NCBI GenBank assembly: GCA_011605725.1 | Contig: JAAOZP010000012.1 | Span: 1 to 64,000, forward strand | DNA length: 64,000 nt | Reading direction: 5' to 3' | From: Nitrososphaerota archaeon | Lineage (GTDB): Archaea > Thermoproteota > EX4484-205 > JAAOZP01 | Shown here: positions 1 to 64,000 of the stretch, piece after piece | How positions within the stretch are numbered: the stretch's first letter is position 1 | Layout: each line of letters starts with the position of its first letter | Made by a program: the position numbers and the translations under genes | The notes under the pieces: generated by a model | Databases searched by the model: none | Told to the model about the DNA's origin: nothing | What the model saw: only the letters and a program-made list of their open reading frames with translations

Positions 1-314
1 CTCCCTGGCTAATCATTATTGCCGCCATGGCTTTAATCATAATAGTCCTACTGGCGATGCTTTTAAGAAGAAAACCCAGGAGAGAGACACTTCCCCCACC
101 TCCCCCTCCTCCACCGCCTGAAAACATTCAGGCTGAAACAGGAACATACGAGCCTAGGCTTGAAAGACACTGGAGGTTTAAAGTTAAAAGACTCCTGCTG
201 CCCGCCATCTCAGCCGTCTCCATAATATCAATAGTGATTGGAGCCCCCGAGCAATATGGAACTGTCCAGGCATTCGTGAATTTCCTCTGCTTATCCTGCA
301 TAGGCATCTGGTGA
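1..314 (+). CDS. C-terminal part of a membrane protein with a poly-Pro linker (probably starts before the window)
   Basis: TM segment, KPRRETLPPPPPPPPP linker, then further hydrophobic segments. Confidence 0.55.
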   Translation, partial: PWLIIIAAMALIIIVLLAMLLRRKPRRETLPPPPPPPPPENIQAETGTYEPRLERHWRFKVKRLLLPAISAVSIISIVIGAPEQYGTVQAFVNFLCLSCIGIW

Positions 315-317
315 GAA

Positions 318-1091
318 GTGTCTTTGAACCTTACTCGTCCCAGAAGAGCAACCCAGCTCCTGGGATTCCTAGTTTTGAATCTAGGGTTAACATCCGCTTT
401 AAAGACCGGTATTGTATGTCCCGCGCTCTATTGTTACTCATGCCCTTTAGCATCTTTCGCATGCCCATTCGGGACTCTTCAGCATTTCATCGGGTTTGGG
501 GAGCTTCCCCTCTATGCTGGAGGAAGCCTCGGACTATACTCGGTATCGCTGGGAAGAACATACTGCGGCTGGTTCTGTCCATTCGGAGCAGTGCAGGACA
601 TTTTAGGAGGTTTTAGGAAAAAGAAGCTTAGGCTTAAAACCTTTCCCTGGGCCAAATTCACGGTTCTAGCCGTCGCGCTTGCAGCGGCTTACGCTACTGG
701 GGAAACAGTGTTCTGCAGGTATTGCCCGTCTGGAAGCTTGTTCGCCGCATTCCCCAACATCTTCCTTCTGAATCTGAACCCAATACCCCTTGGGGTTTGG
801 ATTCATCTAATAACCCTGACAACCGTTTTAATAGGCGTGTTAACCATAGGAAGAGTCTGGTGTAGATACTTCTGCCCGCTTGGAGCAGTTTTTGGAGCAT
901 TCAACAGGATCTCGGGTTTAACGATGAAGGTGGATTCGACGCTGTGCACAGGTTGTAGAAACTGTTTGAAAAACTGTCCCATGGGGATTGACGATGTAAA
1001 GGCAATCGGCTCCTCTACCGATTGTATTCGCTGCGGGAAGTGCGCTGAGGCTTGTCCTAGAAAAGCTATTCGATTCGCCGCGAACCTTTAA
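318..1091 (+). CDS. 4Fe-4S binding membrane protein (NapH/MauN-like polyferredoxin)
   Basis: GRTYCGWFCPFG and GRVWCRYFCPLG motifs, two C-terminal CxxCxxCxxxCP motifs, TM helices. Confidence 0.85.
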   Translation: MSLNLTRPRRATQLLGFLVLNLGLTSALKTGIVCPALYCYSCPLASFACPFGTLQHFIGFGELPLYAGGSLGLYSVSLGRTYCGWFCPFGAVQDILGGFRKKKLRLKTFPWAKFTVLAVALAAAYATGETVFCRYCPSGSLFAAFPNIFLLNLNPIPLGVWIHLITLTTVLIGVLTIGRVWCRYFCPLGAVFGAFNRISGLTMKVDSTLCTGCRNCLKNCPMGIDDVKAIGSSTDCIRCGKCAEACPRKAIRFAANL

Positions 1092-1194
1092 AAAACACGT
1101 CTAGACACTACTGGCAGCAGGCTGCAAAGTCCTGCGTCAGCACGCGCTATAAACAGCTTCGAGAATAATCCTGTTTAAAATCCTCAAGCCACTT

Positions 1195-2535
1195 TCAGAG
1201 CCCGGTTTCCCTCTTGTAGACTCTCTCGACGAACGAGTCCCTCACAGGCTTGTAAACCTTGTTGAAAAACTTCTGCTGGTCGAGCAGAACATCCTGCGGA
1301 AACTCCTCAAGATACTGTAAAGCCCTTCTCCAGGCTTCCTCATACGGAACCACCTCGTTTATCCTTCTAACTATTTGCTCATCATAATCCCTTGGAGTCT
1401 GTTCAGCATTACCTATCATTAACCACCCGTCTTCCGACAAGTAGGCAGTCTCATTCCCCAGTTGGAAAACGTTTCTCTCCTCAGCCTGCTTAGAAGGCTT
1501 AACAACATCCCTCCGGCCGGAAGGCTTCTTGGCTTCAACCCCTCTTTGCTTAGCCCAAGCGTAGAAGATTGCCCTGTTCAAGCCGAATGACTTGGATTTC
1601 TCGATGTCTCTCGTTAAAAGGAAGCATCGCGCAGCCTGCAGCAGCGCCATAACTTGGAACCTTCCAAGCCTGGGCGTTTCCTCTCCACGGCTCATGCTGC
1701 CCGAAGGCATGGGTGCCACTCTTTTAAAGTATCCTCCGACTGTAGATAAAGCTTTTTCCGCAAGCTCATCCGCCTCTCCTTCTTCAAAATCCATGTAAAC
1801 CGTCCTATGCTTGAAGCTCTCCGGGTTGACCCATGAAAGATCGAAGACGTCAATATCATCCGGTTTGAAGCAGACACACGAATAGTCCAGTTCCCTGTGG
1901 AGAGATAGTGGAAGAGTGAAAACCCTCTTAAGATCCATCTTATTCTCGATCTTTGCGCCTTCAGCTAAACCCGTAAGCTTCGGCTTAACCATCCTAGTGA
2001 CATACTCGACTATTGCGAAGGCAGCGTCCAGAGGATGATGCTTTTTAAAAAGCTCTCTGGAAAAAGCTTCTTCAGAAACATGCACGTGACACCCCCGGCC
2101 GCTCCATTTAAGATATACTGACTTCACAACCCTCTCCCTCTCAAGCTCCTCAACTATCAGCCTGCAAACAGCCAGTGTTTCACGCCACCTTTCAACATCA
2201 TTATCCACGTCCCAAGTCGGGGTGGAACGGTAAATGTTGGAAACATCCTCCAGGTCCTCGCTCACCGAGAGCCTAACGTATTTATTGGCTGAACCGTAGA
2301 AAGACCTAGGTTTAGCAAACCAGAATCCTCTCAGCAGCCTATTTACATCACTCGAATCCTTGAATCTAAGCGGCGACCCGTCTCTACCATACCTTATGAA
2401 AACCCTTCTCTCTAAGCCGCCTTCAACAGCTATCCACCTGTCTCTCCCATAGTTGAAGAGCTCTCCTGCAACCCTTGGGTGAGAGTAATACTCGAAAACC
2501 CAATCCAGGTCTCTCTGGCGACTTGGCTTCGCCAT
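1195..2535 (-). CDS. Archaeo-eukaryotic primase (AEP) superfamily protein fused to a C-terminal conserved domain of unknown function
   Basis: WDVDND (DxD motif I), WSGRGCHVH (motif II), MDLKRVFTLPLSLH (motif III); extra C-terminal domain RFQVMALLQAAR...GLNRAIFYAWAK. Confidence 0.6.
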   Translation of the reverse strand: MAKPSRQRDLDWVFEYYSHPRVAGELFNYGRDRWIAVEGGLERRVFIRYGRDGSPLRFKDSSDVNRLLRGFWFAKPRSFYGSANKYVRLSVSEDLEDVSNIYRSTPTWDVDNDVERWRETLAVCRLIVEELERERVVKSVYLKWSGRGCHVHVSEEAFSRELFKKHHPLDAAFAIVEYVTRMVKPKLTGLAEGAKIENKMDLKRVFTLPLSLHRELDYSCVCFKPDDIDVFDLSWVNPESFKHRTVYMDFEEGEADELAEKALSTVGGYFKRVAPMPSGSMSRGEETPRLGRFQVMALLQAARCFLLTRDIEKSKSFGLNRAIFYAWAKQRGVEAKKPSGRRDVVKPSKQAEERNVFQLGNETAYLSEDGWLMIGNAEQTPRDYDEQIVRRINEVVPYEEAWRRALQYLEEFPQDVLLDQQKFFNKVYKPVRDSFVERVYKRETGL

Positions 2536-2640
2536 GCTACGTTTTCCCCGCTGATTTAAAAATAAACTTTTCCAGCCTACTGGAGCAACCGGTGTTTATA
2601 AAAAGTTTAATAATAACTGCGCTGAAAAACCGTTGAAAAA

Positions 2641-3819
2641 TTGTCTGTTGAGCAAGAAGGTTTGGAAAAGAAGGAGGCGCCGGCTTCAACCCGTTTCTTA
2701 AGACAAATGCTGCTGATAATCATAAACCCGAGGGAAGCGTTTATCCAAGTTAAGGATTCACCCAGCTTTATCCCCATGCTGATTATCCCACCGATCCTAG
2801 TGGCATTAACTTTCACTCAATACTATGTTTTCTACAGGATGAAAATGAATATTCCGGCAGCATTCTACACGGAACAGATCGACTCCTTCATAAACAGCCT
2901 TATTCAGTTAAGGCTGATGCAATACATAGTTATAGTGTTGTTCAGCATACTTCTGATGCTGCTTATTTTCTGGAGCGGGAGGTTTTTAGGAGGATACGGA
3001 GACTTTAAGCAGGGTGTTTCCATAACAGGCTACGCGCATCTTCCGAATTTCCTTGGCCTCGTGATAATCATCCTGCTATTCCTGTTTATACCAGCGGTTC
3101 AGACAAGCGTCCTTACGCTTGTCGGCTACCCCATAAGGGGGCAGCCGAAGGATAACATAGTTATAGGCTTAAGAGACTACATAGGGGAAGATTCCAATTT
3201 GACTATGAGAATGATGAGTTACTACAGCGTTCCGTTGAACGCTACGATAAGCAGCGGCGGAGCTATAATTGGCGCCACTAGCATAGTTGAAGGAGAAATC
3301 AATATTACTTACGCTGTAACTACCTCGACAGGGATTAATAAGACTGTGAAAAAAATCTGGTTGAACGGAACAAGCCTAAACTATAACACTCCGTTAACAA
3401 TCAGAAAAATTTTCGACAGCGGAGAATATTGCGTGAAGAACTGTGTCAAGAGTTTCACCGTCGACCTAACCCTGTTTCTGAACAATACGTATGTCTCGCC
3501 GGTTCAAGAAAACATGAGCATACCGTACATCCTGGTTTTTAACGTTTACGAGGCGGGTGTGAAAACCAGAACCTACGAGGTTTCCTCAAGCTTCTACACT
3601 GAAGTGGCGCAATGTCCAGATCCAAAGCCTTTAGTCAACCTTATAAACGAGAAGATAAGCCCGATAGTTCAGGTTCTCATCATAGCTGTATCAATATGGC
3701 AGTTTCTCCTTTTAGCCGTAGCGCTCAGGATTATTCACGAATTCCAATGGGTTAAAGTTATACTTTTCGTAGGGGCTTATGCTGCAGCTAAGTATTTGCT
3801 TCTCGGCTTCACAATATGA
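2641..3819 (+). CDS. Yip1-domain membrane protein with a large inserted extracytoplasmic domain
   Basis: IIINPREAF N-terminal motif, multiple TM helices, central beta-rich region with many N-x-S/T sequons. Confidence 0.6.
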   Translation: MSVEQEGLEKKEAPASTRFLRQMLLIIINPREAFIQVKDSPSFIPMLIIPPILVALTFTQYYVFYRMKMNIPAAFYTEQIDSFINSLIQLRLMQYIVIVLFSILLMLLIFWSGRFLGGYGDFKQGVSITGYAHLPNFLGLVIIILLFLFIPAVQTSVLTLVGYPIRGQPKDNIVIGLRDYIGEDSNLTMRMMSYYSVPLNATISSGGAIIGATSIVEGEINITYAVTTSTGINKTVKKIWLNGTSLNYNTPLTIRKIFDSGEYCVKNCVKSFTVDLTLFLNNTYVSPVQENMSIPYILVFNVYEAGVKTRTYEVSSSFYTEVAQCPDPKPLVNLINEKISPIVQVLIIAVSIWQFLLLAVALRIIHEFQWVKVILFVGAYAAAKYLLLGFTI

Positions 3820-3832
3820 CTCTTAAAAAGTT

Positions 3833-4957
3833 TCAAAGCATCATCTCTATGCATTTTACATATGCTTCTGAAACATCAACCCCAGTACAGTTCCTCGTGT
3901 TAATATAGAAGTCTGGACGGGAATTAACCTCTATGAAGAAGACTTCTGCATGATCCAAGACTTCTTCCAAAAAACTTGCAAGCTTAGAATATTCCGGGGT
4001 TCTAAACATTTCTTTAAACGCTTCATCCATTTTCCCCCGGGCCTCTAGAAACTTGTCCCGAGAAAGCTTAACGCTTCTTGAAAAACACTCCTTAAACCTT
4101 TTAACCCGCTCGTGAACAGGCGCAAGACTCCTACTGTATCCGACGACTTTTTCAACCGCTTCACGATCCACCTCAGGTATCGCGTCGACCCCGAGTACAC
4201 CTATTGTTTTCGAAACGGCTGCAGCAGCCCTAGCAGCCTCATTCTCAACCCTCCTGGGAATAGTCACGCCCACGGGCACAGCCCCTAAGGCAGTGTTAGT
4301 TGCAAAAACCTCCTTTGAAGATGGGACTCTCGCGAGAGAAGCTAGGCAAACATGGCTCACCCCGTTGTAGGAAGCCACGACTATCCTAAGGTCGAAAGCC
4401 TTATTCACGGCACTCTGAACCAGCAGGCCTGACGGACTGTCTAGGCTCCTAACCCATTTTCTAAGTATGTTTTCAAGCTGCTTCCTTTCCTCAACCAGCG
4501 TAACGTTCCTTCCCCGGCTGCCTCTCTCAGGCTTCACGACGAACGGGTAGTTGAACAAAAACTCTATCTCGTCAACCACCCTCCTGATGTCCTCAACCCT
4601 GTAAACCGGTTTCTCACCCTCTTTTTCAACAGCGAAAGGAACGTACGCGGTCTTAACGGTTTTAACCCTGTTTCTAATGAACCTGGCTATTGTGAACGTT
4701 TTATTGTTACACACGTTTTCAACCTCGAATGCATTAATCACTCTTCCACCGTTCTCCTCCAGCAGGAACGAGGCTCTTTCCCTTCTGGATTTAGACTGAC
4801 ACCTGTTTATAACCGGAGAATATTCTTCAACGCCTCCAAGCATGTTTACAGTCACCGGGAAATTTACCGTTTCAAGCAGCACTCCTTTTTCCTCAGCAGC
4901 CAGTTTTATACCTATTTCGTCACACGTCACAGCGTCATAAAATATTGCGGGCTTCAA
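3833..4957 (-). CDS. RimK/LysX-like ATP-grasp ligase
   Basis: YPFVVKPERGSRGRNV, DLRIVV, TNTALG, GVD and IEVNSRP motifs. Confidence 0.75.
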   Translation of the reverse strand: MKPAIFYDAVTCDEIGIKLAAEEKGVLLETVNFPVTVNMLGGVEEYSPVINRCQSKSRRERASFLLEENGGRVINAFEVENVCNNKTFTIARFIRNRVKTVKTAYVPFAVEKEGEKPVYRVEDIRRVVDEIEFLFNYPFVVKPERGSRGRNVTLVEERKQLENILRKWVRSLDSPSGLLVQSAVNKAFDLRIVVASYNGVSHVCLASLARVPSSKEVFATNTALGAVPVGVTIPRRVENEAARAAAAVSKTIGVLGVDAIPEVDREAVEKVVGYSRSLAPVHERVKRFKECFSRSVKLSRDKFLEARGKMDEAFKEMFRTPEYSKLASFLEEVLDHAEVFFIEVNSRPDFYINTRNCTGVDVSEAYVKCIEMML

Positions 4958-5631
4958 GGCTTCCAGTAGACTCCTTCAACACTCCTCCTCAAATCCTTAA
5001 CTGCTTTCGCAACATTATTAGACCCGTATATCGCGGAGCCGGCTACAAGCATCGTCGCCCCTGCTTTAACGGCCAGTGGAGCAGTCTTAACGTTCACCCC
5101 GCCGTCGACAGCAACATCCACATTATCCAGGCCCCTTGAGAAAAGGCTTCTCCTCACAGCCGTGATCTTTGGAAGAGTTTCAAGCATGAATCTCTGAGCA
5201 CCGAAACCCGGGTTAACAGTCATGACTAGCACGATGTCCACGTCGTCAAGCAGCCTAGTGACTCTATTAACCTTCGTAGCAGGGTTTATCGAAACCCCCG
5301 GCTTAACCCCTAGCTTCCTTATCCTGTTTACAAGGCTTAAAGGACGGCTGGTAGACTCTACGTGAATAGTGACGATATCAACCCCAGCCTTAGCCATCTC
5401 CTCGACAAACCATTCCGGCTTATCAACCATAAGGTGGGCTTCCAAAGGCAGCTTCGTCTCCTTCCTTATGCATTTAACCACAGGCGGCCCTATGGTCATG
5501 TTCGGCACGAAATGCGCATCCATAACGTCGATGTGAAGAAGGTCGACTCCAGCCGACTCCACCCGCTTAATATCTTCAGCAAGCCTAGCGAAATCCGCGG
5601 ACAGTATTGAAGCGGCAATCTTAACTCTCAA
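4954..5631 (-). CDS. rpe: Ribulose-phosphate 3-epimerase
   Basis: SILSADF, HIDVMDAHFVPNMTIG, VMTVNPGFGAQ, VDGGVN. Confidence 0.95.
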   Translation of the reverse strand: MRVKIAASILSADFARLAEDIKRVESAGVDLLHIDVMDAHFVPNMTIGPPVVKCIRKETKLPLEAHLMVDKPEWFVEEMAKAGVDIVTIHVESTSRPLSLVNRIRKLGVKPGVSINPATKVNRVTRLLDDVDIVLVMTVNPGFGAQRFMLETLPKITAVRRSLFSRGLDNVDVAVDGGVNVKTAPLAVKAGATMLVAGSAIYGSNNVAKAVKDLRRSVEGVYWKP

Positions 5632-5888
5632 AAACCACCACCCGTCCCCTTTCTAAGCATTTTTCAAACCTCAACCCAGTACGGTACGTAGTGAAAAACA
5701 GGCTGACGCTTTATAAAGTTGTTGCGGAAAACGGAAACTTTTGAAAAGCTCTAAAAACGCTTAAAGCCTCAGGTTTATCTCGAAGCCATAGCGCGTTCTA
5801 AACAGGCGATTTAACCAGATGCTGAACAACATTCACGAGAAAAGGGATGCAAAACCTATATAAGTTTTCTAGGGTTGAAGGTAGAAAG

Positions 5889-8665
5889 ATGAGGAACGTT
5901 TGGGAGCTTGCTCCGGAGAAAGTCTTCGAAGAGTTAAAGACTACTCCCCAGGGGCTCAGCAGCGAGGAGGCTGAACGCAGGCTCAGGGAGTATGGTTTAA
6001 ACGAGGCTTTAACCGGTAGGAGACTATCCTCCCTGCTTCTATTCCTCTCCCAGTTTAGAAGCCCTCTCGTCTACATACTGGTTTTCGCGACACTCGTAGC
6101 AGCGCTGGCGGGAGAGCTGACGGACGCCATTATAATCCTCGTCATCATAATCGTAAACTCTCTAATCGGCTTCATATTGGAGAGAAGATCAGGGAAAGCC
6201 CTTGAAAAACTAAGGAAATACGTCAGATACAGCGTGAAGGTTGTGAGGGACGGTAAGAAAATAGTGATAGATTCAACTCAGCTCGTACCTGGAGACCTCG
6301 TTGAGCTTACAGTGGGCGACATAGTTCCTGCAGACATAAGGCTAGTATCGTGTGAAAACCTTACTACAAACGAGTCGACGTTAACAGGCGAGTCGCTGCC
6401 TGTTGAAAAAACCTTCAACCCGATTAAGGCTAAACCAATCCCCCAGGAGCTTTCCAACTTCGTCTTCATGGGTACCAGCATTATCTCCGGCATGGCAACC
6501 GGGGTGTTGTCTCAACAGGAAAACAGACGTTCTTCGGAAGAGCTGTGAAATACATTGTTGAAGAAGAGGGTGAAACAGAGTTCTCCAAAAGCATTTCAAG
6601 ATTCAGCAGGTTTCTGGTGGAGATAGTCGCTGTGATGACGGCCTTCGTCTTCATAGCTAACGCGCTTCTCCAAAGGCCGTTGATAGACTCTCTGCTTTTC
6701 GCACTGGCTCTCGCAGTGGGAATAACTCCTGAAGCGCTTCCCTTCGTAATAACAGTAAGCCTTTCAATGGGTTCTCTAAAAATGGCTAGGAGGAAGGTCA
6801 TAGTCAAGAGGCTGGACTCTATTGAGGATATTGGCAATATGGATGTTCTATGCACTGATAAAACAGGTACTCTAACTGAGAACGTGATTACTGTTGAAAG
6901 CTTTTTCACCGCTGACAACAGGCCTTCTGAAACAGTTATCGAGCTTGCGGCAGCAGCGTGCGACGTCACTGTTCAAAGAGGGAAGGTGGTGGGTAACCCG
7001 ATAGATTCAGCAATCTACAACTATGTTCTTAAAAAGTTTGGACAAGCTAAGGTTGCAGCATATAAGCGTATACAGCTGATCCCGTTCGACTTTTCAAGAA
7101 GAAGGATGAGCGTAGTGGTTGAGAAGAACGGGGAATACCTTTTAGTTTGCAAGGGCGCACCGGAGTCGGTGATCTCAGTATGTAAAGACGTGCATGTTTC
7201 AGACTCCGTTGAGCCGATTTCAAACCTAGAGGAGAATCTGAAAGAAACATATTCGAGCTGGAGCAGGTCCGGCTACAGGGTTATAGGAGTAGGGGTAAAA
7301 GAGCTGTCTGAAGAAGAAGTTAAATCAAGTAGGAAGTTCTCCCCGGAGGATGAAAAGGATTTAACCTTCATGGGTTTCGTAACTTTTCTCGACCCGCCGA
7401 AGAAAGACGCTATTAAAGCGATGACCGCGTTCAGAAGACTAGGGATTAACCTTAAGATTGTAAGTGGCGACGACCCGAATGTTACGGCTGAAGTCTGCAG
7501 GTCAGTCGGCCTTCAAGTAGAGGGGGGAAGGGTGATTACTGGAAGCGAGCTTGAAGGAATGGATGGGGAAGAGTTGAAGAAGGTTGTTGAAAAACATAAT
7601 GTTTTCGCACGCGTCACGCCTGAGCAGAAGGTTGAGATAATCAAGGCGCTTAGAGAAAACGGTCATGTAGTTGGTTTTCTAGGGGACGGGGTGAACGATG
7701 CGCCAGCGCTAAGGATTTCGGACGTAGGTATATCTGTGGACACTGCTGTAGACGTGGCTAAGGATGCTGCCGACATCATCCTGCTTCAGAAAAGACTAGG
7801 CGTGATAACGAACGGCGTAATAGAGGGGAGGAGAATATTCGGCAACACTATAAAGTATGTTTTGAACACTTTAAGCGCTAACTTCGGAAACATGCTTACT
7901 GTAGCGTTCGCATCCGTTCTCCTCCCTTTCATACCGCTCCTGCCCACACAGGTTCTTCTCCTAAACCTTCTTTCAGACGCCCCTCTTCTAATGATATCAA
8001 CGGATAATGTTGACAAAGAGTATTTAAGGTCGCCGAGAAGATGGAGCATAAGGTTCCTTTCAGAAGCAATGATGTTCTTCGGACTGATAAGCACTATGTT
8101 CGACCTTCTAACAATGCAGGCTCTCCACATACTGCTGCAGTTCCACTATGACCCGAGCTCCGAAATCTTCCAGACGCTTTTCAGAACAGGATGGTTTCTC
8201 GAATCAGTGCTTTCGGAAATGTTCGTGACTTTCTCAATAAGGACCCACATGCCCTTCTACCGCTCTAAGCCGAGCGGATGGCTGGTTGGAACGACTGAAA
8301 TAGTCTTCCTAACAGTTATCTTCATAATCTACTCTCCTGTCGGCGAAGCCTTCCGATTCGCAGCACCCTCAGCCTACCTCCTAGCCATAATCGCGATAAT
8401 TCTAGTCTCCTACTTCATACTGCTGGAACTGGTTAAGAAGCCTTTCTTCAGGAGACACAGGTTTGGAGGACCCCCGCCAGAAGTGCTCTCCGAAGTTAAG
8501 AAGCTCAGGGGGAGAAGGGGGGCGATAATGAGGAGGCTCAGGAAGCTGCAACGGTTAAGGGAGTCCGGCGGGATTTCTGAGGAAGCATACCTAACGCTCA
8601 GCAGCGAGTTGGAAGAGGATTTAATGAAGGTGAATGAAAGACTGAAAGAATTGTTGAAAGACTAG
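5889..8665 (+). pseudogene. mgtA: Mg2+-translocating P-type ATPase, split by a single frameshift near 6506 (real lesion or sequencing error)
   Basis: TGES, TPEALP, DKTGTLT, PFDFSRRRMS and GDGVNDAPAL motifs. The two ORFs join as ...ATGV/VVSTGKQTFFGRAVKY if one base is restored. Confidence 0.85.
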
Positions 8666-9810
8666 TTCAACACGCTTTTCTGAAAAACAGGCTCCGCAAG
8701 GTTGTCTAGACGGGATACTACTAGACCCATAAGCTCATCTAAGCCTTTACGCAGCTTCGCCGACACCACGCAGTAAGGCAGGTCGTGAATAAGAGGATAA
8801 GCCCTGTTAATCTTCAACTCCACCTCTTGACTGCCTGATGCAAGGTCACACTTATTGAAAACCATCAGTATCCTCTCATCCTTAACCTTGAGGCTTCTAA
8901 GAATATCCAGGCAAGTCTTAATCCTTAAAAGCAGCAAGTCTGAAGGATCGCTCACATCCACAGTAAGCATTACAAGGTCTGAAAGCCTTATGTCGTCAAG
9001 CGTTATGCTGAAGTAAGCGATCAGCCGTGGGTCAAGATCCATTACGAACCCTATAGTGTCAACCAGAAAAACCTCGCGCCCCCTATGGGGAAGCAGGTAG
9101 TACTTACTGGTCAGCGTGGTGAAAGGCCTTGGACTAACGGGTTTATCCAAGTTCGTGAGAGCGTTGAAAAGCGTTGTTTTACCCGCATTATAATACCCAG
9201 TTATGCAAACCGTAGGTATGCCTGTTTCCCTCCTTCTTTTAAGCTGTAAAAGTCTTTCAAGCCTCCTCTTCTCAATCTCCGCTTGAATCAGCGACTTTCT
9301 CTTCAAAAGGCTTGCAACAGTCTCGTGATAAGCATATTCTCCGAGGCTCCTTGGACCAGGATGCTCCCTACCAGTCTTAAACCTTATAGACGCCAGCAGC
9401 TTCTGGTAGGGTATTTCTTTCAAGAGCCTGGCAAGCCTTATCTGAAGCTTAGAAAGCCTGTCTGAAGACGAAATTTCGAAAATCTTAAGCGTCAAGTCAT
9501 ATCTGTCCAACACCTCTACGCCCAGGATTCTTTCAAGATTATACTTTTGCTTACTTGTCAACACGTTGTAGAAGATAACGGTTTCAACACTGTTTTCAGC
9601 AACCTGTTGCTTCACCTCCTCTAGCTTGCCTCTACCAAGCATGAAAGCAACATTCTCCTTAGGGTTCACCTGTATGGTTGAACCGGAGACACTGTATCCG
9701 GCTGCAATACTCAGCTCCCTAAGCTCGCCAAGCCTAATCCTGTATAGGTGGTGATCATGAGGATCAGTCTTAACCATGCAGAGCCAGGCTCTCAAACCAC
9801 TGTTTTTCAA
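8662..9810 (-). CDS. hflX: GTPase HflX
   Basis: GRGKLEE, LKIFE...KLQIRLA, G1 GYYNAGKT, FTTL, DTIGF, NKCD. Confidence 0.9.
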   Translation of the reverse strand: MKNSGLRAWLCMVKTDPHDHHLYRIRLGELRELSIAAGYSVSGSTIQVNPKENVAFMLGRGKLEEVKQQVAENSVETVIFYNVLTSKQKYNLERILGVEVLDRYDLTLKIFEISSSDRLSKLQIRLARLLKEIPYQKLLASIRFKTGREHPGPRSLGEYAYHETVASLLKRKSLIQAEIEKRRLERLLQLKRRRETGIPTVCITGYYNAGKTTLFNALTNLDKPVSPRPFTTLTSKYYLLPHRGREVFLVDTIGFVMDLDPRLIAYFSITLDDIRLSDLVMLTVDVSDPSDLLLLRIKTCLDILRSLKVKDERILMVFNKCDLASGSQEVELKINRAYPLIHDLPYCVVSAKLRKGLDELMGLVVSRLDNLAEPVFQKSVLN

Positions 9811-9896
9811 ACAGTAAGCATCCCTTCTAATAAGCTTTGACGTTCCCTACAGGGACCAGGAGGCTCTTTTCAACAGCCGTAAACAGCGTGAGCCGC

Positions 9897-12077
9897 TCAG
9901 TATTCGATCAGCAACGCCTCGTAGAGCATGAGCCTCGGCAACACGAACCGTAAAAACCCTTTTTCAAAGGACCATTCTAGATTTTTTTCGAGAGTAAGAG
10001 CCTTAACTGTTCGAGGCTCCTCTTCAAACCTTATCTTGAAAGAAATATTCTCCACTGGAAAGACCCTTTTGAAAGGCCTTCTAAGAGCATACGTGAAGTT
10101 AACCAGGTGAAGCATACGGTAGTTCCTCCCCCTGAAAACAGTTATTTCAACAGTCTCAGGAGCATCTGTCTCAAAGTCGCACACATTCCCACCGGCCCAT
10201 TTGACAGAGTTTTCAATTATCTTAAGATAGTCTAGGAAACCGTTGTTCCAGTATTGCCCTGCAAAAGTACATGGGAAGTAAACAGCCCTGCCTCTTCCAA
10301 ACTCTGAAGCTACGATTGTTGGAAAACCCGTTTCACGAGTAAGATCCCCATACCTGGCTGGAGCAGGCTCCAACTGTAGGCAGACAGGCAATCCTTGAGA
10401 AACAGTGGTTTGAAGCACGAATTCAGGGCTTGGAAGTATTCTTAGGCCTTCAGGAGTGGTTTTAAACTGGGGTACTCCCGAAACCAGCTCATGATCCTTC
10501 TTAATAACCATGTAGTCCCATCTTAAAGGCCCCATAACCCTGTCACCCTTCGAGACTCCGAAGACCTCGGAGAGCGCCGGGGAATCCCTGCGGCAACCCG
10601 TCTCGTCAAATATGGAAGTCTTGTATGTTGCAACCAGCCCGCCTCCTGATTCGACGAAAAACCTTACTGCATCAGCCTGTCCACTACTCATGCAGGCCAC
10701 GTTAGGCAGAATAACCAGACTATACTTTTTCAAATCCTCACTGTTAACGTTTAAATCACTTATCAGGTCGAAAGGAACATGGAGGCGGAGCAGCGCCTCG
10801 TAGAAGCCCCTCGCCTCCTCAACAGTTTTCTTCTCGCTTTCAAACTTCCATGCAGCTATTCTCTGAGCCTCGAGAAAATCGCCTGCCTGAACCCCTATTG
10901 TAACAGGCTTCTCCATCTCAACCCTTGCCTGAGCCTCTTCAGACGCTGCTTGAGGAGGAACCTCGAAGAAGAAGTCGCCTGTCCTTCTCGACCAGACTAC
11001 CGCTACCCTAGCGTCAGACTCCGCCTCCTGGTAGTAATTCTCATACTTCCTCGCCGTTTCGAAGAATCTTTTACCCTCTTCAGTCGCCTCCCTAGCGAAA
11101 CCATGGTCTTCAAACATGTCGGCACCGTTCGCCAACCCTTGAACCTTGCCCAACAAGTATTCAACATCAGGTATCCTCTGCCTGAACCATGGTTGATGCG
11201 ACGCCGCTAGGAAAAGGCAGAAAGGCTTCTCCCTCTTGATCGAGTTGGCAAGCTTTGTCGTCCAGCCCTGGAACCAGATTGGAACACTGTTCGGCAAAGT
11301 ATAGTACTGGTAGCTCTCCATCCCTATTATGCTCTGACCCTCAAACGAGTCCTCAGCACTTAAAGCGAAGCTCCAGGAGGGCCATACTTGGCCACTGTTA
11401 TTACTGTAAAGAAGGGTTTCAAACCCTTTCTCCCTAAGCTTCCTCTGCCCGTCTTTCAGAAACCTTGCGATAGAATTATACCTGAAGATTACGAACCTCC
11501 TCCACGCTGGGTCTCTCCAGTCCTCTCTAGCCGGAATCGGAAAACCATGCTCCTGCTCAAACATGCTCCTGCAATGCTTACAATAGCATGCGCCAGGATA
11601 GTAAGCAGGCCCGTCTAGAAAGATCACGTCTACACCTCTCTCAGCAATCTCCAGAATCAGTTTAAACATTCTATCCCTGTACGGCGTGTTAACGCACATT
11701 GAGAAACCGTGTCCATACAACGTGTTGATCGGCTTCCCGTCTGATTTCACCTGAGCCCAATCCTTATGCTCAGAGTAAAACTCGTCACCATAATAGTGAA
11801 CGTTAAGATATGTTCTTGTTCGAAGACCTTTCCGGTGCGCAGCCTCAACCTGTTCCCGAAGCAGGTCCCTACCACCAGCTCCCTCCCATTTAGGCAGTAC
11901 TTCACTATCATAGAGCGCGAACTCCCTGTTAATATCCCCCTTGTAGGAGACTACTTCAAGAAGGTTGCAGTTTCTCCGAGAAGCCTCGTTCACAACCCTC
12001 TCAATATTCTCCCGGCTGAAGTCTCCGTAATCCCCCCAGGTAAGCCATATGAAGCGTTTCCTCCACCATTCACCCAT
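9897..12077 (-). CDS. Glycoside hydrolase-like protein (GHL6/GH42-like TIM barrel plus beta-galactosidase trimerisation domain)
   Basis: DLLREQVEAAHRKGLR, IFLDG...CYCKHC, LVILPNVACMS...FVESGGGLVAT. Confidence 0.75.
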   Translation of the reverse strand: MGEWWRKRFIWLTWGDYGDFSRENIERVVNEASRRNCNLLEVVSYKGDINREFALYDSEVLPKWEGAGGRDLLREQVEAAHRKGLRTRTYLNVHYYGDEFYSEHKDWAQVKSDGKPINTLYGHGFSMCVNTPYRDRMFKLILEIAERGVDVIFLDGPAYYPGACYCKHCRSMFEQEHGFPIPAREDWRDPAWRRFVIFRYNSIARFLKDGQRKLREKGFETLLYSNNSGQVWPSWSFALSAEDSFEGQSIIGMESYQYYTLPNSVPIWFQGWTTKLANSIKREKPFCLFLAASHQPWFRQRIPDVEYLLGKVQGLANGADMFEDHGFAREATEEGKRFFETARKYENYYQEAESDARVAVVWSRRTGDFFFEVPPQAASEEAQARVEMEKPVTIGVQAGDFLEAQRIAAWKFESEKKTVEEARGFYEALLRLHVPFDLISDLNVNSEDLKKYSLVILPNVACMSSGQADAVRFFVESGGGLVATYKTSIFDETGCRRDSPALSEVFGVSKGDRVMGPLRWDYMVIKKDHELVSGVPQFKTTPEGLRILPSPEFVLQTTVSQGLPVCLQLEPAPARYGDLTRETGFPTIVASEFGRGRAVYFPCTFAGQYWNNGFLDYLKIIENSVKWAGGNVCDFETDAPETVEITVFRGRNYRMLHLVNFTYALRRPFKRVFPVENISFKIRFEEEPRTVKALTLEKNLEWSFEKGFLRFVLPRLMLYEALLIEY

Positions 12078-12197
12078 AGGACAGTAGACGTAAGGATGGG
12101 AATAAAGCTTTCCGGTTGAAAAAACTTCGTCCTAGGCTTTCAACACAAGCCAGCGGAAACCCTACCTGTTTAACACATAGTTCTTCAACAGGCTTAA

Positions 12198-12998
12198 TCA
12201 CAGGCGGTTCAGAATCTCGGTGAAGTCCTCACCGCTCAGCCTCCACCCCATGCTTCCAACATTCTCCTCCACATGCTCTATCCTCGAAGCCTTCGGAATA
12301 GGCACAACAGGCTCGATGCAGATCAGCCAGTTTAAAGCAACCTGAATAGGAGTCTTACCGTATTTCTCCCCGATTCTCCTCAGCAGAGTGTTTCCGGAAA
12401 CAGCTCCCTTCTCTATAGGAGTATAAGCCATGTAAAGCATTCCCTCCCTCTGGGCATACGGGATCACGTCGACATAGTCCTTCCTGTAGACTGGGCTGAA
12501 CCTGTTTTGAACAGCAGCGATATCCGTTCTCCTTAAGCATGCTCTAGCCTCCTCAATGCTTTTAACGTTGAAATTGCTTAATCCAATATGCCTAACCATA
12601 CCCTTGTTGACAAGCTCCTCCATCGCCCGCATCGTCTCGCATATCGGGAAGCTTGAGGGCCAGTGGAGAAGGTAAAGATCTATGAATGTTCCAAGCCTAT
12701 CCATGCTTCTCCTAGCAGCCTTCAAAACACCCTCATAGCTCGCGTTAGTCGGCCAAACCTTAGTCACTATGAACAACTCGTCCCTGTCGAAGCCTTTTAT
12801 CGCCCTGCCGACAAGCTCCTCAGCCCTGCCGTTAGCATACATTTCAGCAGTGTCAATCATAGTTGCGCCGAGCTCAATCCCTCGTTTAAGCGCCGCTATT
12901 GAAGCATCATCCATAGACCGGTCTTCCCCCATTCTCCATGTTCCAAGCCCAAGGCTTGAAACGCTTCGCCCAAGCTTCTTGAAAAACTTAGTGTCCAT
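12198..12998 (-). CDS. Aldo/keto reductase
   Basis: LGLGTW, IDTAEMY, DLYLLHWP, IGLSNF, PIPKAS. Confidence 0.93.
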   Translation of the reverse strand: MDTKFFKKLGRSVSSLGLGTWRMGEDRSMDDASIAALKRGIELGATMIDTAEMYANGRAEELVGRAIKGFDRDELFIVTKVWPTNASYEGVLKAARRSMDRLGTFIDLYLLHWPSSFPICETMRAMEELVNKGMVRHIGLSNFNVKSIEEARACLRRTDIAAVQNRFSPVYRKDYVDVIPYAQREGMLYMAYTPIEKGAVSGNTLLRRIGEKYGKTPIQVALNWLICIEPVVPIPKASRIEHVEENVGSMGWRLSGEDFTEILNRL

Positions 12999-13107
12999 GT
13001 TGATGAGAAGCCTTTTTCAAAATAAAAGTTTTACTCGAAAAACCCGAGCAGGAGCGGTGTTCGGAATAAGCATAAATACAGGGCTACGTAGAAGTCTTTG
13101 ACGAAAA

Positions 13108-13704
13108 ATGTACCAGCCTAAGAATTTTGAACACCTGCTTGGGTTGAAAGGGTTCAGCGACCAGCTTCTGAAAAACCATTTCACACTCTACCAGGGCTAT
13201 GTTAACAATACTAATAGGCTTGCCGAAGCCCTATCCCTACTTTTGAAAGAAGGAAAGACGGGTACACCGGAGTATGCTGAGTTGAAACGCAGGTTCGGAT
13301 GGGAGTTCAACGGGATGAGGCTACACGAATATTATTTCGGAAACATGGTTAAGAACGGTGTGGAATTAGACAAGGATTCTCAGCTTTACAAAAGCATTAG
13401 TCAAGACTTCGGCTCGTACGAAGCATGGGAGAAGGATTTCAAGGGGACTGGCGCTATGCGTGGAATAGGATGGGTTATACTCTACTATGATCCTTACGGT
13501 GGAAGACTTTTCAACACTTGGGTTAACGAGCATGACGTGGGACACTTATCCGGTGCTACACCCCTTCTAATAATGGATGTTTTCGAACACGCGTACATGA
13601 CTGACTACGGCTTGAAACGTGCAGACTATATAGAGGCGTTCTTCAAGACAATAGACTGGAAAACTGTTGAAGAAAGATTTTTAAAAAGCCTAGCTTCAAA
13701 GTAA
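13108..13704 (+). CDS. Fe/Mn superoxide dismutase family protein
   Basis: NHFTLYQGY, LHEYYF and MDVFEHAY metal-ligand motifs. Confidence 0.9.
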   Translation: MYQPKNFEHLLGLKGFSDQLLKNHFTLYQGYVNNTNRLAEALSLLLKEGKTGTPEYAELKRRFGWEFNGMRLHEYYFGNMVKNGVELDKDSQLYKSISQDFGSYEAWEKDFKGTGAMRGIGWVILYYDPYGGRLFNTWVNEHDVGHLSGATPLLIMDVFEHAYMTDYGLKRADYIEAFFKTIDWKTVEERFLKSLASK

Positions 13705-13849
13705 AAATCCGTGTTTTCCCAGCATTTTTTCTCAATAGGTTAAATGCTGTTTTTACGAGGCTTTTTAAGATGAGCATTACTGCTAGCATTGTCTGCAATA
13801 AAAAATAAAAAATATTTAAAACGGGTTTCTAAGCTGGTTTCACAATCTT

Positions 13850-13996
13850 CTAATACTTCCTATGCTTCTGGAAGCACTCCTTACAATAGACAGGCCTGCC
13901 CTCTGTGGGCTTGAAGGGAACTTCCGCTTCCTTCCCGCAGTCCGAGCAAGTTATCTTGTACATTTTCCTCGGCCTGTCCCCGTATCCTGAACTCAA
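13850..13996 (-). CDS. Small CxxC-x17-CxxC zinc-ribbon protein
   Basis: CSDCGKEAEVPFKPTEGRPVYCKEC; TTG start preceded by AGGAGGTGA. Confidence 0.85.
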   Translation of the reverse strand: MSSGYGDRPRKMYKITCSDCGKEAEVPFKPTEGRPVYCKECFQKHRKY

Positions 13997-14190
13997 CTTC
14001 TTCACCTCCTCTAACTTCGGATGCTCGTTCCCGTTAGAAAACAAGCAATCCACAACACGCCTGTAGACGCTTCCTTTTAAACATAGCTCTCACCAAGATC
14101 TGCTTGAAAAAAGGCGGGAAAGGCTTGAAAGCATCATTTTAAAGCTTTTAAAACTTAAATCTATAAACGATAAAATCATTTAGGTGGAAA

Positions 14191-14604
14191 ATGGTTTCCT
14201 GGGGTAGAGCATTTAAAGCAGCATTAGTCCTCATGGTGTTCATGATAGTCTGGGGTCTACTTGGAACAATAATATTGTTTTCCGGTGTCTTCACAGGCGT
14301 GTTTGGACAAATGTTCAACATCTCAACCGAACCTCCTTTCTTCACTGTCAACTGGACAGCCCTTGGGATAGGCGCCATATTAGTAATAATTGGGACTTTA
14401 ATAATTGTAGTGGGAACCTGGGCCTCAATATTCAAGGTTTTCACTGAGCTCATAGTGGAAGAGGTTAAGAAGACATTTCCTGCTGCCACTGCAGCCGCCC
14501 CGACGCCAACCAGCGGACCCGCATGCCCAAAGTGTGGAACTCCCTTAATGTACGTGCAGCAATATCAGAGATGGTACTGCCCAACCTGCAAGGAGTATCA
14601 GTAG
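14191..14604 (+). CDS. Membrane protein with C-terminal zinc ribbon
   Basis: Two TM helices then CPKCGTPLMYVQQYQRWYCPTC. Confidence 0.75.
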   Translation: MVSWGRAFKAALVLMVFMIVWGLLGTIILFSGVFTGVFGQMFNISTEPPFFTVNWTALGIGAILVIIGTLIIVVGTWASIFKVFTELIVEEVKKTFPAATAAAPTPTSGPACPKCGTPLMYVQQYQRWYCPTCKEYQ

Positions 14605-14776
14605 TTAGCTTAATCCTTTTTCTAAAGCATTTTCATACCGAGAGAGCGTTAAAGCAGCACTATCCTAACTGTTTCCATGATTGTCTGTGTTGCAATTTGA
14701 AGCGCAATCTTAGAACGAAACTCCAGCGCGCTCTATGATTTCGTGCAGCAGTATTGGGGACGATTTTGCCTGAACT

Positions 14777-15262
14777 CTAATGAGTACTGGAGGGGTGGAA
14801 GCTTTTTTTCAAGCTTAACGCGAACAACTCTGCCTCTTTAACCTCCTTCTCACCTGGTTTACCCTTGTTGATCCCGCCGAACGGTTTAACCCATATGGGG
14901 TAAGTGTCCCAGCCTCTGCAGTTGAACTCACCCAGGATTCTGAAACCCTTGGCCAGGAGCCTGTGTCTCAGAGGCTTGTTGAAATCATGTATAAGCCTTA
15001 TCCTCCTTAACCCGCTTGTGGAGAAGATGAACGCTCCCTTACCGTTTTGGCTTGGAAGCCTGTGGACAAGGCTGAAAAGACTCGGGTGATGCTTTCCAAA
15101 GTAGATGCCGGAGCCGAACCCGATTAAATCATAGTTGCAGACATAGCTAGCATCCACCTCCGCAGGCTTAGACATGTCTGCTTCAAGCACGCTTGCGATA
15201 GCTTTAGCAATCTTCTCAGTATTACCATGATGTATAGAAACGTATATGATGAGGGTTTTCAT
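14777..15262 (-). CDS. Flavodoxin family protein
   Basis: MKTLIIYVSIHHGNTEKIA, GFGSGIY, GEFNCRGWDT; start reassigned to 15262. Confidence 0.85.
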   Translation of the reverse strand: MKTLIIYVSIHHGNTEKIAKAIASVLEADMSKPAEVDASYVCNYDLIGFGSGIYFGKHHPSLFSLVHRLPSQNGKGAFIFSTSGLRRIRLIHDFNKPLRHRLLAKGFRILGEFNCRGWDTYPIWVKPFGGINKGKPGEKEVKEAELFALSLKKSFHPSSTH

Positions 15263-15293
15263 CACGCACTCTTCAGATTCTATGCTCACACTG

Positions 15294-16118
15294 TTAAGGT
15301 ATGAACTGCTCCAGGAACTTTTTAGCCAGCAGTAGGCCCTCCTTATACTCGTAGAACGGGTCCTCATGCTCAATGCTTAAAGCATAATCATACTTGTGTT
15401 TTTTAAGAACAGTTATGAAGTCAGCCCAGTCGAGCTCGCCGAAGCCTGGAAGCCTATGGGGACACCATCCCTCACTCCTTATCCCGTTCTCCGCAACCTT
15501 CTCCCAAAGTATTTGAGCATCCTTCATGTGAGTATGGTATATTCTGTCTCCAAACTCGTCAGCAGCCCTGACCGCGTCTATCATTTGACAAACCAGGTGG
15601 CTCGGGTCGAACTCCAGCCCCAGGTTTCTAGAAGGCACTGCTTCAAACATTCTTCTCCATATGTCTGGCCTGTAGGCAATGTTACCCGGACAGTTTTCAA
15701 TAGCTATTCTTATTCCCCTGTCCTCAGCAAGGTTTATTATTTCAGGCCAGTTTTTCCCAATCTCCCTAATATTGTCCTCCACGCTCCCCGGGTGGAGACC
15801 TATCCAGCCGGTTACAACAGGAACCTCAATCCTGTAGGCTGCTTCAATAAGCTCTTTGAAAAACTCTTTCGCTGTTTTCCTCTTCTCCTCAACAGGATCT
15901 ATCGGGTTCCCGTAGAAGCCTACTGCGGAGATTATTGTTTTAAAAGAGTTGAGAACATCCTTAACCATCCTAGGGTTTGAAACAACTTCTTTAACGTTGA
16001 AGAAGCTGTTTCCAGGTCCAGTAGCTATGGAGATGGATTTGAAACCCTTAGCCTCAGCCCATTGAAGAGTCTCCCTCAGACCACCCAGCTGCCCACTGGT
16101 TAAGAACCCTATGAACAT
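15294..16118 (-). CDS. Sugar phosphate isomerase/epimerase (xylose isomerase-like TIM barrel)
   Basis: IAIENCP, FDPSH, HTHMKD, LSIEHED. Confidence 0.88.
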   Translation of the reverse strand: MFIGFLTSGQLGGLRETLQWAEAKGFKSISIATGPGNSFFNVKEVVSNPRMVKDVLNSFKTIISAVGFYGNPIDPVEEKRKTAKEFFKELIEAAYRIEVPVVTGWIGLHPGSVEDNIREIGKNWPEIINLAEDRGIRIAIENCPGNIAYRPDIWRRMFEAVPSRNLGLEFDPSHLVCQMIDAVRAADEFGDRIYHTHMKDAQILWEKVAENGIRSEGWCPHRLPGFGELDWADFITVLKKHKYDYALSIEHEDPFYEYKEGLLLAKKFLEQFIP

Positions 16119-16224
16119 TTTTCCTCGAATAAAACAGTGTGACAGCAGCTTATAAGGCTTGTTTCAAAACATTTGCCGCCAGGCCTTTGGAAAAATTTTT
16201 AGCCCTTGCTGTAAACATACCGTC

Positions 16225-17061
16225 ATGCTTAAATGGAGAATCGGCACCTCCACCTACAGTTTCTGGCATTTCCTTCCCGAAAAGGTTCCGATAGAGTTCG
16301 TTATGGAGAAATCCCGGGAACTCGAGCTAGACGGGGTTGAAATACTCCATGTTCAAATGGAAAGCGAGAACAGCAACTACATAAACAGTTTGAAAAGCCT
16401 GGCTTTAAGCCTCGGCTTAGATATTTATTGTCTCGCTACGCATCAGAATTTCGTCAAGCCAAGCCGGGAGCAGAGGGAGAAAGAGGTTGAGCATACGAAG
16501 CGCTGCTTGGAAATAGCGTATAAGCTTGGCGCCCCAGCCATAAGGCTGAACTCCGGGCGTTGGGGAACAATAAAGAGCTTCGACGAGTTGATGGCGAACA
16601 GGGGGAGGGAGCCGTCGATCCCAGGCTATACTGATGACGATGCGTTCAAATGGGTGGTTGAATCCATAGAGGAATGTCTGCCTGTTGCAGAGAACCTTGG
16701 AGTAGTAATGGCGCTGGAGAACCATTGGGGCTTGACGGCTACGCCTGAGGGAGTTGTTAGAATAATTGAAGCCGTCAACTCGAAGTGGCTGAAGGCCCTT
16801 ATGGATACTGGGAACTTCATCGAGGACACGTATGATAGTCTTAGGAAAATAGCGCCCTACACGATTCTGGTTCACGTGAAAACCTACTACGGTGGCGGCG
16901 TATGGTATGAGCTGAACATAGATTACTCCAAAGTGTTCAACATACTTCGGGAGGCCGGGTACAAGGGTTATCTCTCAATAGAGTTTGAAGGAAAAGAGGA
17001 CGCTGCCTCCGGAGTCTATAAGACGAGGAAAATGCTGCTTGAGCATTTTGAAAAACAGTAG
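16225..17061 (+). CDS. Sugar phosphate isomerase/epimerase (xylose isomerase-like TIM barrel)
   Basis: ALENHWG, MDTGNF, VHVK, LSIEFEG. Confidence 0.88.
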   Translation: MLKWRIGTSTYSFWHFLPEKVPIEFVMEKSRELELDGVEILHVQMESENSNYINSLKSLALSLGLDIYCLATHQNFVKPSREQREKEVEHTKRCLEIAYKLGAPAIRLNSGRWGTIKSFDELMANRGREPSIPGYTDDDAFKWVVESIEECLPVAENLGVVMALENHWGLTATPEGVVRIIEAVNSKWLKALMDTGNFIEDTYDSLRKIAPYTILVHVKTYYGGGVWYELNIDYSKVFNILREAGYKGYLSIEFEGKEDAASGVYKTRKMLLEHFEKQ

Positions 17062-17160
17062 TAAAACCATTTAAGAGGAGAGGCTTCCCTTAGAATCAGG
17101 CTGGCAGCATGCAGGGCGTGATAAAAAATATTTCTTCCAGTGGAATAAGGCTGTATCCAT

Positions 17161-17886
17161 ATGGTTAAGACGAAGAATGAGCTGCGTGAAGAAGTATGGA
17201 GGAAGATGGAGGAGCTTCACGTAGCCCGTTTCCCAGGAGCCTTCGGGAGAATCCCAAACTTTACGGGTGCTGAGAAAGCAGCCTTAAAGCTTACTAGGCT
17301 GGAAGAATGGAGGAGAAGCAGCGTGGTTAAGGTTAACCCCGACTCGCCTCAGGCGCCTGTCAGGCGTTTAGCGCTTCTGAATAACATGGTGGTGATAATG
17401 CCTACTCCAAGGCTAAGGGAGGGCTTCCTGCTTCTAGAGCCTGAAAAAATAGATAGACGCGACTACGGCTTCGCCTCAACGATTAAAGGCGCCTTTACCT
17501 TGGGCAGGAAGATCAAGCCGGCTGACCTGCCGAATGTGGATCTTGTGATTGTGGGAAGCGTGGCTGTTAACGAGCAGGGTGAGAGGATAGGTAAGGGTGA
17601 AGGATATTCTGAGATAGAGTGGGCTGTTGCCAGAGAGTTCGGCAAGGTTGAGGAAAACACTCCAATACTCACCACTATTCATGACGTTCAGCTTGTTAAA
17701 GAGTTCTTCGACATAGCGCCCTACGACTTGCCTTTAGACTGCGTTATAACACCGACCATGGTGCTTAAAGTTGAAAGAGTAAGGGAGAAGCCTAGAGGCT
17801 TATATTGGGATCTTATTCAGCCGGAGAAGATTAGGGAAATACCTATTCTTCAAGAAATGTTTAAAGAGCGCGTGAAAAACAGTTAA
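17161..17886 (+). CDS. 5-formyltetrahydrofolate cyclo-ligase family protein (MTHFSD-like)
   Basis: RIPNFTGAE, KVNPDSPQ, GERIGKGEGYSEIE, TTIHDVQ. Confidence 0.85.
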   Translation: MVKTKNELREEVWRKMEELHVARFPGAFGRIPNFTGAEKAALKLTRLEEWRRSSVVKVNPDSPQAPVRRLALLNNMVVIMPTPRLREGFLLLEPEKIDRRDYGFASTIKGAFTLGRKIKPADLPNVDLVIVGSVAVNEQGERIGKGEGYSEIEWAVAREFGKVEENTPILTTIHDVQLVKEFFDIAPYDLPLDCVITPTMVLKVERVREKPRGLYWDLIQPEKIREIPILQEMFKERVKNS

Positions 17887-17917
17887 ACAATTCGAAGTTA
17901 AATTAAGGCGGAAACCG

Positions 17918-18589
17918 TCAGAGTACCTTCATAGCCCACAGTATCCCGCCTAAAAGGTGTTTCCTAAACCATTCCTCGCCCCATATTTCTTGAAAATGGC
18001 CGAACGCCGTGTAGAAAACTCTGCCCCCGCCATACTCGTGGCACCAGGCTAAAGCATAATCATTATCCTCCCTAGTACCCTTGCTAAGGTCCACTGAGGA
18101 ATTATCCAAGCTTATCAACACATGCGTCCTGCTGCGGCTCCAATCCTTGAAAGTATATACTTCCTCCTTAACGTTAAACTTTTCCGGCAGATGCCTTGTG
18201 GAAGGATGATTCCTATCCTCGACTCTCACAGTAACCTCTTGAGTCCAAGGATGACCGTTGAAATATCCTCCAACCATCTCCCCGTAGGCTGGAAACTGGT
18301 AGAAAGTGTCAGCCGCGTTGTGAACACCTATAAAACCCTTCCCGTTTTTCACGAATTCTATCAGCATCCTCTTCTGCTCCTCATCCATAGGCAGCTCGCC
18401 TGTTGTGATGAAGAGTACTGCAGAGAAAACGTTTAGAAAATTCTCTTTGATGATCGAGCAATCATCAGTTGAGAAAACGTTAAACCCGTTTGAATCCCCA
18501 AGCTCCCTGAGGGTTTTAACAGCAACAGGAATATAGTCGTGTTTAAAGCCTGCTGAATGCGTTAACACCAGTAGCCTCCTAGACGGCAT
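17918..18589 (-). CDS. ThuA-like (class I glutamine amidotransferase-fold) protein
   Basis: GFKHDYI, GKGFIGVH, GRVFYTAFGH. Confidence 0.85.
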   Translation of the reverse strand: MPSRRLLVLTHSAGFKHDYIPVAVKTLRELGDSNGFNVFSTDDCSIIKENFLNVFSAVLFITTGELPMDEEQKRMLIEFVKNGKGFIGVHNAADTFYQFPAYGEMVGGYFNGHPWTQEVTVRVEDRNHPSTRHLPEKFNVKEEVYTFKDWSRSRTHVLISLDNSSVDLSKGTREDNDYALAWCHEYGGGRVFYTAFGHFQEIWGEEWFRKHLLGGILWAMKVL

Positions 18590-18682
18590 ACGTGTAAAAG
18601 CATCCTGCAAAATTTAAGCCTTACTATTCAACGCAGGCTTGAAGAGGCTTAAACTAATATATTTCTTTAAAGTGGAAGACCC

Positions 18683-18898
18683 ATGAATCCGGATAGCGCT
18701 GGATTATGGCTAATCCTCGCATTCCTCTCCGCTTTCTTCGCGGCATCAGTCACGATATTCGGTAAAATAGGCTTAAAGACTGTTGACCCCACTGTGGCTG
18801 CAGGGGTTAGGGCAGTAATAATGGCTGTAACCATGATCGGAATAATAATCATTCTTGGAAAAAGCTCGCAGATAGCGGAGTTAACGCGCGCGCTATAA
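18683..18898 (+). pseudogene. Truncated EamA/DMT transporter (N-terminal part only)
   Basis: WLILAFLSAFFAASVTIFGKIGLKTVDPTVAAGVRA is a typical EamA start; it ends at ACGCGCGCGCT (about 18884-18894). Confidence 0.75.
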
Positions 18899-19087
18899 AG
18901 TTTTGTCAATAATAAATAAAAATACAAGTAAGCAATACTTTCCACACCTCCAGGCTTTAGAGCAACGCTAGCACACGGTTAACACCCTGAGGAGATTAAA
19001 AGCCTCTCAAGGTTGGCTTTCAATACGTTTGCGAGAAAGACGGTTTAATGTTCTTCAGGAAGCGCAAGTAAGAACAGCCCATAATGC

Positions 19088-20716
19088 TCAAAACCAGCCG
19101 TAGAGACGCATTATGAACGGGGTGACGAAAGCCTCTATCACGCCTGCGACAATGAAGAAGGGCACTAGGCCCAGAATAATATAGATTGTTCTTCTTAAAG
19201 CATTCTGGAAACCAGGGTCTGAACACAGGCTCCCTGTCTTCAAAGCCTTGAGAAACTCCATCCCGAGCCTTAACCCGGCTGAGCCTGCGATTAGGAAGGC
19301 AGGGAGCTCCACCACGCCGTGTGGAAGGATAGCTGCTAGAAACATGGTCAGGTTCTGAACAATATCCTGAACAACCCCAAGGATGAACCCGTTGAAAACC
19401 AGTGTCACAAAAACCGGAGCTATAAACATGATTCCAGAGACGGCTGTAGCAAGGGAAACCTGCCAGTTGTGGAAAGATATGTCAACAGCTAGAAAGGGCA
19501 GGCTGTAGGCTGCTTCAACCAGCAAGCCCCCTCTTCCTGGGACATACCCCAAGGCATAGACTATCTGCCTGATGCCTGAGGATGACAATTGTTTACCGAG
19601 AATCACACCTAGCATGAAGACTAGTGTTGAAGAAAGGTGGAAAACCATGTTCCTAGGCTGGGAGAGGAAGCCAGCGAGCTCGCTTAAACCCTTCCCAACC
19701 TTTTCGAAGCCTGTTTTCAAAACATGTTTGAAAACATCGTTTAAAACAGGAGGGCCGAGTGGAAGCGGTGTGAACGATGGTTCAGACACTCCTTTCAAGA
19801 AAAGCATTGTTTTAAATATGTGGAAAACCGGAGTCATGATGAAGCTTAGAGTCAAAGTGGCGATGGAGGAAAACTGGACTCCAAGCAGGCCAGCCAGGAA
19901 CGCGACGGTTGAGACAAGCAGTGTCGACAAGGCTCTTAGAATACAGTACGCCAAGGTGTTAGCTGGAAGGCTTAAGCATGTTCTCACGCTTCTCCTAACT
20001 GAGCTGAAACCATACGCGCCGGATGCGGCTGCAGGGTAAGCGTAAACCGTTAAAACCGTGAGAACCATGGTTAAAATCAACGCGAACACTCCTAGGCCAA
20101 GCCAGAGGGAGAGCCTGTTGAGCAGAGCTAAGGGATCCGGGCTTGTGGAAACAAGGCTGAAAGCATCCAGAAGTATTGGAACAAGAGCAGCCAGCAGGGG
20201 GAGAAGCTTCAAGGTTTCAACCACCAGCACTGTCCAAGCCATTTTAAACCATTTAAGCCTCATTTCTTCGAAAACATCTCCTGTCGAAAGCCTGCCTTCG
20301 CGCAGAAGACGAAGGTAAGACCCGTATTCAGCTGAGTTCAGAAAGCCGCCGGAAATTATTGAAGCAGAGAGGAAAACAAACGTCGAAACAACTATGATCG
20401 TTAAGAGCGTCGGGAAAACAGGGGAGATAACGTAAACCAGTCTGGAGAACTCTCCTGTCCTTATAGACTCGGCTACAGCCATCAGGATGCCTGCGGAAGC
20501 CAGCTGCATAAGGCTAACCATTAATGCGGCGACGATTATAGACTGCTTCAAGACTTCAACAGCACTAGCCAGCATCACGGGGAGCGTTGAGGAAGGATTA
20601 AGCCTCCAAAGCCAGTAGGACACGTTGAACAGGCTTTCTAGAGAAGCCTGTTTAATTGGCAACGGGTAGGGTGGTGAAGGAAACTCTGAAGAGTATTCCG
20701 GCTGCGGCAGGCTCAC
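19088..20716 (-). CDS. Multi-pass membrane protein with C-terminal SpoIIM (DUF95) domain
   Basis: FHNWQV, NGFILG, ILPHGVVELPA, AGVIEAFVTP. Confidence 0.8.
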   Translation of the reverse strand: MSLPQPEYSSEFPSPPYPLPIKQASLESLFNVSYWLWRLNPSSTLPVMLASAVEVLKQSIIVAALMVSLMQLASAGILMAVAESIRTGEFSRLVYVISPVFPTLLTIIVVSTFVFLSASIISGGFLNSAEYGSYLRLLREGRLSTGDVFEEMRLKWFKMAWTVLVVETLKLLPLLAALVPILLDAFSLVSTSPDPLALLNRLSLWLGLGVFALILTMVLTVLTVYAYPAAASGAYGFSSVRRSVRTCLSLPANTLAYCILRALSTLLVSTVAFLAGLLGVQFSSIATLTLSFIMTPVFHIFKTMLFLKGVSEPSFTPLPLGPPVLNDVFKHVLKTGFEKVGKGLSELAGFLSQPRNMVFHLSSTLVFMLGVILGKQLSSSGIRQIVYALGYVPGRGGLLVEAAYSLPFLAVDISFHNWQVSLATAVSGIMFIAPVFVTLVFNGFILGVVQDIVQNLTMFLAAILPHGVVELPAFLIAGSAGLRLGMEFLKALKTGSLCSDPGFQNALRRTIYIILGLVPFFIVAGVIEAFVTPFIMRLYGWF

Positions 20717-20853
20717 AGCACATGATTATTGAAAAAGTATTTATCCTTTATTCTTGCAGGGCTTATTCAGCGCGCCTGAAAACGGGTTCAGCATGCTAAA
20801 ACTGAACATGTTCTAACAGTTCTTTCTGTTTCCTACAGGCATGCGCACAACTG

Positions 20854-22320
20854 CTAGATGTCGAAGTAGAGGTAGAACTCGTAGGGATGTGTTCTCGCAG
20901 AGACTTGAACATGCTCGCTTAAACCGTTCTCAATGATCTTCTCCAAGAGCTCGTCTGAGAAAACTGGCTTCAGAAACTCCCTGTCGCTCTTTAAGCATTC
21001 AACAGCCTCCTTAAGGCTTCCCGGTAGCTCCTTTACTCCAAGCTGCCTCCTCCTCTCAGGAGTCAGGTGGTAAATGTTCTCGTCAACAGGGTCGCCGGGG
21101 TCAATCTTTCTCCTTACGCCGTCTAATCCCGCGCTCATTATTGCAGCGAAACACAGGTATGGGTTGCAGGAGGGGTCGGGGGTTCTGAATTCAACCCTCT
21201 TTCTGGCTGCGTTAGCAGCACCCTTCTCGTACACCGGGATCCTTATGTTTGCAGACCTGTTGCCCCTGCTCCACGCTATGAAGACTGGCGCCTCATAGCC
21301 TGGGACAAGCCTCCTGTAGGAGTTGGTCGTAGGGTTAGTTATGGCTGTTAAAGCCCTGCTGTGCTCGAGAAGCCCTCCTACGAAGTATCTTCCAAGCTGG
21401 CTCAGCTCAGCATACTCGTCGTCAGCATCGTAGAAAAGGTTAACGAGCTTCTCTTCCTCAAGCTTCGTCAAAGCCGGGTTTCCTCCCCATAGGCTCACGT
21501 GAACATGCATGCCGCTAGCGTTGTCTCCAAAAACTGGTTTAGGCATCATTGTCGCAACCATGCCCTGCTGGACAGCAACGTTTTTCACAACGTACTTCAG
21601 AGTCATCACGCTGTCAGCCATTTTAACAAGCCTATCCCTAACCATGTCTATCTCGCACTGCCCAGCTGTAGCAACCTCATGGTGATGAGCCTCGCAGACA
21701 ACCCCGAAATAATCCTCCATCAGCCTAACGACAGTGGAGCGGTACTCCATGAGAGTGTCGTGCGGGGGAGTGGGGAAATATCCTTCTTTAAACCTGATCG
21801 GATAGCCCTCGCCTGAGGACCAGGCTGCCTCCGGAGACTCTATAAAGTATGATTGACCCCTGTAAGGATTTAAAACATCCCACGTAACCCTTTTGAAGAC
21901 GAAGAACTCGACCTCGGGCCCCCAGTATGAGGAGAAACCGTGCTCCGACGCGTAGTCCTCAGCCCTCTGCGCGACAAACCTTGGATCCCTGGTAAACCTG
22001 CCGCCACCATAGCCCGCGTAAACATCGCAGAGAAACCTAGCAGTCTTATTCTCAGGGCTCATCCACGGGATTATGGCGAACGTAGAGGGGTCGGGCTTCA
22101 AAACAAAGTCTGAGTCGAATATTTCTGCGAAACCCCTTATGGAGGAGCCGTCGAGCTTAGGAACCCCTTGAGAAAACATGTTTAAGCTAAATCTCACGGC
22201 GGGAATAGTAATATGGTGCAAGCGTCCAGGAAGATCAGTAAACTGGAAGTCGATGAAACGTACTCCTTCATCAGCAATCCTCTTCACAAGGCTTTGGATG
22301 CGCTCACCCTCAGGCGGCAT
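20854..22320 (-). CDS. glnA: Glutamine synthetase type I
   Basis: DGSSIRGF, GPEVEFF, HHHEVATAGQCEI, MPKPVFGDNASGMHVH, NSYRRLVPGYEAP, RVEFRTPDP. Confidence 0.97.
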   Translation of the reverse strand: MPPEGERIQSLVKRIADEGVRFIDFQFTDLPGRLHHITIPAVRFSLNMFSQGVPKLDGSSIRGFAEIFDSDFVLKPDPSTFAIIPWMSPENKTARFLCDVYAGYGGGRFTRDPRFVAQRAEDYASEHGFSSYWGPEVEFFVFKRVTWDVLNPYRGQSYFIESPEAAWSSGEGYPIRFKEGYFPTPPHDTLMEYRSTVVRLMEDYFGVVCEAHHHEVATAGQCEIDMVRDRLVKMADSVMTLKYVVKNVAVQQGMVATMMPKPVFGDNASGMHVHVSLWGGNPALTKLEEEKLVNLFYDADDEYAELSQLGRYFVGGLLEHSRALTAITNPTTNSYRRLVPGYEAPVFIAWSRGNRSANIRIPVYEKGAANAARKRVEFRTPDPSCNPYLCFAAIMSAGLDGVRRKIDPGDPVDENIYHLTPERRRQLGVKELPGSLKEAVECLKSDREFLKPVFSDELLEKIIENGLSEHVQVSARTHPYEFYLYFDI

Positions 22321-22432
22321 AGCTTCAACTGTAAAGAGCACTATATAAATCTTATGTACAATTTTTCAGTAAACACAGCATATAATTGACAAAAATAACA
22401 ATAACCAGTTATAAACTAGACGCTCGTCCACT

Positions 22433-22513
22433 ATGAGGACATGGGGGAGAGAGGAAGGATTCTGATCGGACACGTGGGATTAAGAGCCCGGGTTACAGGG
22501 AGGCACATGCTGA
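22433..22513 (+). ncRNA. Possible C/D-box (K-turn) small RNA
   Basis: C-like ATGAGGA at 22433, CTGA at 22462 and 22510, complementary CATG next to the terminal boxes; box spacing is atypical. Confidence 0.25.
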
Positions 22514-22536
22514 ACAAGCCTGTTTCAACAGTTCTT

Positions 22537-22731
22537 TCACGAACTGCTTCGAACATTTCTTTTCGAAAAATCTTGAGAACGCTTAACCTTCTTCTCAGAA
22601 ATAACTAGGAAAACAGTGAAAAAGCATAGGTAGACGAGTGTCGAGTAAACATCGCTCCCACTAAGCAGACCGGGGAGAACCATGAGCAGCGCAAAACCCA
22701 GGATAAGCCAGAGGATCTCGATCAGTCTCAT
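22537..22731 (-). CDS. Small two-TM hypothetical protein
   Basis: 64 aa with two hydrophobic segments; TATA-like element upstream. Confidence 0.45.
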   Translation of the reverse strand: MRLIEILWLILGFALLMVLPGLLSGSDVYSTLVYLCFFTVFLVISEKKVKRSQDFSKRNVRSSS

Positions 22732-22949
22732 ACTTTAAAGCAGGCTTCGTCAAAAGCTTAAAACATTGCTTTAAGAAAAATGAAGCGTCTAGTCAATTTT
22801 TCAGCACCGCAGCAGGCTAAACTTAAAGACCTAAACCCATTTTTTCCAGGGATAGTCTGTGCGTTATGGAGAATCCGGCGTGTCTAAAAAAGACAAAAAT
22901 TCGAAAAAAGACAATGCTTTAGCGCGCTAGCTTAAAAGCCGAAACCAGG

Positions 22950-23780
22950 CTAATCCTTCTCCTCCCCACCCTTACCCGAGGACTCGCCAAGCATCTTCTC
23001 AAGCTCCCTCTTAGTCTCCTCCTGCAGCCTCTTAATATCCTCAAGCTTCTCCTTAACCTTCATCAGCCAGTCCTTACTTGCCTCAATACCCTTATGGGCG
23101 AAGAAAGCAATACCCTCATTCCTACTCTTGAAAATACCTGCTTCAACAAGCGCATCAATCAGATCCAAGTCTACACGGGGAAGCCTGACGGAAGAAACAA
23201 TCATCGACGCGCCGCTGAAAGCCTTCGAAAGAGACTCTTCAATAAGCTTACCAATATCGGGAAGCTTAACGTCAGTAAGCTTGGCGACAGCAAGCTTAGG
23301 AGCCTCTGAAACACCTAAGCCAAGGGCATAAACCTCCTTCTTAGCGGTCTTCTTCAACTCCCTAATCCTATCCCTAATCTCATCCTCAACATCCTCAACC
23401 ATATCTAGAAACTCCTCCAATTTATCCTCAGCCTCGTCAAACCTATCCTCGAAAAACCCGCGGAGATCGTTGAAAGCCTCCCTCAACTCATCCCGGCGAC
23501 CAGGCTCAGCCAAAGAAGCATCCCTCAACCTGTCTCTGAAAACCCTCAACTCCCTAACCAGCCTACCCCTAGTTTCAGCAAGCTCCCGCCTAGCCTCACT
23601 CCTCAAACCCTTAACCTCCTTCAAAAACTCCCAGAGCCCTGGAGTAGCCTCCTCCAAACCAGCTTTACGCTGAATCTCGGAAACCCTTGAAGAATGCGTT
23701 TCAACAAGATCTAGAAACCTTTTGATAGAGTCCTCAACCTCACGCCGCAACCGCTCAAACTCGGCTTCGAACCCAGACAT
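22950..23780 (-). CDS. Coiled-coil protein with C-terminal ribbon-helix-helix-like domain
   Basis: Long E/R/K-rich helices; VSSVRLPRVDLDLIDALVEAGIFKSRNEGIAFF is CopG/RHH-like; AAGGAGGTGG RBS. Confidence 0.6.
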   Translation of the reverse strand: MSGFEAEFERLRREVEDSIKRFLDLVETHSSRVSEIQRKAGLEEATPGLWEFLKEVKGLRSEARRELAETRGRLVRELRVFRDRLRDASLAEPGRRDELREAFNDLRGFFEDRFDEAEDKLEEFLDMVEDVEDEIRDRIRELKKTAKKEVYALGLGVSEAPKLAVAKLTDVKLPDIGKLIEESLSKAFSGASMIVSSVRLPRVDLDLIDALVEAGIFKSRNEGIAFFAHKGIEASKDWLMKVKEKLEDIKRLQEETKRELEKMLGESSGKGGEEKD

Positions 23781-24045
23781 TATACTCTCCACCTCCTTAT
23801 CAATTGTATCAATACGTTACACTTGACGGTATAATTTTAATTTTTCGGTCTATGAGAAACGCTTCTTCACCCAGTTTAAACATGGATTACCGCGTATCCG
23901 TAGGGTTTGTAGTACGGGTAGAGGGGTTCCATTCTTCCCTGCCTGTTCTTCACAGCATCCTAGTAGTATATGCTGCCCATGATTTTTCCTGGGGGTGTTC
24001 CTCATACTTTTTCCCTCTTCCTAGCGCGCGTTAGAAGAAAAGTTT

Positions 24046-24068
24046 ATTACTACCAAATAGGTAGTAAT
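24046..24068. promoter_or_regulatory. Inverted-repeat operator overlapping the TATA box of the vapBC operon
   Basis: ATTACTACC-aaata-GGTAGTAAT, perfect 9-bp arms. Confidence 0.65.
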
Positions 24069-24083
24069 TCAATGGTGGTCATC

Positions 24084-24314
24084 ATGGGTAGCTATATAAC
24101 GGTTTCCACGAAAGTTAAGAAAGAAGTCGTGGAGAAAGCTCGGAGACTAGGAGTGAACATCTCCGAGGTTTTAAGAAGGACCCTTGAGGAGGAGGTGAGG
24201 AGGAGGGAGCTGGAGCATTTGGGGAATAGGCTGAACGAGCTGGACAGCGTCCTTGAAAAAATCGATGTGAAGGAAATTGTGAGGCTGATAAGGGAGGACA
24301 GGGAGAGCAGGTGA
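24084..24314 (+). CDS. Antitoxin (CcdA/VapB-like)
   Basis: ITVSTKVKKEVVEKARRLGVNISEVLRRTLEEEV...IREDRE; directly upstream of a PIN toxin. Confidence 0.85.
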   Translation: MGSYITVSTKVKKEVVEKARRLGVNISEVLRRTLEEEVRRRELEHLGNRLNELDSVLEKIDVKEIVRLIREDRESR

Positions 24315-24320
24315 ATATTC

Positions 24321-24719
24321 TTGCCATACTTGTTCGACTCCTCCTCCCTGGTCTACGCTGTGAGGCTTAAGAGGATAGGTGTCTTAGCCGGGGGCTGCAT
24401 CCAGGGGTTAACGGTATATGAGGTGTTAAACGCCCTGTGGAGAGAAACTTATGTTTTAAGAAAAATGAGTAGAAAAGAGGCGGAGAGCCTGCTGGACGTG
24501 TTCATTCGACTATTAAGTTATCTAAAGATGCTTGACCCAAGGGGTTTAGAAAGCGAGGTGTTTAAGATAGCTGTTGAAACTGGTTTAACTGTGTACGATG
24601 CATCGTATCTTGCCTTAGCACATAGGGAGAAGCTTACTCTGGTTACGGAAGATGTTAAGCTGAGAAATGTAGCAAGCAGGATGATACGGGCAGTGAGCTT
24701 GGATGAGTTAACAGCATAA
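24321..24719 (+). CDS. vapC: VapC PIN-domain toxin
   Basis: YLFDSS, YEVLNA, TVYDASY, LVTED. Confidence 0.9.
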   Translation: MPYLFDSSSLVYAVRLKRIGVLAGGCIQGLTVYEVLNALWRETYVLRKMSRKEAESLLDVFIRLLSYLKMLDPRGLESEVFKIAVETGLTVYDASYLALAHREKLTLVTEDVKLRNVASRMIRAVSLDELTA

Positions 24720-24789
24720 ACCCATGTTTTTAACTTCAATCATTAGCGCGCGCTTTAAAAGTTTAAATACTGGTACGTAGCTATTGGTT

Positions 24790-25119
24790 ATGCCAAAATT
24801 TGTAGCTGTCCACAAATGGACAAGAGAGACGAATATCGCATGCATCAAAGAGCTAATAATAGGCTTTACAGCCATGCTTAAGGGAGAGGCTCCTAAAGAC
24901 ATAATACTGCACTACACTTGGTCAAGGTTAGACGATCCCTATGGAGTCTTCTGCTGCTGGGAGGCGCCGAGCAAAGAAGCTCTGGTTAAGCTGTTCGAAA
25001 AATACTTGCCTACACTGTTGAAATACACTGAGTTTGTGCCAGTTTTACAGATGTATCCGCCAACCGTAGAGTACGAACTTAGCTTATTGCAAGCGATACG
25101 CGACATGTCTTCGAAGTAG
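24790..25119 (+). CDS. Small hypothetical protein (dimeric alpha/beta barrel-like)
   Basis: Intact ORF with own TATA box (TTTAAATA) and T-rich terminator; VFCCWEAPSKEAL motif. Confidence 0.6.
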   Translation: MPKFVAVHKWTRETNIACIKELIIGFTAMLKGEAPKDIILHYTWSRLDDPYGVFCCWEAPSKEALVKLFEKYLPTLLKYTEFVPVLQMYPPTVEYELSLLQAIRDMSSK

Positions 25120-25271
25120 GCTTCAGGCTTAAGACTAAGCCACCCTTTTTTTATATTGGACTTAAAAGTTCAGATGGAGCATGCGCGCGCTTTTAATGAC
25201 TATCCTACTACTTCTGCGACTGGAGCAGCCCCGGAAACATCTACTACCTCGACTTAACATTAGCGCGCGCT

Positions 25272-25378
25272 CGAAATTGCAAGGGAGAATAATTCTAGAC
25301 GTTGGATATGGAACGGGACGATGGACATTTTGTTTAGATTCTAAAGGTTACGTAGCTATTGAATCAATTTTACACTTA
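25272..25378 (+). pseudogene. Internal fragment of a class I SAM-dependent methyltransferase
   Basis: IILDVGYGTGRW (motif I), bracketed by TAGCGCGCGCT and AAGCGCGCGCA. Confidence 0.6.
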
Positions 25379-25574
25379 AAGCGCGCGCACTAGGAACGTT
25401 AGATTTTGAGAGAACGCGCGCGATGTGGCATGTATCAGCAGGAGGATCGTAGGGGCATAGTCTGTACTTTTTATAATTGTAGCCGCCCTAATGTTAAGGT
25501 TTTTAGCACACTGGAAGGCGTAGACTGGGAAAGGAAGATAAGGCTTAAATCCTCTTTACCTGTTTACTTCTCTA

Positions 25575-25880
25575 GTGGTATACTTGAAGAAGGTCAGTCT
25601 TTATATAGATGAGGAATTGTGGATGAATTTCAAGGAGAACGTTTTAAGGAAGCACGGGACCCTGAGAAAGTTGAGCAGCGAGGTCGAGGAATCGCTTCGA
25701 CACTCGCTTGTCTGCGAAGAGCTGTTACTCGGGTCTTTTAAGAAAATTGGGATCAATAGTGATGTTTCAGTTACTTCTGAGAAGATAAAGCGAAACAGGC
25801 CTAGGCTTCGAGGACCACCTTCTGAAATACTCATCCGGGAAATGAGGCGCGTGCTGAAAGCAAGATTAAAGAATTGTTAG
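25575..25880 (+). CDS. Orphan RHH-type antitoxin; cognate toxin apparently lost
   Basis: KKVSLYIDEELWMNFK...LSSEVEE and C-terminal SEILIREMR typical of archaeal VapB; GGCGCGTGCT follows immediately. Confidence 0.6.
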   Translation: MVYLKKVSLYIDEELWMNFKENVLRKHGTLRKLSSEVEESLRHSLVCEELLLGSFKKIGINSDVSVTSEKIKRNRPRLRGPPSEILIREMRRVLKARLKNC

Positions 25881-26025
25881 AAAAATAGCGCTGCTGAAAG
25901 TTTAGAACCCATAGGGAAACAATATACGACGGGTTACTAGACTTGGGATGAATTTTAAAAGAATATTCAGAAGCTTAATTCATAAAGTGCCCTTTTGGTC
26001 TACGCGTGCAGGATCCTGGATTGTC

Positions 26026-26457
26026 TTAACGACTTTCTTCTGGTTTATCTCGAAGCCGTAGCACGCGCTTTGATATCTCATAGTCTTGGATTTCTGATGC
26101 TGATTGCGATATTAGTCTACTATGTAACTCTTTACTTCTCATAATCACGGGTTTGCCCTCCATTAGTATTTTTAGTCTCAGCTTAGGATTTAGATCCTGC
26201 AGTTGTGCCAGATCCACCTGAAAACCCAGTTCTAATTCTATTTCAGCCCCTAACTCTAAGAATTCCTCAAGCGTCAATGAAGGCACAGAGTAAACAGCTA
26301 TATCTATGTCCCTGAAAGCATTTCTCCTTATAAAACTTCCAAAAACATATGCTAGCTTAATTTCACCCTTCTTTTCGAGGATTTCTTCAAGCTTCTGTAA
26401 TGCTTCTGCTTTACCTTCCTCGCTCAACCTGTAATACTTAACTTTATCGTAATTCAT
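26026..26457 (-). CDS. Minimal nucleotidyltransferase (MNT) antitoxin
   Basis: AYVFGS...DIDIAV, VDL. Confidence 0.88.
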   Translation of the reverse strand: MNYDKVKYYRLSEEGKAEALQKLEEILEKKGEIKLAYVFGSFIRRNAFRDIDIAVYSVPSLTLEEFLELGAEIELELGFQVDLAQLQDLNPKLRLKILMEGKPVIMRSKELHSRLISQSASEIQDYEISKRVLRLRDKPEESR

Positions 26458-26857
26458 ACTCGCTCTCCACGGCCCTCAGAAAATCCTTAATCCGTTGAAA
26501 ATCCTTCTTAGCAGACTCGTAGATTCTACGATCATCTATCACCCAATATCTATGAATAAGCAGGTTTCTTAATCCTATGATTTTGATGATATCCTCAGCC
26601 TGAGTTGTAATCCCGGATTTCTCTAAATATCTGACGCAGTCTCTATAGGATTCCGGCTCATAATTGAGGCCTTCCATGGTAATATGTAAACAGGCACTAC
26701 CAATAGCTTCAATCAGAACTATTATCTGATACCTTAAAGAATATTTCTCATCATTCGTTAAATTTTCATAGGGCTTTGAAACTATCCTCTCTATCTCTTT
26801 AATGCATTCTCGCGCTTCATCAATTCTACTTCTTAAGTAGGCTTTATTAATGACCAA
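26444..26857 (-). CDS. HEPN (DUF86) ribonuclease toxin
   Basis: RNLLIHRY (R-x4-H-x-Y); overlaps the MNT gene. Confidence 0.88.
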   Translation of the reverse strand: MVINKAYLRSRIDEARECIKEIERIVSKPYENLTNDEKYSLRYQIIVLIEAIGSACLHITMEGLNYEPESYRDCVRYLEKSGITTQAEDIIKIIGLRNLLIHRYWVIDDRRIYESAKKDFQRIKDFLRAVESEYELR

Positions 26858-27143
26858 GACTCCACTCCATTAAGTGCAGCCAACTCGTATATAACTCTTA
26901 TAACGCGCGCTTTCAAAGCCTGCTTTCGAATTAACCTTGACTAAAGCCAAGATAAAGGATAAAAACCATTGCGCGCTTACGCGCGCGGAAGATAACGACT
27001 TCGGCTATGAGCGTCCTCAGACATTTCATAACGGTTTCAATTTAGAGAATTTCGGCCGTAGCGCGCTGGATTCTCACAAATCATGAATCGACTGGAGATT
27101 TGAAGCAATTACTTACATGCTCTTAGATCCTGGAGTATCTGAT

Positions 27144-27908
27144 TTATCTCATGTAGGAAGCTATGAGCGTTATCCCCCTCTTCTTTGCTTCCTGCTCTGC
27201 CGAAGGGTGTACGTAGTAACCAAACATCAGCTTATACACGTTATTGGGAACAGTTCTCTTCACCTTTTCGGCTAATTCATCGAAGCCTTCCACATCGCTC
27301 GAATATATTCTGGATCTAGTTTCTCCCAGAATGATTATCTTCGCGCCTCCTCTGTTGCCCTCTCCGTACAGGTTAATCTCCAATTCCTCATTGTTGACCT
27401 TAATGAACTTTCTAGTTAAATTCTCCAATTCTATGCCCTCATGCCTGTAGAGCCATCCAGGTACAACAACCCTAGCTATGTCTTCGAGCCCGAATCCGAT
27501 TGTGTCCGATAGCCTGCCGACATGCCTGGAGAGTTCCTGTAGGGCTCCTTCAGTCCTCGCTTGGGCCTCAGCAAGCTTCTCAACAGCGTGCTCTAAACTA
27601 TCATGCCTCTCAGCAAGCTTCTGAACAGCACGATCTAAACTATCATGTCTTTCAGCAAGCTTCTGAACAACACGCTCAAGGCCATCATGCCTCTCAGCGA
27701 GCTTCTGAATAGCGCGCTCCAGGCTACCATGTCTCTCAGCAAGCTTCTGTATGGCCTCAGTAAGTCTAGCCTGCCCCTCTTCAAGTCTAGCCTGTCCGCT
27801 CCTAAGATCCTCAATGCCGAGTAAACCCACCACGGCATAGCGGAACTCCTCATCCTCCTTCAGCAATGTGAGCATCTTACGCTTGAAGTCGGCTGTAGTC
27901 CTAGCCAT
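27144..27908 (-). CDS. Archaeal coiled-coil repeat protein with C-terminal PD-(D/E)XK-like domain (DUF3782-like architecture)
   Basis: LLKEDEEFRYAVVGLLG N-terminus, heptad repeats, IGFGLED, ELEINLYG...GETRSR. Confidence 0.75.
   Translation of the reverse strand: MARTTADFKRKMLTLLKEDEEFRYAVVGLLGIEDLRSGQARLEEGQARLTEAIQKLAERHGSLERAIQKLAERHDGLERVVQKLAERHDSLDRAVQKLAERHDSLEHAVEKLAEAQARTEGALQELSRHVGRLSDTIGFGLEDIARVVVPGWLYRHEGIELENLTRKFIKVNNEELEINLYGEGNRGGAKIIILGETRSRIYSSDVEGFDELAEKVKRTVPNNVYKLMFGYYVHPSAEQEAKKRGITLIASYMR
27567..27797. repeat. Intragenic tandem repeats: about 4.5 x 42 bp plus about 2 x 21 bp
   Basis: Units begin at about 27567, 27609, 27651, 27693 and 27735 (QKLAERHDSLxxAV); GQARLEE/GQARLTE at 27762-27797. 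Confidence 0.9.
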
Positions 27909-28335
27909 TATACTACCAGTTAATTCCGGTTGGAATGCGGCTTATTAAATTTACGGATTACTGGAAACGCGGCTTAAGACATTCAACTGCGTTCGCGGTA
28001 CGCACTCAAGCGAAAGAATCTCTAGTGTCTCTCATCGAGAACTACTTTGCCGATATAGATTGGAATATACGTGCGCTGCTGTGTGATACAACTCTCGCAA
28101 TATTTCTGAATAAAAGATTTTCTACATTTCCACCATTTGACATGGGTGCTTAAAAATGCTTGATTAGAATCATATTTAGATGGAGGTTGTCCAACAAGCA
28201 TGGAAAAACCTTATTTTCAGCCTTCACCCATATTTTCCAGCTATGGTTAGGCTTGTTCCAACCCTAGCGCGCGCTTCGTAACAGTTGAGCATCCCTTTGA
28301 ACCACGGTTTTTCTTCCATTGACAGTACGCGCGCT

Positions 28336-28407
28336 TAAGAGATGGTTGAACTCGTATTTGATTTGTCCTCTGGTTACTGGTATTCTAGGCATGTTTGTGT
28401 TGAACGC
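28336..28407 (-). pseudogene. About 70-bp fragment of the pyrimidine-dimer glycosylase gene
   Basis: Near-identical to about 30311-30381 (PRIPVTRGQIKxEFNHLL); flanked on both sides by GCGCGC-type motifs. Confidence 0.85.
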
Positions 28408-28418
28408 TAGCACGCGCT

Positions 28419-28506
28419 GGGCTTCCCCACTTTTAAAGAGCTTGTCTAAAGTTGAAAGCTCTTCTCTTCGATCCACAAATCTTACAATCATGATTGTAAG
28501 AATCAT
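28419..28506 (-). pseudogene. N-terminal fragment of an archaeal ATPase-family gene
   Basis: RFVDRREELSTLDKLFKSGEAQ; second partial copy at about 30699-30745; 22-bp palindrome at 28480-28501 at the gene start. Confidence 0.7.
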
Positions 28507-28939
28507 GAATCTACAATATACAAACGTTGCTAAAGACTTGCTGCAGCACGAAAAAACACATGATTCCGATCCGGTTTCTTAACCTTTAAAAAAATGTCAT
28601 GATCCGCGCGCTTTCTTTCTGCTTACTTAAAATCCTCTTTAAACATGCAGGCGGAAAGTATTTCACCCGTAGCAGAGTCTGCGAAGATGTCTACGGCAAG
28701 GGCCATTATACGCTCCTCTCCAGGGTTAAGCAAGAGTATTGCCCTTACGCCTCCTACAGGCTTCCCCCCTGTCTTTCACTTCATCTATATCAATATTGTT
28801 TCTAAAGTCTGTGCCCTCGAGAAATATGTCTCCTATTCTAATGAACACCTTCTTAACCCTATTATCAACCCCTATCGGAATCCTGCCCTCAAACTTTTCC
28901 ATAGCTTTTGCCTTCGACACCGGGATTTCGTCTTCTAAA

Positions 28940-29610
28940 AACTTTCTTACTATGTTTCCGGGAATTTTGTTTTCACTCGATTTATCCATGAGAACGTCAT
29001 TATTCGACACATCATTTTCCTCGATAACGTTTTTCGAAGACTGGCGGAAGCAGACACCGGAATACCGATTATCTATTATCCTGTTTCTAGAAACAGTGTT
29101 GTTTAAAGATTTAAAAAAGTAAAGACCATGGCCGTTTTTAACACCGCTGTTTTCAGAAACCACATTATCTGAAGAATAATATAGGTCAACGCCATCGGCC
29201 GTATAGGCAATATGGTTCTTGAAAATCCAATTATTATTACTTTTCCACAGATAGATGCCACAGTAATTATTCTCGCTAATCTCGTTATCAGAAACAACAA
29301 TGTTTGAAGAATTGCTAATAAAACACCGAAGTCGAAATTTTTTATCTTCAGATCCCTAATCGTAACGTTCCTAACCTCTCGCAGGCGGAGTCCGAATCCT
29401 GCGTCCCCAGCCTTCTGATCCCCCTTACCCAGTAACGAATATCCGTTTCCATCTATCACCACATCGCTTTCTTGAATAGTGATCTTGCCGTGAATATCCT
29501 CAGTAAAAGTATAGGTGTTTCCAATTCTTTTCACGGGTATTGTTGACTCAAGTAAATCTCTAATCTTACCACCTTTAACATAAAACGTCGTTTTTTCATC
29601 CCGCCCAGCC
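28940..29610 (-). pseudogene. NosD/right-handed parallel beta-helix protein, frameshifted and truncated
   Basis: TYTFTEDIHGKITI..VVIDGNGYSL, NVTIRDLKIKNFDFGV, then Asn-rich repeats (SNIVVSDNEISEN, NNTVSRNRIIDN) in a second frame. Confidence 0.7.
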
Positions 29611-29619
29611 TTCTCAAAT

Positions 29620-29942
29620 AAGAGAAGGGCGGAGGAAGGCTTAGAGGAGAAGATAACTCCCACGATCTGCTTAGCCGAGGTCTATGCGAAAACCATCAAG
29701 GTGGAAAGCGAAAAGCTTGCTGAAAAACAAAGGAGGTTCATCAAGGAAAGAAGCATCATCCTTCACTGGATGAAGCGATCGCTATTGAATCCGCTAGGCT
29801 AGATGTGGTTATGAAGAAGAAGGCTAAGGGCTGGAGGCTAGCTGACTCAATAGTCTATTCAACAGGATTAGTTAAGAAGGCTAGGATAGTGACTGGTGAT
29901 GAACACTTCAAAAACCTGGAAAACGCGCTTTTTATCGGATGA
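29620..29942 (+). pseudogene. VapC PIN toxin remnant (5' end missing, frameshift near 29765)
   Basis: Own translation: TPTICLAEVY.../LDEAIAIESA...WRLADSIVYSTG...IVTGDEHFKNLENALFIG*. Confidence 0.7.
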
Positions 29943-29970
29943 ACATTGCTAAACAGAAGTAGCGCGCGCT

Positions 29971-30087
29971 ATTATTTATACACTCGACATGGAGCGTTTC
30001 GGCAAAATAAACTGGATAAAGGCGGTTAACCCTATTCCGGAGGATAAAATAAGGGAGCTACGCGTCTTCTTAAAGGGAAGCGTATAA
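29971..30087 (+). pseudogene. C-terminal fragment of a probable PIN-domain gene
   Basis: IIYTLDMERFGKINWIKAVNPIP...*; begins exactly at the TAGCGCGCGCTA palindrome (29960-29971). Confidence 0.45.
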
Positions 30088-30187
30088 ACAATACCGGCGT
30101 CTAGGCTACGCTTTCACGGCTAGGCTGGTAACGCAGGAGGAGATGGGTGTTGTAGCCGGGGTTAGCCTCCTGCACAGCGTGCGCTAG

Positions 30188-30622
30188 CTATTTCGATTTT
30201 TCCCATTCTTCTATTGGGCCTTCAGTAACGTAGAAGATCGGATGCTGCTGGATTATCTTCATTCTCCTTAGCCTAATGTATAGCTCTTCATCTCTTTCTG
30301 AAAGCTTCTTTAAAAGATGGTTGAACTCGTGTTTGATTTGTCCTCTGGTTACTGGTATTCTAGGTATGCTTGTGTCGAACGTTCTTATTTTTGCAAGGTC
30401 AAATTCGTAACTTCTCCTTTCCCCCTCCAAGTATATGTGGTAGAGATAGGTGCCTACGTATAGAATTGGGTCCGCAGTTCTTCTGAACCTGATTAGTTGC
30501 GGGTGATTCACGTATCTTTCCGTCTTCCCCTCTAAGACTTTTTGAGCTAGAAGCGCTTCCCTCCAGACAGCTACAAGCCCTTTGGCGTCGAGGTACTTTG
30601 GATGGATTGACCAAAGACGCAT
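30188..30622 (-). CDS. Pyrimidine dimer DNA glycosylase / endonuclease V family
   Basis: MRLWSIHPKYLDAKGLVAVWREALLAQKVL, YVNHPQLIRF. Confidence 0.9.
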   Translation of the reverse strand: MRLWSIHPKYLDAKGLVAVWREALLAQKVLEGKTERYVNHPQLIRFRRTADPILYVGTYLYHIYLEGERRSYEFDLAKIRTFDTSIPRIPVTRGQIKHEFNHLLKKLSERDEELYIRLRRMKIIQQHPIFYVTEGPIEEWEKSK

Positions 30623-30762
30623 TTTACTGAACTTTTTCTAATAAGTATTTATTTAACTTTTCTGACTCCTTCTATTTGTTCAATTAAGCGCGCGCTGCTG
30701 TCTAAAGTTGAAACCTCGTCCTTTGATCCACAAATCTCACAATCAGCGCACTAGCGCGCGCT

Positions 30763-31428
30763 TCACAAGCCTGTTCAGCGATGCAAGCCATGAGATGGCC
30801 ACCTCTATTCTAGAACAGTTCTTAACAACAGAATTGCATGGTTCAGCTGAAGTATTGGGCTTAATAGAGGGCTTGGCAGACTTCTCCTCAAGCTTCGTTA
30901 AGACGTATTCGGGCTGGCTCAGCGATAAATTGGGCAGGAGAAAACCTCTTGCAACACTAGGTTACACGCTTACAGGAATAGCGCGCGGCGCTTGCCGGCA
31001 GCGTAAGCGCATTCCTTTACATGCTGCTTAACGTTGGAGCAGCAGTTTTCGCCTATGTATTCGGCGCGTTAGGCGACCGATTTAGCAAAAGAAACCTGTT
31101 AGCACTAGGATACATAGTTTTCAGCATATACTGCATAGGCTCCATTCTAGCACCATCAAACATCTGGATTTACGCCTTCCTTTTCCTCTTAGCAGGTGTA
31201 GAAACAGGCGCCATAGACGCGACTGAAAGATCATACGCTGCTGAGCTGCTTCAGGAAAATAGAAGGGGAACAGGCTTCGGGTTGCTCAGCACGATCAACG
31301 GAATAGGAGACTTCACGTCAAGCGTCACCGCAGGAATATTATGGGTGTCGATCTCCACTAGCGCAGCTTTCGCATTTGGAGCAGTACTTGCAGTGGCAGC
31401 AACAGCAATCTTAATGATTCGCAAGTAA
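30763..31428 (+). pseudogene. MFS transporter with 5' truncation and large internal deletion
   Basis: TSLFSDASHEM...GWLSDKLGRRK (N-terminal half) joined at about 30979-30992 to GALGDRFSKR...RRGTGFG (C-terminal half). Confidence 0.8.
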
Positions 31429-31539
31429 GCTTAAGCGTGCGCGAAAAACATATGATTCCGATTTGGTTTCTTAGCCTTTAAAAAGATATAGCGCGCACAC
31501 ACACTATGTTTTTAAAGAACAATGTTAAGCAACTATCTC

Positions 31540-32646
31540 TTACTCTTCCGAGTCGGTGGCGAACATCTCCGGAAACTCTTCTCTTAAGAACTGCATCTTC
31601 TCTAGAGGAATCTTAGGCAGCCTCTTCATCCTCTTATCAACCACGATGACTAAAGTCTCCTTATCTAAGTCCTCTTCCTTCAGGATTCCTTTCTCATTCA
31701 GCACTATTCGTCCCTTCCTATCAGGCTTTCCGAGGAGCTCGACGCCCCTCTCCGTCTTAATCGCCAATCTCAACCTATAGCCGTCAAGGTTATACACCTT
31801 AAAGCCATCCCAGAGACAAAGCTTCACACTCTTCTCTCCTCTCTTGTCCCGCTCGAGGTTTCCGCTCTCCAACGGGTACTTCCGAAGGAGCGGTACTCCC
31901 TCGTAGAGCCCTGGGCGCCTGATCCCACTATGCCACCCCCCATAGACCCTGTAGCGAGTAGGGTAGTCCTCAGGGCAAACTATCGTGCTCTCGTAGCATT
32001 CCCTCCTCTCATCGTTCGGCAGCCACTCCTCCCATCTCCTCTTCAGCTCGCTTAGTATCTCCACTCTCCTCAGCGTATTCTCTATTATCTCGTCATCGCT
32101 CATGCCTGCGACGCTGAACTTCATGCGGCAGTTTAGAAAGGTTTCGCTCACCCTAACTTCAGACATATCCACGTTGTATTTTCTCAAGACCTCGTTCGAG
32201 ATCTTGGAGTAGACGCAGAGGTCCTTAACTACAGCCGGCACAAAGCGTGCCAGCTTCATGACGTCTTTTCTTCTCTCAAGGAGCTGCGGGTGGAGAATGC
32301 TTGGGACCCACACAGCATAGTACATCTTCCCCATGAATTCCAAGTTCACGCCTCCCCGAGCAGCAACTTCAATGATGTTCTCTTTACTGTTGAAGTAGAG
32401 ATAGTCGATGAATGGGGGATACGGGTCTATCCAGTCGTCAGGCCATTTTATGCTTCCCTTCCACTCGAAGTAGATGCGCTCTAAGTTTCCTCCACCGATC
32501 ATGGTACCTAGCTCCCTGCCGTCCGACGTCTTCACCGGATAATCATCATACCTTCTCCAAGACGTTCCTTCCAGCCTGAACTTGCAGCTGCATCTTTCCT
32601 TCAACGCTTCAACCAGCTTTTGAAACACGTTCTCGCTCATCATCAT
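31540..32646 (-). CDS. Hypothetical protein, candidate immunity protein
   Basis: Soluble 368-aa ORF overlapping the stop of the upstream toxin-like ORF; no recognisable family. Confidence 0.45.
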   Translation of the reverse strand: MMMSENVFQKLVEALKERCSCKFRLEGTSWRRYDDYPVKTSDGRELGTMIGGGNLERIYFEWKGSIKWPDDWIDPYPPFIDYLYFNSKENIIEVAARGGVNLEFMGKMYYAVWVPSILHPQLLERRKDVMKLARFVPAVVKDLCVYSKISNEVLRKYNVDMSEVRVSETFLNCRMKFSVAGMSDDEIIENTLRRVEILSELKRRWEEWLPNDERRECYESTIVCPEDYPTRYRVYGGWHSGIRRPGLYEGVPLLRKYPLESGNLERDKRGEKSVKLCLWDGFKVYNLDGYRLRLAIKTERGVELLGKPDRKGRIVLNEKGILKEEDLDKETLVIVVDKRMKRLPKIPLEKMQFLREEFPEMFATDSEE

Positions 32647-34120
32647 CCACCTTTAAACTTCTCTAAGATCTTCTCGACACTATGCTTCTTCCATGCGAAT
32701 TCAATTTTCTCCATAGTAATTTTTATCGCAAGCACATAAATGTTTTCCGGTAATTCGTAGTTGTGGTCCTCTCTAGCATTTTTTATGCGGTTCCAAAGTT
32801 CTTCCTTCAATTCATCGCTATCCAGATGCTTAGTCAGGCTTTCCTCCGGGCTGGTTATCAGCTTAACCTCCAGGGCGGCAATAATCCTTTCTTCAGGATT
32901 CTCAGGATCCATGACGCGCACGTCCAATGGCTCCCTCGCATTGTTGCCAACTTCGTCGATGAACAGGTTCTTGCCCTCCAATACTTCAACCTCTTCGCCT
33001 ATTCCGAAAACCCTCTTGTTCTCCTTCACGAACTCGGCGGCTATCATGTGGCCGGCGACGCCCTCATCATATTTCGGGTTAATCCCGCTGAGGCTCCGTA
33101 TTACTCCGACAGCATCCCCGTATTCTTGAAGGTTCCGGGTTGGCACCCATCTCGCGGCTCCGCTTACCGTATCGGTCTCTTTCGCGAAAGAGTACTTGTC
33201 GCCTATGATGCTTCCCAGGGTTTCTTTGAAGACGGTGCTGTCCCGCGATATCCTGTAGCTGGAGAACCCCCCGGTGCTCGGGTCGTACTTCACGTAGGCT
33301 GCGCCCTGGGGCTCATCCTCCCCGAAGAATATTTTGAAAACCCTGTAGCCGTTTTCATCAGAAGGCGGGGGCATGCTGTAGACGTAGCGCCACCCCTCCC
33401 TACCGGACCCGTACCCTATTCTTGAGGACCATTCTCCCTGATCGTTCACCGTGGAAACTACGGCTAACGACTCCGCGTGCTCTCCTTCGCTGAAGAATGG
33501 GAATACTATTTCCACGCCCCCCATGCCGCCTGCAATACCGTGCGAGTATTTAGATTCCCCGGTTAAAGTCACGCCGTAAAGGTTGAGAAAGTATTTTCCA
33601 CCGCTGTAGGATAGTTGCCCCGGCCCGTTGTACAGGCTTAGAAGAAAAGCCTCGTCGACCCTTCTAACCAGCCTTATCACGTATGTCCCCTCCCCATCAG
33701 AGGGGAAGCATATTGCCGACGTGGACGAGTAGAGCCCCCTCACCCTGTGGTGCTCGACACTCGGCTCGCCGAGCCTCCAGTACGCGATCTCGTAAAACCC
33801 TTCGCCGATGCTTCGAATATAATCAGCATCAGGGTTCTGAACAGTATACTTTATTTCTCCGCCTTCGCCGATTCCAGTTTTTATAATCAGGTTTATGTCG
33901 CTCCAGCCTGGGTAAACCTCGACGAAGCGTTCGGCCTCAAGCACGGTGAAGCTTCCCTCCCTCGCAGGCGCAAGCCGGTGCACAGTGTATTCTCCGACTT
34001 GCTTAGCCGCCAGCTCCGCAGCAATCCTGACCTCCCGGCCGTCGAGACGCGTAACCACTGTGAACCATGCTCCCACCTTAGGCTCCCCCAGAGCCTGGTA
34101 AACCTCCGCGTGGATAAACG
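32643..34120 (-). pseudogene. C-terminal remnant of a large polymorphic-toxin-like protein with a restriction-endonuclease-like (PD-(D/E)XK) tip
   Basis: Reading frame stays open up to the GGCGCGCGCT junction at 34121; C-terminal EGVAGHMIAAEF...PLDVRV...ALEVK. Confidence 0.45.
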
Positions 34121-34130
34121 GGCGCGCGCT

Positions 34131-35039
34131 TATCCTTCTTTAACGAATCGATTTGCCTAAGCATCTCCTCGACATCATGCTTGAGGGCAGTGTAGTTTTC
34201 AAAGAGCTCCCTGTAGGCTGTCCTTAAAGAGTGGTTTAGCCTGATGCTCGTTCCAATTCTTCCGAAACCCTTGGCGACTACGAAGACGTTGAGCAGGCCC
34301 TCGCCACCGGTCCTCACGACGAGGCTTTCTCCAACCCTAGTAACGTTCTCCTCAACGGAAGAACCATCCGGCTTAACGAGCCTGGCGCCAAACCCAGCCA
34401 GCTCACCGGGATACGTGAAGGTTAAGACGGTCTCGTCCACACCCGCCTCAATAGATGCGAGCCTGAGCTCAGGAGGCGTTGGAACAGGCTCGCCTACGAC
34501 TCTAATCATGAAGTCCCCCGGCCTCTTGCTCGTGGCGTTCAGGGAAGCATGGATCGTATGCTCGCCGACGTTCACGATGAAGCTGTTGTTTGAAAAAGGA
34601 GGATCGTCGTCGATACTAATCCAGAGCTGAGTGCCGTCGAGGGTAAACATTGAAACAACGACGACGTAGAAGTCCCCGGTTACCACGACGTTTGGAAGAC
34701 TGATGGTGTACCAGTCTAGCGTAGCGTTCTTGAAGACACTGCTGGGGAGGAATGCTGACCAGTAGACAGTGTTTAAACCAGCATCCCAGATTTGAACGTA
34801 GAAGACTTGAGCGCCCCTGAGGACGCATGTGGCGTGAAGCCTTACCGCCGTTATCCTCCAGCTCGCGGAGGGAGGGGAGACCTCACCATCGCAGCATAAG
34901 GGTAGAAGTCGCTCCAGCCGTAGTCAGCGTTACCATCATCATGGGCAAGCTCGAAAGAAGAGGCGTAAACACTTGGAGCAGTGTTGAGAAACAGCGTTGA
35001 GAAGGCTAACAACAGGAGCGCGAAACCAAGCTTCTTCAA
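34131..35039 (-). pseudogene. Secreted/surface protein, frameshifted near 34880 and truncated at 34130
   Basis: Signal peptide MKKLGFALLLLAFSTLF, ELAHDDGNAD; restoring one base gives RFSPPSASWRITAVR...VVTGDFYVVV; ends in a coiled coil. Confidence 0.65.
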
Positions 35040-35230
35040 GCTTCTTCTATAAGAATGGGAAGAAATATAAAAATATTGCGTCTCAAAACGACACACCATG
35101 CTTCTAAACGCATACAGCAACGTTCCAAAAACAACATCCTCAAACCCTTTTATGCACCCATGTTCATAATAACAGGATTGCCAGCTGGGGAAAAACTTTT
35201 TATTTCAGAAACCTGTTGAAATACTTCACG

Positions 35231-35419
35231 TTGCTGCAGCGGTGCCACGTGTGTGGAAGAACAGATGAGACCTGTAAGCCATGTCCCTACTGCAACTGGT
35301 GGTTCTGCGGACAGCATTTGGACCCTGAGCAGCATGACTGCACGGGTTTAAAAATCATGGGAAAACCGGTTGATGCTTCAAAGCCTGAAAAACAGGAGAC
35401 ACTCGTGCCGCGCGCGCTA
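35231..35419 (+). pseudogene. AN1-type zinc-finger protein, truncated
   Basis: CHVCG...PCPYCNWWFCGQHLDPEQHDC; CCGCGCGCGCTA at 35408-35419. Confidence 0.6.
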
Positions 35420-35793
35420 TGGATTCTAACAGACTTGGCAACCGGTTCAGCGTTGAAGAAAACACGTCAATAGACAAGTGGTTTTTAAAGGTGTACAGCG
35501 TCGCATCCATCGATAAGGATTTTAACGATGTTCTCTTTACTGTTGAAGCAGAGATAGTCGATGAATGGGTAGCCTTGGAAAATCGAGGCTTACACTTCAC
35601 TCGTGATAAAGCACATAGATCGCTAGAAGGATATAGTTAGCATTTTATATTTTACCATGACGGAATTATCGATAAAAAGTTTTATTCAGAAATATAACGG
35701 GATGATGGAAGAGCGTATGCTAAGCTTATTGATTCATAATAAAACAGGGCCTCGAAGTGTGCGCTATTTTTCATTATTTATTTCACTATATAT

Positions 35794-36441
35794 CTATTTC
35801 TTGCCCACCCAAGCCTTGCAGATGTCGACTCCAACCACCGCATCCTTCCCATAGCCGTCGGCGCCAATCCTCTTAGCATAGTCCTCAGTTATCGGAGCCC
35901 CGCCAATAATCACTTTAACCTTGTCCCGCAAACCAGCCTTCTTAAGCTCGTTAATCACATTCTCCATCTCAACCATCGTGACAGTCAGAAGCGCCGACAA
36001 GCCCACGATATCAGGCTTATGATTCCTAACAGCATCCACAATAGCCTCAGCCGGAACATCATTACCAAGGTCAATGACCTCGAAGCCAGCAGCCTCCATC
36101 ATCATCCCGAAAATGTTCTTCCCAATATCGTGGAGGTCGCCCTTGACCGTTGCTATTACTGCTTTTCCTATTTTTTTGATTTCTGTGCCTTTCATGTATG
36201 GCTGTAGCATTTGCGATATTTCTTTTCCTATTTCTCCTGCGACTATCAATTCCGACAAAAAGTATTCTGATGCTTCGAATTTTCTCCCGACTTCCTCCAT
36301 TGCTGCGCTTATCCCTTTAGAGATAATCTCGTTGGGCGGTATTCCTTTTGCAACAGCTTCCTGTGCTAGGCGTTTGGAGCCGTCGAAATCTAGGTTGACT
36401 ATCGCGTTCTTCAGCTGTGTAAGTAGATTTTCCTCAGACAT
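35794..36441 (-). CDS. Corrinoid (B12-binding) protein, methyltransferase cognate type
   Basis: Cap domain MEEVGRKFE..YFLSEL; GDLHDIGKN, DLGNDVP, GLSALL, IIGGAP. Confidence 0.92.
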   Translation of the reverse strand: MSEENLLTQLKNAIVNLDFDGSKRLAQEAVAKGIPPNEIISKGISAAMEEVGRKFEASEYFLSELIVAGEIGKEISQMLQPYMKGTEIKKIGKAVIATVKGDLHDIGKNIFGMMMEAAGFEVIDLGNDVPAEAIVDAVRNHKPDIVGLSALLTVTMVEMENVINELKKAGLRDKVKVIIGGAPITEDYAKRIGADGYGKDAVVGVDICKAWVGKK

Positions 36442-36566
36442 GTTTCTTCAAGGCTGGCATATGTTTCTTCTTGATAAATCTTTCGTTTACGGGGATGGTT
36501 TTTCTTACTGAGGTGTCTTAATCATGGCGGTGTAGTGTGTGTTAGAAAAATGTAAGGTTTTTATAC

Positions 36567-37772
36567 TTGCTGGAGAAGTTAGCGGAGAGGTGTGCGGCCT
36601 TGGAGAAGCTCAATATTTCTTTAATCGGCTGCGGAGGTATGATGGGGGCGCATGTTAACGGGTTTAGGCAGTTGTATTCCAGGGGGTTGAGGGTTTTCGA
36701 GGTTAAGGCTGTTTGCGACGTTAAGGAGGCTCTTGCGAGGGAGAAGGCTGGGCTGGTTGCGGAGTTTCAGAGTTCTGAGCCTAGGGTTTATACTGACGTT
36801 GAGGAGATGCTTAGGAGTGAGAGTCTGGATGCTGTCGATATTGCTCTACCGCATAATGTTCATCATACTGTGGCAGCTATGTGTCTTGACGAGGGGCTGG
36901 ATGTTATTATTGAGAAGCCTCTGGGGATTACGATGAGGGCTGCAAGGATCATTATGGATAAGGCTAGGAAGAATAGTAGGGTTCTGGCTGTTGCTGAGAA
37001 CTATAGGCGGAGCCCGGAGAATAGGGCTGTTCGCTGGGTTGTGGAGCAGGGTTTGATTGGTGAGCCGAGGATGATAGTCTGGTGTTCCGCGGGCTGGAGT
37101 CCCGGTGCCTGGGGCTGGAGGGAGGACAAGTATGCTGCTGGTGGAAGCTGGGTTTTCGACGGTGGCGTGCATCTGGCTGACTTGGATAGGTATCATTTAA
37201 GGAGGGAGGCGGTGGAGGTCTATGCTGTTCAGAAGACGTTTGACCCGTTTAGGGATGGGACTAGGGTGACTGTTGACGATATGACGATGGCTATTATTGT
37301 TTACGAGGGGGATGTTTATGCGCAGTGGCTGTGGACTAGGGCGGCTCCCGGGAGGGGTCTTGGCTTAAGGATGATTTATGGTTCGAAGGGCTCTGTTGGC
37401 CATGAGGGTCTTTTCAGCGGGCACGCTGCTTACGATGGTCTTTTCATTCAGAAGGAGAATTCTGTAGAGATTGTGGGTATGGGTGTGCTTGTAAGCAGGA
37501 TGTTTGAAGGCCTTAAGCCTGAGGAAAAGTCTAGGATGTTTCCGATGGGGATTACTGACACTGTTGCAACGGAGCTTTACGATTTTTACGATTCTGTTGC
37601 GAACCGGCGTGCACCCGAGGTTGACGGTCTTGAGGCCTATAGGGATATGGCTATACCCCTCGGCTTCTACGAGTCGGCGCTTCTCAGAAAACCGGTTAGC
37701 GTCAGGGACGTGGAGGAGCTTAGGGTTGAAGAATACCAGAAAGAGATAAACGAGAAGCTTGGAATATCCTAG
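36567..37772 (+). CDS. Gfo/Idh/MocA family oxidoreductase
   Basis: IGCGG, IALPHNVH, IEKPLG, VAENYR, DGGVHLAD. Confidence 0.9.
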   Translation: MLEKLAERCAALEKLNISLIGCGGMMGAHVNGFRQLYSRGLRVFEVKAVCDVKEALAREKAGLVAEFQSSEPRVYTDVEEMLRSESLDAVDIALPHNVHHTVAAMCLDEGLDVIIEKPLGITMRAARIIMDKARKNSRVLAVAENYRRSPENRAVRWVVEQGLIGEPRMIVWCSAGWSPGAWGWREDKYAAGGSWVFDGGVHLADLDRYHLRREAVEVYAVQKTFDPFRDGTRVTVDDMTMAIIVYEGDVYAQWLWTRAAPGRGLGLRMIYGSKGSVGHEGLFSGHAAYDGLFIQKENSVEIVGMGVLVSRMFEGLKPEEKSRMFPMGITDTVATELYDFYDSVANRRAPEVDGLEAYRDMAIPLGFYESALLRKPVSVRDVEELRVEEYQKEINEKLGIS

Positions 37773-37876
37773 ACATTTTCGACTGTGCCCAGCATGGTGG
37801 AGTTGACTTGCATGCGAAACGCTAAGACTAGAAAATGTTTAATACAGTCTGCTGTCTGTCTCTCGTGACGGTCACG

Positions 37877-38803
37877 ATGCAGGCTCAGAACCCTTTAAGA
37901 AAATACTGCCTGATCCCGGCGACCTTGACTCCTATGAAAGAGGATTTCGAGGTTGACTATGAGCAGCTTGAGGATTACGTAAGGTGGCTGGTGAAACACG
38001 ATATTGGAGGGGTTGCCGTCAATGTCGACACCGGCGAGGGTCCTCATCTTTATCCTGAGGAACGCGTAAACATCCTGAAAGTCTTCTCAGAGATCGTACC
38101 GGGAGGAATACCTGTGATTGCTGGGCTACATGCCCGGAACACTATGGAGGCAGTTAGACTCGGTCTGGAGGCTAAGGAGGCGGGTGCTGACGGGCTGCTT
38201 GTTTTCCCGCATCCAGCCTTCGCGGGTGAGCCGAATGAAAGCGTAATATGCAACTATCACTCGGAAATATCTGGGAAAGTTGACTTACCAATTATCATAT
38301 TTCAACTGCAGCCAGCACTGGGCGGCGTAGACTTTACGCCTGAAACACTGTTAAGGCTTGCCAGCATTAAGAATGTTATAGCGATTAAGGAGGCTTCTTT
38401 CGATGCTAGGAAATTCGTCAACGTTGTTCACGTTTTGAAGAAAGCAAGCAGGAAGATAATGATCCTCACAGGGAATGACAACTTCATATACGAGTCTCTA
38501 GTGCTTGGTGCGGAAGGCGGGTTGCTGGGCTTCGGAACGATAGCTGTAGAACAGCAGGTTGAAATGTTCAACTTAATCGCTAAAGGCAGGCTGACCGAAG
38601 CTAGGGAAATATGGGAGGAGCTGATACCTTTAGAGGAAGCCATTTTCGCTCAGCCAGTTAGGGACTACAGGGCACGTCTAAAAGAGGCGCTCGTAATGAT
38701 GGGAGTATTGAAAACATCGTATGTTAGGCCACCCTTGCAACCGGTGTCGGAGAAGGAGAGAGAAGCCATAAAACAGGCTTTGAGAAGCCTGAGGCTAGTA
38801 TAG
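37877..38803 (+). CDS. Dihydrodipicolinate synthase / N-acetylneuraminate lyase family aldolase
   Basis: PATLTP, VDTGEG, IAIKEAS, LTGND, VRPPL; start uncertain. Confidence 0.85.
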   Translation: MQAQNPLRKYCLIPATLTPMKEDFEVDYEQLEDYVRWLVKHDIGGVAVNVDTGEGPHLYPEERVNILKVFSEIVPGGIPVIAGLHARNTMEAVRLGLEAKEAGADGLLVFPHPAFAGEPNESVICNYHSEISGKVDLPIIIFQLQPALGGVDFTPETLLRLASIKNVIAIKEASFDARKFVNVVHVLKKASRKIMILTGNDNFIYESLVLGAEGGLLGFGTIAVEQQVEMFNLIAKGRLTEAREIWEELIPLEEAIFAQPVRDYRARLKEALVMMGVLKTSYVRPPLQPVSEKEREAIKQALRSLRLV

Positions 38804-38807
38804 TGAA

Positions 38808-39995
38808 ATGGCTGGAATAGACCTGTCCGTCAACATATCCGGGGTTGATTTTAAGAATCCGCTGATCGTGGCCTCCGGGCCTCCTACGCTTTCCGCAGAA
38901 CATGTTTTAAAATGTATACGAGCCGGAGCCGCGGGAGCCGTTACTAAAACTATAACTTATGATGTGACGCAGCAGGTTCAGCCTAAGCCGAGGATGCTCG
39001 TAGTTAATCCTGAGGATGCTCTGAGGAACAGGTTCTACTCTTTATACTCTATAGACTTGATGTCGGAGTATAGGCCTGAGCTCTGGCTTAGACAAATCAG
39101 CGAAGCCAAGAAAGAGGCGAAGGCTCATGGAGGCGTGATAATAGCCAGCATTGCCGGCAGAACGTTTGAGGAATGGGAGAAGCTTGCTAAGCTTGTTGAG
39201 GAGGCTGGCGTAGACATGGTTGAGCTTAACCTTTCATGCCCACATTTAGAGAAGAATGTGTTAATGGGAAGAGCCGTATCCTCCAGCCCTGAGAAAGTTT
39301 CAGAAATATTGAAGACGATTAAAAAAGCCACTTCACTACCAGTAATAGGGAAGCTGACACCGCACGGCGCAAACCCTGTTGAACTAGCAAGGATAATGGT
39401 TTCCTCCGGAGTAAACGCTCTTGTTTCAACAGCCAGGTTTCAAGGCTTAATCGTAGACTTGGAAACTATGCGGCCAGTCTCATGGGGAGGCTTCGGAGGA
39501 TACGGGGGGCCTTGGCAAATACCCATTAGCGTCAGCTGGACTGCGCACATAGCCATGGAGAGACTGGGCGTGCCATTGATAGGATCCGGAGGGGTTTCAA
39601 AATGGGAGGACGCTGTACAGCTTATTCTCGCAGGCGCGTCAGCAATTCAGGTGTGCACGGCAATAATGATAAACGGGTTAAAGATTATTCCGGAAATACT
39701 GAGAGGTATTGAAGAATGGATGGTCAGCAAAGGCTTTCAAAACATTGCTGATTTCTCCGGGACTATTATAGACAGGATTGTACCCTTGGAGAAGCTTGAA
39801 AGAAGAAAAAGATTCAGGCTGTATATTGACGCTGAAAAATGCGTGAAGTGCGGAGTCTGCATTAGGGTTTGTCCTTATGGTGCTTTAAAAGCAGTAAACA
39901 CTGCGAGTATTCCGGAACCGGAGCAGGAGGAGTGCGACAACTGCGGCCTATGCCTATCCATATGTCCAAGGAGAGCAATCAGCTTCAAAGAGTGA
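38808..39995 (+). CDS. Dihydropyrimidine/dihydroorotate dehydrogenase-like flavoprotein with 2x[4Fe-4S] (PreA-like)
   Basis: FKNPLIVASGP, AVTKTI, ELNLSCPH, GKLTP, IGSGGV, two C-terminal ferredoxin motifs. Confidence 0.85.
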   Translation: MAGIDLSVNISGVDFKNPLIVASGPPTLSAEHVLKCIRAGAAGAVTKTITYDVTQQVQPKPRMLVVNPEDALRNRFYSLYSIDLMSEYRPELWLRQISEAKKEAKAHGGVIIASIAGRTFEEWEKLAKLVEEAGVDMVELNLSCPHLEKNVLMGRAVSSSPEKVSEILKTIKKATSLPVIGKLTPHGANPVELARIMVSSGVNALVSTARFQGLIVDLETMRPVSWGGFGGYGGPWQIPISVSWTAHIAMERLGVPLIGSGGVSKWEDAVQLILAGASAIQVCTAIMINGLKIIPEILRGIEEWMVSKGFQNIADFSGTIIDRIVPLEKLERRKRFRLYIDAEKCVKCGVCIRVCPYGALKAVNTASIPEPEQEECDNCGLCLSICPRRAISFKE

Positions 39996-40001
39996 GCTGG
40001 A

Positions 40002-41084
40002 ATGAACGATTCTTCTGGAAGCGAACGATGGGTTCATCCGTTTTGCCACCCGCTTGAAACAAGCAGGAACGGCCCATTCTCCGCCCTAGACGACGGCACC
40101 TTGATGACTATAGATGATGAAGGGTTAAAGACGAGTAGGGACGACGGGAGAACCTGGTCTCCACCTTTATCCACTATCCCGGGAATAAGGAGTGATGAGC
40201 CGGGTTCACACTATATCTTGCAGACGAAGAATAAGATTCTCGTAACCGTCTACCTAGATTTCACGACTTACAGGTTTAGTTGGAACGAGGAGGAGAGTGA
40301 ACCAGGTGACGATTGCCGGCTGGAACTTTGGGCAGCCCGCAGCCTCGACGGCGGCAAGACCTGGGTTGACAGGCAGAGGCTTTTAGAAGGCTATAATGCT
40401 AATTTCTTCGGATTCATCCAGACTAGGAGTGGGAGGATTGTTGCAACTGTTGAACACTTATGTAGGAACCCGGGTCGCTTCGTAGCCTGCTCCCTGTTTT
40501 CAGACGACGATGGGAAAACTTGGAGGAGGAGCAACTTTATCGACCTTGGTGGGCGCGGCCACCATGACGGGGCGATGGAGCCGACCGTAGCGGAGTTGAG
40601 CGACGGACGCTTACTCATGCTTATAAGGACAACTCTTGACTGTTTCTGGCAGGCTTTCTCAGAGGACGGGGGAGAGTACTGGCGGGTCGTTAAGCCCAGC
40701 CAGATAGACGCCAGTAATTCCCCCGGATACCTGTTGAGGTTAAAGAGTAACCGTCTAGTCCTAGTATGGAACCGTTTAAACCCTGAGGGAAGAGTATGGG
40801 AGAAGGCTAAGCCAGGACCGGCTTCAGAAAGACCCGTGTCTTGGCACAGGGAGGAGCTTTCAATAGCTTTCTCTGAGGATGATGGTGAGAACTGGACTAA
40901 GCCGATTGTTATTGCAAGACAGAAAGGTGGACAGTTAAGCTATCCGTATTTGTTTGAGCGTCGCCCCGGTGAGCTCTGGATTACTGCAGGCTTTGCCTTT
41001 AAAAAAGGATGGCGGGAGCCACTGCCGTTGAGGCTTAAGCTGTTTGAAGAGGATTTTTTAAAGAACGTTTTGAAACAGGCTTAG
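40002..41084 (+). CDS. Sialidase-like BNR/Asp-box beta-propeller
   Basis: Five Asp boxes (SRDDGRTW, SLDGGKTW, SDDDGKTW, SEDGGEYW, SEDDGENW), MEPTVAEL, LSYP. Confidence 0.85.
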   Translation: MNDSSGSERWVHPFCHPLETSRNGPFSALDDGTLMTIDDEGLKTSRDDGRTWSPPLSTIPGIRSDEPGSHYILQTKNKILVTVYLDFTTYRFSWNEEESEPGDDCRLELWAARSLDGGKTWVDRQRLLEGYNANFFGFIQTRSGRIVATVEHLCRNPGRFVACSLFSDDDGKTWRRSNFIDLGGRGHHDGAMEPTVAELSDGRLLMLIRTTLDCFWQAFSEDGGEYWRVVKPSQIDASNSPGYLLRLKSNRLVLVWNRLNPEGRVWEKAKPGPASERPVSWHREELSIAFSEDDGENWTKPIVIARQKGGQLSYPYLFERRPGELWITAGFAFKKGWREPLPLRLKLFEEDFLKNVLKQA

Positions 41085-41167
41085 GGCAAGCCTATTGTCT
41101 AACAGCTTGCCGCATTCAAGTAGAAAAAGTTAATAGAAGCGGAAACCATGAATCCATACGATGAGGA

Positions 41168-42655
41168 ATGAAGAGCACTAGAATAGGTTTAACAATGCTT
41201 CTCGACGAGAGGAAGCATGTTTATCCGAATTATTACGAGAAATGTTACAGGGCTGTTGAAAACTGGGCAAGGTTCATCAGAGATTCGATAAAGTTTTCAG
41301 ATGGCGGTTCGCCGGAGACAGTTGTTTCATCGGAACTCATAAACTCGATAAACACTGCAAGGAGGGTTGGAGAGGAGTTTATAAGCAAGGGAGTTAGGCA
41401 AGTAATCCTTGTTTACAACGTCTGGAATTTCCCATACCTAGTCTGGCCTTTCGTTAACACTCTGGGGAAGGATAAGCCGATACTTAACCTTTCGAACAAC
41501 GAGGGCAAGTATCCAGGCAACGTCGGCCTACTTGCTACGGATGGTGCTTTGAGGCAGGCTGGCTTCAGGACGCATAGGATTATCGGCGATCCTGAAGACC
41601 CGGTGGTGAAGGAGAAGGTGAAGAAATGGGTTATGGCGGCAATAGCTGCGACAAACATTAGGAACGAGGTTTATGGCATGTACGGTGGACATTCTATGGG
41701 AATGGAGACGGGCTATTTCCACCTCGTCCCCATACAGAGGTATTTCGGAACCACTGTAAGCCAGGTTGACCAGCTGCTCCTGGTTGAGAGAATGAAGGAG
41801 ATAGATGATCAGGAGGTTGAAAAAGGCTTGAAATGGATTGAAGAGACAATAGGCGAAATAAAGTATGACGGAAAAATGCTTACGAGAGAAACACTTGGAA
41901 AGCAGATAAGAATGTACCTTGCGGTCAGAAGGATAAACGAGGAGATGGGTTTCGACTTCTGCGGGATTAAGGGTCAGAGAGAGCTTTCCGAACACGTGGT
42001 AATACCCGATGTCGCCGAAATGTTGCTTAACGATCCGTATGACTGGAACGGCCCTAAGGAGCCGACTGTCTGCGCCACCGAAGCCGATTCTTTCGCCGCA
42101 TTAACAATGCAGATACTGAAGTATGTAAGTGGCGGGCTGCCTGTTCTCTTTATGGATGTTCGACTCTACCATCCTGATTTAAACGTGTGGGACTTCTGCA
42201 ACTCCGGTAATCATGCAAGCTGGTATGCTTCAAGAAGCTTCAACCCCAAGGATAATCTGAGAAAGGTTACGCTTCACCCTGCGTTAGAACTCTACTTTAA
42301 AGCAGGAGGAGCATCCGTCTCATTCGACGCCGGCCCAGGAGAACTAACTTTCGCCAGACTAGGCTTGTTCAACGACAAGATTTACATGATAATAGTTAAG
42401 GGTGAAAGCATGGAGCTCGATGAGGAGACAAGGCGGAGGATAAACGCGGAAACTGATCCCACGTGGCCTCACGTACATGCTAGGTTGAAATGCTCGTATG
42501 AAGAGTTTACAGAAATGTTTCCAGCTAACCATATTCACGCCGTCGCTGGAGATCGTGTTCAAGAATTGAAATACTTCTGTGAAATAACTGGCGTGACACC
42601 AATAGTCTTAGGAGGGGAAGAGTATTCGAAGCCTATTTGGGACCTTCTCAAGTAA
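41168..42655 (+). CDS. L-fucose/D-arabinose isomerase family protein
   Basis: GGHSMGM, GIKGQRELS, LLNDPYDWNGPKEP, ATEAD, FMDVR, CNSG, WPH, ANHIH. Confidence 0.88.
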   Translation: MKSTRIGLTMLLDERKHVYPNYYEKCYRAVENWARFIRDSIKFSDGGSPETVVSSELINSINTARRVGEEFISKGVRQVILVYNVWNFPYLVWPFVNTLGKDKPILNLSNNEGKYPGNVGLLATDGALRQAGFRTHRIIGDPEDPVVKEKVKKWVMAAIAATNIRNEVYGMYGGHSMGMETGYFHLVPIQRYFGTTVSQVDQLLLVERMKEIDDQEVEKGLKWIEETIGEIKYDGKMLTRETLGKQIRMYLAVRRINEEMGFDFCGIKGQRELSEHVVIPDVAEMLLNDPYDWNGPKEPTVCATEADSFAALTMQILKYVSGGLPVLFMDVRLYHPDLNVWDFCNSGNHASWYASRSFNPKDNLRKVTLHPALELYFKAGGASVSFDAGPGELTFARLGLFNDKIYMIIVKGESMELDEETRRRINAETDPTWPHVHARLKCSYEEFTEMFPANHIHAVAGDRVQELKYFCEITGVTPIVLGGEEYSKPIWDLLK

Positions 42656-42694
42656 TGAAAACACTGGATCAGTTCTTTCTGCATTTGATTTATA

Positions 42695-43204
42695 CTATTT
42701 CTTTTCCAGTTTTCTATAGACCGTTAAGCCTAATAATCCAAAGTAGTATATTATTCCAAACATCCCCATCCAAATGCATATAGTATAGATGTGGAGCGCG
42801 AGCGATGGTTTGTAGAAGGGGTTTGTCATTATCGGATAAAACGGTTTTATGTCTTCGTAAAGCGGAGTATCCATTAGAAGGTGAAGACTTGTTCCTAAAG
42901 CACCTGCGGCAAGGAAGGACCTTAGGTTCAAGTTGTTTGCTTCTAATAAGAATATTTTGTAGAGCCGGCGTAGTAACCTTTCAAGAAGATGCATAACATA
43001 GCCGAAGGCTAAACCCGTTGGTATAGCTAACGGAAAGGTATGTAAGTATCCGTGCAACGGATAATTTAAACCGAAAACTAGAACTAAAAAGGGCTCCACA
43101 TCGATGATGACGTTTGCCAAAATAAACGTTGGAGCATGAAGATATTTTCTAAGCGGCAAACCAAGCCCGAAGCCAGGACCCAAATGAAAGGGGGTAAAGG
43201 GCAC
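42695..43204 (-). CDS. Membrane-bound metal-dependent hydrolase-like protein
   Basis: MPFTPFHLGP, DVEP, HGYLHT, HLLMD. Confidence 0.75.
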   Translation of the reverse strand: MPFTPFHLGPGFGLGLPLRKYLHAPTFILANVIIDVEPFLVLVFGLNYPLHGYLHTFPLAIPTGLAFGYVMHLLERLLRRLYKIFLLEANNLNLRSFLAAGALGTSLHLLMDTPLYEDIKPFYPIMTNPFYKPSLALHIYTICIWMGMFGIIYYFGLLGLTVYRKLEKK

Positions 43205-43372
43205 AACTTAACCATTATGATATTGGTTATAAAGTTTTATTGATCCGCATGCTTAAAGGTCTTCGAATATTTCTGCAGAAGAATTTACTAGTGTTCTTCA
43301 GGGAGTACTGGTGATGCTGAAACCAGTTTATTCGTAAAATAAACCACTATCTTTATAAACAGGCTGTAGTCT

Positions 43373-44428
43373 TTGAAAAGCATGCAGGCTGATTACGACC
43401 CTTTAAAAATATTTTTAGAAAAGTATGAAAAAGACAGAAGGATCTTCTCCTTCGAAGCTAAAGATCTTTCAGAGTGGAAGTCTTGGCGCCTAGGTTTCAG
43501 AAGGAAGCTTACCGAGCTTATCGGACTTGATTTCTTCGAAAGCGCAGAGATCTCGCCTGAAACAGTGGATAAGAAGCACTATCCCGGCTACATTAGGGAA
43601 AAAGTGATTCTGAAAAGCGACCCCTATACCTTAATACCGGTATACGTGCTGGTTCCGGAAAAGTGTGAAAACACCCTGCCCGCCGTACTGGCTATGCATG
43701 GACATGGTTACGGAAAGGATGACCTAGTAGGCATTTGGGAGGATGGGACTGACCGTGTAAACCCCGTATCGAGAGGCTACCAGAAGGATTTCGCGTTGGA
43801 ACTCGTTAAACGAGGCCTAATCGTGATAGTCCCGGAGCAAAGCGGTTTTGGAGAACGCAGAACCAAGGAGGACATTGCAAAGGGTAGTGAGCAGAGCTCG
43901 TGTAAAATGCTTTCCCTATGGGCTTTGATGATGGGAACTACAACCATGGGTCGGAGAGTATGGGATGCTATCAGGGTGTTAGACTATGTTCTCACCAGGA
44001 AGGATGTTGATCATTCAAGAATAGGCATGATGGGAATATCTGGAGGCGGGACTACAACGCTTTTCACATCAGCTTTGGACGACAGGATTAGGGTCGTCGT
44101 GATAAGCGGCTACCTGAACACTTTCAGGAGCAGCATACTGGCAGTTGACCATTGCATAGACAACTATGTACCTAGTATACTCAGATACTGCGAGATGTAC
44201 GATGTGGCTGCTCTAATCGCGCCGAGGCCACTTTTGGTTGAAAGCGGCTCTAAAGACCCTATTTTCCCAATAGAAGCCACGAGATATGCTTGTGAGAAAG
44301 TACGTAGGGCCTATGCCTTGCTGAAAGCCGAGGATCGGTTTGACACGGACTTCTTCGAGGGAAGGCATGAGATAAGTGGAAGGAAATCATACGAATTCAT
44401 GGCTAAATGGCTGAAAGAAATTAACTAA
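43373..44428 (+). CDS. Alpha/beta hydrolase (dienelactone hydrolase/acetyl esterase-like)
   Basis: HGHG, GISGGG nucleophile elbow, LIAPRPLL, DPIFP, GRHE. Confidence 0.88.
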   Translation: MKSMQADYDPLKIFLEKYEKDRRIFSFEAKDLSEWKSWRLGFRRKLTELIGLDFFESAEISPETVDKKHYPGYIREKVILKSDPYTLIPVYVLVPEKCENTLPAVLAMHGHGYGKDDLVGIWEDGTDRVNPVSRGYQKDFALELVKRGLIVIVPEQSGFGERRTKEDIAKGSEQSSCKMLSLWALMMGTTTMGRRVWDAIRVLDYVLTRKDVDHSRIGMMGISGGGTTTLFTSALDDRIRVVVISGYLNTFRSSILAVDHCIDNYVPSILRYCEMYDVAALIAPRPLLVESGSKDPIFPIEATRYACEKVRRAYALLKAEDRFDTDFFEGRHEISGRKSYEFMAKWLKEIN

Positions 44429-44459
44429 TATTCCTAGAAACAGAAAGTTACCGCTTTTG

Positions 44460-44479
44460 GATAAAAATACATTTTTATC
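44460..44479. promoter_or_regulatory. Palindromic operator upstream of the RiPP precursor
   Basis: GATAAAAAT-AC-ATTTTTATC perfect inverted repeat. Confidence 0.5.
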
Positions 44480-44537
44480 AACTAAAAATTAAAAAATACT
44501 TATCTGAAAAATTTCTAATAGAGGTGGAAAATAAAAG

Positions 44538-44660
44538 ATGAAGGTAATTATTCTCGAAAAAGGAAGCAAGGCATGGTATAGGTATACGGCTTGTAACACT
44601 GTAGGATGCGGCCAGAACTGCACCCCTGTCGGATGCGGGAGCTTTATCTCTCCCTATTGA
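44538..44660 (+). CDS. Putative RiPP precursor peptide, 40 aa: MKVIILEKGSKAWYRYTACNTVGCGQNCTPVGCGSFISPY
   Basis: Not in the ORF track; GAGGTGG RBS at 44521; repeated CxxVGCG core; ends 23 bp upstream of the radical SAM gene. Confidence 0.8.
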   Translation: MKVIILEKGSKAWYRYTACNTVGCGQNCTPVGCGSFISPY

Positions 44661-44683
44661 GACTTTAATTCAGAAAAGAGATA

Positions 44684-45586
44684 ATGTCCTCTATTGAGAC
44701 TATCGGTCAAGAAAGGAGATTAAGATTATCTGGATATTGCCTCATCATTCCCTACGATAAAGAAACTTACATACTTTTTCATACATTGAAAGGCGGGATT
44801 GCACTTATTGATGTAGAAGCCAAAAATTTTTTGGAATCCCACAGTAAATCAGGCTTTGCTGCTAGTGAAATCAAAGAATCGCAAGTAAGAGAAGCGGTTC
44901 TCAATTTACTGGAATCAGGGTTTCTTATAGATGAAGAAGTCGATGAATCTGCATTATATAGGTATTTTTTAAACAGGAATCGCTTTGATCATTTTCATGC
45001 AGCCTTCTTGATTTTGACTACCTATGCTTGTAATTTAGCCTGTAAGTACTGTTATCAAGGCTTACAAAAAAGAACCGACATCATGACGCTACATATAGCA
45101 GAAACAGTTAGTAAGTGGATATGCAAGTTGTTAGACTTTAGGAATTCCCGGTCAATCGGTATAATTTTTTATGGAGGTGAACCGTTGTTAAATATAGCAG
45201 CATTAAAATCCGTTAGTAATAATTTATTAAGCTGGAGTAGGCGTACAGGCCGTGAATTATTTACAGGACTTATAACAAATGGAGTATTGCTAACAAGACA
45301 ACTTGCAAATGAATTAGTAGATTCATATGGCTTAAGGCAAGTTCATGTTACGTTTGACGGTAACAAACTTTATCATGATTTAAGGAGATGTTTCCCAAAT
45401 GGAAGCGGCACTTTTGACATCATCTTATCCAACTTACTAAGCTACGTAGATTCCGTGGCTACTATAACTGTGAGAGTAAACTTAGATAAGCATAATGTTG
45501 GAACAGTACCTAAACTATTGGATGTCTTTCAGAGTTACGGTCTTGAAAAGAGCGAGATACGCCTTAGATATAATGGGTTTAAATGA
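44684..45586 (+). pseudogene. Peptide-modifying radical SAM enzyme (RRE-like N-terminus), lacking the expected C-terminal SPASM domain
   Basis: CNLACKYC, FYGGEPLL, ITNGVLL, VTFDG...HDLRR, VRVNLD; sequence switches to ABC ATPase near 45540. Confidence 0.8.
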
Positions 45587-46170
45587 ATTCGAAACTAGTT
45601 ATCCTTCGACACTGTCTTCAGGATATAGACAAAGAACAGCTTTAGCCAGAGGGCTAGCTGTAGACTCCCCAATCTTCTTAGATGAGCCTACGATGAACCT
45701 TGACCCAATTTCAGCAGAGGGTTTCAGAGAGTTCGTGAAGAGCACACTTAGTTTAAGGTTGAGACGCACCATAGTGTGGACGACGCATGTTTTAAGTGAA
45801 GCTGAAAAGCTTGGAGATAGAATTGGAATAATGAAAAAAGGGAAATTTATCATTTGCGATTCTCTGAGAAACTTGATAAAAGGTGCGAATCTGAACACGT
45901 TCAAATTAACGATCTCTGGTATAAATGTGGACGCGTTAGAACAGAAGATCTCTCAATTTAAGAAAAGCTTCGATAAGGGCATTACGGTTCGTCTGCTAAG
46001 CTATGATAACGGAATTACTGAGATAAAAGTGATAGGAGCAGTGGAACACGAGCAAGTAGAAAAAAAACATAAGCTCATGCCTGGACGGCTCTCAAAGGAT
46101 TTTAGAAATCAATGAAGTGAAGCCCTCGTTAGAAGAAGCATTCGTTTTTTATGCTGGTGAATTTCAATGA
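45540..46170 (+). pseudogene. ABC exporter ATP-binding subunit, N-terminal half missing, frameshift in an A8 run (46060-46067)
   Basis: LSSGYRQR, IFLDEPT and TTH present, no Walker A; removing one A gives ...KPSLEEAF...* overlapping the permease ATG. Confidence 0.8.
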
Positions 46171-47081
46171 GCGAACAATATTATCGTAAGTTGTTACGAA
46201 AACCGAGGCTAAGTATAAGGGATTACATTCCAGTATTCTCCGTTTTCGTAAAGCGCTCAGCAAAACAAATAAGTTTCTATAAGACGAGTTTTGTTTTCAA
46301 TATTGTTGGAGTAATTACGGGCGTGCTTTCTTACTATTTCGTGAAATTGACACTGAATCCTTCTGAAATCATAAGCAATTTGGCGCCGTATGGAGGGGAC
46401 TTTATGGCATTTCTTATAGTTGGCATCGCCTTCCAACAATATATAGATCTTGCGCTACACGGGTATTATGAAGGCCTTGCAAGTGCATATTGGGGCTCGA
46501 CCTTAGAACAGTACCTTGTTTCACCGTTGAATCCATTGGTTTTTTCTATAGCACAAGTAATTTGGAGTTTCATCATCAGGAGTCTAAACTTTTTGTTATA
46601 CCTCATAATTGGCATTGCATTGTTTAAAGTGAAGATATTTCCCCTTAGTATTATACCTGTAATTTTGATATTTTGCATTTCAACCATTGCTGTATCTGGA
46701 CTCGGCCTTCTGTCGGCAAGCACTTTTATGCTAATGAACGCAAAGGGTTGGGAGGACCCGATTAGGTGGGCAATCACTACGTTAGAGGGATTAGTCATAG
46801 GAACCTATTATACCCCGGAAATACTTCCGATTCCTTTACAAGTCCTCGGTCTTCTGCTCCCGCAAACTTACGCGTTAGATGCATTAAGACGTTTGCTCAT
46901 AGTGGGTGCTACTTCTGAGAAAGTATTACTTGCACACTCCTTCATCCCAGTAGATCCAATTATAGGTGATATTCTTATCCTACTTGCGATTTCTATTATT
47001 TATGTTCCCCTCGGATACTACGTATTTAACAGAGGAATAAGGTACGCCCAGAAAATTGGTAATTTAACAAGACGGGTCTAG
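46167..47081 (+). CDS. ABC-2 type exporter permease
   Basis: About 6 TM helices, STLEQYLVSP, GTYYTPEILP, LPQTYALDALR. Confidence 0.88.
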   Translation: MSEQYYRKLLRKPRLSIRDYIPVFSVFVKRSAKQISFYKTSFVFNIVGVITGVLSYYFVKLTLNPSEIISNLAPYGGDFMAFLIVGIAFQQYIDLALHGYYEGLASAYWGSTLEQYLVSPLNPLVFSIAQVIWSFIIRSLNFLLYLIIGIALFKVKIFPLSIIPVILIFCISTIAVSGLGLLSASTFMLMNAKGWEDPIRWAITTLEGLVIGTYYTPEILPIPLQVLGLLLPQTYALDALRRLLIVGATSEKVLLAHSFIPVDPIIGDILILLAISIIYVPLGYYVFNRGIRYAQKIGNLTRRV

Positions 47082-47396
47082 GACTTTGATTTATCCGATT
47101 TAGCGCACGCTATGACCCAGTTAAATTTTTTAGATTCTATAAAGGAGGTGGAGAAGTTAACACAGTTCAAAATCTTCATCCAACGTTAAGGACCTTTCTC
47201 ATCCATTGATTGAACGAAATTTATGAGCCAATCCCTAATAGCGCGTGCTTCTATTTGAGACACTGAAAATGAAATATAAGGAAACCAATTTATGTAGTAT
47301 TAGTCATAAGTAAAGGTACGATTATATGTTTCTCTAAAAGAGGACAAAGATAACCGATTAGGCAAGCCAAGTACCCATCTAAGCTAGGATGAATTT

Positions 47397-48716
47397 TTAC
47401 TCTAACAACCACTTCCATAGCGGTAAGCATTTTACTATTTTATTGTCAACCCTAATCTCATCCTCATAATCCCATGTTATTATCAACAGATCTTTACACC
47501 TTAGCTCTTCACCCGCCTTTATCAAACTTTTGATTTCCCTTTTTTCAATCTCATCCTTGCCAGAAGCATAAGTAACTTGAATCAATTTTTTAACGTTCAT
47601 GCCTTCTTTTAAAACAAAATCGACTTCTCTCTGTTGGTAATCTTTCCAATAATAAACTTCTAGCTCTCTGGACCATAGGCTTCTCCTTCTTAGCAGCTCA
47701 ATCGCAACAACATTTTCCATAATTTTGCCTAAATTTTCGATGAATCTAAAACCCATTAGAGTAAAGAAAGAAATATCGGTCAAATAGTTTTTCTTTGGAG
47801 ACCTTTCTTGTTCCTTAACGCTAAAGGAAAATCTATCGATGAAATTTGTCATTCTTGCAATCTGAAAATATTTGGTAAATCTTTCAGTAGTCTTCAGGGG
47901 TGTTTCTATCTCTCTACTTATACCTCTGATGCTTATTAAGGAAGATGGGTTTGAAATCAAGAATCTTCCTACTGCTCTCAAGTATTCGTCCGCTCTAATC
48001 CTGAATCTCTTTTCTATGTCTTTTATAACTATCGTTTCCCAATAATTTTCAACTATCCTTCTTCTTTTTTCCTCGTTTTTTTCTAAAACGATTTCGGGAA
48101 ATCCTCCAAACTTTAAGTATGATGTCATCCACTCCTTAAATAAAGCTGGTTTTAAAATAATATCTCCTTTGGAGAATTCAATTCCATTAAACAAAAGAAA
48201 TTCCTCAAAGGACAGTGGAAAAATTTCAAAACTTATACATCTTCCAGCCAAAATGCTTTCAAATTCTTCAGCCATTAGCCTTGCACTACTTCCGGAGACG
48301 ATAATTCTTGCCTCGTTTTTTTCATGTAGACTTCTAACGAATTTTTCCCAAAAACTAACTTCTTGAATTTCATCTAGGATTATCAGCGGCTTTCCTCTGA
48401 AATTAATGAATTCCCTATAAGCTTCATAAATTTTGATCAAAAAGTCTTTGTCTAATTTTGCGGGGAATTTCATTTCCTCAAAATTTACATATAGGACTCC
48501 CTCGGCACTTTTAGCTTCGCTAACTTCTTTAGCAACCTGTCTCAAGATGTAAGATTTTCCGCTCCTTCTTATGCCAAAAACCGATATTATTTTGTTTACC
48601 CCATTTAAGTATGAGGTTATTTTTTGAATATACGTCCCTCTTTTCGTACCTATTTCTGCCCCCTCTCCCCAAAAGTTCCAGCCTGAAAGTACCTCCATGA
48701 TTTGCCCTTTCTTCAT
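47397..48716 (-). CDS. Archaeal ATP-binding protein (AAA_14 plus DUF4143-type)
   Basis: GIRRSGKS, ILDEIQ, VSGSSA, GGFPE, MENVV, EVDFV..IQV. Confidence 0.9.
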   Translation of the reverse strand: MKKGQIMEVLSGWNFWGEGAEIGTKRGTYIQKITSYLNGVNKIISVFGIRRSGKSYILRQVAKEVSEAKSAEGVLYVNFEEMKFPAKLDKDFLIKIYEAYREFINFRGKPLIILDEIQEVSFWEKFVRSLHEKNEARIIVSGSSARLMAEEFESILAGRCISFEIFPLSFEEFLLFNGIEFSKGDIILKPALFKEWMTSYLKFGGFPEIVLEKNEEKRRRIVENYWETIVIKDIEKRFRIRADEYLRAVGRFLISNPSSLISIRGISREIETPLKTTERFTKYFQIARMTNFIDRFSFSVKEQERSPKKNYLTDISFFTLMGFRFIENLGKIMENVVAIELLRRRSLWSRELEVYYWKDYQQREVDFVLKEGMNVKKLIQVTYASGKDEIEKREIKSLIKAGEELRCKDLLIITWDYEDEIRVDNKIVKCLPLWKWLLE

Positions 48717-48727
48717 CTTTTCTTAAC

Positions 48728-48763
48728 TATGTGGCACAATATTTAAACTTTTTGTGTCACATA
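48728..48763. promoter_or_regulatory. Inverted repeat flanking the TATA box of the ATPase gene
   Basis: TATGTGGCACAA-tatttaaacttt-TTGTGTCACATA, 12-bp arms with 1 mismatch. Confidence 0.6.
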
Positions 48764-48818
48764 AAGGCTTAAAAGGTACGCTCCTTAACAAAAAAAGGTT
48801 AATGTATAGCGTGTGCTT

Positions 48819-48873
48819 GGCATACCTCAGCAAAGGAAAAGCATGAAGCCGGCTTCAGCCGTGGGAGTGTCAA
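48819..48873 (+). mobile_element. Right-end remnant of an IS200/IS605 (tnpB-type) element
   Basis: GAAGCCGGCTTCAGCCGTGGGAGTGTCAA resembles IS605/IS1341 right ends; the intact paralogue has TTAC at the equivalent site. Confidence 0.6.
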
Positions 48874-49115
48874 AAGTCCTCGGTCTCCTGCTCCCGCAAG
48901 CTTACGCGTTAGATGCATCGAGGCGTTTGCTCATAGCGGGCTCCACTTCCCAGAAGGTATTACCTATGCGATCCCTTATTCCAGTAGACCCAATTATAGG
49001 TGATGTCGTTGTCCTACTCGCGATTTCCGTCGTTTATGTTCCCCTCGGGTACTATGCATTTCGCAGTGGAATAAGGTATGCGCAAAGAATTGGCAATTTA
49101 ACAAGATGGGTTTAG
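48874..49115 (+). pseudogene. 3' fragment of a second ABC permease copy
   Basis: Closely similar to 46840-47081 (VLGLLLPQxYALDA...IGNLTRxV). Confidence 0.85.
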
Positions 49116-49319
49116 AATTCTGATTTGTTCACTTAACAAATAATACAAAATCGTATGTCAGTCTTGGTGCGTGTCTAATTTATTAGAAGTGCATCTTAGT
49201 TCTACCAGCCTTTTTCTGTAAAGGCTCCAGCTCCTGATGTGTTATTTTGACAATATGCGCTTGACACCACCTATCCATAAGAGTTAAATAGTTACACATT
49301 TCCAACTAACGCGAAACAG

Positions 49320-50114
49320 ATGAAAGTATGGATAATGACGGATCTTGAGGGGGTTGCAGGGGTCTTCAGCTTCGAAGAACATGCAAGCCCTAAGGGTAGG
49401 TGGTACGATCTTTCTAGGAAACTCTTGACTCAAGAGGTGAATGCTGCTATTGAGGGCGCGCTGGAACAGGGGGCTAAGGAAGTGCTCGTCGTCGACGGTC
49501 ACGGATATGGCGCGGTAAACATAGAGGAGCTTAATCCTGAGGCTAAGCTTCTCTCGGGTAGGCCACTCCTAATTCCATGGGGTTTGGAGAAAGGGTTTGA
49601 AGCAGCCTTTATGATAGGGCAGCATGCCATGGCGGGTGTGGAGAAGGCGCACCTGAGCCATACTGAGAGCCATACTGCTATTCAAAACGTTTGGATAAAC
49701 GGGGTTAAAGCCGGAGAGATAGCGATAGTTGCTGCAGTAGCAGGGTATTTCGACGTACCACTGGTTTTAGTCACAGGCGATAAGGCTGCATGTCTCGAGG
49801 CGGAGTCTCTAATACCTGGGTTGGAAACCGTGGGTGTAAAAGAAGGGTTAAGCCACGGGGCGGCAGTAAGTGTGACGCCGACTAAGGCTAGGATAATGAT
49901 TAAAAACGGTGCTAAGAATGCTCTTGCAAAAGCGAGCAGCATACTTCCCTATAGAGTGAAAAAGCCGGTTGAGCTCGTAGTCGAGTTTACTGAGGAGAGC
50001 AAGAGTTCTGCTGAAGTACTGTCTAGAAGACCAGGTGTGAAAAGAATCGATACTAGAACAATAAAAATCGAGGAGAATGATCTGCTTGAAGCCCTTAGAA
50101 GATGGTGGATGTAA
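49320..50114 (+). CDS. D-aminopeptidase, M55 (DppA) family
   Basis: MTDLEGVAG, VVDGHG, IGQHAMAG, LSHT, VTGD. Confidence 0.9.
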   Translation: MKVWIMTDLEGVAGVFSFEEHASPKGRWYDLSRKLLTQEVNAAIEGALEQGAKEVLVVDGHGYGAVNIEELNPEAKLLSGRPLLIPWGLEKGFEAAFMIGQHAMAGVEKAHLSHTESHTAIQNVWINGVKAGEIAIVAAVAGYFDVPLVLVTGDKAACLEAESLIPGLETVGVKEGLSHGAAVSVTPTKARIMIKNGAKNALAKASSILPYRVKKPVELVVEFTEESKSSAEVLSRRPGVKRIDTRTIKIEENDLLEALRRWWM

Positions 50115-50150
50115 CCGTGTTATGAAACATTGTTACATAAATTTTTCAGG

Positions 50151-50798
50151 TTAACAGTATTTGTGCACCATCGTTAGAAAAGGGTTTGTTTTCTTCTCCC
50201 TCGCGACCGTTGAAGATGGACCATGACCAGGATATATCTTAGTCTCATCGGGGAGAACCATGAGTCTTCCACGGATGGAGTCCATGAGTTTCTCGAATGA
50301 GCCGCCAGGTAGGTCGGTCCTTCCAACTGAGCCTGCGAAAAGAGTATCCCCCGTGAAGACGGCAAGCTGGCCAAGTAGTGATATGCTTCCCATAGTGTGG
50401 CCTGGTGTATGAATGACCTTGAGACTAGTCTTCCCGAAAACTATCATGCTTCCATCGGTTAAAGTCGCATCCGGCGTAATGGGTTTAACTTGAACGCCGA
50501 ATACCGTCTCAACCACCCGTGTGTCCATCAGCATAGAAGCATCATCCTTATGAATTAAAACTAACGCGCCCACTTCCGTCTTTAACCATTCGTTTCCGGA
50601 AGTATGATCCGGATGCCAGTGCGTATTGACAATATACTTGATTTTTGCACTATGTTTCTCCGCTTCATTTATAACGGCTTCAGCCTCCTTCTCGTCGGCA
50701 AACCCAGGGTCTATTACAATCGCTTCCCTCATTTCTGGGCAAATTAGAAGATAACAGTTTGTCTGCAACCTTCCGACTACAATCCTCCTGATAATCAT
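50151..50798 (-). CDS. MBL-fold metallohydrolase (glyoxalase II-like)
   Basis: THWHPDH, TPGHT, FTGDTLF, YPGHG. Confidence 0.92.
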   Translation of the reverse strand: MIIRRIVVGRLQTNCYLLICPEMREAIVIDPGFADEKEAEAVINEAEKHSAKIKYIVNTHWHPDHTSGNEWLKTEVGALVLIHKDDASMLMDTRVVETVFGVQVKPITPDATLTDGSMIVFGKTSLKVIHTPGHTMGSISLLGQLAVFTGDTLFAGSVGRTDLPGGSFEKLMDSIRGRLMVLPDETKIYPGHGPSSTVAREKKTNPFLTMVHKYC

Positions 50799-50911
50799 CT
50801 CGAAATATAGAGAACACTTTGTTTAAAAACATTGTGAATAAGATTCGAAGGAGAAGGGGAGCCTAAAAGAGTATTTTAAGCAGGATCTTGTAAGCGAGCA
50901 ATTCCAGACTC

Positions 50912-51874
50912 TTAACAAAAGTTTTTAACTTCTTTTTTCCCGCCTGTCTTCATGAAACGCTTTATTTCTGAGAAATCCTCCGGAACGCTCATCGGACCCA
51001 TTCTAGTCACTTTAAGAGCACCAGCAGCATTAGCAAATTCAAGAAGCTCTCTCAACCTCCAATTCTTCAAGTAGCCGTATACAGCTGCTGCGTCGAAAAC
51101 GTCTCCAGCACCCGTTGGGTCAACCTCCGGGACAATAAAAGCAGGCTCGAAAACAGTCTCCTGCCTACTTAAACCTATTGAGCCTTTTTCACCAATTTTC
51201 ACTATTAAAAGTTTAACCCCATGCTTGAATATTTCTTCAGAAGCTTCCTCTAGACTTCTCTTTCCAGTTAGGTCGAACAGTTCAGCCTTAGAAGGCATCA
51301 CTATCTCTGCAACCTTCAAAACTTTTTCAGATATTTTACTAATCATGCGAGGCTCTATCAGCTCAGCTCTAAGGTTAGGGTCGTAAGTAACCATCATGCC
51401 AGCCCTACTAGCTATTTCAACAGCACGGTAGCAGGATTCCCTTACCTCCTCCCCAATGGAGAGTGTGGACCCCATGATGTGCAGAACCCTAAACATTTTA
51501 ACAAAATCCTCATCCACATCCTCCGGCTTTATTCTAGCGGCCGCGGAACGCTTCAGATTGAACACAAATCTTCTACTGCCGTCGGAAAAGTATGTTACGA
51601 AGGCTATTCCAGTAGTGTATTCTTCATCGGTATACACGTGTGTAATGTCGACATTATCGGCGGCCAGCCTTTTCTTTAAAAGGCTTCCGAAATCATCGTC
51701 ACCAACAGCACCAATTATGGCTGATTTCAAGCCGAGCCTAGAAGCAGCATCCACGAAGATCGCTGGCGCACCACTTGGAAATGGCCCGGCATACTCTCCA
51801 GTTTCGTAATGGGGAGTATCCCTCCCCTTCCTTATGAACTCAACAAGCATCTCGCCGATTGTTAGGACATCCAT
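50912..51874 (-). CDS. PfkB family sugar kinase
   Basis: GEMLVEF, SGAPAI, GDDDFG, DPNLR, DPTGAGDVF; start reassigned to MDVL. Confidence 0.92.
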   Translation of the reverse strand: MDVLTIGEMLVEFIRKGRDTPHYETGEYAGPFPSGAPAIFVDAASRLGLKSAIIGAVGDDDFGSLLKKRLAADNVDITHVYTDEEYTTGIAFVTYFSDGSRRFVFNLKRSAAARIKPEDVDEDFVKMFRVLHIMGSTLSIGEEVRESCYRAVEIASRAGMMVTYDPNLRAELIEPRMISKISEKVLKVAEIVMPSKAELFDLTGKRSLEEASEEIFKHGVKLLIVKIGEKGSIGLSRQETVFEPAFIVPEVDPTGAGDVFDAAAVYGYLKNWRLRELLEFANAAGALKVTRMGPMSVPEDFSEIKRFMKTGGKKEVKNFC

Positions 51875-52004
51875 TTCAGAAATTTTGCTTAACGAGAACC
51901 TATAATATTTTTCTCGAGGGTACGAGTATGAGGAAAACCGGGTTTGACTCGAAAAACCAGTTGGCAAAGGCTTAAATGTCAGTATTCAGGTAGCAGTTTC
52001 AAAA

Positions 52005-53222
52005 ATGTCCAGCCCAATTAATGGTGAGAAGAGTACGGTTGAGAAGCGAATTTCATGGTGGCTTGAAGCAAGATTCGGCATGTTCATCCATTGGGGGCTC
52101 TACGCGATTCCAGCACGTGGAGAATGGGTCATGTATTGCGAGCGAATACCTAAGGACGAGTATGCCCTTCTAGCTCAAAAGTTCAACCCTAAAAAGTTTG
52201 ACGCGGACAAATGGGTTGCGCTCGCTAAACAGGCGGGGGCCAAATACATGGTTTTAACCACGAGGCACCACGACGGCTTCTGCCTATGGGACAGCAGTGT
52301 CTCCGACTTCACATCTGTCAAGACAGCCGCTAAAAGGGATTTTGTCGCAGAGTATGTGGAGGCATGTCGGAAAGCAGGTATGCGCATCGGCTTCTACTAC
52401 TCATTGCTAGACTGGCGTTGGCCAGCTTATTGGGATGGGCCTGAGAAGAACCCGGAGGGTTGGAAAGAGTTCCGGAACTATGTTCACGCCCAAGTCAGAG
52501 AGCTCATGACCAACTATGGGAAAATAGATATACTGTGGTACGACGGCGCTTGGCCTCATAGCCCAGAAGCATGGGGGTCTGAACAGCTTAATGCGATGGT
52601 TCGCAGCCTCCAACCGGAAATCATAATAAACAACAGGTCTGGATTACCGGAGGATTTCGACACTCCTGAACAACGCATAGAAAGATCCCTTAGGCCTTGG
52701 GAAGCATGCATGACTATAGATGATCTCTGGTGGGGCTATCATCCTGGCGACCCAAATCTGAAATCTCCAATGCAGCTTGTGAGAAGTCTGGTTAAATGCG
52801 TCTCGGGAAACGGGAATTTTCTGCTGAACGTTGGACCTAAAGCAGACGGCACCATTCCACCAGAGCAAGCAGCCAGAATGAGAGCTATTGGAAGATGGTT
52901 GCGGCGAAACGGCGAGTCAATATATGGCGCTGGGGCCGCTCCATTCCAACAGCCTCATTTGGGTCAAGTCACTATGAAAGGCAGTAAAGTGTATGTGCAC
53001 GTTATGTTCTGGCCTGGAAGAGAAATGTGCGTAGCCGGGATTAAAAACAGGGTTTTAAAAACATACATGTTGGCAAGTGGGAAAAAACTCCTTTTCGAGC
53101 AAAAGGAAGACCGTCTTTTCATACGTGGACTACCCTTACGCGCACCAGACCCTATAGACACCGTTGTCGTCTTAGAAATAGAAGGAGAGCCTGAGGTCGC
53201 CCCGCCATCATTCTGGAAGTGA
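52005..53222 (+). CDS. Alpha-L-fucosidase (GH29)
   Basis: RFGMFIHWGLY, TTRHHDGF, YYSLLDW, LWYDG, NNR, LLNVGP. Confidence 0.93.
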   Translation: MSSPINGEKSTVEKRISWWLEARFGMFIHWGLYAIPARGEWVMYCERIPKDEYALLAQKFNPKKFDADKWVALAKQAGAKYMVLTTRHHDGFCLWDSSVSDFTSVKTAAKRDFVAEYVEACRKAGMRIGFYYSLLDWRWPAYWDGPEKNPEGWKEFRNYVHAQVRELMTNYGKIDILWYDGAWPHSPEAWGSEQLNAMVRSLQPEIIINNRSGLPEDFDTPEQRIERSLRPWEACMTIDDLWWGYHPGDPNLKSPMQLVRSLVKCVSGNGNFLLNVGPKADGTIPPEQAARMRAIGRWLRRNGESIYGAGAAPFQQPHLGQVTMKGSKVYVHVMFWPGREMCVAGIKNRVLKTYMLASGKKLLFEQKEDRLFIRGLPLRAPDPIDTVVVLEIEGEPEVAPPSFWK

Positions 53223-53239
53223 AGAGAAACACTTATGAT

Positions 53240-53992
53240 TCAGAAAACTATTCCAAGCCTTTTCCTCTCACCAACGACGTGTTCAGCCACATCCATCACT
53301 GGGGCAACCCATATCTCGTCACGACGTTCATACAGGAATCTTAAAAACCCCGATAGGTCTTCATAAGCAACGGGTAGATGACCCTCATCAATACCGTGAA
53401 AAGTGAATATTGCCCACCTGCCCTCGTGAACAGTCTTAACGGTTAAGCCTATCATTTCTTCGCATCTCATCCGGTCAGCCGGCCATGACCATAGCTCATG
53501 CAGGTCGCAGGCAAGCGGTGAATTAGAATAACCCCTCTCTCCGTAAGCCCTAGCTGCTAGGAAGATTTCAGCTACAATCGGCACGTAGCTCCTCTTGTTC
53601 AAGCCCCTGCCGACGCTTGTTTGATAACAAGGGTAAGCGAAAGTTCGGCTACCGTTAGGTATTAGGCTTCTTATTCTTTCATGAGCCTTAACAATGTCTA
53701 GGCGAATATCCTCTAGAGTCATGTTCTCCAATCCTCTGCAGCCAGGATCACCTGGAAAATTGCATGAACAGGGATGCGTAACACTGTGGTTACCTATTTC
53801 ATGGCCACGGTCAGCAACATCCCTCCATGCTTTCAAAGCATTCTCATAACCGTCTCCAGGATTTATGTAGAATGTTGCCTTAAAACCGAATCGCTCGAGC
53901 AGGGGTACGCCCAAACGCAATTGCGAAGGCAAACCGTCGTCGAAAGTCAGTGAGACAGCTCCTTTAAACCTGCTCGGCCAATTAAACCTCAT
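53240..53992 (-). CDS. Polysaccharide deacetylase (CE4/NodB-like)
   Basis: LTFDDG, HEIGNHSVTH, FAYP, FHG. Confidence 0.88.
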   Translation of the reverse strand: MRFNWPSRFKGAVSLTFDDGLPSQLRLGVPLLERFGFKATFYINPGDGYENALKAWRDVADRGHEIGNHSVTHPCSCNFPGDPGCRGLENMTLEDIRLDIVKAHERIRSLIPNGSRTFAYPCYQTSVGRGLNKRSYVPIVAEIFLAARAYGERGYSNSPLACDLHELWSWPADRMRCEEMIGLTVKTVHEGRWAIFTFHGIDEGHLPVAYEDLSGFLRFLYERRDEIWVAPVMDVAEHVVGERKRLGIVF

Positions 53993-54295
53993 AACACGGC
54001 ATTTTCAAGCAATGCTTTAAAAACTTAACCAGGACCTTTTTCAAACGATTTTTACAACGCCTTGCTACTCGTTGAAAGGAAGATTCTGGAAACGTGCAAG
54101 TCTCCCCCTTAAATCTTTTTCCAAGCATAACTGAAACCATTACGAGGCGCAGGGGAGGCTGACATTTAAGCCCAGTAGAAAAATGTTTTTGAAGCGTTTT
54201 TAATAGTCTCAGGACACCGGCTTGTCAAGGGCATTTGGAAACACGCTTTTTCAACAAAATTTATAACAAGGTTTTTCCCACCTACTCTCAGAAGT

Positions 54296-57200
54296 ATGAA
54301 ATACTGGAGAAACAGTAGAACGATTTTTACTATTCTAGTATTAGCATTAACCCTCCTAACGCTGCCTCTCGAAACCAGTCTTACGAATTGGCATAATATA
54401 GATGGGAAAAAGGCGTTCTCCCAAAGAAGCATGGTAATCGGTGCCGTAGCCTCACCAGTGGTCTCAATGCGCGTAAAAGTTCTGAACGCTTTAACTGGTG
54501 AAGCAATTCCAAACGCTACTTTAATAATTCTGGATTTAAAGAATCCTAGAAGGCCGGAAATAGGTCAAAGCATTTTCTTCACCAACGCGGATGGAGAGTA
54601 TGATGTTCCAGAGGAAATTGTAAAACCTGGAAGAACCTACTGGGTTTACGCTTACAAGGGGGATCTTAAGGAGAAGAGGATGGATTTCGTACCGGTTAAA
54701 AAAGAGGTTCGAGTCGGGGAAACCGGCAGTATTGAAGTGACTCTTTCACTGGTTCCAGGCGCACTAGTAGAATTGGAGAGCGTTCCATATATTGTTCAAG
54801 CATCAAGCCTTCAAGAGGGCAACATGATAATAAGAGTCATAGTGAAACAGAAGGGTTTCAATTTCTCGCTAATCACTGACTACGGGGACGCGATAGACGT
54901 TTTCTACCTGGGGCTGGACAGGAAAATGATCCCGGTTCCGTCTGGAACACCTTTCGAGCTTGAGGTCAGCGTCTCGCTTGTATTGCGGGAACGTGAACGA
55001 GTATCGGAAATTTTCTACATTATGAACGGGACGCAACCCTTCATCATGCCGCAGAGAGGTTACGCAACTGTTAAAATTTCAGAGTACAGTCTAAGAAGGG
55101 GTTTGGAATATGTGAAATCAGCTCTAGTAGGAGTTTCTTCAAAGGTTGACGAGGCGCAGGAAATCGGCTTCACGGTTTTCGAGGAGAGGCGTGTACTGGG
55201 GCATGCAAACCAGAAACTAGTGGAGGCCAGCACTCTACTGTCAAACGCGAAAACAGATGAAGACTTCGAAAAAACCTGGTTTACACTCCGGGAAATACTT
55301 GGAGAAATAAATTTCGTAGCCACGATGATAGAAAGCAAGTATCTGGTTGGAAAGACTAATGCGGTTTACCTCTCCGCAGTAATCGTGATATTCAGCACTG
55401 TTCTCGCATTCTTCTTCTTTGAGAAAACCATGTTAAAAATTGTTTCATTAGCCGTCATCTACGTAGTGTTATTGGGAGCAATGTATTTTATAAACCCAGG
55501 TACTCACGTTGTAATCGATGAAAACCTTCCCCTCTTCTCTTGGACGGCAGCAGTATCCTTCATCATAACCTCCACAATTGTCTTCGGCATTCCACGCATC
55601 TGGAAGGAGAGAAATATTGAGGGAGAGGTTCAATGGAGAAGCGCCATTTCAGTAATATTCTCAATGAGTAAGCGTCAGATAAAACGCAAAAAAATACGTG
55701 GCTTCTTCACAATATTTTCAATATGCATGCTTATTTTAGCGTTCACCGCTCTAACCACCTTTGGAACAGCCTTCGGAATAATTTCTAGAAGGTTGGAGGG
55801 AACTCCGTCTTCAGACGGTTTCCTCATAAAGCGCATGGTTAACGGCTCGTCGCTGATCTTCTCCCCCTTGGGGGCAGGGGATGCTCAAGTCCTCATGAAG
55901 ATAGTGCCCGCGATTGATGTGGCTCCAAGGATGAAAAGCGTTCCGCGGTATGAGCCGGTTGCTAGACTCATAAACCCGGCCACTGGCAACAGTCATCCTA
56001 TTTACGGTGTGCTCGCCATATCGCCAGGAAACGAAGCCCTCTACACAATGCTCGACGAGATGGTTGAGGGTAGTTATTTAAGCGATGAGGCGTATGGTGA
56101 AGCAATCGTAGGATTTGGAACACTAAACAGACTAGGTTTAAAAGTAGGCAGCAATGTCACGCTAGAAATACCGGGTACTACGATAACGGAAACCATGGTA
56201 ATCAAGGGCTTTATCAGGGACGAAGAGTATGAGAGGCTAACGGATGTTGACGGCAGCCCTCTCGGCCCCGCACGTCTCCTTCAAGACGGTTCGGCGAGAA
56301 GATGCAACAGTTCAGAGATAATAGTGATTAACCTTGAGACTGCGAAGAGAATTCAGGAGAAGATCAACAGTCTTTATGGTGCGAACGCCCCTCAGCTCGT
56401 CGTTCCCTCCGAGATACTTTTCAGGCTGAGAGACTCGGAAGACGTGGGGGCAATTGTCAGAAGCATTATTTTCTTCTTTAACTACGATGTCTTTGTCTCA
56501 TCTAAAGGCGTAGCGAACTACTACTATATTGGTTCGTATATAGAGTTCGGCGGGGCTGCGGAGCTGCTGATTCCACTAGTGATGGTTGTATTAAGCATAG
56601 GCATGGTTATGGTCAACAGTGTCTACGAGCGTGAGAGAGAAATAAAGACTCTTTCAACACTCGGGTTAAACCCGACCCACATAGGATTAATGTTTGTTGC
56701 TGAAGCAATAATAATGGGAATGGTTGGAGGAAGCATAGGATACTTGACCGGGTTAGGCTTTTATAGAACCATGGTTTTCATAGGACAGAACCTTTTAGAA
56801 AACCTCATGGTCAGAGAGAAACTGGAGTGGTGGTGGAGCGCACTGGGATTTGTTTTCGCAATAGCCGTCTCAGTATTCTCGGCTGCAAGACCTGCAGCCC
56901 TAGCTATCCGCACTTACACACCGTCGATGGTGAAGAAGGTCAGGAGAACGGAGGAACAACGGAAGGAGCGGAAGGAGAAAATATTCAGGGTTTTCCAGGC
57001 GAGAAGCGTCAGTATGCCTGTGAAAATACTGGTTAACGAGAAAGAGTTCTTCACAGGCTTCCTGATTGACCACTTAAACCAGTTGAGGACGGGTTATAAG
57101 GAGAGAATCGAAAACGTTGAGGATGTTCCGGAAGAAGCGGATTCTAAAGGCATGCTTACGAAAACCGTAAGATTCAACTATTATGTGGGACCGGTTGGGA

Positions 57201-57391
57201 CCAAGAACGGGACGAAGAATAGCCTGGTTTTAACCAAGACCCCAGCTGAGGAATACTACAGGGTTACACTTGTTACAGAGCCAACATCGCCAGGGATTCC
57301 GGAGAGCACAATAGATAGAACGGTTGAATACGTCCATTGGATTCTAATGCTATGGGTTAAGGAAAAGAAGAGAATAATGGGTTCGGCTTAA
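54296..57391 (+). CDS. Large FtsX/MacB-like ABC permease with extracellular domains
   Basis: Signal peptide, VKVLNALTGEAIPNAT beta-sandwich, SVYEREREIKTLSTLGLNP FtsX motif. Confidence 0.75.
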   Translation: MKYWRNSRTIFTILVLALTLLTLPLETSLTNWHNIDGKKAFSQRSMVIGAVASPVVSMRVKVLNALTGEAIPNATLIILDLKNPRRPEIGQSIFFTNADGEYDVPEEIVKPGRTYWVYAYKGDLKEKRMDFVPVKKEVRVGETGSIEVTLSLVPGALVELESVPYIVQASSLQEGNMIIRVIVKQKGFNFSLITDYGDAIDVFYLGLDRKMIPVPSGTPFELEVSVSLVLRERERVSEIFYIMNGTQPFIMPQRGYATVKISEYSLRRGLEYVKSALVGVSSKVDEAQEIGFTVFEERRVLGHANQKLVEASTLLSNAKTDEDFEKTWFTLREILGEINFVATMIESKYLVGKTNAVYLSAVIVIFSTVLAFFFFEKTMLKIVSLAVIYVVLLGAMYFINPGTHVVIDENLPLFSWTAAVSFIITSTIVFGIPRIWKERNIEGEVQWRSAISVIFSMSKRQIKRKKIRGFFTIFSICMLILAFTALTTFGTAFGIISRRLEGTPSSDGFLIKRMVNGSSLIFSPLGAGDAQVLMKIVPAIDVAPRMKSVPRYEPVARLINPATGNSHPIYGVLAISPGNEALYTMLDEMVEGSYLSDEAYGEAIVGFGTLNRLGLKVGSNVTLEIPGTTITETMVIKGFIRDEEYERLTDVDGSPLGPARLLQDGSARRCNSSEIIVINLETAKRIQEKINSLYGANAPQLVVPSEILFRLRDSEDVGAIVRSIIFFFNYDVFVSSKGVANYYYIGSYIEFGGAAELLIPLVMVVLSIGMVMVNSVYEREREIKTLSTLGLNPTHIGLMFVAEAIIMGMVGGSIGYLTGLGFYRTMVFIGQNLLENLMVREKLEWWWSALGFVFAIAVSVFSAARPAALAIRTYTPSMVKKVRRTEEQRKERKEKIFRVFQARSVSMPVKILVNEKEFFTGFLIDHLNQLRTGYKERIENVEDVPEEADSKGMLTKTVRFNYYVGPVGTKNGTKNSLVLTKTPAEEYYRVTLVTEPTSPGIPESTIDRTVEYVHWILMLWVKEKKRIMGSA

Positions 57392-57540
57392 CACAAACAG
57401 CATAAAGTCGATTTTTAAAACCGCTATGTCAAAATCCTCGAAAGGTAGCTGAAGGCTTCATGAATCATCATAGTCGTTAACCATAAGCTTCAAAACGTGG
57501 GTAAAGAAAGTATAAATTTAAGCTTAGCACGGAAAAGCTT

Positions 57541-59064
57541 GTGAGCAAAGCTCCATACATCGTTGGAGTTGACCTTGGCACCTCATCCTGTAAGACTGTC
57601 GTTTTCACTCTGGACGGCAGGAGGGTTGCTTCCGCTTCCAGAGAATACCCGATTATTCAGCCTGAGCCAAGGTGGGCGGAGCAGAACCCTCTAGAATGGT
57701 GGAGAGCAGCTGTCGAAACCATATTGGAAAGCCTTAAGAAAGGAGGTATAAAAAGTGAAGAGATAGTTGGCCTGGCTGTTGACTCTCAGAGAGAAGTTGT
57801 AGTGCCGATTGGGGACGATGAGGAAGTACTGTACAATGGCATAATATGGCTCGACGGAAGGACTGGTCCCCAGACGGAAAGGATGAGGAGAATTCTTGAC
57901 CAACAGGAAGTTCTTCGTGTAACAGGCGTGGGGATAAACCCTGTTTTCTCAGCATCCAAGATTCTATGGCTTAAGGAAAACCATCCCAGCGTCTTTTCTA
58001 AGACTAAAGTCTTCCTCTCAGCGAAGGATTTCATAATCTACAAGCTAACCGGGGAGAAAGTCATTGATTACTCCATGGCCTCCAGAACAATGCTTTTCGA
58101 CATTAGGAGGAAAAAATGGTCAGACGAAATATGCTCAGTCCTCGGCATACCTTTAGATAAGCTCCCCATCCCTTTGGAATCCAGCATTGTCGTTGGAGAA
58201 GTATCTTCTAAGGCTTCAGATGAAACATCTCTCCCGCGAGGCCTACCGGTTGTGAATGGTGGAGGAGACAGACCTTGTGAATGTCTTGGTGCAGGAACTA
58301 TTCGAGAAAGGGATGTAAACGTAGGTACTGGGACTGGGTCTGCCTTCGAAGCACCCTTAAGCGAGCCACGTCCTGATTTGAAGGGGAGGATTAACTGTTG
58401 CTGTCACGTGATGCCTGATATGTGGGAGTATGAGGCGGCAATCTCAACGACAGGTGGCGCTCTACGCTGGTTTAAGGATGTTTTCGGAGAGAAGGAGAGG
58501 GCTGAGGCTGAGAGAACCGGTAGGGACCCGTATGATCTGCTGCTTAAAACTGCTTCTGAAACAAGCCCCGGTGCAGACGGCTTAATGTTCTACCCCTATT
58601 TAGCAGGTGCTTTCCCGCCGAGGGTTGACGGTAGAGCTCGCGGCGTATTCTTCGGCATCAGCCTCTTCCACTCAAAAGGGCATTTCGTTAGAGCCATGTT
58701 AGAGGGAGTTGCCTACCATTACATCTTTATGCTCAAGCTTCTAGAGGAGCTCGGCCTTCATATAGTTGAGATAAGCATGGTCGGTGGAGAGACGAGGAGC
58801 GATTTCTGGAACCAGCTTAAGGCAGACGTAACCGGTAGGAGAATAAGGATTCCTGAGGTTGAGGATGCGGCTGCTATGGGAGCAGCCCTGCTTGCAGGAA
58901 TCGGCACAGGTCAGTATGGGAGTGTGAAAAAGGCTGTTGAATCAGCAGTGAAAACAAGAAAAATATACGTACCTAATGCTGAGAATCATTACACCTATTT
59001 AAAGCTGTACAAGAAGTACGAAGCGATATACGCTTACATCTCAAAAGGGTTTGAATTCTACTGA
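57541..59064 (+). CDS. FGGY carbohydrate kinase (xylulokinase-like)
   Basis: VGVDLGTSSCK, DSQRE, IIWLDGR, ASRTML, GGGDRPC, RAMLEGVA. Confidence 0.92.
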   Translation: MSKAPYIVGVDLGTSSCKTVVFTLDGRRVASASREYPIIQPEPRWAEQNPLEWWRAAVETILESLKKGGIKSEEIVGLAVDSQREVVVPIGDDEEVLYNGIIWLDGRTGPQTERMRRILDQQEVLRVTGVGINPVFSASKILWLKENHPSVFSKTKVFLSAKDFIIYKLTGEKVIDYSMASRTMLFDIRRKKWSDEICSVLGIPLDKLPIPLESSIVVGEVSSKASDETSLPRGLPVVNGGGDRPCECLGAGTIRERDVNVGTGTGSAFEAPLSEPRPDLKGRINCCCHVMPDMWEYEAAISTTGGALRWFKDVFGEKERAEAERTGRDPYDLLLKTASETSPGADGLMFYPYLAGAFPPRVDGRARGVFFGISLFHSKGHFVRAMLEGVAYHYIFMLKLLEELGLHIVEISMVGGETRSDFWNQLKADVTGRRIRIPEVEDAAAMGAALLAGIGTGQYGSVKKAVESAVKTRKIYVPNAENHYTYLKLYKKYEAIYAYISKGFEFY

Positions 59065-59087
59065 TAACGAGCTTCTATAAAGATACT

Positions 59088-60275
59088 CTATGATGATTGA
59101 AAATAGTTTGCGAGATCAACCCAAGCTCCTGAAGAATCTAGACAGACATCGGCAAAAACAAGGATTCCTGAAGCTCCTCCCCTCATCGCCCCCTTTACTG
59201 ACTCGACCCACTCCCAGCCAGGCATGTTTCCAGTTCTTGATAACGATCCGCCGACGCAAGGCACGACCAGAATTTCACCATTATTCTTCTCAACCTGCTC
59301 AACTATCATCCTAGTAGTGTCCTCAACCCATTTAACAGGCATTTCGTGATCCCTATGATAAAGCATGGGGCAAACAACGTCGACAAGACCCTGTCTCACC
59401 CACTCGCCCCAGTCGACACCCATGGTCTGCCTGTTCCAATTCAAATCGTAAGAAACGTCAGCTGATAGAGTTATCTCCGGGTTAATCTGTTTGACAGCAT
59501 CCCTGATTTCCCTCAAGAAACCCGTTACGATCTGCACCCTCCAACTTATCCACTCGCTCCTCAAGCTTCCCCCGGCCAGCACGTCTTCAGGCCAGTTCTG
59601 TACCTTTCTGCCGATAAATGATTCAAAAGACTTTTTCGCGCTCTCGCTGAAGTCAGCCTCAATGCCCGGTGGGAAACCGAAATCATCCTCTATGTTTATA
59701 CCGTCAACACCATACTCCTGCACTAGTTCGATAATGTAGGACTTTATATAGTTCCTAGCGCCCTCGCTAGCCGGAGACAAGTAGTACCAGCCGTATGGGT
59801 TAAACGGGCCGTGTGAAAGCTGGTCCTCACCCTTCTCGTTAACTATTCCCCAGTCAGGATGTTGAAGAAGCACCGACCTGCTTGTTCTGAAGCCCAGAAC
59901 CCACGCCCAGACCCTCAGGCCGTTCCTATGGCTTTCTTCAACAACTATTTTCAAAGGATCTTCATCGCTTTCAAAATTATTAAGGTAATCCATGTCAACC
60001 GGAACGATTTTACTCCTGTAGTCAGCCAACCCTCCAGCATGGATTACAAAGGGAAGCACAATATTGAACCCGCTATTCTTGATTTTGCTTATGTAGAATG
60101 TGAGGTTTCTCGCAACAGACCTGTTGGGAAACTCGTACATGTATAGGAATACTCCTCTCACCTCCGGTTTAGGAGGCTCTTCAACCCTCATCATCCTGTT
60201 TAAGAAGAAATATGAAGCAGTCATCAGAAGCACTGTCAGAATTGGAAAAACAAGCATTATGCTTCTCTTAAACAT
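59088..60275 (-). CDS. GHL10 (DUF187/YddW-like) glycoside hydrolase with N-terminal anchor
   Basis: EVRGVF, DPLKIVVEESHRNGLRVWAW, YGVDGINIEDD, WISWR, WVRQGLVDVVCPMLY. Confidence 0.8.
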   Translation of the reverse strand: MFKRSIMLVFPILTVLLMTASYFFLNRMMRVEEPPKPEVRGVFLYMYEFPNRSVARNLTFYISKIKNSGFNIVLPFVIHAGGLADYRSKIVPVDMDYLNNFESDEDPLKIVVEESHRNGLRVWAWVLGFRTSRSVLLQHPDWGIVNEKGEDQLSHGPFNPYGWYYLSPASEGARNYIKSYIIELVQEYGVDGINIEDDFGFPPGIEADFSESAKKSFESFIGRKVQNWPEDVLAGGSLRSEWISWRVQIVTGFLREIRDAVKQINPEITLSADVSYDLNWNRQTMGVDWGEWVRQGLVDVVCPMLYHRDHEMPVKWVEDTTRMIVEQVEKNNGEILVVPCVGGSLSRTGNMPGWEWVESVKGAMRGGASGILVFADVCLDSSGAWVDLANYFQSS

Positions 60276-60436
60276 GCAATCTTAAGGGAGGAGACGTTTA
60301 AAAGCTTAATCGATAAATCAACGTGGAAAAGAAAAACCCATATAGCCTGATGATAACGACTGCGGCCAACCCTGTGAAACGCATGCCGATTCTCTAGAAG
60401 AATGAATCTAAATCCTTAGTGTAAGCTTCCGTTGAA

Positions 60437-61105
60437 CTAGCCGGTGGACTGCTCCTCGTAATATTGTTTCACAAGCTCCATAAAGTGCTTCCAATCCCAG
60501 TTCACTCCAGGGTCATAGTGATGACTCTTGCCGCCGCCGACGCTGGGGTCAGAAGGATCTGGAACCTGGTTGTGACCTATTACCCCACTTCCCTGAGTAG
60601 GGTCTGCGGGGGCAAGGCCCTCAGGGTGTTGAAGCGAAACATTATACTTCTTAAGCAAGTAGGCCACCAGCTTAGCGGAAGCCTTATACTCCTCCTCCGT
60701 AAAAATCTTCCGGTCAGCGTAGCCAGCGTGCTCGATACCAATAGAATGCTCGTTGTAAGCCCAGTTGCCAGCGTGCCAAGCAATATCCTTCTCCTTAACC
60801 ATCTGGTAAACCATGCCATCGTAACCAACAATGTAATGCGAAGAAGCCTTAGCCCGAGGATCTTTAAACCAGTTTAATGCAGCCTGCGCATCACCCTCTA
60901 CAACATGAATAATGATCCACCTCACTTTCAACCCGTTAGCCTCCCTATTGCTCTCGGAAAAATTGGACTGGAGAGCTGGCTCCCAGGCGGCTTCAGGATA
61001 ATCTGTAGCCTCAGGTTTCGAGCCCAGCTTGAAAAGGAAAACAACCATGAGAAGTGGAAGAACTAGCGTAAGCAAGAGGAGGGGACGGTTCCTCATTTGA
61101 AGCAA
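60437..61105 (-). CDS. N-acetylmuramoyl-L-alanine amidase (amidase_2 family) with N-terminal anchor
   Basis: IIIHVVEG, ASSHYIV, AWHAGN, SIGIEHAG, IGHNQV, HYDPG. Confidence 0.9.
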   Translation of the reverse strand: MLQMRNRPLLLLTLVLPLLMVVFLFKLGSKPEATDYPEAAWEPALQSNFSESNREANGLKVRWIIIHVVEGDAQAALNWFKDPRAKASSHYIVGYDGMVYQMVKEKDIAWHAGNWAYNEHSIGIEHAGYADRKIFTEEEYKASAKLVAYLLKKYNVSLQHPEGLAPADPTQGSGVIGHNQVPDPSDPSVGGGKSHHYDPGVNWDWKHFMELVKQYYEEQSTG

Positions 61106-61159
61106 GATTCTTCACGCCGTATTTAAGAATTCCGTTTTAAAGCGCAATTTTAAATAGTA

Positions 61160-64000: not shown

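Follow-up and report, generated by a model that had tools for sequence, protein, structure and literature searches.

GC tracts at sites of DNA loss in a hot-spring archaeon point to an undescribed route for rejoining broken chromosomes

Background

Why do short patches of alternating G and C stand where genes break off in the genome of a hot-spring archaeon? The window analysed here, 64,000 nucleotides of contig JAAOZP010000012.1 from a Nitrososphaerota archaeon (assembly GCA_011605725.1) that most likely belongs to Brockarchaeota, carries GCGCGC patches of 6–12 bases, called tracts below, at sites of DNA loss and rearrangement. An original prediction made from the letters of this DNA held that a palindrome marks most gene breakpoints and is added or left when DNA is deleted or joined. 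To our knowledge, microhomology joining is the only joining of double-strand breaks shown in archaea without Ku, and joining through a sticky end of fixed sequence that the repair route itself writes, if true, would be end joining of a new type with a new nucleotide-adding activity. We found no description of such tracts in the literature open without subscription.

Results

In the window, TAGCGCGCGCTA with at most two mismatches was matched 22 times against 1.5 expected, a result seen in 0 of 100 shuffles, and there were 28 perfect alternating G/C runs of at least 6 bases, 21 of them inside 24022–35419. The predicted copies were found in their places, and the estimate of about 35 was fair, as decayed copies add to the 28 perfect runs. 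Genome-wide, where enrichment had been proposed as a test, GCGCGCGC occurred 229 times against 8 expected and the 12-mer 28 times against 0.02, and these are the top non-CRISPR words of the genome. The tracts are grouped in islands rather than evenly spread, and 172 of 189 tracts of (GC)4 or longer lie beyond the interior of ORFs of at least 200 aa, which make up 73% of the genome, in agreement with the claim that GCGCGC is rare inside intact genes. Across genomes the distribution is patchy; high-GC genomes with chance tracts showed no excess over a control word (10 against 12 in G154, 22 against 20 in G262).

The tract is not the fixed palindromic unit of 10–12 bp first proposed but a (GC)3–6 run of variable length (6–16, mode 8 bp), the outside base being mostly A (76%) and often part of TA (41%), with TA on both sides in only 32 of 189. 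Around 290 sites no conserved flank extends past 2 bases, irregular tracts make up about 10% genome-wide, and GC-TA-GC double tracts occur five times. Decay ran mostly by transitions, as predicted, with 68 transitions and 23 transversions among one-mismatch copies compared to 6 and 33 for a control word. Methylation-driven decay is not needed, since strain SNPs carry the same transition bias. In favour of a library or assembly artefact (linker, tailing kit or chimera), all data are assemblies, but identical joins recur across many samples from different studies between 2017 and 2025, the transition decay is inherited, and the tracts are lineage-specific and present in a complete genome, G105. 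Independent strain contigs also spanned 23 of the 30 window tracts tested, which answers the concern over chimeras. An artefact is hardly credible, and the pattern is real.

Comparison of strains 97–100% identical placed the origin of the tracts at deletion joins. A 401-aa MFS gene, reduced to a remnant at 30708–31428 (+ strand), is intact and tract-free in strain L120, and three independent deletion alleles of this gene (475, 260 and 22 bp) each carry new filler. An irregular 11-base filler at 30981–30991 stands in place of the 475 bp, and the second of two tracts at 30686–30763 stands in for 228 bp including the MFS start. All six non-repeat deletions of at least 100 bp carry new filler. In seven fresh deletions the parent flanks have no homology in common and no GC run on either side, and new filler is all that stands at the join. 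The filler is the same alternating sequence at all loci, neither random nor copied from nearby DNA, and paralogues and parent alleles have no tract at the corresponding join, as had been claimed for intact paralogues. The filler is newly written at the join, which supports the view that the motif is an addition made during DNA deletion or joining. That it marks most gene breakpoints held for large fresh deletions and not for small indels, most of which have no tract, and of 170 ends of paralogue alignments only 19 had a perfect tract (11%, compared to 1.3% under the null). Four deletions of 26–54 bp and several smaller indels were filler-free, so that filler joining is not the sole route.

Other loci show tracts or filler in one lineage and continuous DNA in another. 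The tract at 18884–18895 cuts off an EamA gene, which runs on in six related loci, the (GC)4 at 34122–34129 interrupts a gene that is continuous without a tract in the related species L021 (93%), and the (GC)4 tract at the end of a fragment (25183–25190) is missing from its C6 paralogue. Conversely, 8 bp at 25561–25568 are replaced by (GC)4 in L021 (flanks 93–97% identical). They lie in a 335-bp stretch with a 101-aa ORF (25549–25883), tract-free here, for which an 11-base GC filler stands in runs X8 and X11. Six contigs (L217–L222) have an irregular 11-base GC filler where the window carries a 1953-bp AT-rich block (44532–46484). At the (GC)4 tract behind a PIN gene (24744–24755), strain L122 has 2564 bp extra, containing four more tracts, and three tracts (28265, 28328 and 28408) surround a 72-bp piece of a glycosylase gene at 28265–28419.

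The tracts also differ in age. Older decayed tracts at 1138–1149 and at 5789, 14724, 47101, 47239 and 48807 are common to 4–8 contigs, the decayed tract at an MNT gene tail (26059–26070) to 13, and the tract at the left island edge (24022–24033), with one transition, is in 9 strain contigs; another decayed tract lies at the end of a pyrimidine-dimer glycosylase gene (30175–30186). Undecayed tracts at 28605–28611 and 35408–35419 are, respectively, absent from other strain contigs and private to this strain among the contigs seen. Of two tracts at 25381–25422 (25381–25388 and 25415–25422), the second differs by 2 bases among strains.

Old tracts took part in later deletions. A later deletion of 503 bp in L119 and L124 used 14 bp of homology between the 24744 tract and the (GC)4 tract at 25261–25272; its join, like that of a tract-free 26-bp deletion, falls inside pre-existing homology. 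In L119 the last of three tracts at 26901–26987 is joined to 26319 with the loss of about 655 bp, a deletion that may reuse the old tract. The perfect TA(GC)4TA at 29960–29971, spanned by run X8, has an inner right T that the parent allele L120 lacks, and in L120 and L125 tracts at different offsets adjoin the same flank. Such repeated events at 29960 and the 503- and 655-bp deletions would be expected if pre-existing GC runs were fragile or recombinogenic (Z-DNA-like or HIP1-like), provoked or guided deletions and persisted at the join; this reading covers secondary events only, however, as both parent sides of the seven fresh deletions are free of such runs and tracts, unlike HIP1, are nearly absent from intact genes. 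Quite improbable overall, it is refuted by the MFS alleles as the origin of tracts and holds as a secondary effect, in which old tracts act as short homologies for deletions. Scars, once formed, accumulate transitions, undergo slippage by 2 and serve again as short homologies.

The bases at the tract ends followed a simple rule, in which A comes after T, G after A or C, and C after G. All 14 fresh ends obeyed it (7 A-ends, 5 T-ends and 2 C-ends), the rule having been framed after part of the junctions had been seen, and each of the five T-ends gained an untemplated A. G-ends obeyed in paralogue pairs of 95–100% identity; two paralogue ends broke the rule. The rule also predicted flank frequencies across the genome: for the second base out from a tract whose adjoining base is A, a simulation with no parameters gave T.56, A.19, G.135 and C.114, compared to the observed T.54, A.22, G.12 and C.11; C before the tract was rarer than predicted (.10 against.21). 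TA at both ends was expected 32.2 times under independence and observed 32 times, and no extension of the palindrome into the flanks was seen genome-wide. The two tract ends are independent of each other, which excludes snap-back and target duplication. The same end statistics were found in G105, which belongs to another class.

These ends bear on the proposal that an unknown transposon or site-specific recombinase left the tracts as its footprint, the palindrome being its ends or core (TA-target IS630/mariner-like, or protelomerase-like). The TA flanks resemble a TA target, and the tracts group in mobile islands with a patchy distribution, but the TA is unduplicated and often missing from the parent, the 290 sites have no conserved flank, tract length runs from 6 to 16, the parents have no site at either breakpoint, and the tract-richest relative, G016, gave no tyrosine recombinase match. 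No full element with tract ends was found in the genome, and BLAST of the flanks showed no shared element. The footprint reading is already largely refuted, and we give it very little credence. Two causes offered by the original prediction fall with it, an excision footprint for want of a target duplication or an element with such ends and a recombination site for want of a tract in either parent flank, while the third, end joining with a (GC)n filler, fits.

As judged from these comparisons, the tracts are probably scars of synthesis-dependent end joining through self-complementary GC tails on 3′ ends. A double-strand break would be resected and each 3′ end extended independently, T with A, A with G and then with alternating G and C, and the two tails would anneal regardless of the original ends, since a (GC)n tail is always complementary to itself. 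Fill-in, trimming and ligation would then leave (T)A-(GC)3-6-T(A), with a mode of 8 bp, in place of the lost DNA. We infer the tailing, the tail–tail annealing and breaks as the trigger, and irregular fillers can be explained by two tails meeting out of register. The rule may reflect either a next-base preference set by the protein or one-base pairing to a short fixed template read 3′-ATCGCG.

The same end rule and 8-bp mode are predicted if a free self-complementary oligonucleotide (about TA(GC)4TA) is captured and splints the ends through 1–3 paired bases. A primase could synthesize such an oligonucleotide de novo, or it could be a copy of an old scar; scars could then seed scars without a special enzyme, which would account for no gene co-varying everywhere. 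The five double tracts (GC-TA-GC) point to read-through of a far-side TA. Yet no extra flank bases were copied at the 14 fresh ends, the 11-base irregular fillers need two pieces, and chance tracts brought no excess in G154 or G262. Oligonucleotide capture is unlikely on this evidence.

For synthesis by tailing, a primase-polymerase (AEP) is the most probable writer. AEP2, an accessory PriS-like primase-polymerase encoded behind a second RadA (G000 C7:378918–379793), has AEP motifs I–III intact with D112, D114, H168 and D220 invariant, and its predicted model (pLDDT 85.8), with best matches to PriS and LigD polymerase, places it in the AEP superfamily with a modelled PriS/LigD fold. AEP2 is in 7 of 9 genomes of the tract-bearing subclade and 0 of 8 others in the genus, genomes that are not phylogenetically independent. 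At its non-Brockarchaeota loci alternating 7-mers numbered 351 against 29 expected, compared to 74 against 94 at control loci. In Bathyarchaeia it also follows tract richness (12-fold): all 4 of 4 carriers are tract-rich, against 28 of 151 in the background, while a control island gene gave 0 of 4, again without phylogenetic independence, and end statistics in the carriers differ (A.41, C.33). Many tract-rich genomes are nevertheless without AEP2, which is absent from 24 of 28 tract-rich Bathyarchaeia and, with no remnant, from the complete, tract-rich G105. None was found in viral contigs. G105 follows the end rule without AEP2.

PriS occurs in tract-positive and tract-negative genomes alike, and this universality leaves the patchy tract distribution unexplained. 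LigD-polymerase-like AEP and a second ligase are likewise found in both. AEP3, a 446-aa protein of the LigD-polymerase-like type encoded in the window (1195–2535, − strand), was rejected for lack of co-variation (160 of 401 genomes, all genus members and 1 of 28 in the tract-rich Bathyarchaeia family). Also rejected were tyrosine recombinase (no match in G016), PolY (absent from G105, present in G003), PolB copy number (no co-variation with tracts), the second ATP ligase (also in G003), RadA2 (in G098, not G138) and the number of PF01896 matches across 151 Bathyarchaeia (no co-variation, with a profile that misses intact AEP2). Reverse transcriptase (RT) was set aside on a count of PF00078 in 0 of 5 genomes, a search that could miss very divergent RTs, and no PriX was found in five genomes. 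Subtracting G098, 40% covered, from G105 left 28 candidates with no obvious writer; a C5-methyltransferase-like ORF of G105 has no G000 homologue. That the writer is another enzyme is close to an even prospect, core PriSL is a doubtful choice, and AEP2 a slightly more doubtful one.

Discussion

The tract pattern points to an undescribed route for rejoining broken chromosomes. In its fullest form, which we offer tentatively, an archaeal primase-polymerase would add to any broken end a GC tail of defined, self-complementary sequence, so that all ends become sticky for one another; joining through this fixed linker, free of homology, would delete, shuffle and capture island DNA and leave a datable tag per event. 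RadA-linked AEP2 would be one portable form of the system. With an explicit end rule and specific candidate enzymes, the proposal can be tested directly in vitro and in cultured Thermofilum. Hundreds of events of gene loss or shuffling in each genome would carry such a tag and could be dated approximately from it, and the enzyme might serve as a tool for homology-free DNA end joining.

Among known systems, the filler of NHEJ and TMEJ (TdT, Pol mu, the LigD polymerase domain, Pol theta) is random or copied from nearby DNA. The tracts share with it new join bases, absent from both parents, that give pairing between ends, and differ in having identical sequence at unrelated loci. Telomerase, in de novo telomere addition, caps an end and requires an RT and an RNA template. 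There, too, the broken 3′ end sets the register of a defined repeat, but telomerase caps one end whereas the tracts join two, and RT-based writers (DRT, telomerase) are at odds with the lack of PF00078 matches in the five genomes. RDE-3 writes poly(UG) tails. DRT3 is reported to write poly(GT/AC) under direction of the protein (PMC13174585, PMC13314766). Both resemble the tracts in producing a defined dinucleotide repeat without a genomic template, but what they make, with RT- or Pol-beta-type enzymes, is free DNA for defence or a tail on RNA, not a chromosome join.

Transposons with a TA target duplicate the parental TA on both sides, whereas the A is untemplated at 5 fresh ends here, and recombination sites (att, integron attC, protelomerase) are of fixed length and present beforehand, which the tracts are not. 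HIP1 of cyanobacteria is a fixed word found throughout genes and tied to methyltransferases (PMC5861425, PMC4390886); like the tracts it is a hyper-abundant, lineage-specific, GC-rich 8-bp palindrome, but the tracts vary in length, lie outside genes, cluster in islands and arise new at joins. Related chemistry is known from PriSL of Saccharolobus, which performs terminal transfer, anneals 2–4 GC pairs and, at CRISPR breaks, preferentially gives insertions of C/G (PMC12019639). PriSL microhomology end joining (PMC12019639; PADT, PMC3333859) resembles the proposed route in AEP break repair, annealing of few GC pairs and G/C-biased insertions, although the seven fresh deletions did not join within parent homology. 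Reported PriSL indels are mostly 1–2 bp with no fixed sequence, the insertions being of 1–2 nt only, whereas the tracts are 6–12 bases in strict alternation, stand at deletions of up to kilobases and are inherited in hundreds.

Alternating G/C tracts are new sequence at deletion joins

An MFS gene of 401 aa is intact and tract-free in strain L120. The window allele has lost 475 bp and carries an 11-base GC filler at 30981-30991, and the allele of strain L119 is missing 260 bp and 22 bp elsewhere in the gene, with a filler at each, bearing out the original inference that the motif is written when DNA is deleted or joined. An 11-base filler also replaces window 25549-25883 in sequencing runs X8 and X11, 44532-46484 is exchanged for a filler in six contigs, and 23907 is joined to 29977 via a filler in L125/L210. 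Across the strain comparisons, a new filler was present in 6 of 6 non-repeat deletions of at least 100 bp, and none was found at deletions of 26, 32, 34 and 54 bp or at smaller indels. Whether a join is tagged varies with how much DNA was lost. Two further deletions abut an older tract and are ambiguous, and three large events lie between repeats of 14-44 bp, in one case a pair of old tracts. Of 170 paralogue alignment ends, many of which are not true breaks, 19 show a perfect tract in one of the two copies, compared to 1.3% at random. DNA pieces are moved as well as lost, since C16:243-406 of the host genome matches window 24874-25036 at 99% and is bordered by tracts at both ends. Separately, 43-bp direct repeats at 32374-32416 and 35527-35569 flank a 3.1-kb three-gene block that is missing from strains L120/L121 and reads as a repeat-bounded cassette.

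The tracts are real and not an artefact. At least one third of the tract-dense island (24022-35419) was recovered in eleven runs, which come from about ten studies dated 2017-2025, and independent strain contigs cross 23 of the 30 window tracts tested; the tract at 29960 is crossed by run X8.

Tract placement and decay

The motif positions first proposed by eye held up, with 22 window matches to the 12-mer at two or fewer mismatches where 1.5 were expected. In the 2.23-Mb host genome, GCGCGCGC is the highest-ranked 8-mer (229 copies versus 8 expected). Its tracts, of 8 (n = 154), 10 (n = 32), 12 (n = 2) or 16 bases (n = 1), are grouped in islands, and 172 of 189 fall outside long-ORF interiors, though long ORFs make up 73% of the DNA. 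Once written, tracts decay, slip and are reused. One-mismatch copies comprise 68 transitions and 23 transversions, compared to 6 and 33 for a control word, and every window tract without a match in other strains is undecayed, as expected if the scars differ in age, which had also been proposed. The GCGCGC at 27712 is coding and no scar; it lies in a DUF8196 coiled-coil gene whose 42-bp tandem repeat (27566-27749) is of strain-variable copy number (product 254-310 aa).

An end rule for tract edges

Read 5′ to 3′ into the tract, a last parent base T is followed by A, A by G, G by C and C by G. This rule, formulated with part of the junction data already in view, was obeyed at 14 of 14 fresh ends (7 A, 5 T, 2 C), and at the five T-ends the added A is absent from the parent. 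G-ends obey it in near-identical paralogues. Random breaks extended by the rule reproduce almost exactly the second base before the tract where the first is A (T.56 expected,.54 observed; A.19 and.22), and roughly the base directly before the tract (A.66 and.76; C.21 and.10). The two ends of a tract vary independently of each other and the palindrome does not extend past the tract's edges, excluding target duplication and snap-back. The simplest account, which we consider moderately probable, is that breaks trigger the addition of a GC tail to each resected 3′ end; these self-complementary tails would pair with each other, and fill-in and ligation would then leave a permanent tract roughly 8 bp long. 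About one in ten A-T-flanked fillers has a one-base interruption of the alternation, as expected for two tails joined out of register. The main rival, a free palindromic oligonucleotide that splints the ends, makes predictions much like those of tailing. Double tracts with a spacer of exactly TA occur at five host sites, other short spacers being almost absent, and the end rule alone does not explain them.

Distribution among archaea

Names of homologues suggest that the host belongs to Brockarchaeota. Within its genus, the closer subclade is rich in the tract 10-mer, with 118 copies in G016, 88 in the host G000, 70 in G002, 33 in G008, 32 in G007, 18 in G006 and 16 in G009; the 10-mer was low in G010 and G013 (3) and missing from G003, G004 and G014. 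Tract-rich genomes of the genus measure 2.0-2.3 Mb and tract-free ones 1.2-1.8 Mb, so the trait accompanies larger accessory genomes, with clade as a confounder. Among 401 genomes of the phylum, the 10-mer outnumbered the reversed word, used as control, in a small number of genomes from two further families. One is G105, presumably Thermofilum adornatum, a complete genome of 1,750,259 bp whose tract ends give the same statistics as those of the host. In one order of Bathyarchaeia, 28 of 151 genomes hold at least 20 copies. Marsarchaeota may also have the trait, with different flanks, given that 21 kb of Ca. Marsarchaeota G1 BE_D (L082) contain 19 runs of alternating G and C.

Enzyme candidates

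RT, tyrosine recombinase, PolY, PolB number, second ligase, RadA2 (a second RadA) and PriX do not track the trait. Neither does AEP3, an unnamed LigD-polymerase-like family of the primase-polymerase (AEP) superfamily found in 160 of 401 Thermoproteota, with members at window 1195-2535 (minus strand) and, as a short copy after a KaiC/RadC-like ATPase, at host C7:146131-147045. The second ATP-dependent DNA ligase (534 aa, C9:42756-44360) also occurs in G003, G105, G138 and G370, adjoining a LigD-like AEP in the last.

AEP2, a PriS-like AEP of 270-290 aa (C7:378918-379793), overlaps the end of the second RadA gene and has intact catalytic motifs and a predicted AEP fold. Whole or broken, it is present in G000, G002, G006, G007, G008, G012 and G016 and in no distant genus member; a scan of 185,579 species confined it to Brockarchaeota-like genomes and Bathyarchaeia. 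Non-Brockarchaeota AEP2 loci hold 351 alternating 7-mers (29 expected), compared to 74 at control loci (94 expected). In the Bathyarchaeia order, 4 of 4 AEP2 carriers, one being the chosen centre, are tract-rich, versus 0 of 4 carriers of a control island gene. Neither G105 nor 24 of the 28 Bathyarchaeia that are tract-rich have AEP2, and the end rule goes with the host and not with the gene; AEP2, which tracks the trait in part, is therefore a candidate lead and not the general cause. Its row at C7:376638-380751 (L109, L130), comprising PolY, full-length RadA2, AEP2 and a HEPN-MNT pair, resembles a mobile cassette for repair or mutagenesis, for which no published account was found. Five relatives preserve the overlap of RadA2 and AEP2, often with a GC tract at its edge. 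Extra RadA copies occur in G098 and in G105, there as a second RadA in a four-gene cassette that includes a winged-helix protein and a probable PD-(D/E)xK-like one (L289:10327-12727).

A further candidate writer is the core primase, because PriSL of Saccharolobus adds bases without a template, anneals over 2-4 GC pairs and prefers C/G insertions at breaks, those reported being just 1-2 bases (PMC12019639). The core primase is universal, which leaves the patchy tract distribution unexplained.

Relation to known systems

No publication on such GC scars was found in the open-access literature. Of the causes originally offered, end joining with a GC filler fits, while the excision footprint of an element and a recombination site fall away, as the tracts failed the defining tests of transposon footprints and recombination sites, and likewise those of microhomology joining and HIP1. 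The fixed alternating product is reminiscent of DRT3 and RDE-3, both of which work on other substrates. The tract system operates like filler end joining, and we conclude that it is probably a new form of end joining, to which this window contributes an allelic series in one gene, an end rule with predictive power and a candidate enzyme that co-varies with the trait.

Follow-up and report, generated by a model that had tools for sequence, protein, structure and literature searches.

A fixed GC palindrome at the joints of gene remnants and deletions in an archaeal genus

A 72-bp scrap of a pyrimidine-dimer DNA glycosylase (PDG) gene lies between two short GC palindromes in the window, by which we mean the whole 64,000-nucleotide stretch of a Nitrososphaerota contig analysed here. 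We put the probability at about 60% that this scrap is the leftover of an eroded second ATPase/PDG/MtaB-like block, in which each rejoining of the DNA left a new palindrome by way of tailed ends. On this reading the gene block would have been broken several times, with pieces lost and one short piece flipped, and every rejoining would have added a palindrome of short, fixed sequence, (T)A(GC)3-5T(A), where none had been. We show that the palindromes at these joints are new sequence and that in two sister genomes this filler also closes deletions wherever they fall, within genes as well as elsewhere. Reading the palindromes as junction filler is well supported; the step that assigns their writing to a particular enzyme and RNA is a hypothesis. 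The features on which the argument rests are listed in Table 1, where G000 denotes this genome (2.23 Mb, 93% complete) and G002 its sister species.

Table 1. Positions of the scrap, its neighbours and the deletion joints (window positions unless a contig is named)
Feature	Position	Strand	Remark
Secreted-protein gene duplicate: promoter and first ~11 codons	28109..28262	+	ends at the next motif
Palindrome CTAGCGCGCGCT	28264..28275		joint between signal-peptide gene stub and next fragment
MtaB-like methyltransferase gene start, probable fragment, ~50 bp	28276..28325	+	weakest part of the map
Left junction filler TACGCGCGC	28326..28334		missing from every intact PDG gene here
PDG fragment, 72 bp	28335..28406	-	codons 81-104 of the 144-aa PDG gene
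Right junction filler CTAGCACGCGCT	28407..28418		one-transition variant of CTAGCGCGCGCT; missing from every intact PDG gene
Archaeal ATPase gene, first ~24 codons (MIVRFVDRREELSTLDKLFKSGEA) and upstream region	28419..28551	-	repeat and G002 match
44-bp piece common to 31444-31487	28552..28595	+	89% identity; GCGCGC 3-10 bp after both copies
GCGCGC	28606..28611		joint to the next module, 28613-29633
Intact pyrimidine-dimer DNA glycosylase gene, 144 aa	30188..30622	-	scrap counterpart is 30310-30381
TAAGCGCGCGCT	30686..30697		in place of ~70 bp of ATPase stub kept in G002
Deletion joint, 1164 bp lost, filler CGCGCGCG	G000 C1:248351-58		long-allele frames of 147 aa at left edge, 550 aa at right
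Deletion joint, 606 bp lost, filler (GC)5TA	G000 C1:69442-55		280-aa frame at both edges
Deletion joint, 854 bp lost, filler AGCGCGC	G000 C11:28356-64		298-aa frame at both edges
Deletion joint, 949 bp lost, filler TAGCGCGCGCTA	G002 C16:68961-73		430-aa frame at both edges
Deletion joint, 457 bp lost, filler GCGCGTGC	window 25847-55		109-aa frame at left edge, 123 aa at right
AEP3	genome C7:378954-379793		downstream of dinB and radA

The scrap matches its counterpart in the intact gene without gaps at 67 of 72 positions (93%; BLAST E 4e-24), and this is its top non-self match in the whole 2.23-Mb genome. A sequence-only reading had reported a glycosylase match of this length between two motifs, and the report is borne out, its coordinates being correct to within 1-2 bases. 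Homology ends sharply on either side. At the left edge the scrap reads ..CAG TACGCGCGC/TTAAGAG where intact genes read GAAAGCTTCT/TTAAAAG (the slash marks the edge), and at the right edge it reads GTTGAACG/CTAGCACGCGCT GGGC.. where they read GAACG/TTCTTATTTTTG. A continuation of PDG homology past the left motif, to 28282, was tried with tblastn and rejected, the extension being gapped and insignificant. The Pfam Pyr_excise profile matches about residues 1-79 of the protein and the scrap falls outside it, leaving the requirement for a catalytic N-terminal domain unmet; therefore no active enzyme could be encoded. The 72-bp piece is a gene remnant, not a gene.

The intact gene of the window meets the family criterion (Pfam PF03013, Pyr_excise: 65 bits against a cut-off of 23, E 8e-18). 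Together with full-length orthologues in G002 and G013 of the same genus and in G024 of the same order, which are 91%, 88% and 82% identical to it, it forms a set of four intact PDG genes, none of which has GCGCGC at either edge position. The suggestion that the palindromes are not ancestral would have failed had an intact paralogue carried GCGCGC natively at both positions. We found no such paralogue in these four genomes, and all four intact homologues have ordinary coding sequence at both points. The suggestion is upheld a second time by the deletion joints described below, where palindromes of the same type occur and the undeleted state in the sister species is motif-free.

The gene near 30 kb had also been taken as the parent of the scrap. 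As a sequence match this stands, but literal direct parentage does not, as other copies are equally distant: the scrap agrees with the window gene at 67/72 positions, with a piece on contig C16 at 66/73, and with the genes of G002, G013 and G024 at 66/72, 68/72 and 65/72, which rules out the 30-kb gene as its direct source. Given that the scrap is about equally far from all copies, it is an old, independently decayed paralogue rather than a recent copy. The piece on C16 (425-618) is the sole other PDG paralogue and amounts to a truncated C-terminal stump. It reads through the left edge as the intact gene does and is cut by GCGCGCGC 15 bp past the right edge; TAGCGCGCTA comes after its stop codon. 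It is a second, independent truncation of the same gene, likewise ending in the motif.

Just downstream of the PDG stop in the window (30092-30175) we noted a stretch of ~84 bp with a hairpin (GCAGGAGG..CCTCCTGC). Copies with 79-91% identity are scattered over several unlinked loci in at least nine genomes of the genus; Rfam gives no match for the stretch, and it is not a tRNA.

The surroundings of the scrap form a mosaic. Between 28.26 and 28.61 kb the order is secreted-protein stub, motif, MtaB-like piece, motif, PDG scrap, motif, ATPase start, 44-bp piece and motif. Over 170 bp the stub shares 87% identity with the beginning of an intact gene that lies in inverted orientation on G002 contig C49, and that gene has no motif and simply continues where the window reads CTAGCGCGCGCT. 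On the other side of the scrap, the ATPase stub begins past the right filler CTAGCACGCGCT, and the G002 homologue runs on as coding sequence. Positions 28443-28490 match the ATPase stub at 30699-30745, and 28411-28545 are 88% identical to G002:C2:5107-5240, where a longer ATPase stub adjoins the intact PDG gene. The MtaB-like piece has the thinnest support, namely 81% identity over 37 nt between 28274-28310 and C16:729-764 (E 9e-5 in a small search). In C16 and in G013 (locus L003) the gene immediately downstream of PDG is MtaB-like, so that the piece would be on the expected side of the scrap but inverted; since the match is so short, the inversion remains a tentative point, inferred from sequence similarity alone.

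Given that PDG has the ATPase as its neighbour in G002 and the MtaB-like gene in C16 and G013, the window block keeps its neighbours on the correct sides, and intervening sequence has been lost at three joints. A second, differently eroded version of the block lies at 30.19-31.49 kb and has a shorter ATPase stub, which also ends in TAAGCGCGCGCT. The evidence thus supports the view that the scrap is part of an eroded block consisting of an ATPase start, a PDG piece and an inverted MtaB-like piece, with a palindrome at every joint. Beyond the last of these palindromes, module 28613-29633 is 95% identical to G002:C49:1648-2672, where GCGCGC stands 24 bp further out; the breakpoints of the module differ between the two genomes, both with the motif. 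The scrap is therewith a compact example of the phenomenon, in that three joints, three unrelated gene scraps and one flipped piece can be set against intact references.

On the minus strand, the three joints within 28264-28506 create a chimeric open frame of 80 aa. It begins with the ATPase ATG, behind the promoter of that gene, and continues through the PDG scrap in the native PDG frame. The native-frame reading may have arisen by chance, at about 1 in 3 per joint. Elsewhere in the neighbourhood, a 254-aa coiled-coil gene (27144-27908) contains five tandem 42-bp (14-codon) repeats at 27526-27777 (..QKLAERH[DG][SG]LE[RH]A[VI]..). At 25552-25572 the comparison with G002:C2:~1510 shows a same-length replacement in otherwise collinear sequence, CCGCGCGCGCTC in G002 and CCTGTTTACTTC in G000, which is a small patch and not an indel.

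The palindrome itself is abundant and unevenly distributed. GCGCGC occurs 39 times in the window against 8.2 expected (100 shuffles, largest 18), an approximately five-fold excess; most copies lie at 24.0-35.5 kb, with about 25 at 24.0-31.5 kb. At this local density we estimate that a boundary would fall within 6 bp of a motif by chance in about 4% of cases, and two boundaries in about 0.2%. Genome-wide, G000 has 471 runs of (GC)3 or longer, of which 282 have three units, 154 four and 32 five. Their consensus is T-A-(GC)n-T-A, with A at -1 in 58% and T at -2 in 42%, mirrored on the other side, and the flanks beyond are without signal. While 13% of these runs would be expected outside open reading frames, 61% are found there; other GC-rich 6-mer palindromes follow the coding fraction. 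Decayed copies differ mostly by CpG transitions. A AGCGCGTGCT variant at 1138-1150, beside the gene at 1195-2535, was considered as a special signature and dropped, the transition classes (26, 23 and 12) being those of plain CpG decay.

Across the 17 species of the genus, AGCGCGCGCT occurs 118, 88, 70, 33, 32, 18, 16, 6, 3 and 3 times in ten and not at all in seven; reversed-pattern controls gave 0-3. In a sample of 400 genomes of the phylum, a clear excess of the motif was seen in a few unrelated lineages only. Our survey thus shows that the motif is limited to part of the species within the genus, and that a few unrelated lineages of the phylum also have an excess. Some scars are common to G000 and G002 at orthologous sites, and many scars show transition decay. 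Full-text literature searches for the motif strings, and for GCGCGC together with palindrome and archaea, returned no published description of these palindromes. The scars are real and lineage-specific, and no published account of them has been found.

The strongest evidence on what the palindromes are comes from the comparison of 819 kb of G002, 80-95% identical to G000, with the whole G000 genome. Among 274 ends of alignable blocks, 60 lie within 10 bp of a (GC)3+ run in either genome and 42 when G000 alone is considered; the baseline, at random non-ORF positions of G000 alone, is 2.2%. We then defined clean large indels as those with at least 100 bp in one genome and at most 40 bp in the other. 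Perfect (GC)3-5 stands at the short-allele joint in 8 of the 24 such indels, and a variant one or two transitions away in 3-4 more. At these motif deletions the long allele is motif-free at both edges and often has a single open frame across both (Table 1). Motif deletions occur in both the G000 and the G002 lineage, and the process was therefore active after their split. About half of the large deletions are motif-free, and the one at C3:174466 is a plain microhomology deletion. The scrap had been put forward as the clearest internal evidence that the palindromes are not ancestral. This rank it does not keep; cleaner cases are those in which an open reading frame has suffered a deletion filled with (GC)4-5 and the orthologue is intact and motif-free, as at C1:248351-248358, C1:69442-69455 and C11:28356-28364 of the genome.

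The same comparison brought up an AAA-type ATPase gene (C7:110977-110978 against G002:C7:13277-14857) with an in-frame insertion of 1579 bp (..GTGK/C...HN/T..) in G002 only. This looks like a presence/absence polymorphism of an intein.

The first alternative to be weighed is that a tiny mobile palindrome, akin to the GC clusters of yeast mitochondria, inserts at many sites, and that recombination or slippage between two copies then produces deletions and inversions with one copy left per joint. Simple insertions of the motif in otherwise collinear sequence do exist (8 among the 171 indels of 6 nt or more), some of them flanked by duplications of 5 bp (CTCCG-TAGCGCGCTA-CTCCG) or 8 bp (GATTAAAG-GCGCGC-GATTAAAG), and any two copies would serve as direct as well as inverted repeats, which would permit both the deletions and the flipped 50 bp at 28276-28325. 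However, each deletion would then need two prior insertions precisely at its edges, and for the 8-12 motif deletions the undeleted genome is motif-free at both edges, with no intermediate carrying two motifs seen. Nor are simple insertions (8) commoner than motif deletion joints (8-12) within the same 819 kb, and no mover for a unit of 6-12 bp was found in G000, neither a Y1 transposase nor an IS630-type DDE gene. We therefore regard a mobile palindrome as unlikely, though it survives better than the readings that follow.

It is less likely still that the palindromes are excision footprints of a cut-and-paste transposon of the IS630/Tc1-mariner kind with GCGC.. terminal inverted repeats and TA target duplications, each footprint consisting of TA, a few end bases, their complement and TA. 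Such footprints are palindromic by construction, and TA flanks around cores of 3+3, 4+4 or 5+5 would fit what is seen. Yet the assembly holds no repeated element with GC termini, the repeats found being paralogous large-protein genes, and target duplications vary (3, 5 and 8 bp) where a fixed length would be expected. Moreover, the core persists at joints that have lost hundreds of flanking bases, and resection would have removed the footprint first. Searches of G000 (93% complete) detected no Y1 transposase (Y1_Tnp, PF01797), for which control genomes gave matches, and no DDE_3 gene (PF13358). This last argument is weak, as metagenome-assembled genomes often lose insertion sequences and the incomplete assembly limits the search.

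About as unlikely is the idea that the palindrome is the crossover site of an integron-like site-specific recombination that inserts, removes and flips cassettes. The motif does bracket whole genes and toxin-antitoxin pairs at 24-35.5 kb, and G000 and G002 differ in which modules they have, the breakpoints being at motifs. Against this, the position of a joint within a gene is arbitrary, and the cuts in homologous modules differ in place from genome to genome. Conservation extends over no more than 10-12 bp, too short for a tyrosine-recombinase site, and the expected recombinase beside the array is lacking, the sole Phage_integrase-family gene being on another contig (C17). Chance, ancestral sequence or an assembly or library artefact can be set aside as highly improbable: these are metagenome assemblies and GC-only palindromes could in principle be linkers, but the roughly five-fold enrichment over shuffles, the scars shared by G000 and G002 at orthologous sites, the transition decay of many scars, the seven sister species without copies and the same joints in independent assemblies all speak against it.

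We thus return to junction filler written at tailed ends. After a break, both 3' ends would gain an identical short tail, 5'-TAGCGC(GC)-3' or part of it; this is inferred, no enzyme activity having been shown. Because GCGC is self-complementary, such tails could pair with each other, in several registers, to give TA(GC)3TA, TA(GC)4TA or TA(GC)5TA once the joint was filled and ligated. A staggered break filled in before joining would produce the short target duplications around some simple insertions. The constant sequence, the palindromy, the variable core, the optional TA and the arbitrary position of the joints together make the same tail on both ends the simplest explanation.

What would write the tail is the weakest step. 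A candidate is a stand-alone archaeo-eukaryotic primase-polymerase, here called AEP3, whose activity has not been shown. It may copy (G)CGCUA, just 5' of a conserved stem-loop in an RNA-like element for which expression has not been shown either. That a primase-polymerase with its own structured RNA writes TAGCGC.. on both ends, the self-pairing tails then joining any two, is a tentative proposal that we hold to be possible rather than probable. If true, this would be telomerase-like, RNA-templated end joining on a primase fold, and would explain the scars, the gene scraps and the rapid erosion and shuffling of accessory genes.

G000 has three archaeo-eukaryotic primase (AEP) genes. The short gene on C7, which nearly all relatives share, is presumably the replicative PriS. 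The second, a long gene on the minus strand of the window at 1195-2535, encodes a primase-like protein of 446 aa that is 40% identical to the short one, has a long C-terminal extension, gives no Pfam match and occurs in most but not all of the genus. It was considered as a lead and abandoned, its 3' flank being unconserved in relatives and itself another scar. That scar, TATAGCGCGTGCT, is decayed and lies at the 3' end of the gene, where synteny with G002 breaks. AEP3, the third, meets the superfamily criterion (31.7 bits to PF01896, cut-off 26.8), and the residues of its catalytic DxD, SGxRGxH and third-Asp motifs (D112, D114, S162, G163, G166, H168 and D220) are invariant in five homologues.

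AEP3 was detected in motif-bearing genomes only. Its frame is intact in G000, G002, G016 and G006; G007 and G012 have a version with a TAG codon in frame, and in G008 only fragments remain. Searches of G009, G010, G013 and the seven genomes without motif copies did not recover the gene. G009, with 16 perfect motifs and no AEP3 found, counts against the link. The ratio of decayed to perfect scars is 0.49 in G016, ~0.56 in G000, 1.0 in G007, 1.3 in G008, 1.75 in G009 and 10 in G010. It rises where AEP3 is broken or was not found, which is what would be expected of a lost writer. The association of the palindrome with AEP3 and the RNA-like element comes down to essentially one clade, however, since the genomes are related and do not count as independent cases.

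The conserved element follows several AEP3 copies and has a 9-bp stem with a GUAA-capped inner hairpin, directly 5' of which stands (G)CGCUAAAAAC. Covariation supports the fold, in that both partners are changed in 7 pairs (shuffles: 2.0; 0 of 500), and the share of paired cells is 91%, compared with 35-45% when partners are slid. A covariance model of the element found it in the motif-bearing clade only, namely in G000, G002, G016, G006 and G010, and weakly in G007 and G009. The element matches nothing in Rfam, and neither Rfam families nor tRNAs were detected when 20-38 kb and the AEP3 loci were scanned. Part of the putative template is paired in the predicted fold, and its sequence differs from copy to copy (GAGCGCUA, GCGCGCUA, GCACGCUA, GGGCUA). 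Behind the intact AEP3 of G000 stands a truncated variant of the element, ACGCUAAAAACA, which lacks the stem. Among five motif-rich genomes outside the genus there was no match to the RNA model, and matches to the AEP3 profile were weak and confined to the primase core.

Other copies of these sequences were also observed. At C12:18270-18950 a second, broken radA-AEP3 pair lies right after CCAAGCGCGCGCTCGG and is followed by the only complete element of G000. Further AEP3 fragments occur in G002, G016, G006, G007 and G008, so that the radA-AEP3 module resembles, in its behaviour, DNA that has been copied and eroded time and again. A decayed scar (..CAGGGCTGCC GTGCGCAC TGGTCC..) cuts through a further copy of the structured element, at C4:116993-117112.

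Each of the nearest known phenomena differs from these scars in a defining respect. The fillers known from end joining, such as the N-nucleotides of NHEJ and the products of polymerase-theta-type alternative end joining, are random or copied from nearby DNA, and archaea have microhomology-mediated joining as well as 'polymerisation across discontinuous templates' by the primase PriSL. As with such filler DNA, the bases described here are foreign to both partners and stand exactly at deletion or rearrangement joints, and the small target duplications are consistent with staggered-end fill-in. In contrast to those fillers, a single fixed self-complementary sequence has been reused hundreds of times, and Ku (PF02735) was detected in 0 of the 17 genomes of the genus.

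A fixed short sequence written onto DNA ends is also what telomerase healing, interstitial telomeric repeats and DRT10 have in common with the scars, and the structured RNA-like element has a short stretch beside a stem that may serve as a template. Bacterial DRT10 is described as a protein-primed antiviral defence (bioRxiv 10.1101/2025.10.16.682844). In our case, however, no reverse transcriptase (RVT_1, PF00078) was detected in any of the 17 genomes and the candidate enzyme is primase-like, and the product is a single palindrome joining two ends, not a tandem array capping one.

Yeast mitochondrial GC clusters are 30-40 bp long, can be sorted into sequence classes that have defined target sites, and are regarded as mobile. 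They resemble the scars as short GC-rich palindromes in AT-richer spacers, at deletion and recombination breakpoints and with lineage-specific abundance, whereas the unit described here has 6-12 bp and stands at joints whose ancestral edges were motif-free. REPs are imperfect palindromes of 20-40 bp with a cognate Y1 transposase (RAYT); the cyanobacterial HIP1 (GCGATCGC) spreads by substitution and is frequent within genes. The palindrome described here is, like REP, abundant, short and mostly between genes and, like HIP1, a highly iterated 8-mer. Unlike REP/REPIN, its conservation is confined to T-A-(GC)3-5-T-A and no Y1 transposase was found in G000. To our knowledge, neither REP nor HIP1 acts as filler at deletion joints.

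Should the scars be what they look like, an archaeal clade rejoins its DNA with a fixed, recognisable stamp at each joint. Past breaks, deletions and inversions, and the capture of fragments, could then be read from the stamps in natural genomes, and the erosion and reshuffling of accessory-gene islands would be accounted for. The stamps would also point to an activity without a described prokaryotic counterpart, that is, sequence-specific tailing of DNA ends, possibly primase-like and RNA-templated.

Follow-up and report, generated by a model that had tools for sequence, protein, structure and literature searches.

We analyzed a 64,000-nucleotide stretch of DNA from a hot-spring archaeon (the window) and found an AT-rich accessory island of 4.9 kb between an alpha/beta-hydrolase gene (43373 to 44428) and an M55 peptidase gene (49320 to 50114). 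The following features lie in the island.

44429 to 49319, no strand: AT-rich accessory island
44461 to 44480, no strand: palindrome of 9 + 9 nt with a 2-nt spacer, 5' of the precursor gene
44524 to 44530, plus strand: Shine-Dalgarno-like GAGGTGG, 7 nt before the ATG
44538 to 44660, plus strand: precursor peptide gene, 40 aa
44684 to 45586, plus strand: truncated RRE-radical SAM maturase, 300 aa, with Pfam Radical_SAM and Fer4_12 matches
45547 to 45551, no strand: deletion junction, AAAGA microhomology
45547 to 46170, plus strand: ABC ATPase remnant (open reading frame as called, 45495 to 46115)
46167 to 47081, plus strand: ABC-2 type permease, 304 aa, intact
47397 to 48716, minus strand: AAA_14/DUF4143 ATPase gene (Pfam)
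48829 to 49126, plus strand: remnant of an older second operon copy

The G+C content ranges from 0.32 to 0.43 in the island and from 0.43 to 0.53 in its flanks, with means of 0.39 for the island and 0.46 for the window. Values of 0.36 to 0.40 over positions 44500 to 48500 agree with the AT-rich setting described in the initial annotation, and the contigs carrying two related loci (L013 and L016) have whole-contig values of 0.35 to 0.36. In five congeneric species the island is missing, and the same two flanking genes lie ∼85 to 120 bp apart with none between them. The AAA_14/DUF4143 gene is located in the island but outside the conserved operon; it is found in the 99%-identical sister strain (L012) and is absent at the L013 and L016 loci.

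The remnant of a second operon copy was recognized from direct repeat D1, which is 81% identical to 46840 to 47092, and from blastn matches to L012 at 9393 to 9418 (92% of 26 nt) and 11131 to 11385. It consists of 25 nt of the maturase-stop/ATPase-start junction (48829 to 48853) and the last 253 nt of a permease gene (48874 to 49126), with a G+C content of 0.48 compared to 0.41 in the intact copy.

The precursor peptide gene

The 40-aa open reading frame described in the initial annotation is present at 44538 to 44660 with the sequence given there. It encodes a leader of ∼18 aa and a core with four invariant Cys residues in the spacing Cx4Cx3Cx4C, in which two of the three spacings place Cys at every fifth residue. 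This spacing is the feature conserved across lineages; the CxxVGCG repeat emphasized earlier occurs in the window lineage only. We also found that the peptide is absent among ∼15 billion called proteins while neighboring genes of the same record are present, so the gene is indeed unannotated. The ribosome-binding site claimed earlier corresponds to the Shine-Dalgarno-like GAGGTGG. Sites of the GGTG/GAGG type occupy the equivalent position in three other lineages (L013, L015, and L016), while the rest of the upstream DNA is not conserved among lineages. The upstream palindrome is also present in the window, but one arm carries three extra A residues in L012, leaving the arms unequal, and no counterpart was found in L013, L015, or L016. 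Because the palindrome is not conserved, we rejected it as an operator, and it is probably without function. An antisense open reading frame (44489 to 44623) was likewise set aside as a by-product, since it is open in the closest lineages only and its frame is not conserved in L015 or L016.

Orthologues of the precursor exist in four distinct versions at six metagenome loci (L012, identical to the window; L013/L014; L015; and L016/L017), each directly upstream of a homologous radical SAM gene. In this narrow family, the small open reading frame lies directly 5' of the maturase gene at 7 of 7 loci, and the maturases downstream of the orthologues are 57 to 99% identical (57 to 73% among the four lineages). 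The initial annotation had proposed looking for such a frame beside homologous radical SAM genes; it is conserved at every homologous maturase, and purifying selection on it is strong. Most substitutions are synonymous (pS, 0.47 to 0.97; pN, 0.05 to 0.29), with synonymous sites near saturation and amino acids retained. The peptides are 39 to 45 aa long. With the exception of N, P, and G, the four Cys residues are the sole invariant side chains of the core, which contains no Asp or Glu, and a V-G pair is conserved in the first core unit and V/I/T-G in the second. Y14 and Y16 are also conserved; the earlier idea of a modified WYRY segment is thus reduced to the pattern Y-x-Y, as conservation does not extend to its Trp and Arg. 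A profile search of the genome's contigs found the precursor in single copy (E = 1e-20). Searches of nine precursor variants against Pfam and NCBIfam gave nothing significant, the matches being a sub-threshold one to TIGR04118 (E = 0.014) and a spurious one to FliZ.

An open reading frame that is short, unannotated in the record, and matched by no Pfam or NCBIfam model could be a chance frame in AT-rich DNA, with the radical SAM enzyme acting on a different substrate, in sulfatase-type or cofactor maturation. We consider this extremely improbable, since the start, Shine-Dalgarno-like site, and position of the frame are conserved over lineages whose maturases have diverged so far, since pN is far below pS, and since the precursor profile recovers the frame in the genome. 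Membership of the enzyme in the sulfatase-maturase group, which the initial annotation had raised as a counterindication, was not found: scores with TIGR03942 are 76 to 84 bits (76.5 bits in the anSME comparison) against a 349-bit cut-off, the enzyme has an RRE whereas anSME does not, and the island genes include no sulfatase partner. As judged from its pattern of conservation, the 40-aa open reading frame is a real gene.

Deletion within the operon

Intact homologues of the maturase are 465 to 471 aa long. The window protein is 98% identical to one of these (P0001, 471 aa) as far as the break, with homology spanning residues 1 to 289 and stopping at 45551; its final 11 codons are ATPase DNA read out of frame. 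The NCBIfam CefB profile covers this stump at profile positions 2 to 273 of 444 only (184.6 bits). A CX3CX2C motif at residue 116 follows an N-terminal domain of ∼105 aa, so the earlier description of a radical SAM enzyme with an extension of ∼100 aa holds for this part, but the protein is a stump without a SPASM domain, having lost both auxiliary-cluster sites and the final barrel strand.

Using blastn and a read-out of the junction, we found that 976 bp of L012 (8860 to 9835) are missing from the window, with identities to L012 of 99.3% and 98.6% on the two sides of the gap and an overlap of AAAGA. Lost with this segment are the SPASM half of the maturase and the half of the ATPase that carries Walker A. 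What is left of the ATPase is 98% identical to residues 143 to 316 of an intact 350-aa homologue (P0124); it lacks ∼142 N-terminal residues including the Walker A/Q-loop half, and Pfam ABC_tran matches it at profile positions 84 to 136 only. Two small lesions are also present, a deletion of 3 bp at 45673 and a +1 frameshift within an A-run at about 46058 to 46068. Originally, the ATPase stop codon overlapped the ATG of the permease gene (46167 to 46170). The permease has the same length in L012, L013, and L016, and its Pfam ABC2_membrane match is weak, while the L013 orthologue scores above the cut-off. Thus, of the ABC-2 exporter genes claimed earlier, ABC-type genes do follow and the permease is whole, but the ATPase has no Walker A motif and is frameshifted. 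In sister strain L012, the reading frame changes twice within or at the ATPase gene, which could reflect either assembly errors or real decay.

With the maturase deprived of its SPASM half and the ATPase of its nucleotide-binding half, the peptide is predicted to be neither matured nor exported in the source genome, and, read from its genes, the operon in the window is dead. Continued function by way of the 300-aa stump or a radical SAM enzyme acting in trans is very unlikely. Such function might be suspected from the precursor frame and the permease, which are intact and identical or nearly so to those of the sister strain, and from two other rSAM/SPASM-like genes on contigs 13 and 3. However, intact neighboring frames are expected by default because the deletion is recent, the stump and the ATPase have lost the parts listed above, and the genes on contigs 13 and 3 match the CefB profile weakly (E = 7e-17 and 1e-12), with the N-terminal RRE part unmatched. 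No second copy of the maturase or the precursor was found elsewhere in the 93%-complete genome.

We favor the reading that the locus is a decayed four-gene RiPP operon (precursor, maturase, ATPase, and permease) brought by a horizontally acquired AT-rich island, which we consider likely. A microhomology-mediated deletion of the 976 bp would have come first in the source genome and the small ATPase lesions after it.

Intact homologues and predicted chemistry

The intact operon, at L013/L014, L015, and L016/L017, has the order precursor, RRE-radical SAM-SPASM maturase, ABC ATPase, and ABC-2 permease; the maturase is also intact in L012 and P0001. The narrow family occurs in 1 of 401 sampled genomes of the phylum, the source genome alone, and a scan of genome contigs with a profile from the maturase alignment gave no relatives. 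More distant maturase homologues (P0005 onwards) are 34 to 37% identical.

In the intact homologues the CX3CX2C motif lies at residues 108 to 115, and it is invariant in 74 relatives. P0001, P0003, and P0004 contain CX13GX4C, CX2CX5CX3C, and one further Cys, making a 7-Cys SPASM domain; CteB-like maturases have seven or eight such Cys residues for two auxiliary [4Fe-4S] clusters. The predicted model of the intact maturase (pLDDT, 93.4) aligns to CteB over residues 15 to 457, N-terminal domain included (Z = 29.4), and CteB is also the closest solved structure by sequence (E = 1.6e-19). A Pfam PqqD/RRE search of the N-terminal 106 aa gave no match at E ≤ 10, and the RRE (winged-helix, PqqD-like) was assigned by fold: model residues 15 to 100 match the RRE-bearing N termini of CteB and TigE, while the anSME structure aligns from residue 103 only. 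The best NCBIfam matches (CefB, TIGR04463, geopeptide, Clo7bot, PapB, and SCIFF) are all RiPP rSAM/SPASM maturases. Because the intact maturases fall short of the cut-off for each named family, transfer of function is at the superfamily level only.

By analogy with CteB, CrpC, and PapB, we infer that the peptide would be cross-linked through thioethers. The RRE would bind the leader, and the radical SAM cluster would generate a 5'-deoxyadenosyl radical for C-H hydrogen abstraction from the core; the core Cys thiols, which as in CteB probably bind auxiliary cluster I at its open site, would then trap the carbon radicals. The outcome could be up to four thioether rings, with 2 Da lost per ring. 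CrpC, a TIGR04463 member, installs ranthionine-type thioethers in CxxX motifs (PMC13692751), and our guess at the topology is small rings from Cys(i) to residue (i + 3), like those CxxX motifs of CrpA. The ABC-2 pump may export the product or protect the producer. Two features count against this RiPP reading: none of the loci has a protease gene, and the leader is unusually short.

Other chemistry is conceivable and in our view unlikely, namely C-C or C-O cross-links on Y-x-Y, epimerization, or cyclopropylglycine formation on Val, with the Cys residues serving in disulfides or a metal site. TigE, whose cyclopropyl synthase activity targets Ile/Val residues of short repeats, ranks second among the full-length structural matches to the maturase (Z = 25.2); the core has its conserved V-G and V/I/T-G pairs, Y14 and Y16 are retained, and metal binding has been suggested for CrpA (PMC13692751). 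In contrast, cyclopropyl synthases have a specific and strictly conserved GYW motif (PMC10878394) that is absent from P0001, P0003, P0004, and 74 of 74 relatives, and on this ground we rejected a cyclopropyl-synthase identity. The invariance of the four Cys residues also argues against these alternatives, the nearest named families are all Cys-peptide maturases, and CteB and TIGR04463 are closer than TigE by sequence.

The initial annotation had proposed a search for peptides with an MKVxxLxKG...Cys leader, and we did find such leaders more widely in the phylum. The leader type K-[IV]-[IV]-I-L-E-[KR] is retained where maturases are ∼30 to 38% identical and the Cys cores differ, with Cx4Cx3Cx4C in the narrow family and Cx3Cx3C and others elsewhere. 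A tentative and somewhat doubtful extension is that this leader marks a phylum-wide RiPP class, whose narrow family forms four consecutive small thioether rings on unactivated Val and Asn. Such a four-ring topology, if true, is not described in any sacti- or ranthipeptide, and the product would be the first characterized radical-SAM peptide of hot-spring crenarchaea. We know of no radical-SAM modified peptide of known structure from Thermoproteota.

We found no characterized product for the narrow subfamily or CefB in the literature; searches on CefB, "Cys-every-fifth," geopeptide, and Clo7bot found the CrpC work alone, and those on OhkG and FlmE found nothing relevant. Surveys only count archaeal rSAM RiPP clusters (PMC12144867), and the sole archaeal enzyme of the clade studied so far has a whole protein as its substrate (PMC13692751). 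The locus is an undescribed subfamily within the recognized class of archaeal sacti-/ranthipeptide-like RiPP clusters (PMC12144867, PMC13692751), decayed in the source genome, and the earlier term "new family" overstated its novelty. The source genome itself holds an ordinary pseudogenized cluster, with working copies only in metagenome relatives. The four natural variants of the precursor, together with their intact maturases and pumps at L013/L014, L015, and L016/L017 in hot-spring metagenomes, offer a testable set, and more clusters of the phylum can be retrieved with the leader motif. The locus is also a case of turnover, in which the operon was apparently acquired on the island twice and its function lost each time through short deletions; this repeated acquisition and loss fits a trait that is accessory and dispensable, for example an antagonistic peptide.

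Comparison with known systems

The best-scoring model, CefB "Cys-every-fifth" (NF038107), is matched nearly full length (profile positions 2 to 416 of 444), with 265 to 268 bits for the intact homologues against a 600-bit cut-off, and the narrow-family precursor matches no NCBIfam peptide model. The second-best family, TIGR04463 (225 to 246 bits against 525), includes CrpC of Methanococcus voltae, which is likewise an archaeal RRE-rSAM-SPASM enzyme. Its thioethers link Cys to a residue 2 to 3 positions downstream (CAGM, CAVD, and CPLV) (PMC13692751), a pattern that the narrow-family core could copy. However, CrpA is a protein of 28.8 kDa in which ten repeats accompany a leader of 47 residues, compared to a peptide of 39 to 45 aa here, and the immediate three-gene Crp cluster is not reported to include a transporter, whereas the narrow-family operon has an ABC-2 pump.

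PapB, which forms the ranthipeptide freyrasin from PapA, is also an rSAM/SPASM thioether synthase making small rings on repeated short Cys motifs. The maturase scores 120 bits against the 340-bit PapB cut-off, and the PapA motifs are CxxxD, while the narrow-family core has neither Asp nor Glu. TigE/TvgB (PDB 8VPO; PMC10878394) matches the full-length fold, RRE included, and its substrates have short repeats of a conserved Val/Ile followed by Gly. Those substrates are not Cys-rich, however, and narrow-family maturases lack the GYW motif and, with it, the Tyr that ligates auxiliary cluster I.

The system most similar by both sequence and fold is CteB/CteA of Clostridium thermocellum (SCIFF, thermocellin; PDB 5WGG/5WHY). 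Identity between CteB and the maturase is only ∼20%, and the intact maturases score 93 to 103 bits with the SCIFF maturase model TIGR03974 against a 425-bit cut-off. The SCIFF precursor has a six-Cys motif compared to the four Cys residues here, the CteA leader is unrelated to the short narrow-family leader, and the narrow family differs further in its archaeal host and dedicated ABC-2 pump. The two systems nevertheless share the RRE, the radical SAM barrel, and the 7-Cys SPASM domain, and CteA, like the narrow-family precursor, is a short Cys-rich peptide whose gene adjoins that of its enzyme.

Gene layout and conservation of the precursor

The putative precursor is followed on the same strand by genes for a radical SAM enzyme and an ABC exporter, in a region with a G+C content of 0.36-0.40 across positions 44500-48500, compared with 0.43-0.53 on both flanks.

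Features of the operon locus in the window
44461-44480, 9+9 palindrome, further upstream of the precursor ORF than GAGGTGG
44524-44530, SD-like GAGGTGG, upstream of the precursor ORF
44538-44660, + strand, precursor peptide ORF of 40 codons, read from the window sequence
44684-45586, same strand as the precursor, radical SAM ORF of 300 aa, CX3CX2C at residue 116
45495-46115, same strand as the precursor, ABC ATPase-like ORF
46167-47081, same strand as the precursor, ABC-2 permease of 304 aa

What the initial annotation observed was largely right. Its coordinates and sequence for the precursor match ours exactly, and an RBS-like site, here read as GAGGTGG, and the palindrome are both found 5' of the ORF, as it had claimed. 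The peptide is indeed unannotated, since it is absent from ~15 billion called proteins although neighboring genes of the same record are among them. The ORFs assigned to a radical SAM enzyme and an ABC exporter do lie downstream, but the maturase and ATPase are broken in this genome.

A scan of JGI metagenomes with intact maturases as queries yielded six further loci, with maturase identities of 99% (L012, from a sister strain), 74-75% (L013, L014), and 57-58% (L015, L016, L017). All six have an ORF of 39 to 45 codons that ends 6 to 25 nt 5' of the maturase start. The four distinct precursor versions among the operon loci have in common a leader, M-[KR]-x-[IV]-I-L-[ER]-[KR]-G, a Y-x-Y pattern, and a core, C-[NS]-[TS]-V-G-C-x-x-N-C-[TS]-P-x-G-C. 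Between lineages, synonymous sites of this gene are 47-97% different and non-synonymous sites 5-29%, and the upstream DNA can be aligned only at the SD-like site and in one A-rich block; the palindrome is lineage specific, its arms already being unequal in L012. L013 and L016 each have the four operon genes intact and identically ordered, every stop overlapping or abutting the next start. Judged from sequence, the small ORF is thus a genuine gene. The initial annotation had staked its RiPP reading on such an ORF being conserved beside homologous radical SAM genes, and the reading stands, as the ORF is kept at every homologous maturase locus found.

At L013, a family-28-type glycosyltransferase gene (11306-12433) overlaps the permease stop, so that a glycosylated product is a possibility in that lineage only.

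Decay and history of the locus

The window radical SAM ORF covers just the first ~270 of ~440 positions of NCBIfam maturase profiles. It is 98% identical to its closest relative, the intact 471-aa maturase P0001, through residue 289, past which it has 11 unrelated codons and then a stop. The ATPase ORF matches the second half of ABC_tran only (profile positions 84-136) and is 98% identical to residues 143-316 of P0124, an intact 350-aa relative. The window was aligned to L012, a near-identical strain on a 438-kb metagenome contig, to which it is 99.3% identical up to 45551 and 98.6% identical from 45547 on; 976 bp of L012 (8860-9835) is absent from the window between these positions. Because AAAGA (window 45547-45551) is shared by both ends of the gap, the loss carries the signature of a microhomology-mediated deletion, and no GC-palindrome patch is found at the junction, only this microhomology. 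The ATPase remnant also has a 3-bp deletion at 45673, within the Walker B stretch, and an extra A in the A-run at ~46058-46068, which removes the ~35 C-terminal residues together with the ATGA at which the ATPase stop overlapped the start of the permease. Neither a second maturase of the same type nor a second precursor was found in the genome (93% complete). What this genome carries is therefore a pseudogenised remnant of the operon.

L012 keeps its maturase, while its ATPase switches frame after the Walker A region. In the same contig (9380-9760), the maturase stop is lost, an additional A standing ahead of the overlapping ATGA, and the frame continues into the ATPase gene. These frame changes could reflect decay that L012 underwent independently, or errors of assembly in homopolymers.

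In five congeneric species (L040-L044), orthologues of the flanking hydrolase (43373-44428) and M55 peptidase (49320-50114) genes are ~85-120 bp apart, compared with 4.9 kb (44429-49319) in the window. Since the two genes are directly adjacent in all five, the entire 4.9-kb stretch is, by this comparison, an accessory insertion. Besides the broken operon, it holds two further features.

Other features of the 4.9-kb stretch
47397-48716, - strand, AAA_14 + DUF4143 ATPase gene, kept in L012 and absent from the other operon loci
48829-49126, operon remnant: 25 nt of maturase-stop/ATPase-start junction, a ~20-nt gap, and the last 253 nt of a permease gene

The permease piece of the remnant is 81% identical to the intact permease copy, and the remnant has a host-like G+C content of 0.48, compared with 0.41 in the intact copy. 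The remnant seems to derive from an earlier copy of this operon that underwent an internal deletion; the presence of the junction piece argues for this and against an IS200/IS605 insertion as the cause of the break. Acquisition or duplication would then have happened twice, with loss on each occasion. The L013 and L016 contigs, at 0.35-0.36 G+C overall, point to a donor lineage of low G+C content.

GC-palindrome-like motifs (TAGCGCACGCTA and variants) occur at 47101-47112, 47239-47249, and 48807-48817. They lie immediately past the point where the duplicated permease stretch ends and immediately ahead of the remnant, bracketing the AAA_14/DUF4143 segment.

Maturase family, proposed product, and known systems

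The top NCBIfam families of the intact maturases are all peptide maturases, with every score far under its cut-off.

NCBIfam scores of the intact maturases (bits; cut-off)
CefB, 265-268; 600
TIGR04463, 225-246; 525
Geopeptide, about 205; 400
Clo7bot, 168-190; 600
PapB, 118-122; 340
SCIFF, 93-103; 425
anSME, 76-84; 349

An AlphaFold2 model of the intact maturase, built from 74 relatives (mean pLDDT, 93.4), had as its best matches the SCIFF-type maturase CteB (Foldseek E, 2e-22; Z, 29.4; model residues 15-457) and the cyclopropyl synthase TigE (Z, 25.2; residues 8-464). Both matches take in the N-terminal RRE domain, whereas the sulfatase maturase anSME aligns from residue 103 onward only. The other refuting case named by the initial annotation, an enzyme that groups with sulfatase maturases having a sulfatase partner, does not apply here either. 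The intact maturases have Cys motifs CX3CX2C, CX13GX4C, and CX2CX5CX3C plus one further Cys, and share a seven-Cys SPASM domain with CteB. TigE, TvgB and other cyclopropyl synthases are defined by a GYW motif (PMC10878394), which all of the intact maturases lack. For CrpC, a TIGR04463 member from Methanococcus voltae, recent work showed the formation of ranthionine-type thioethers that link Cys to a residue two or three places further toward the C terminus (PMC13692751).

We infer thioether chemistry for the operon product. The leader would dock on the maturase RRE, a 5'-deoxyadenosyl radical would take hydrogen from an acceptor residue, and a core Cys sulfur would close the ring, a cycle that may be repeated up to four times with 2 Da lost per ring. 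By analogy with CrpA, the CrpC substrate, our guess is that rings would join Cys(i) to residue(i+3), with Val, Asn, Val/Ile/Thr and, in fourth place, a variable residue as acceptors. Export of the product or self-protection is the probable role of the ABC-2 pair, and none of the operon loci encodes a protease.

More distant clusters from the same phylum (L006, L023, L025, L026) have maturases ~30-38% identical to these and a similar leader with other Cys cores. L006 (1361-4313), from a congeneric species, has a 38% identical maturase, the same four-gene order, and a 51-aa precursor that shares the leader and has a different core with three Cys. Searched against 5.8 billion clusters, a profile from eight leader-sharing peptides matched just four called proteins. 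One of these, assigned by NCBI to a Desulfurococcaceae MAG, is identical to the L025 peptide and points to Thermoproteota as the phylum. Cys-rich precursors with unrelated leaders occur at two archaeal rSAM/SPASM loci, one of 54 aa (L009, 2792-2956, - strand) and one of 70 aa whose core has two C-x-x-x-C-S-P-x-I-C units (L010, 2335-2547, - strand). Surveys report many archaeal sactipeptide- and ranthipeptide-type clusters, none of them characterised (PMC12144867), and the operon system is a new subfamily within this known kind, not a new kind.
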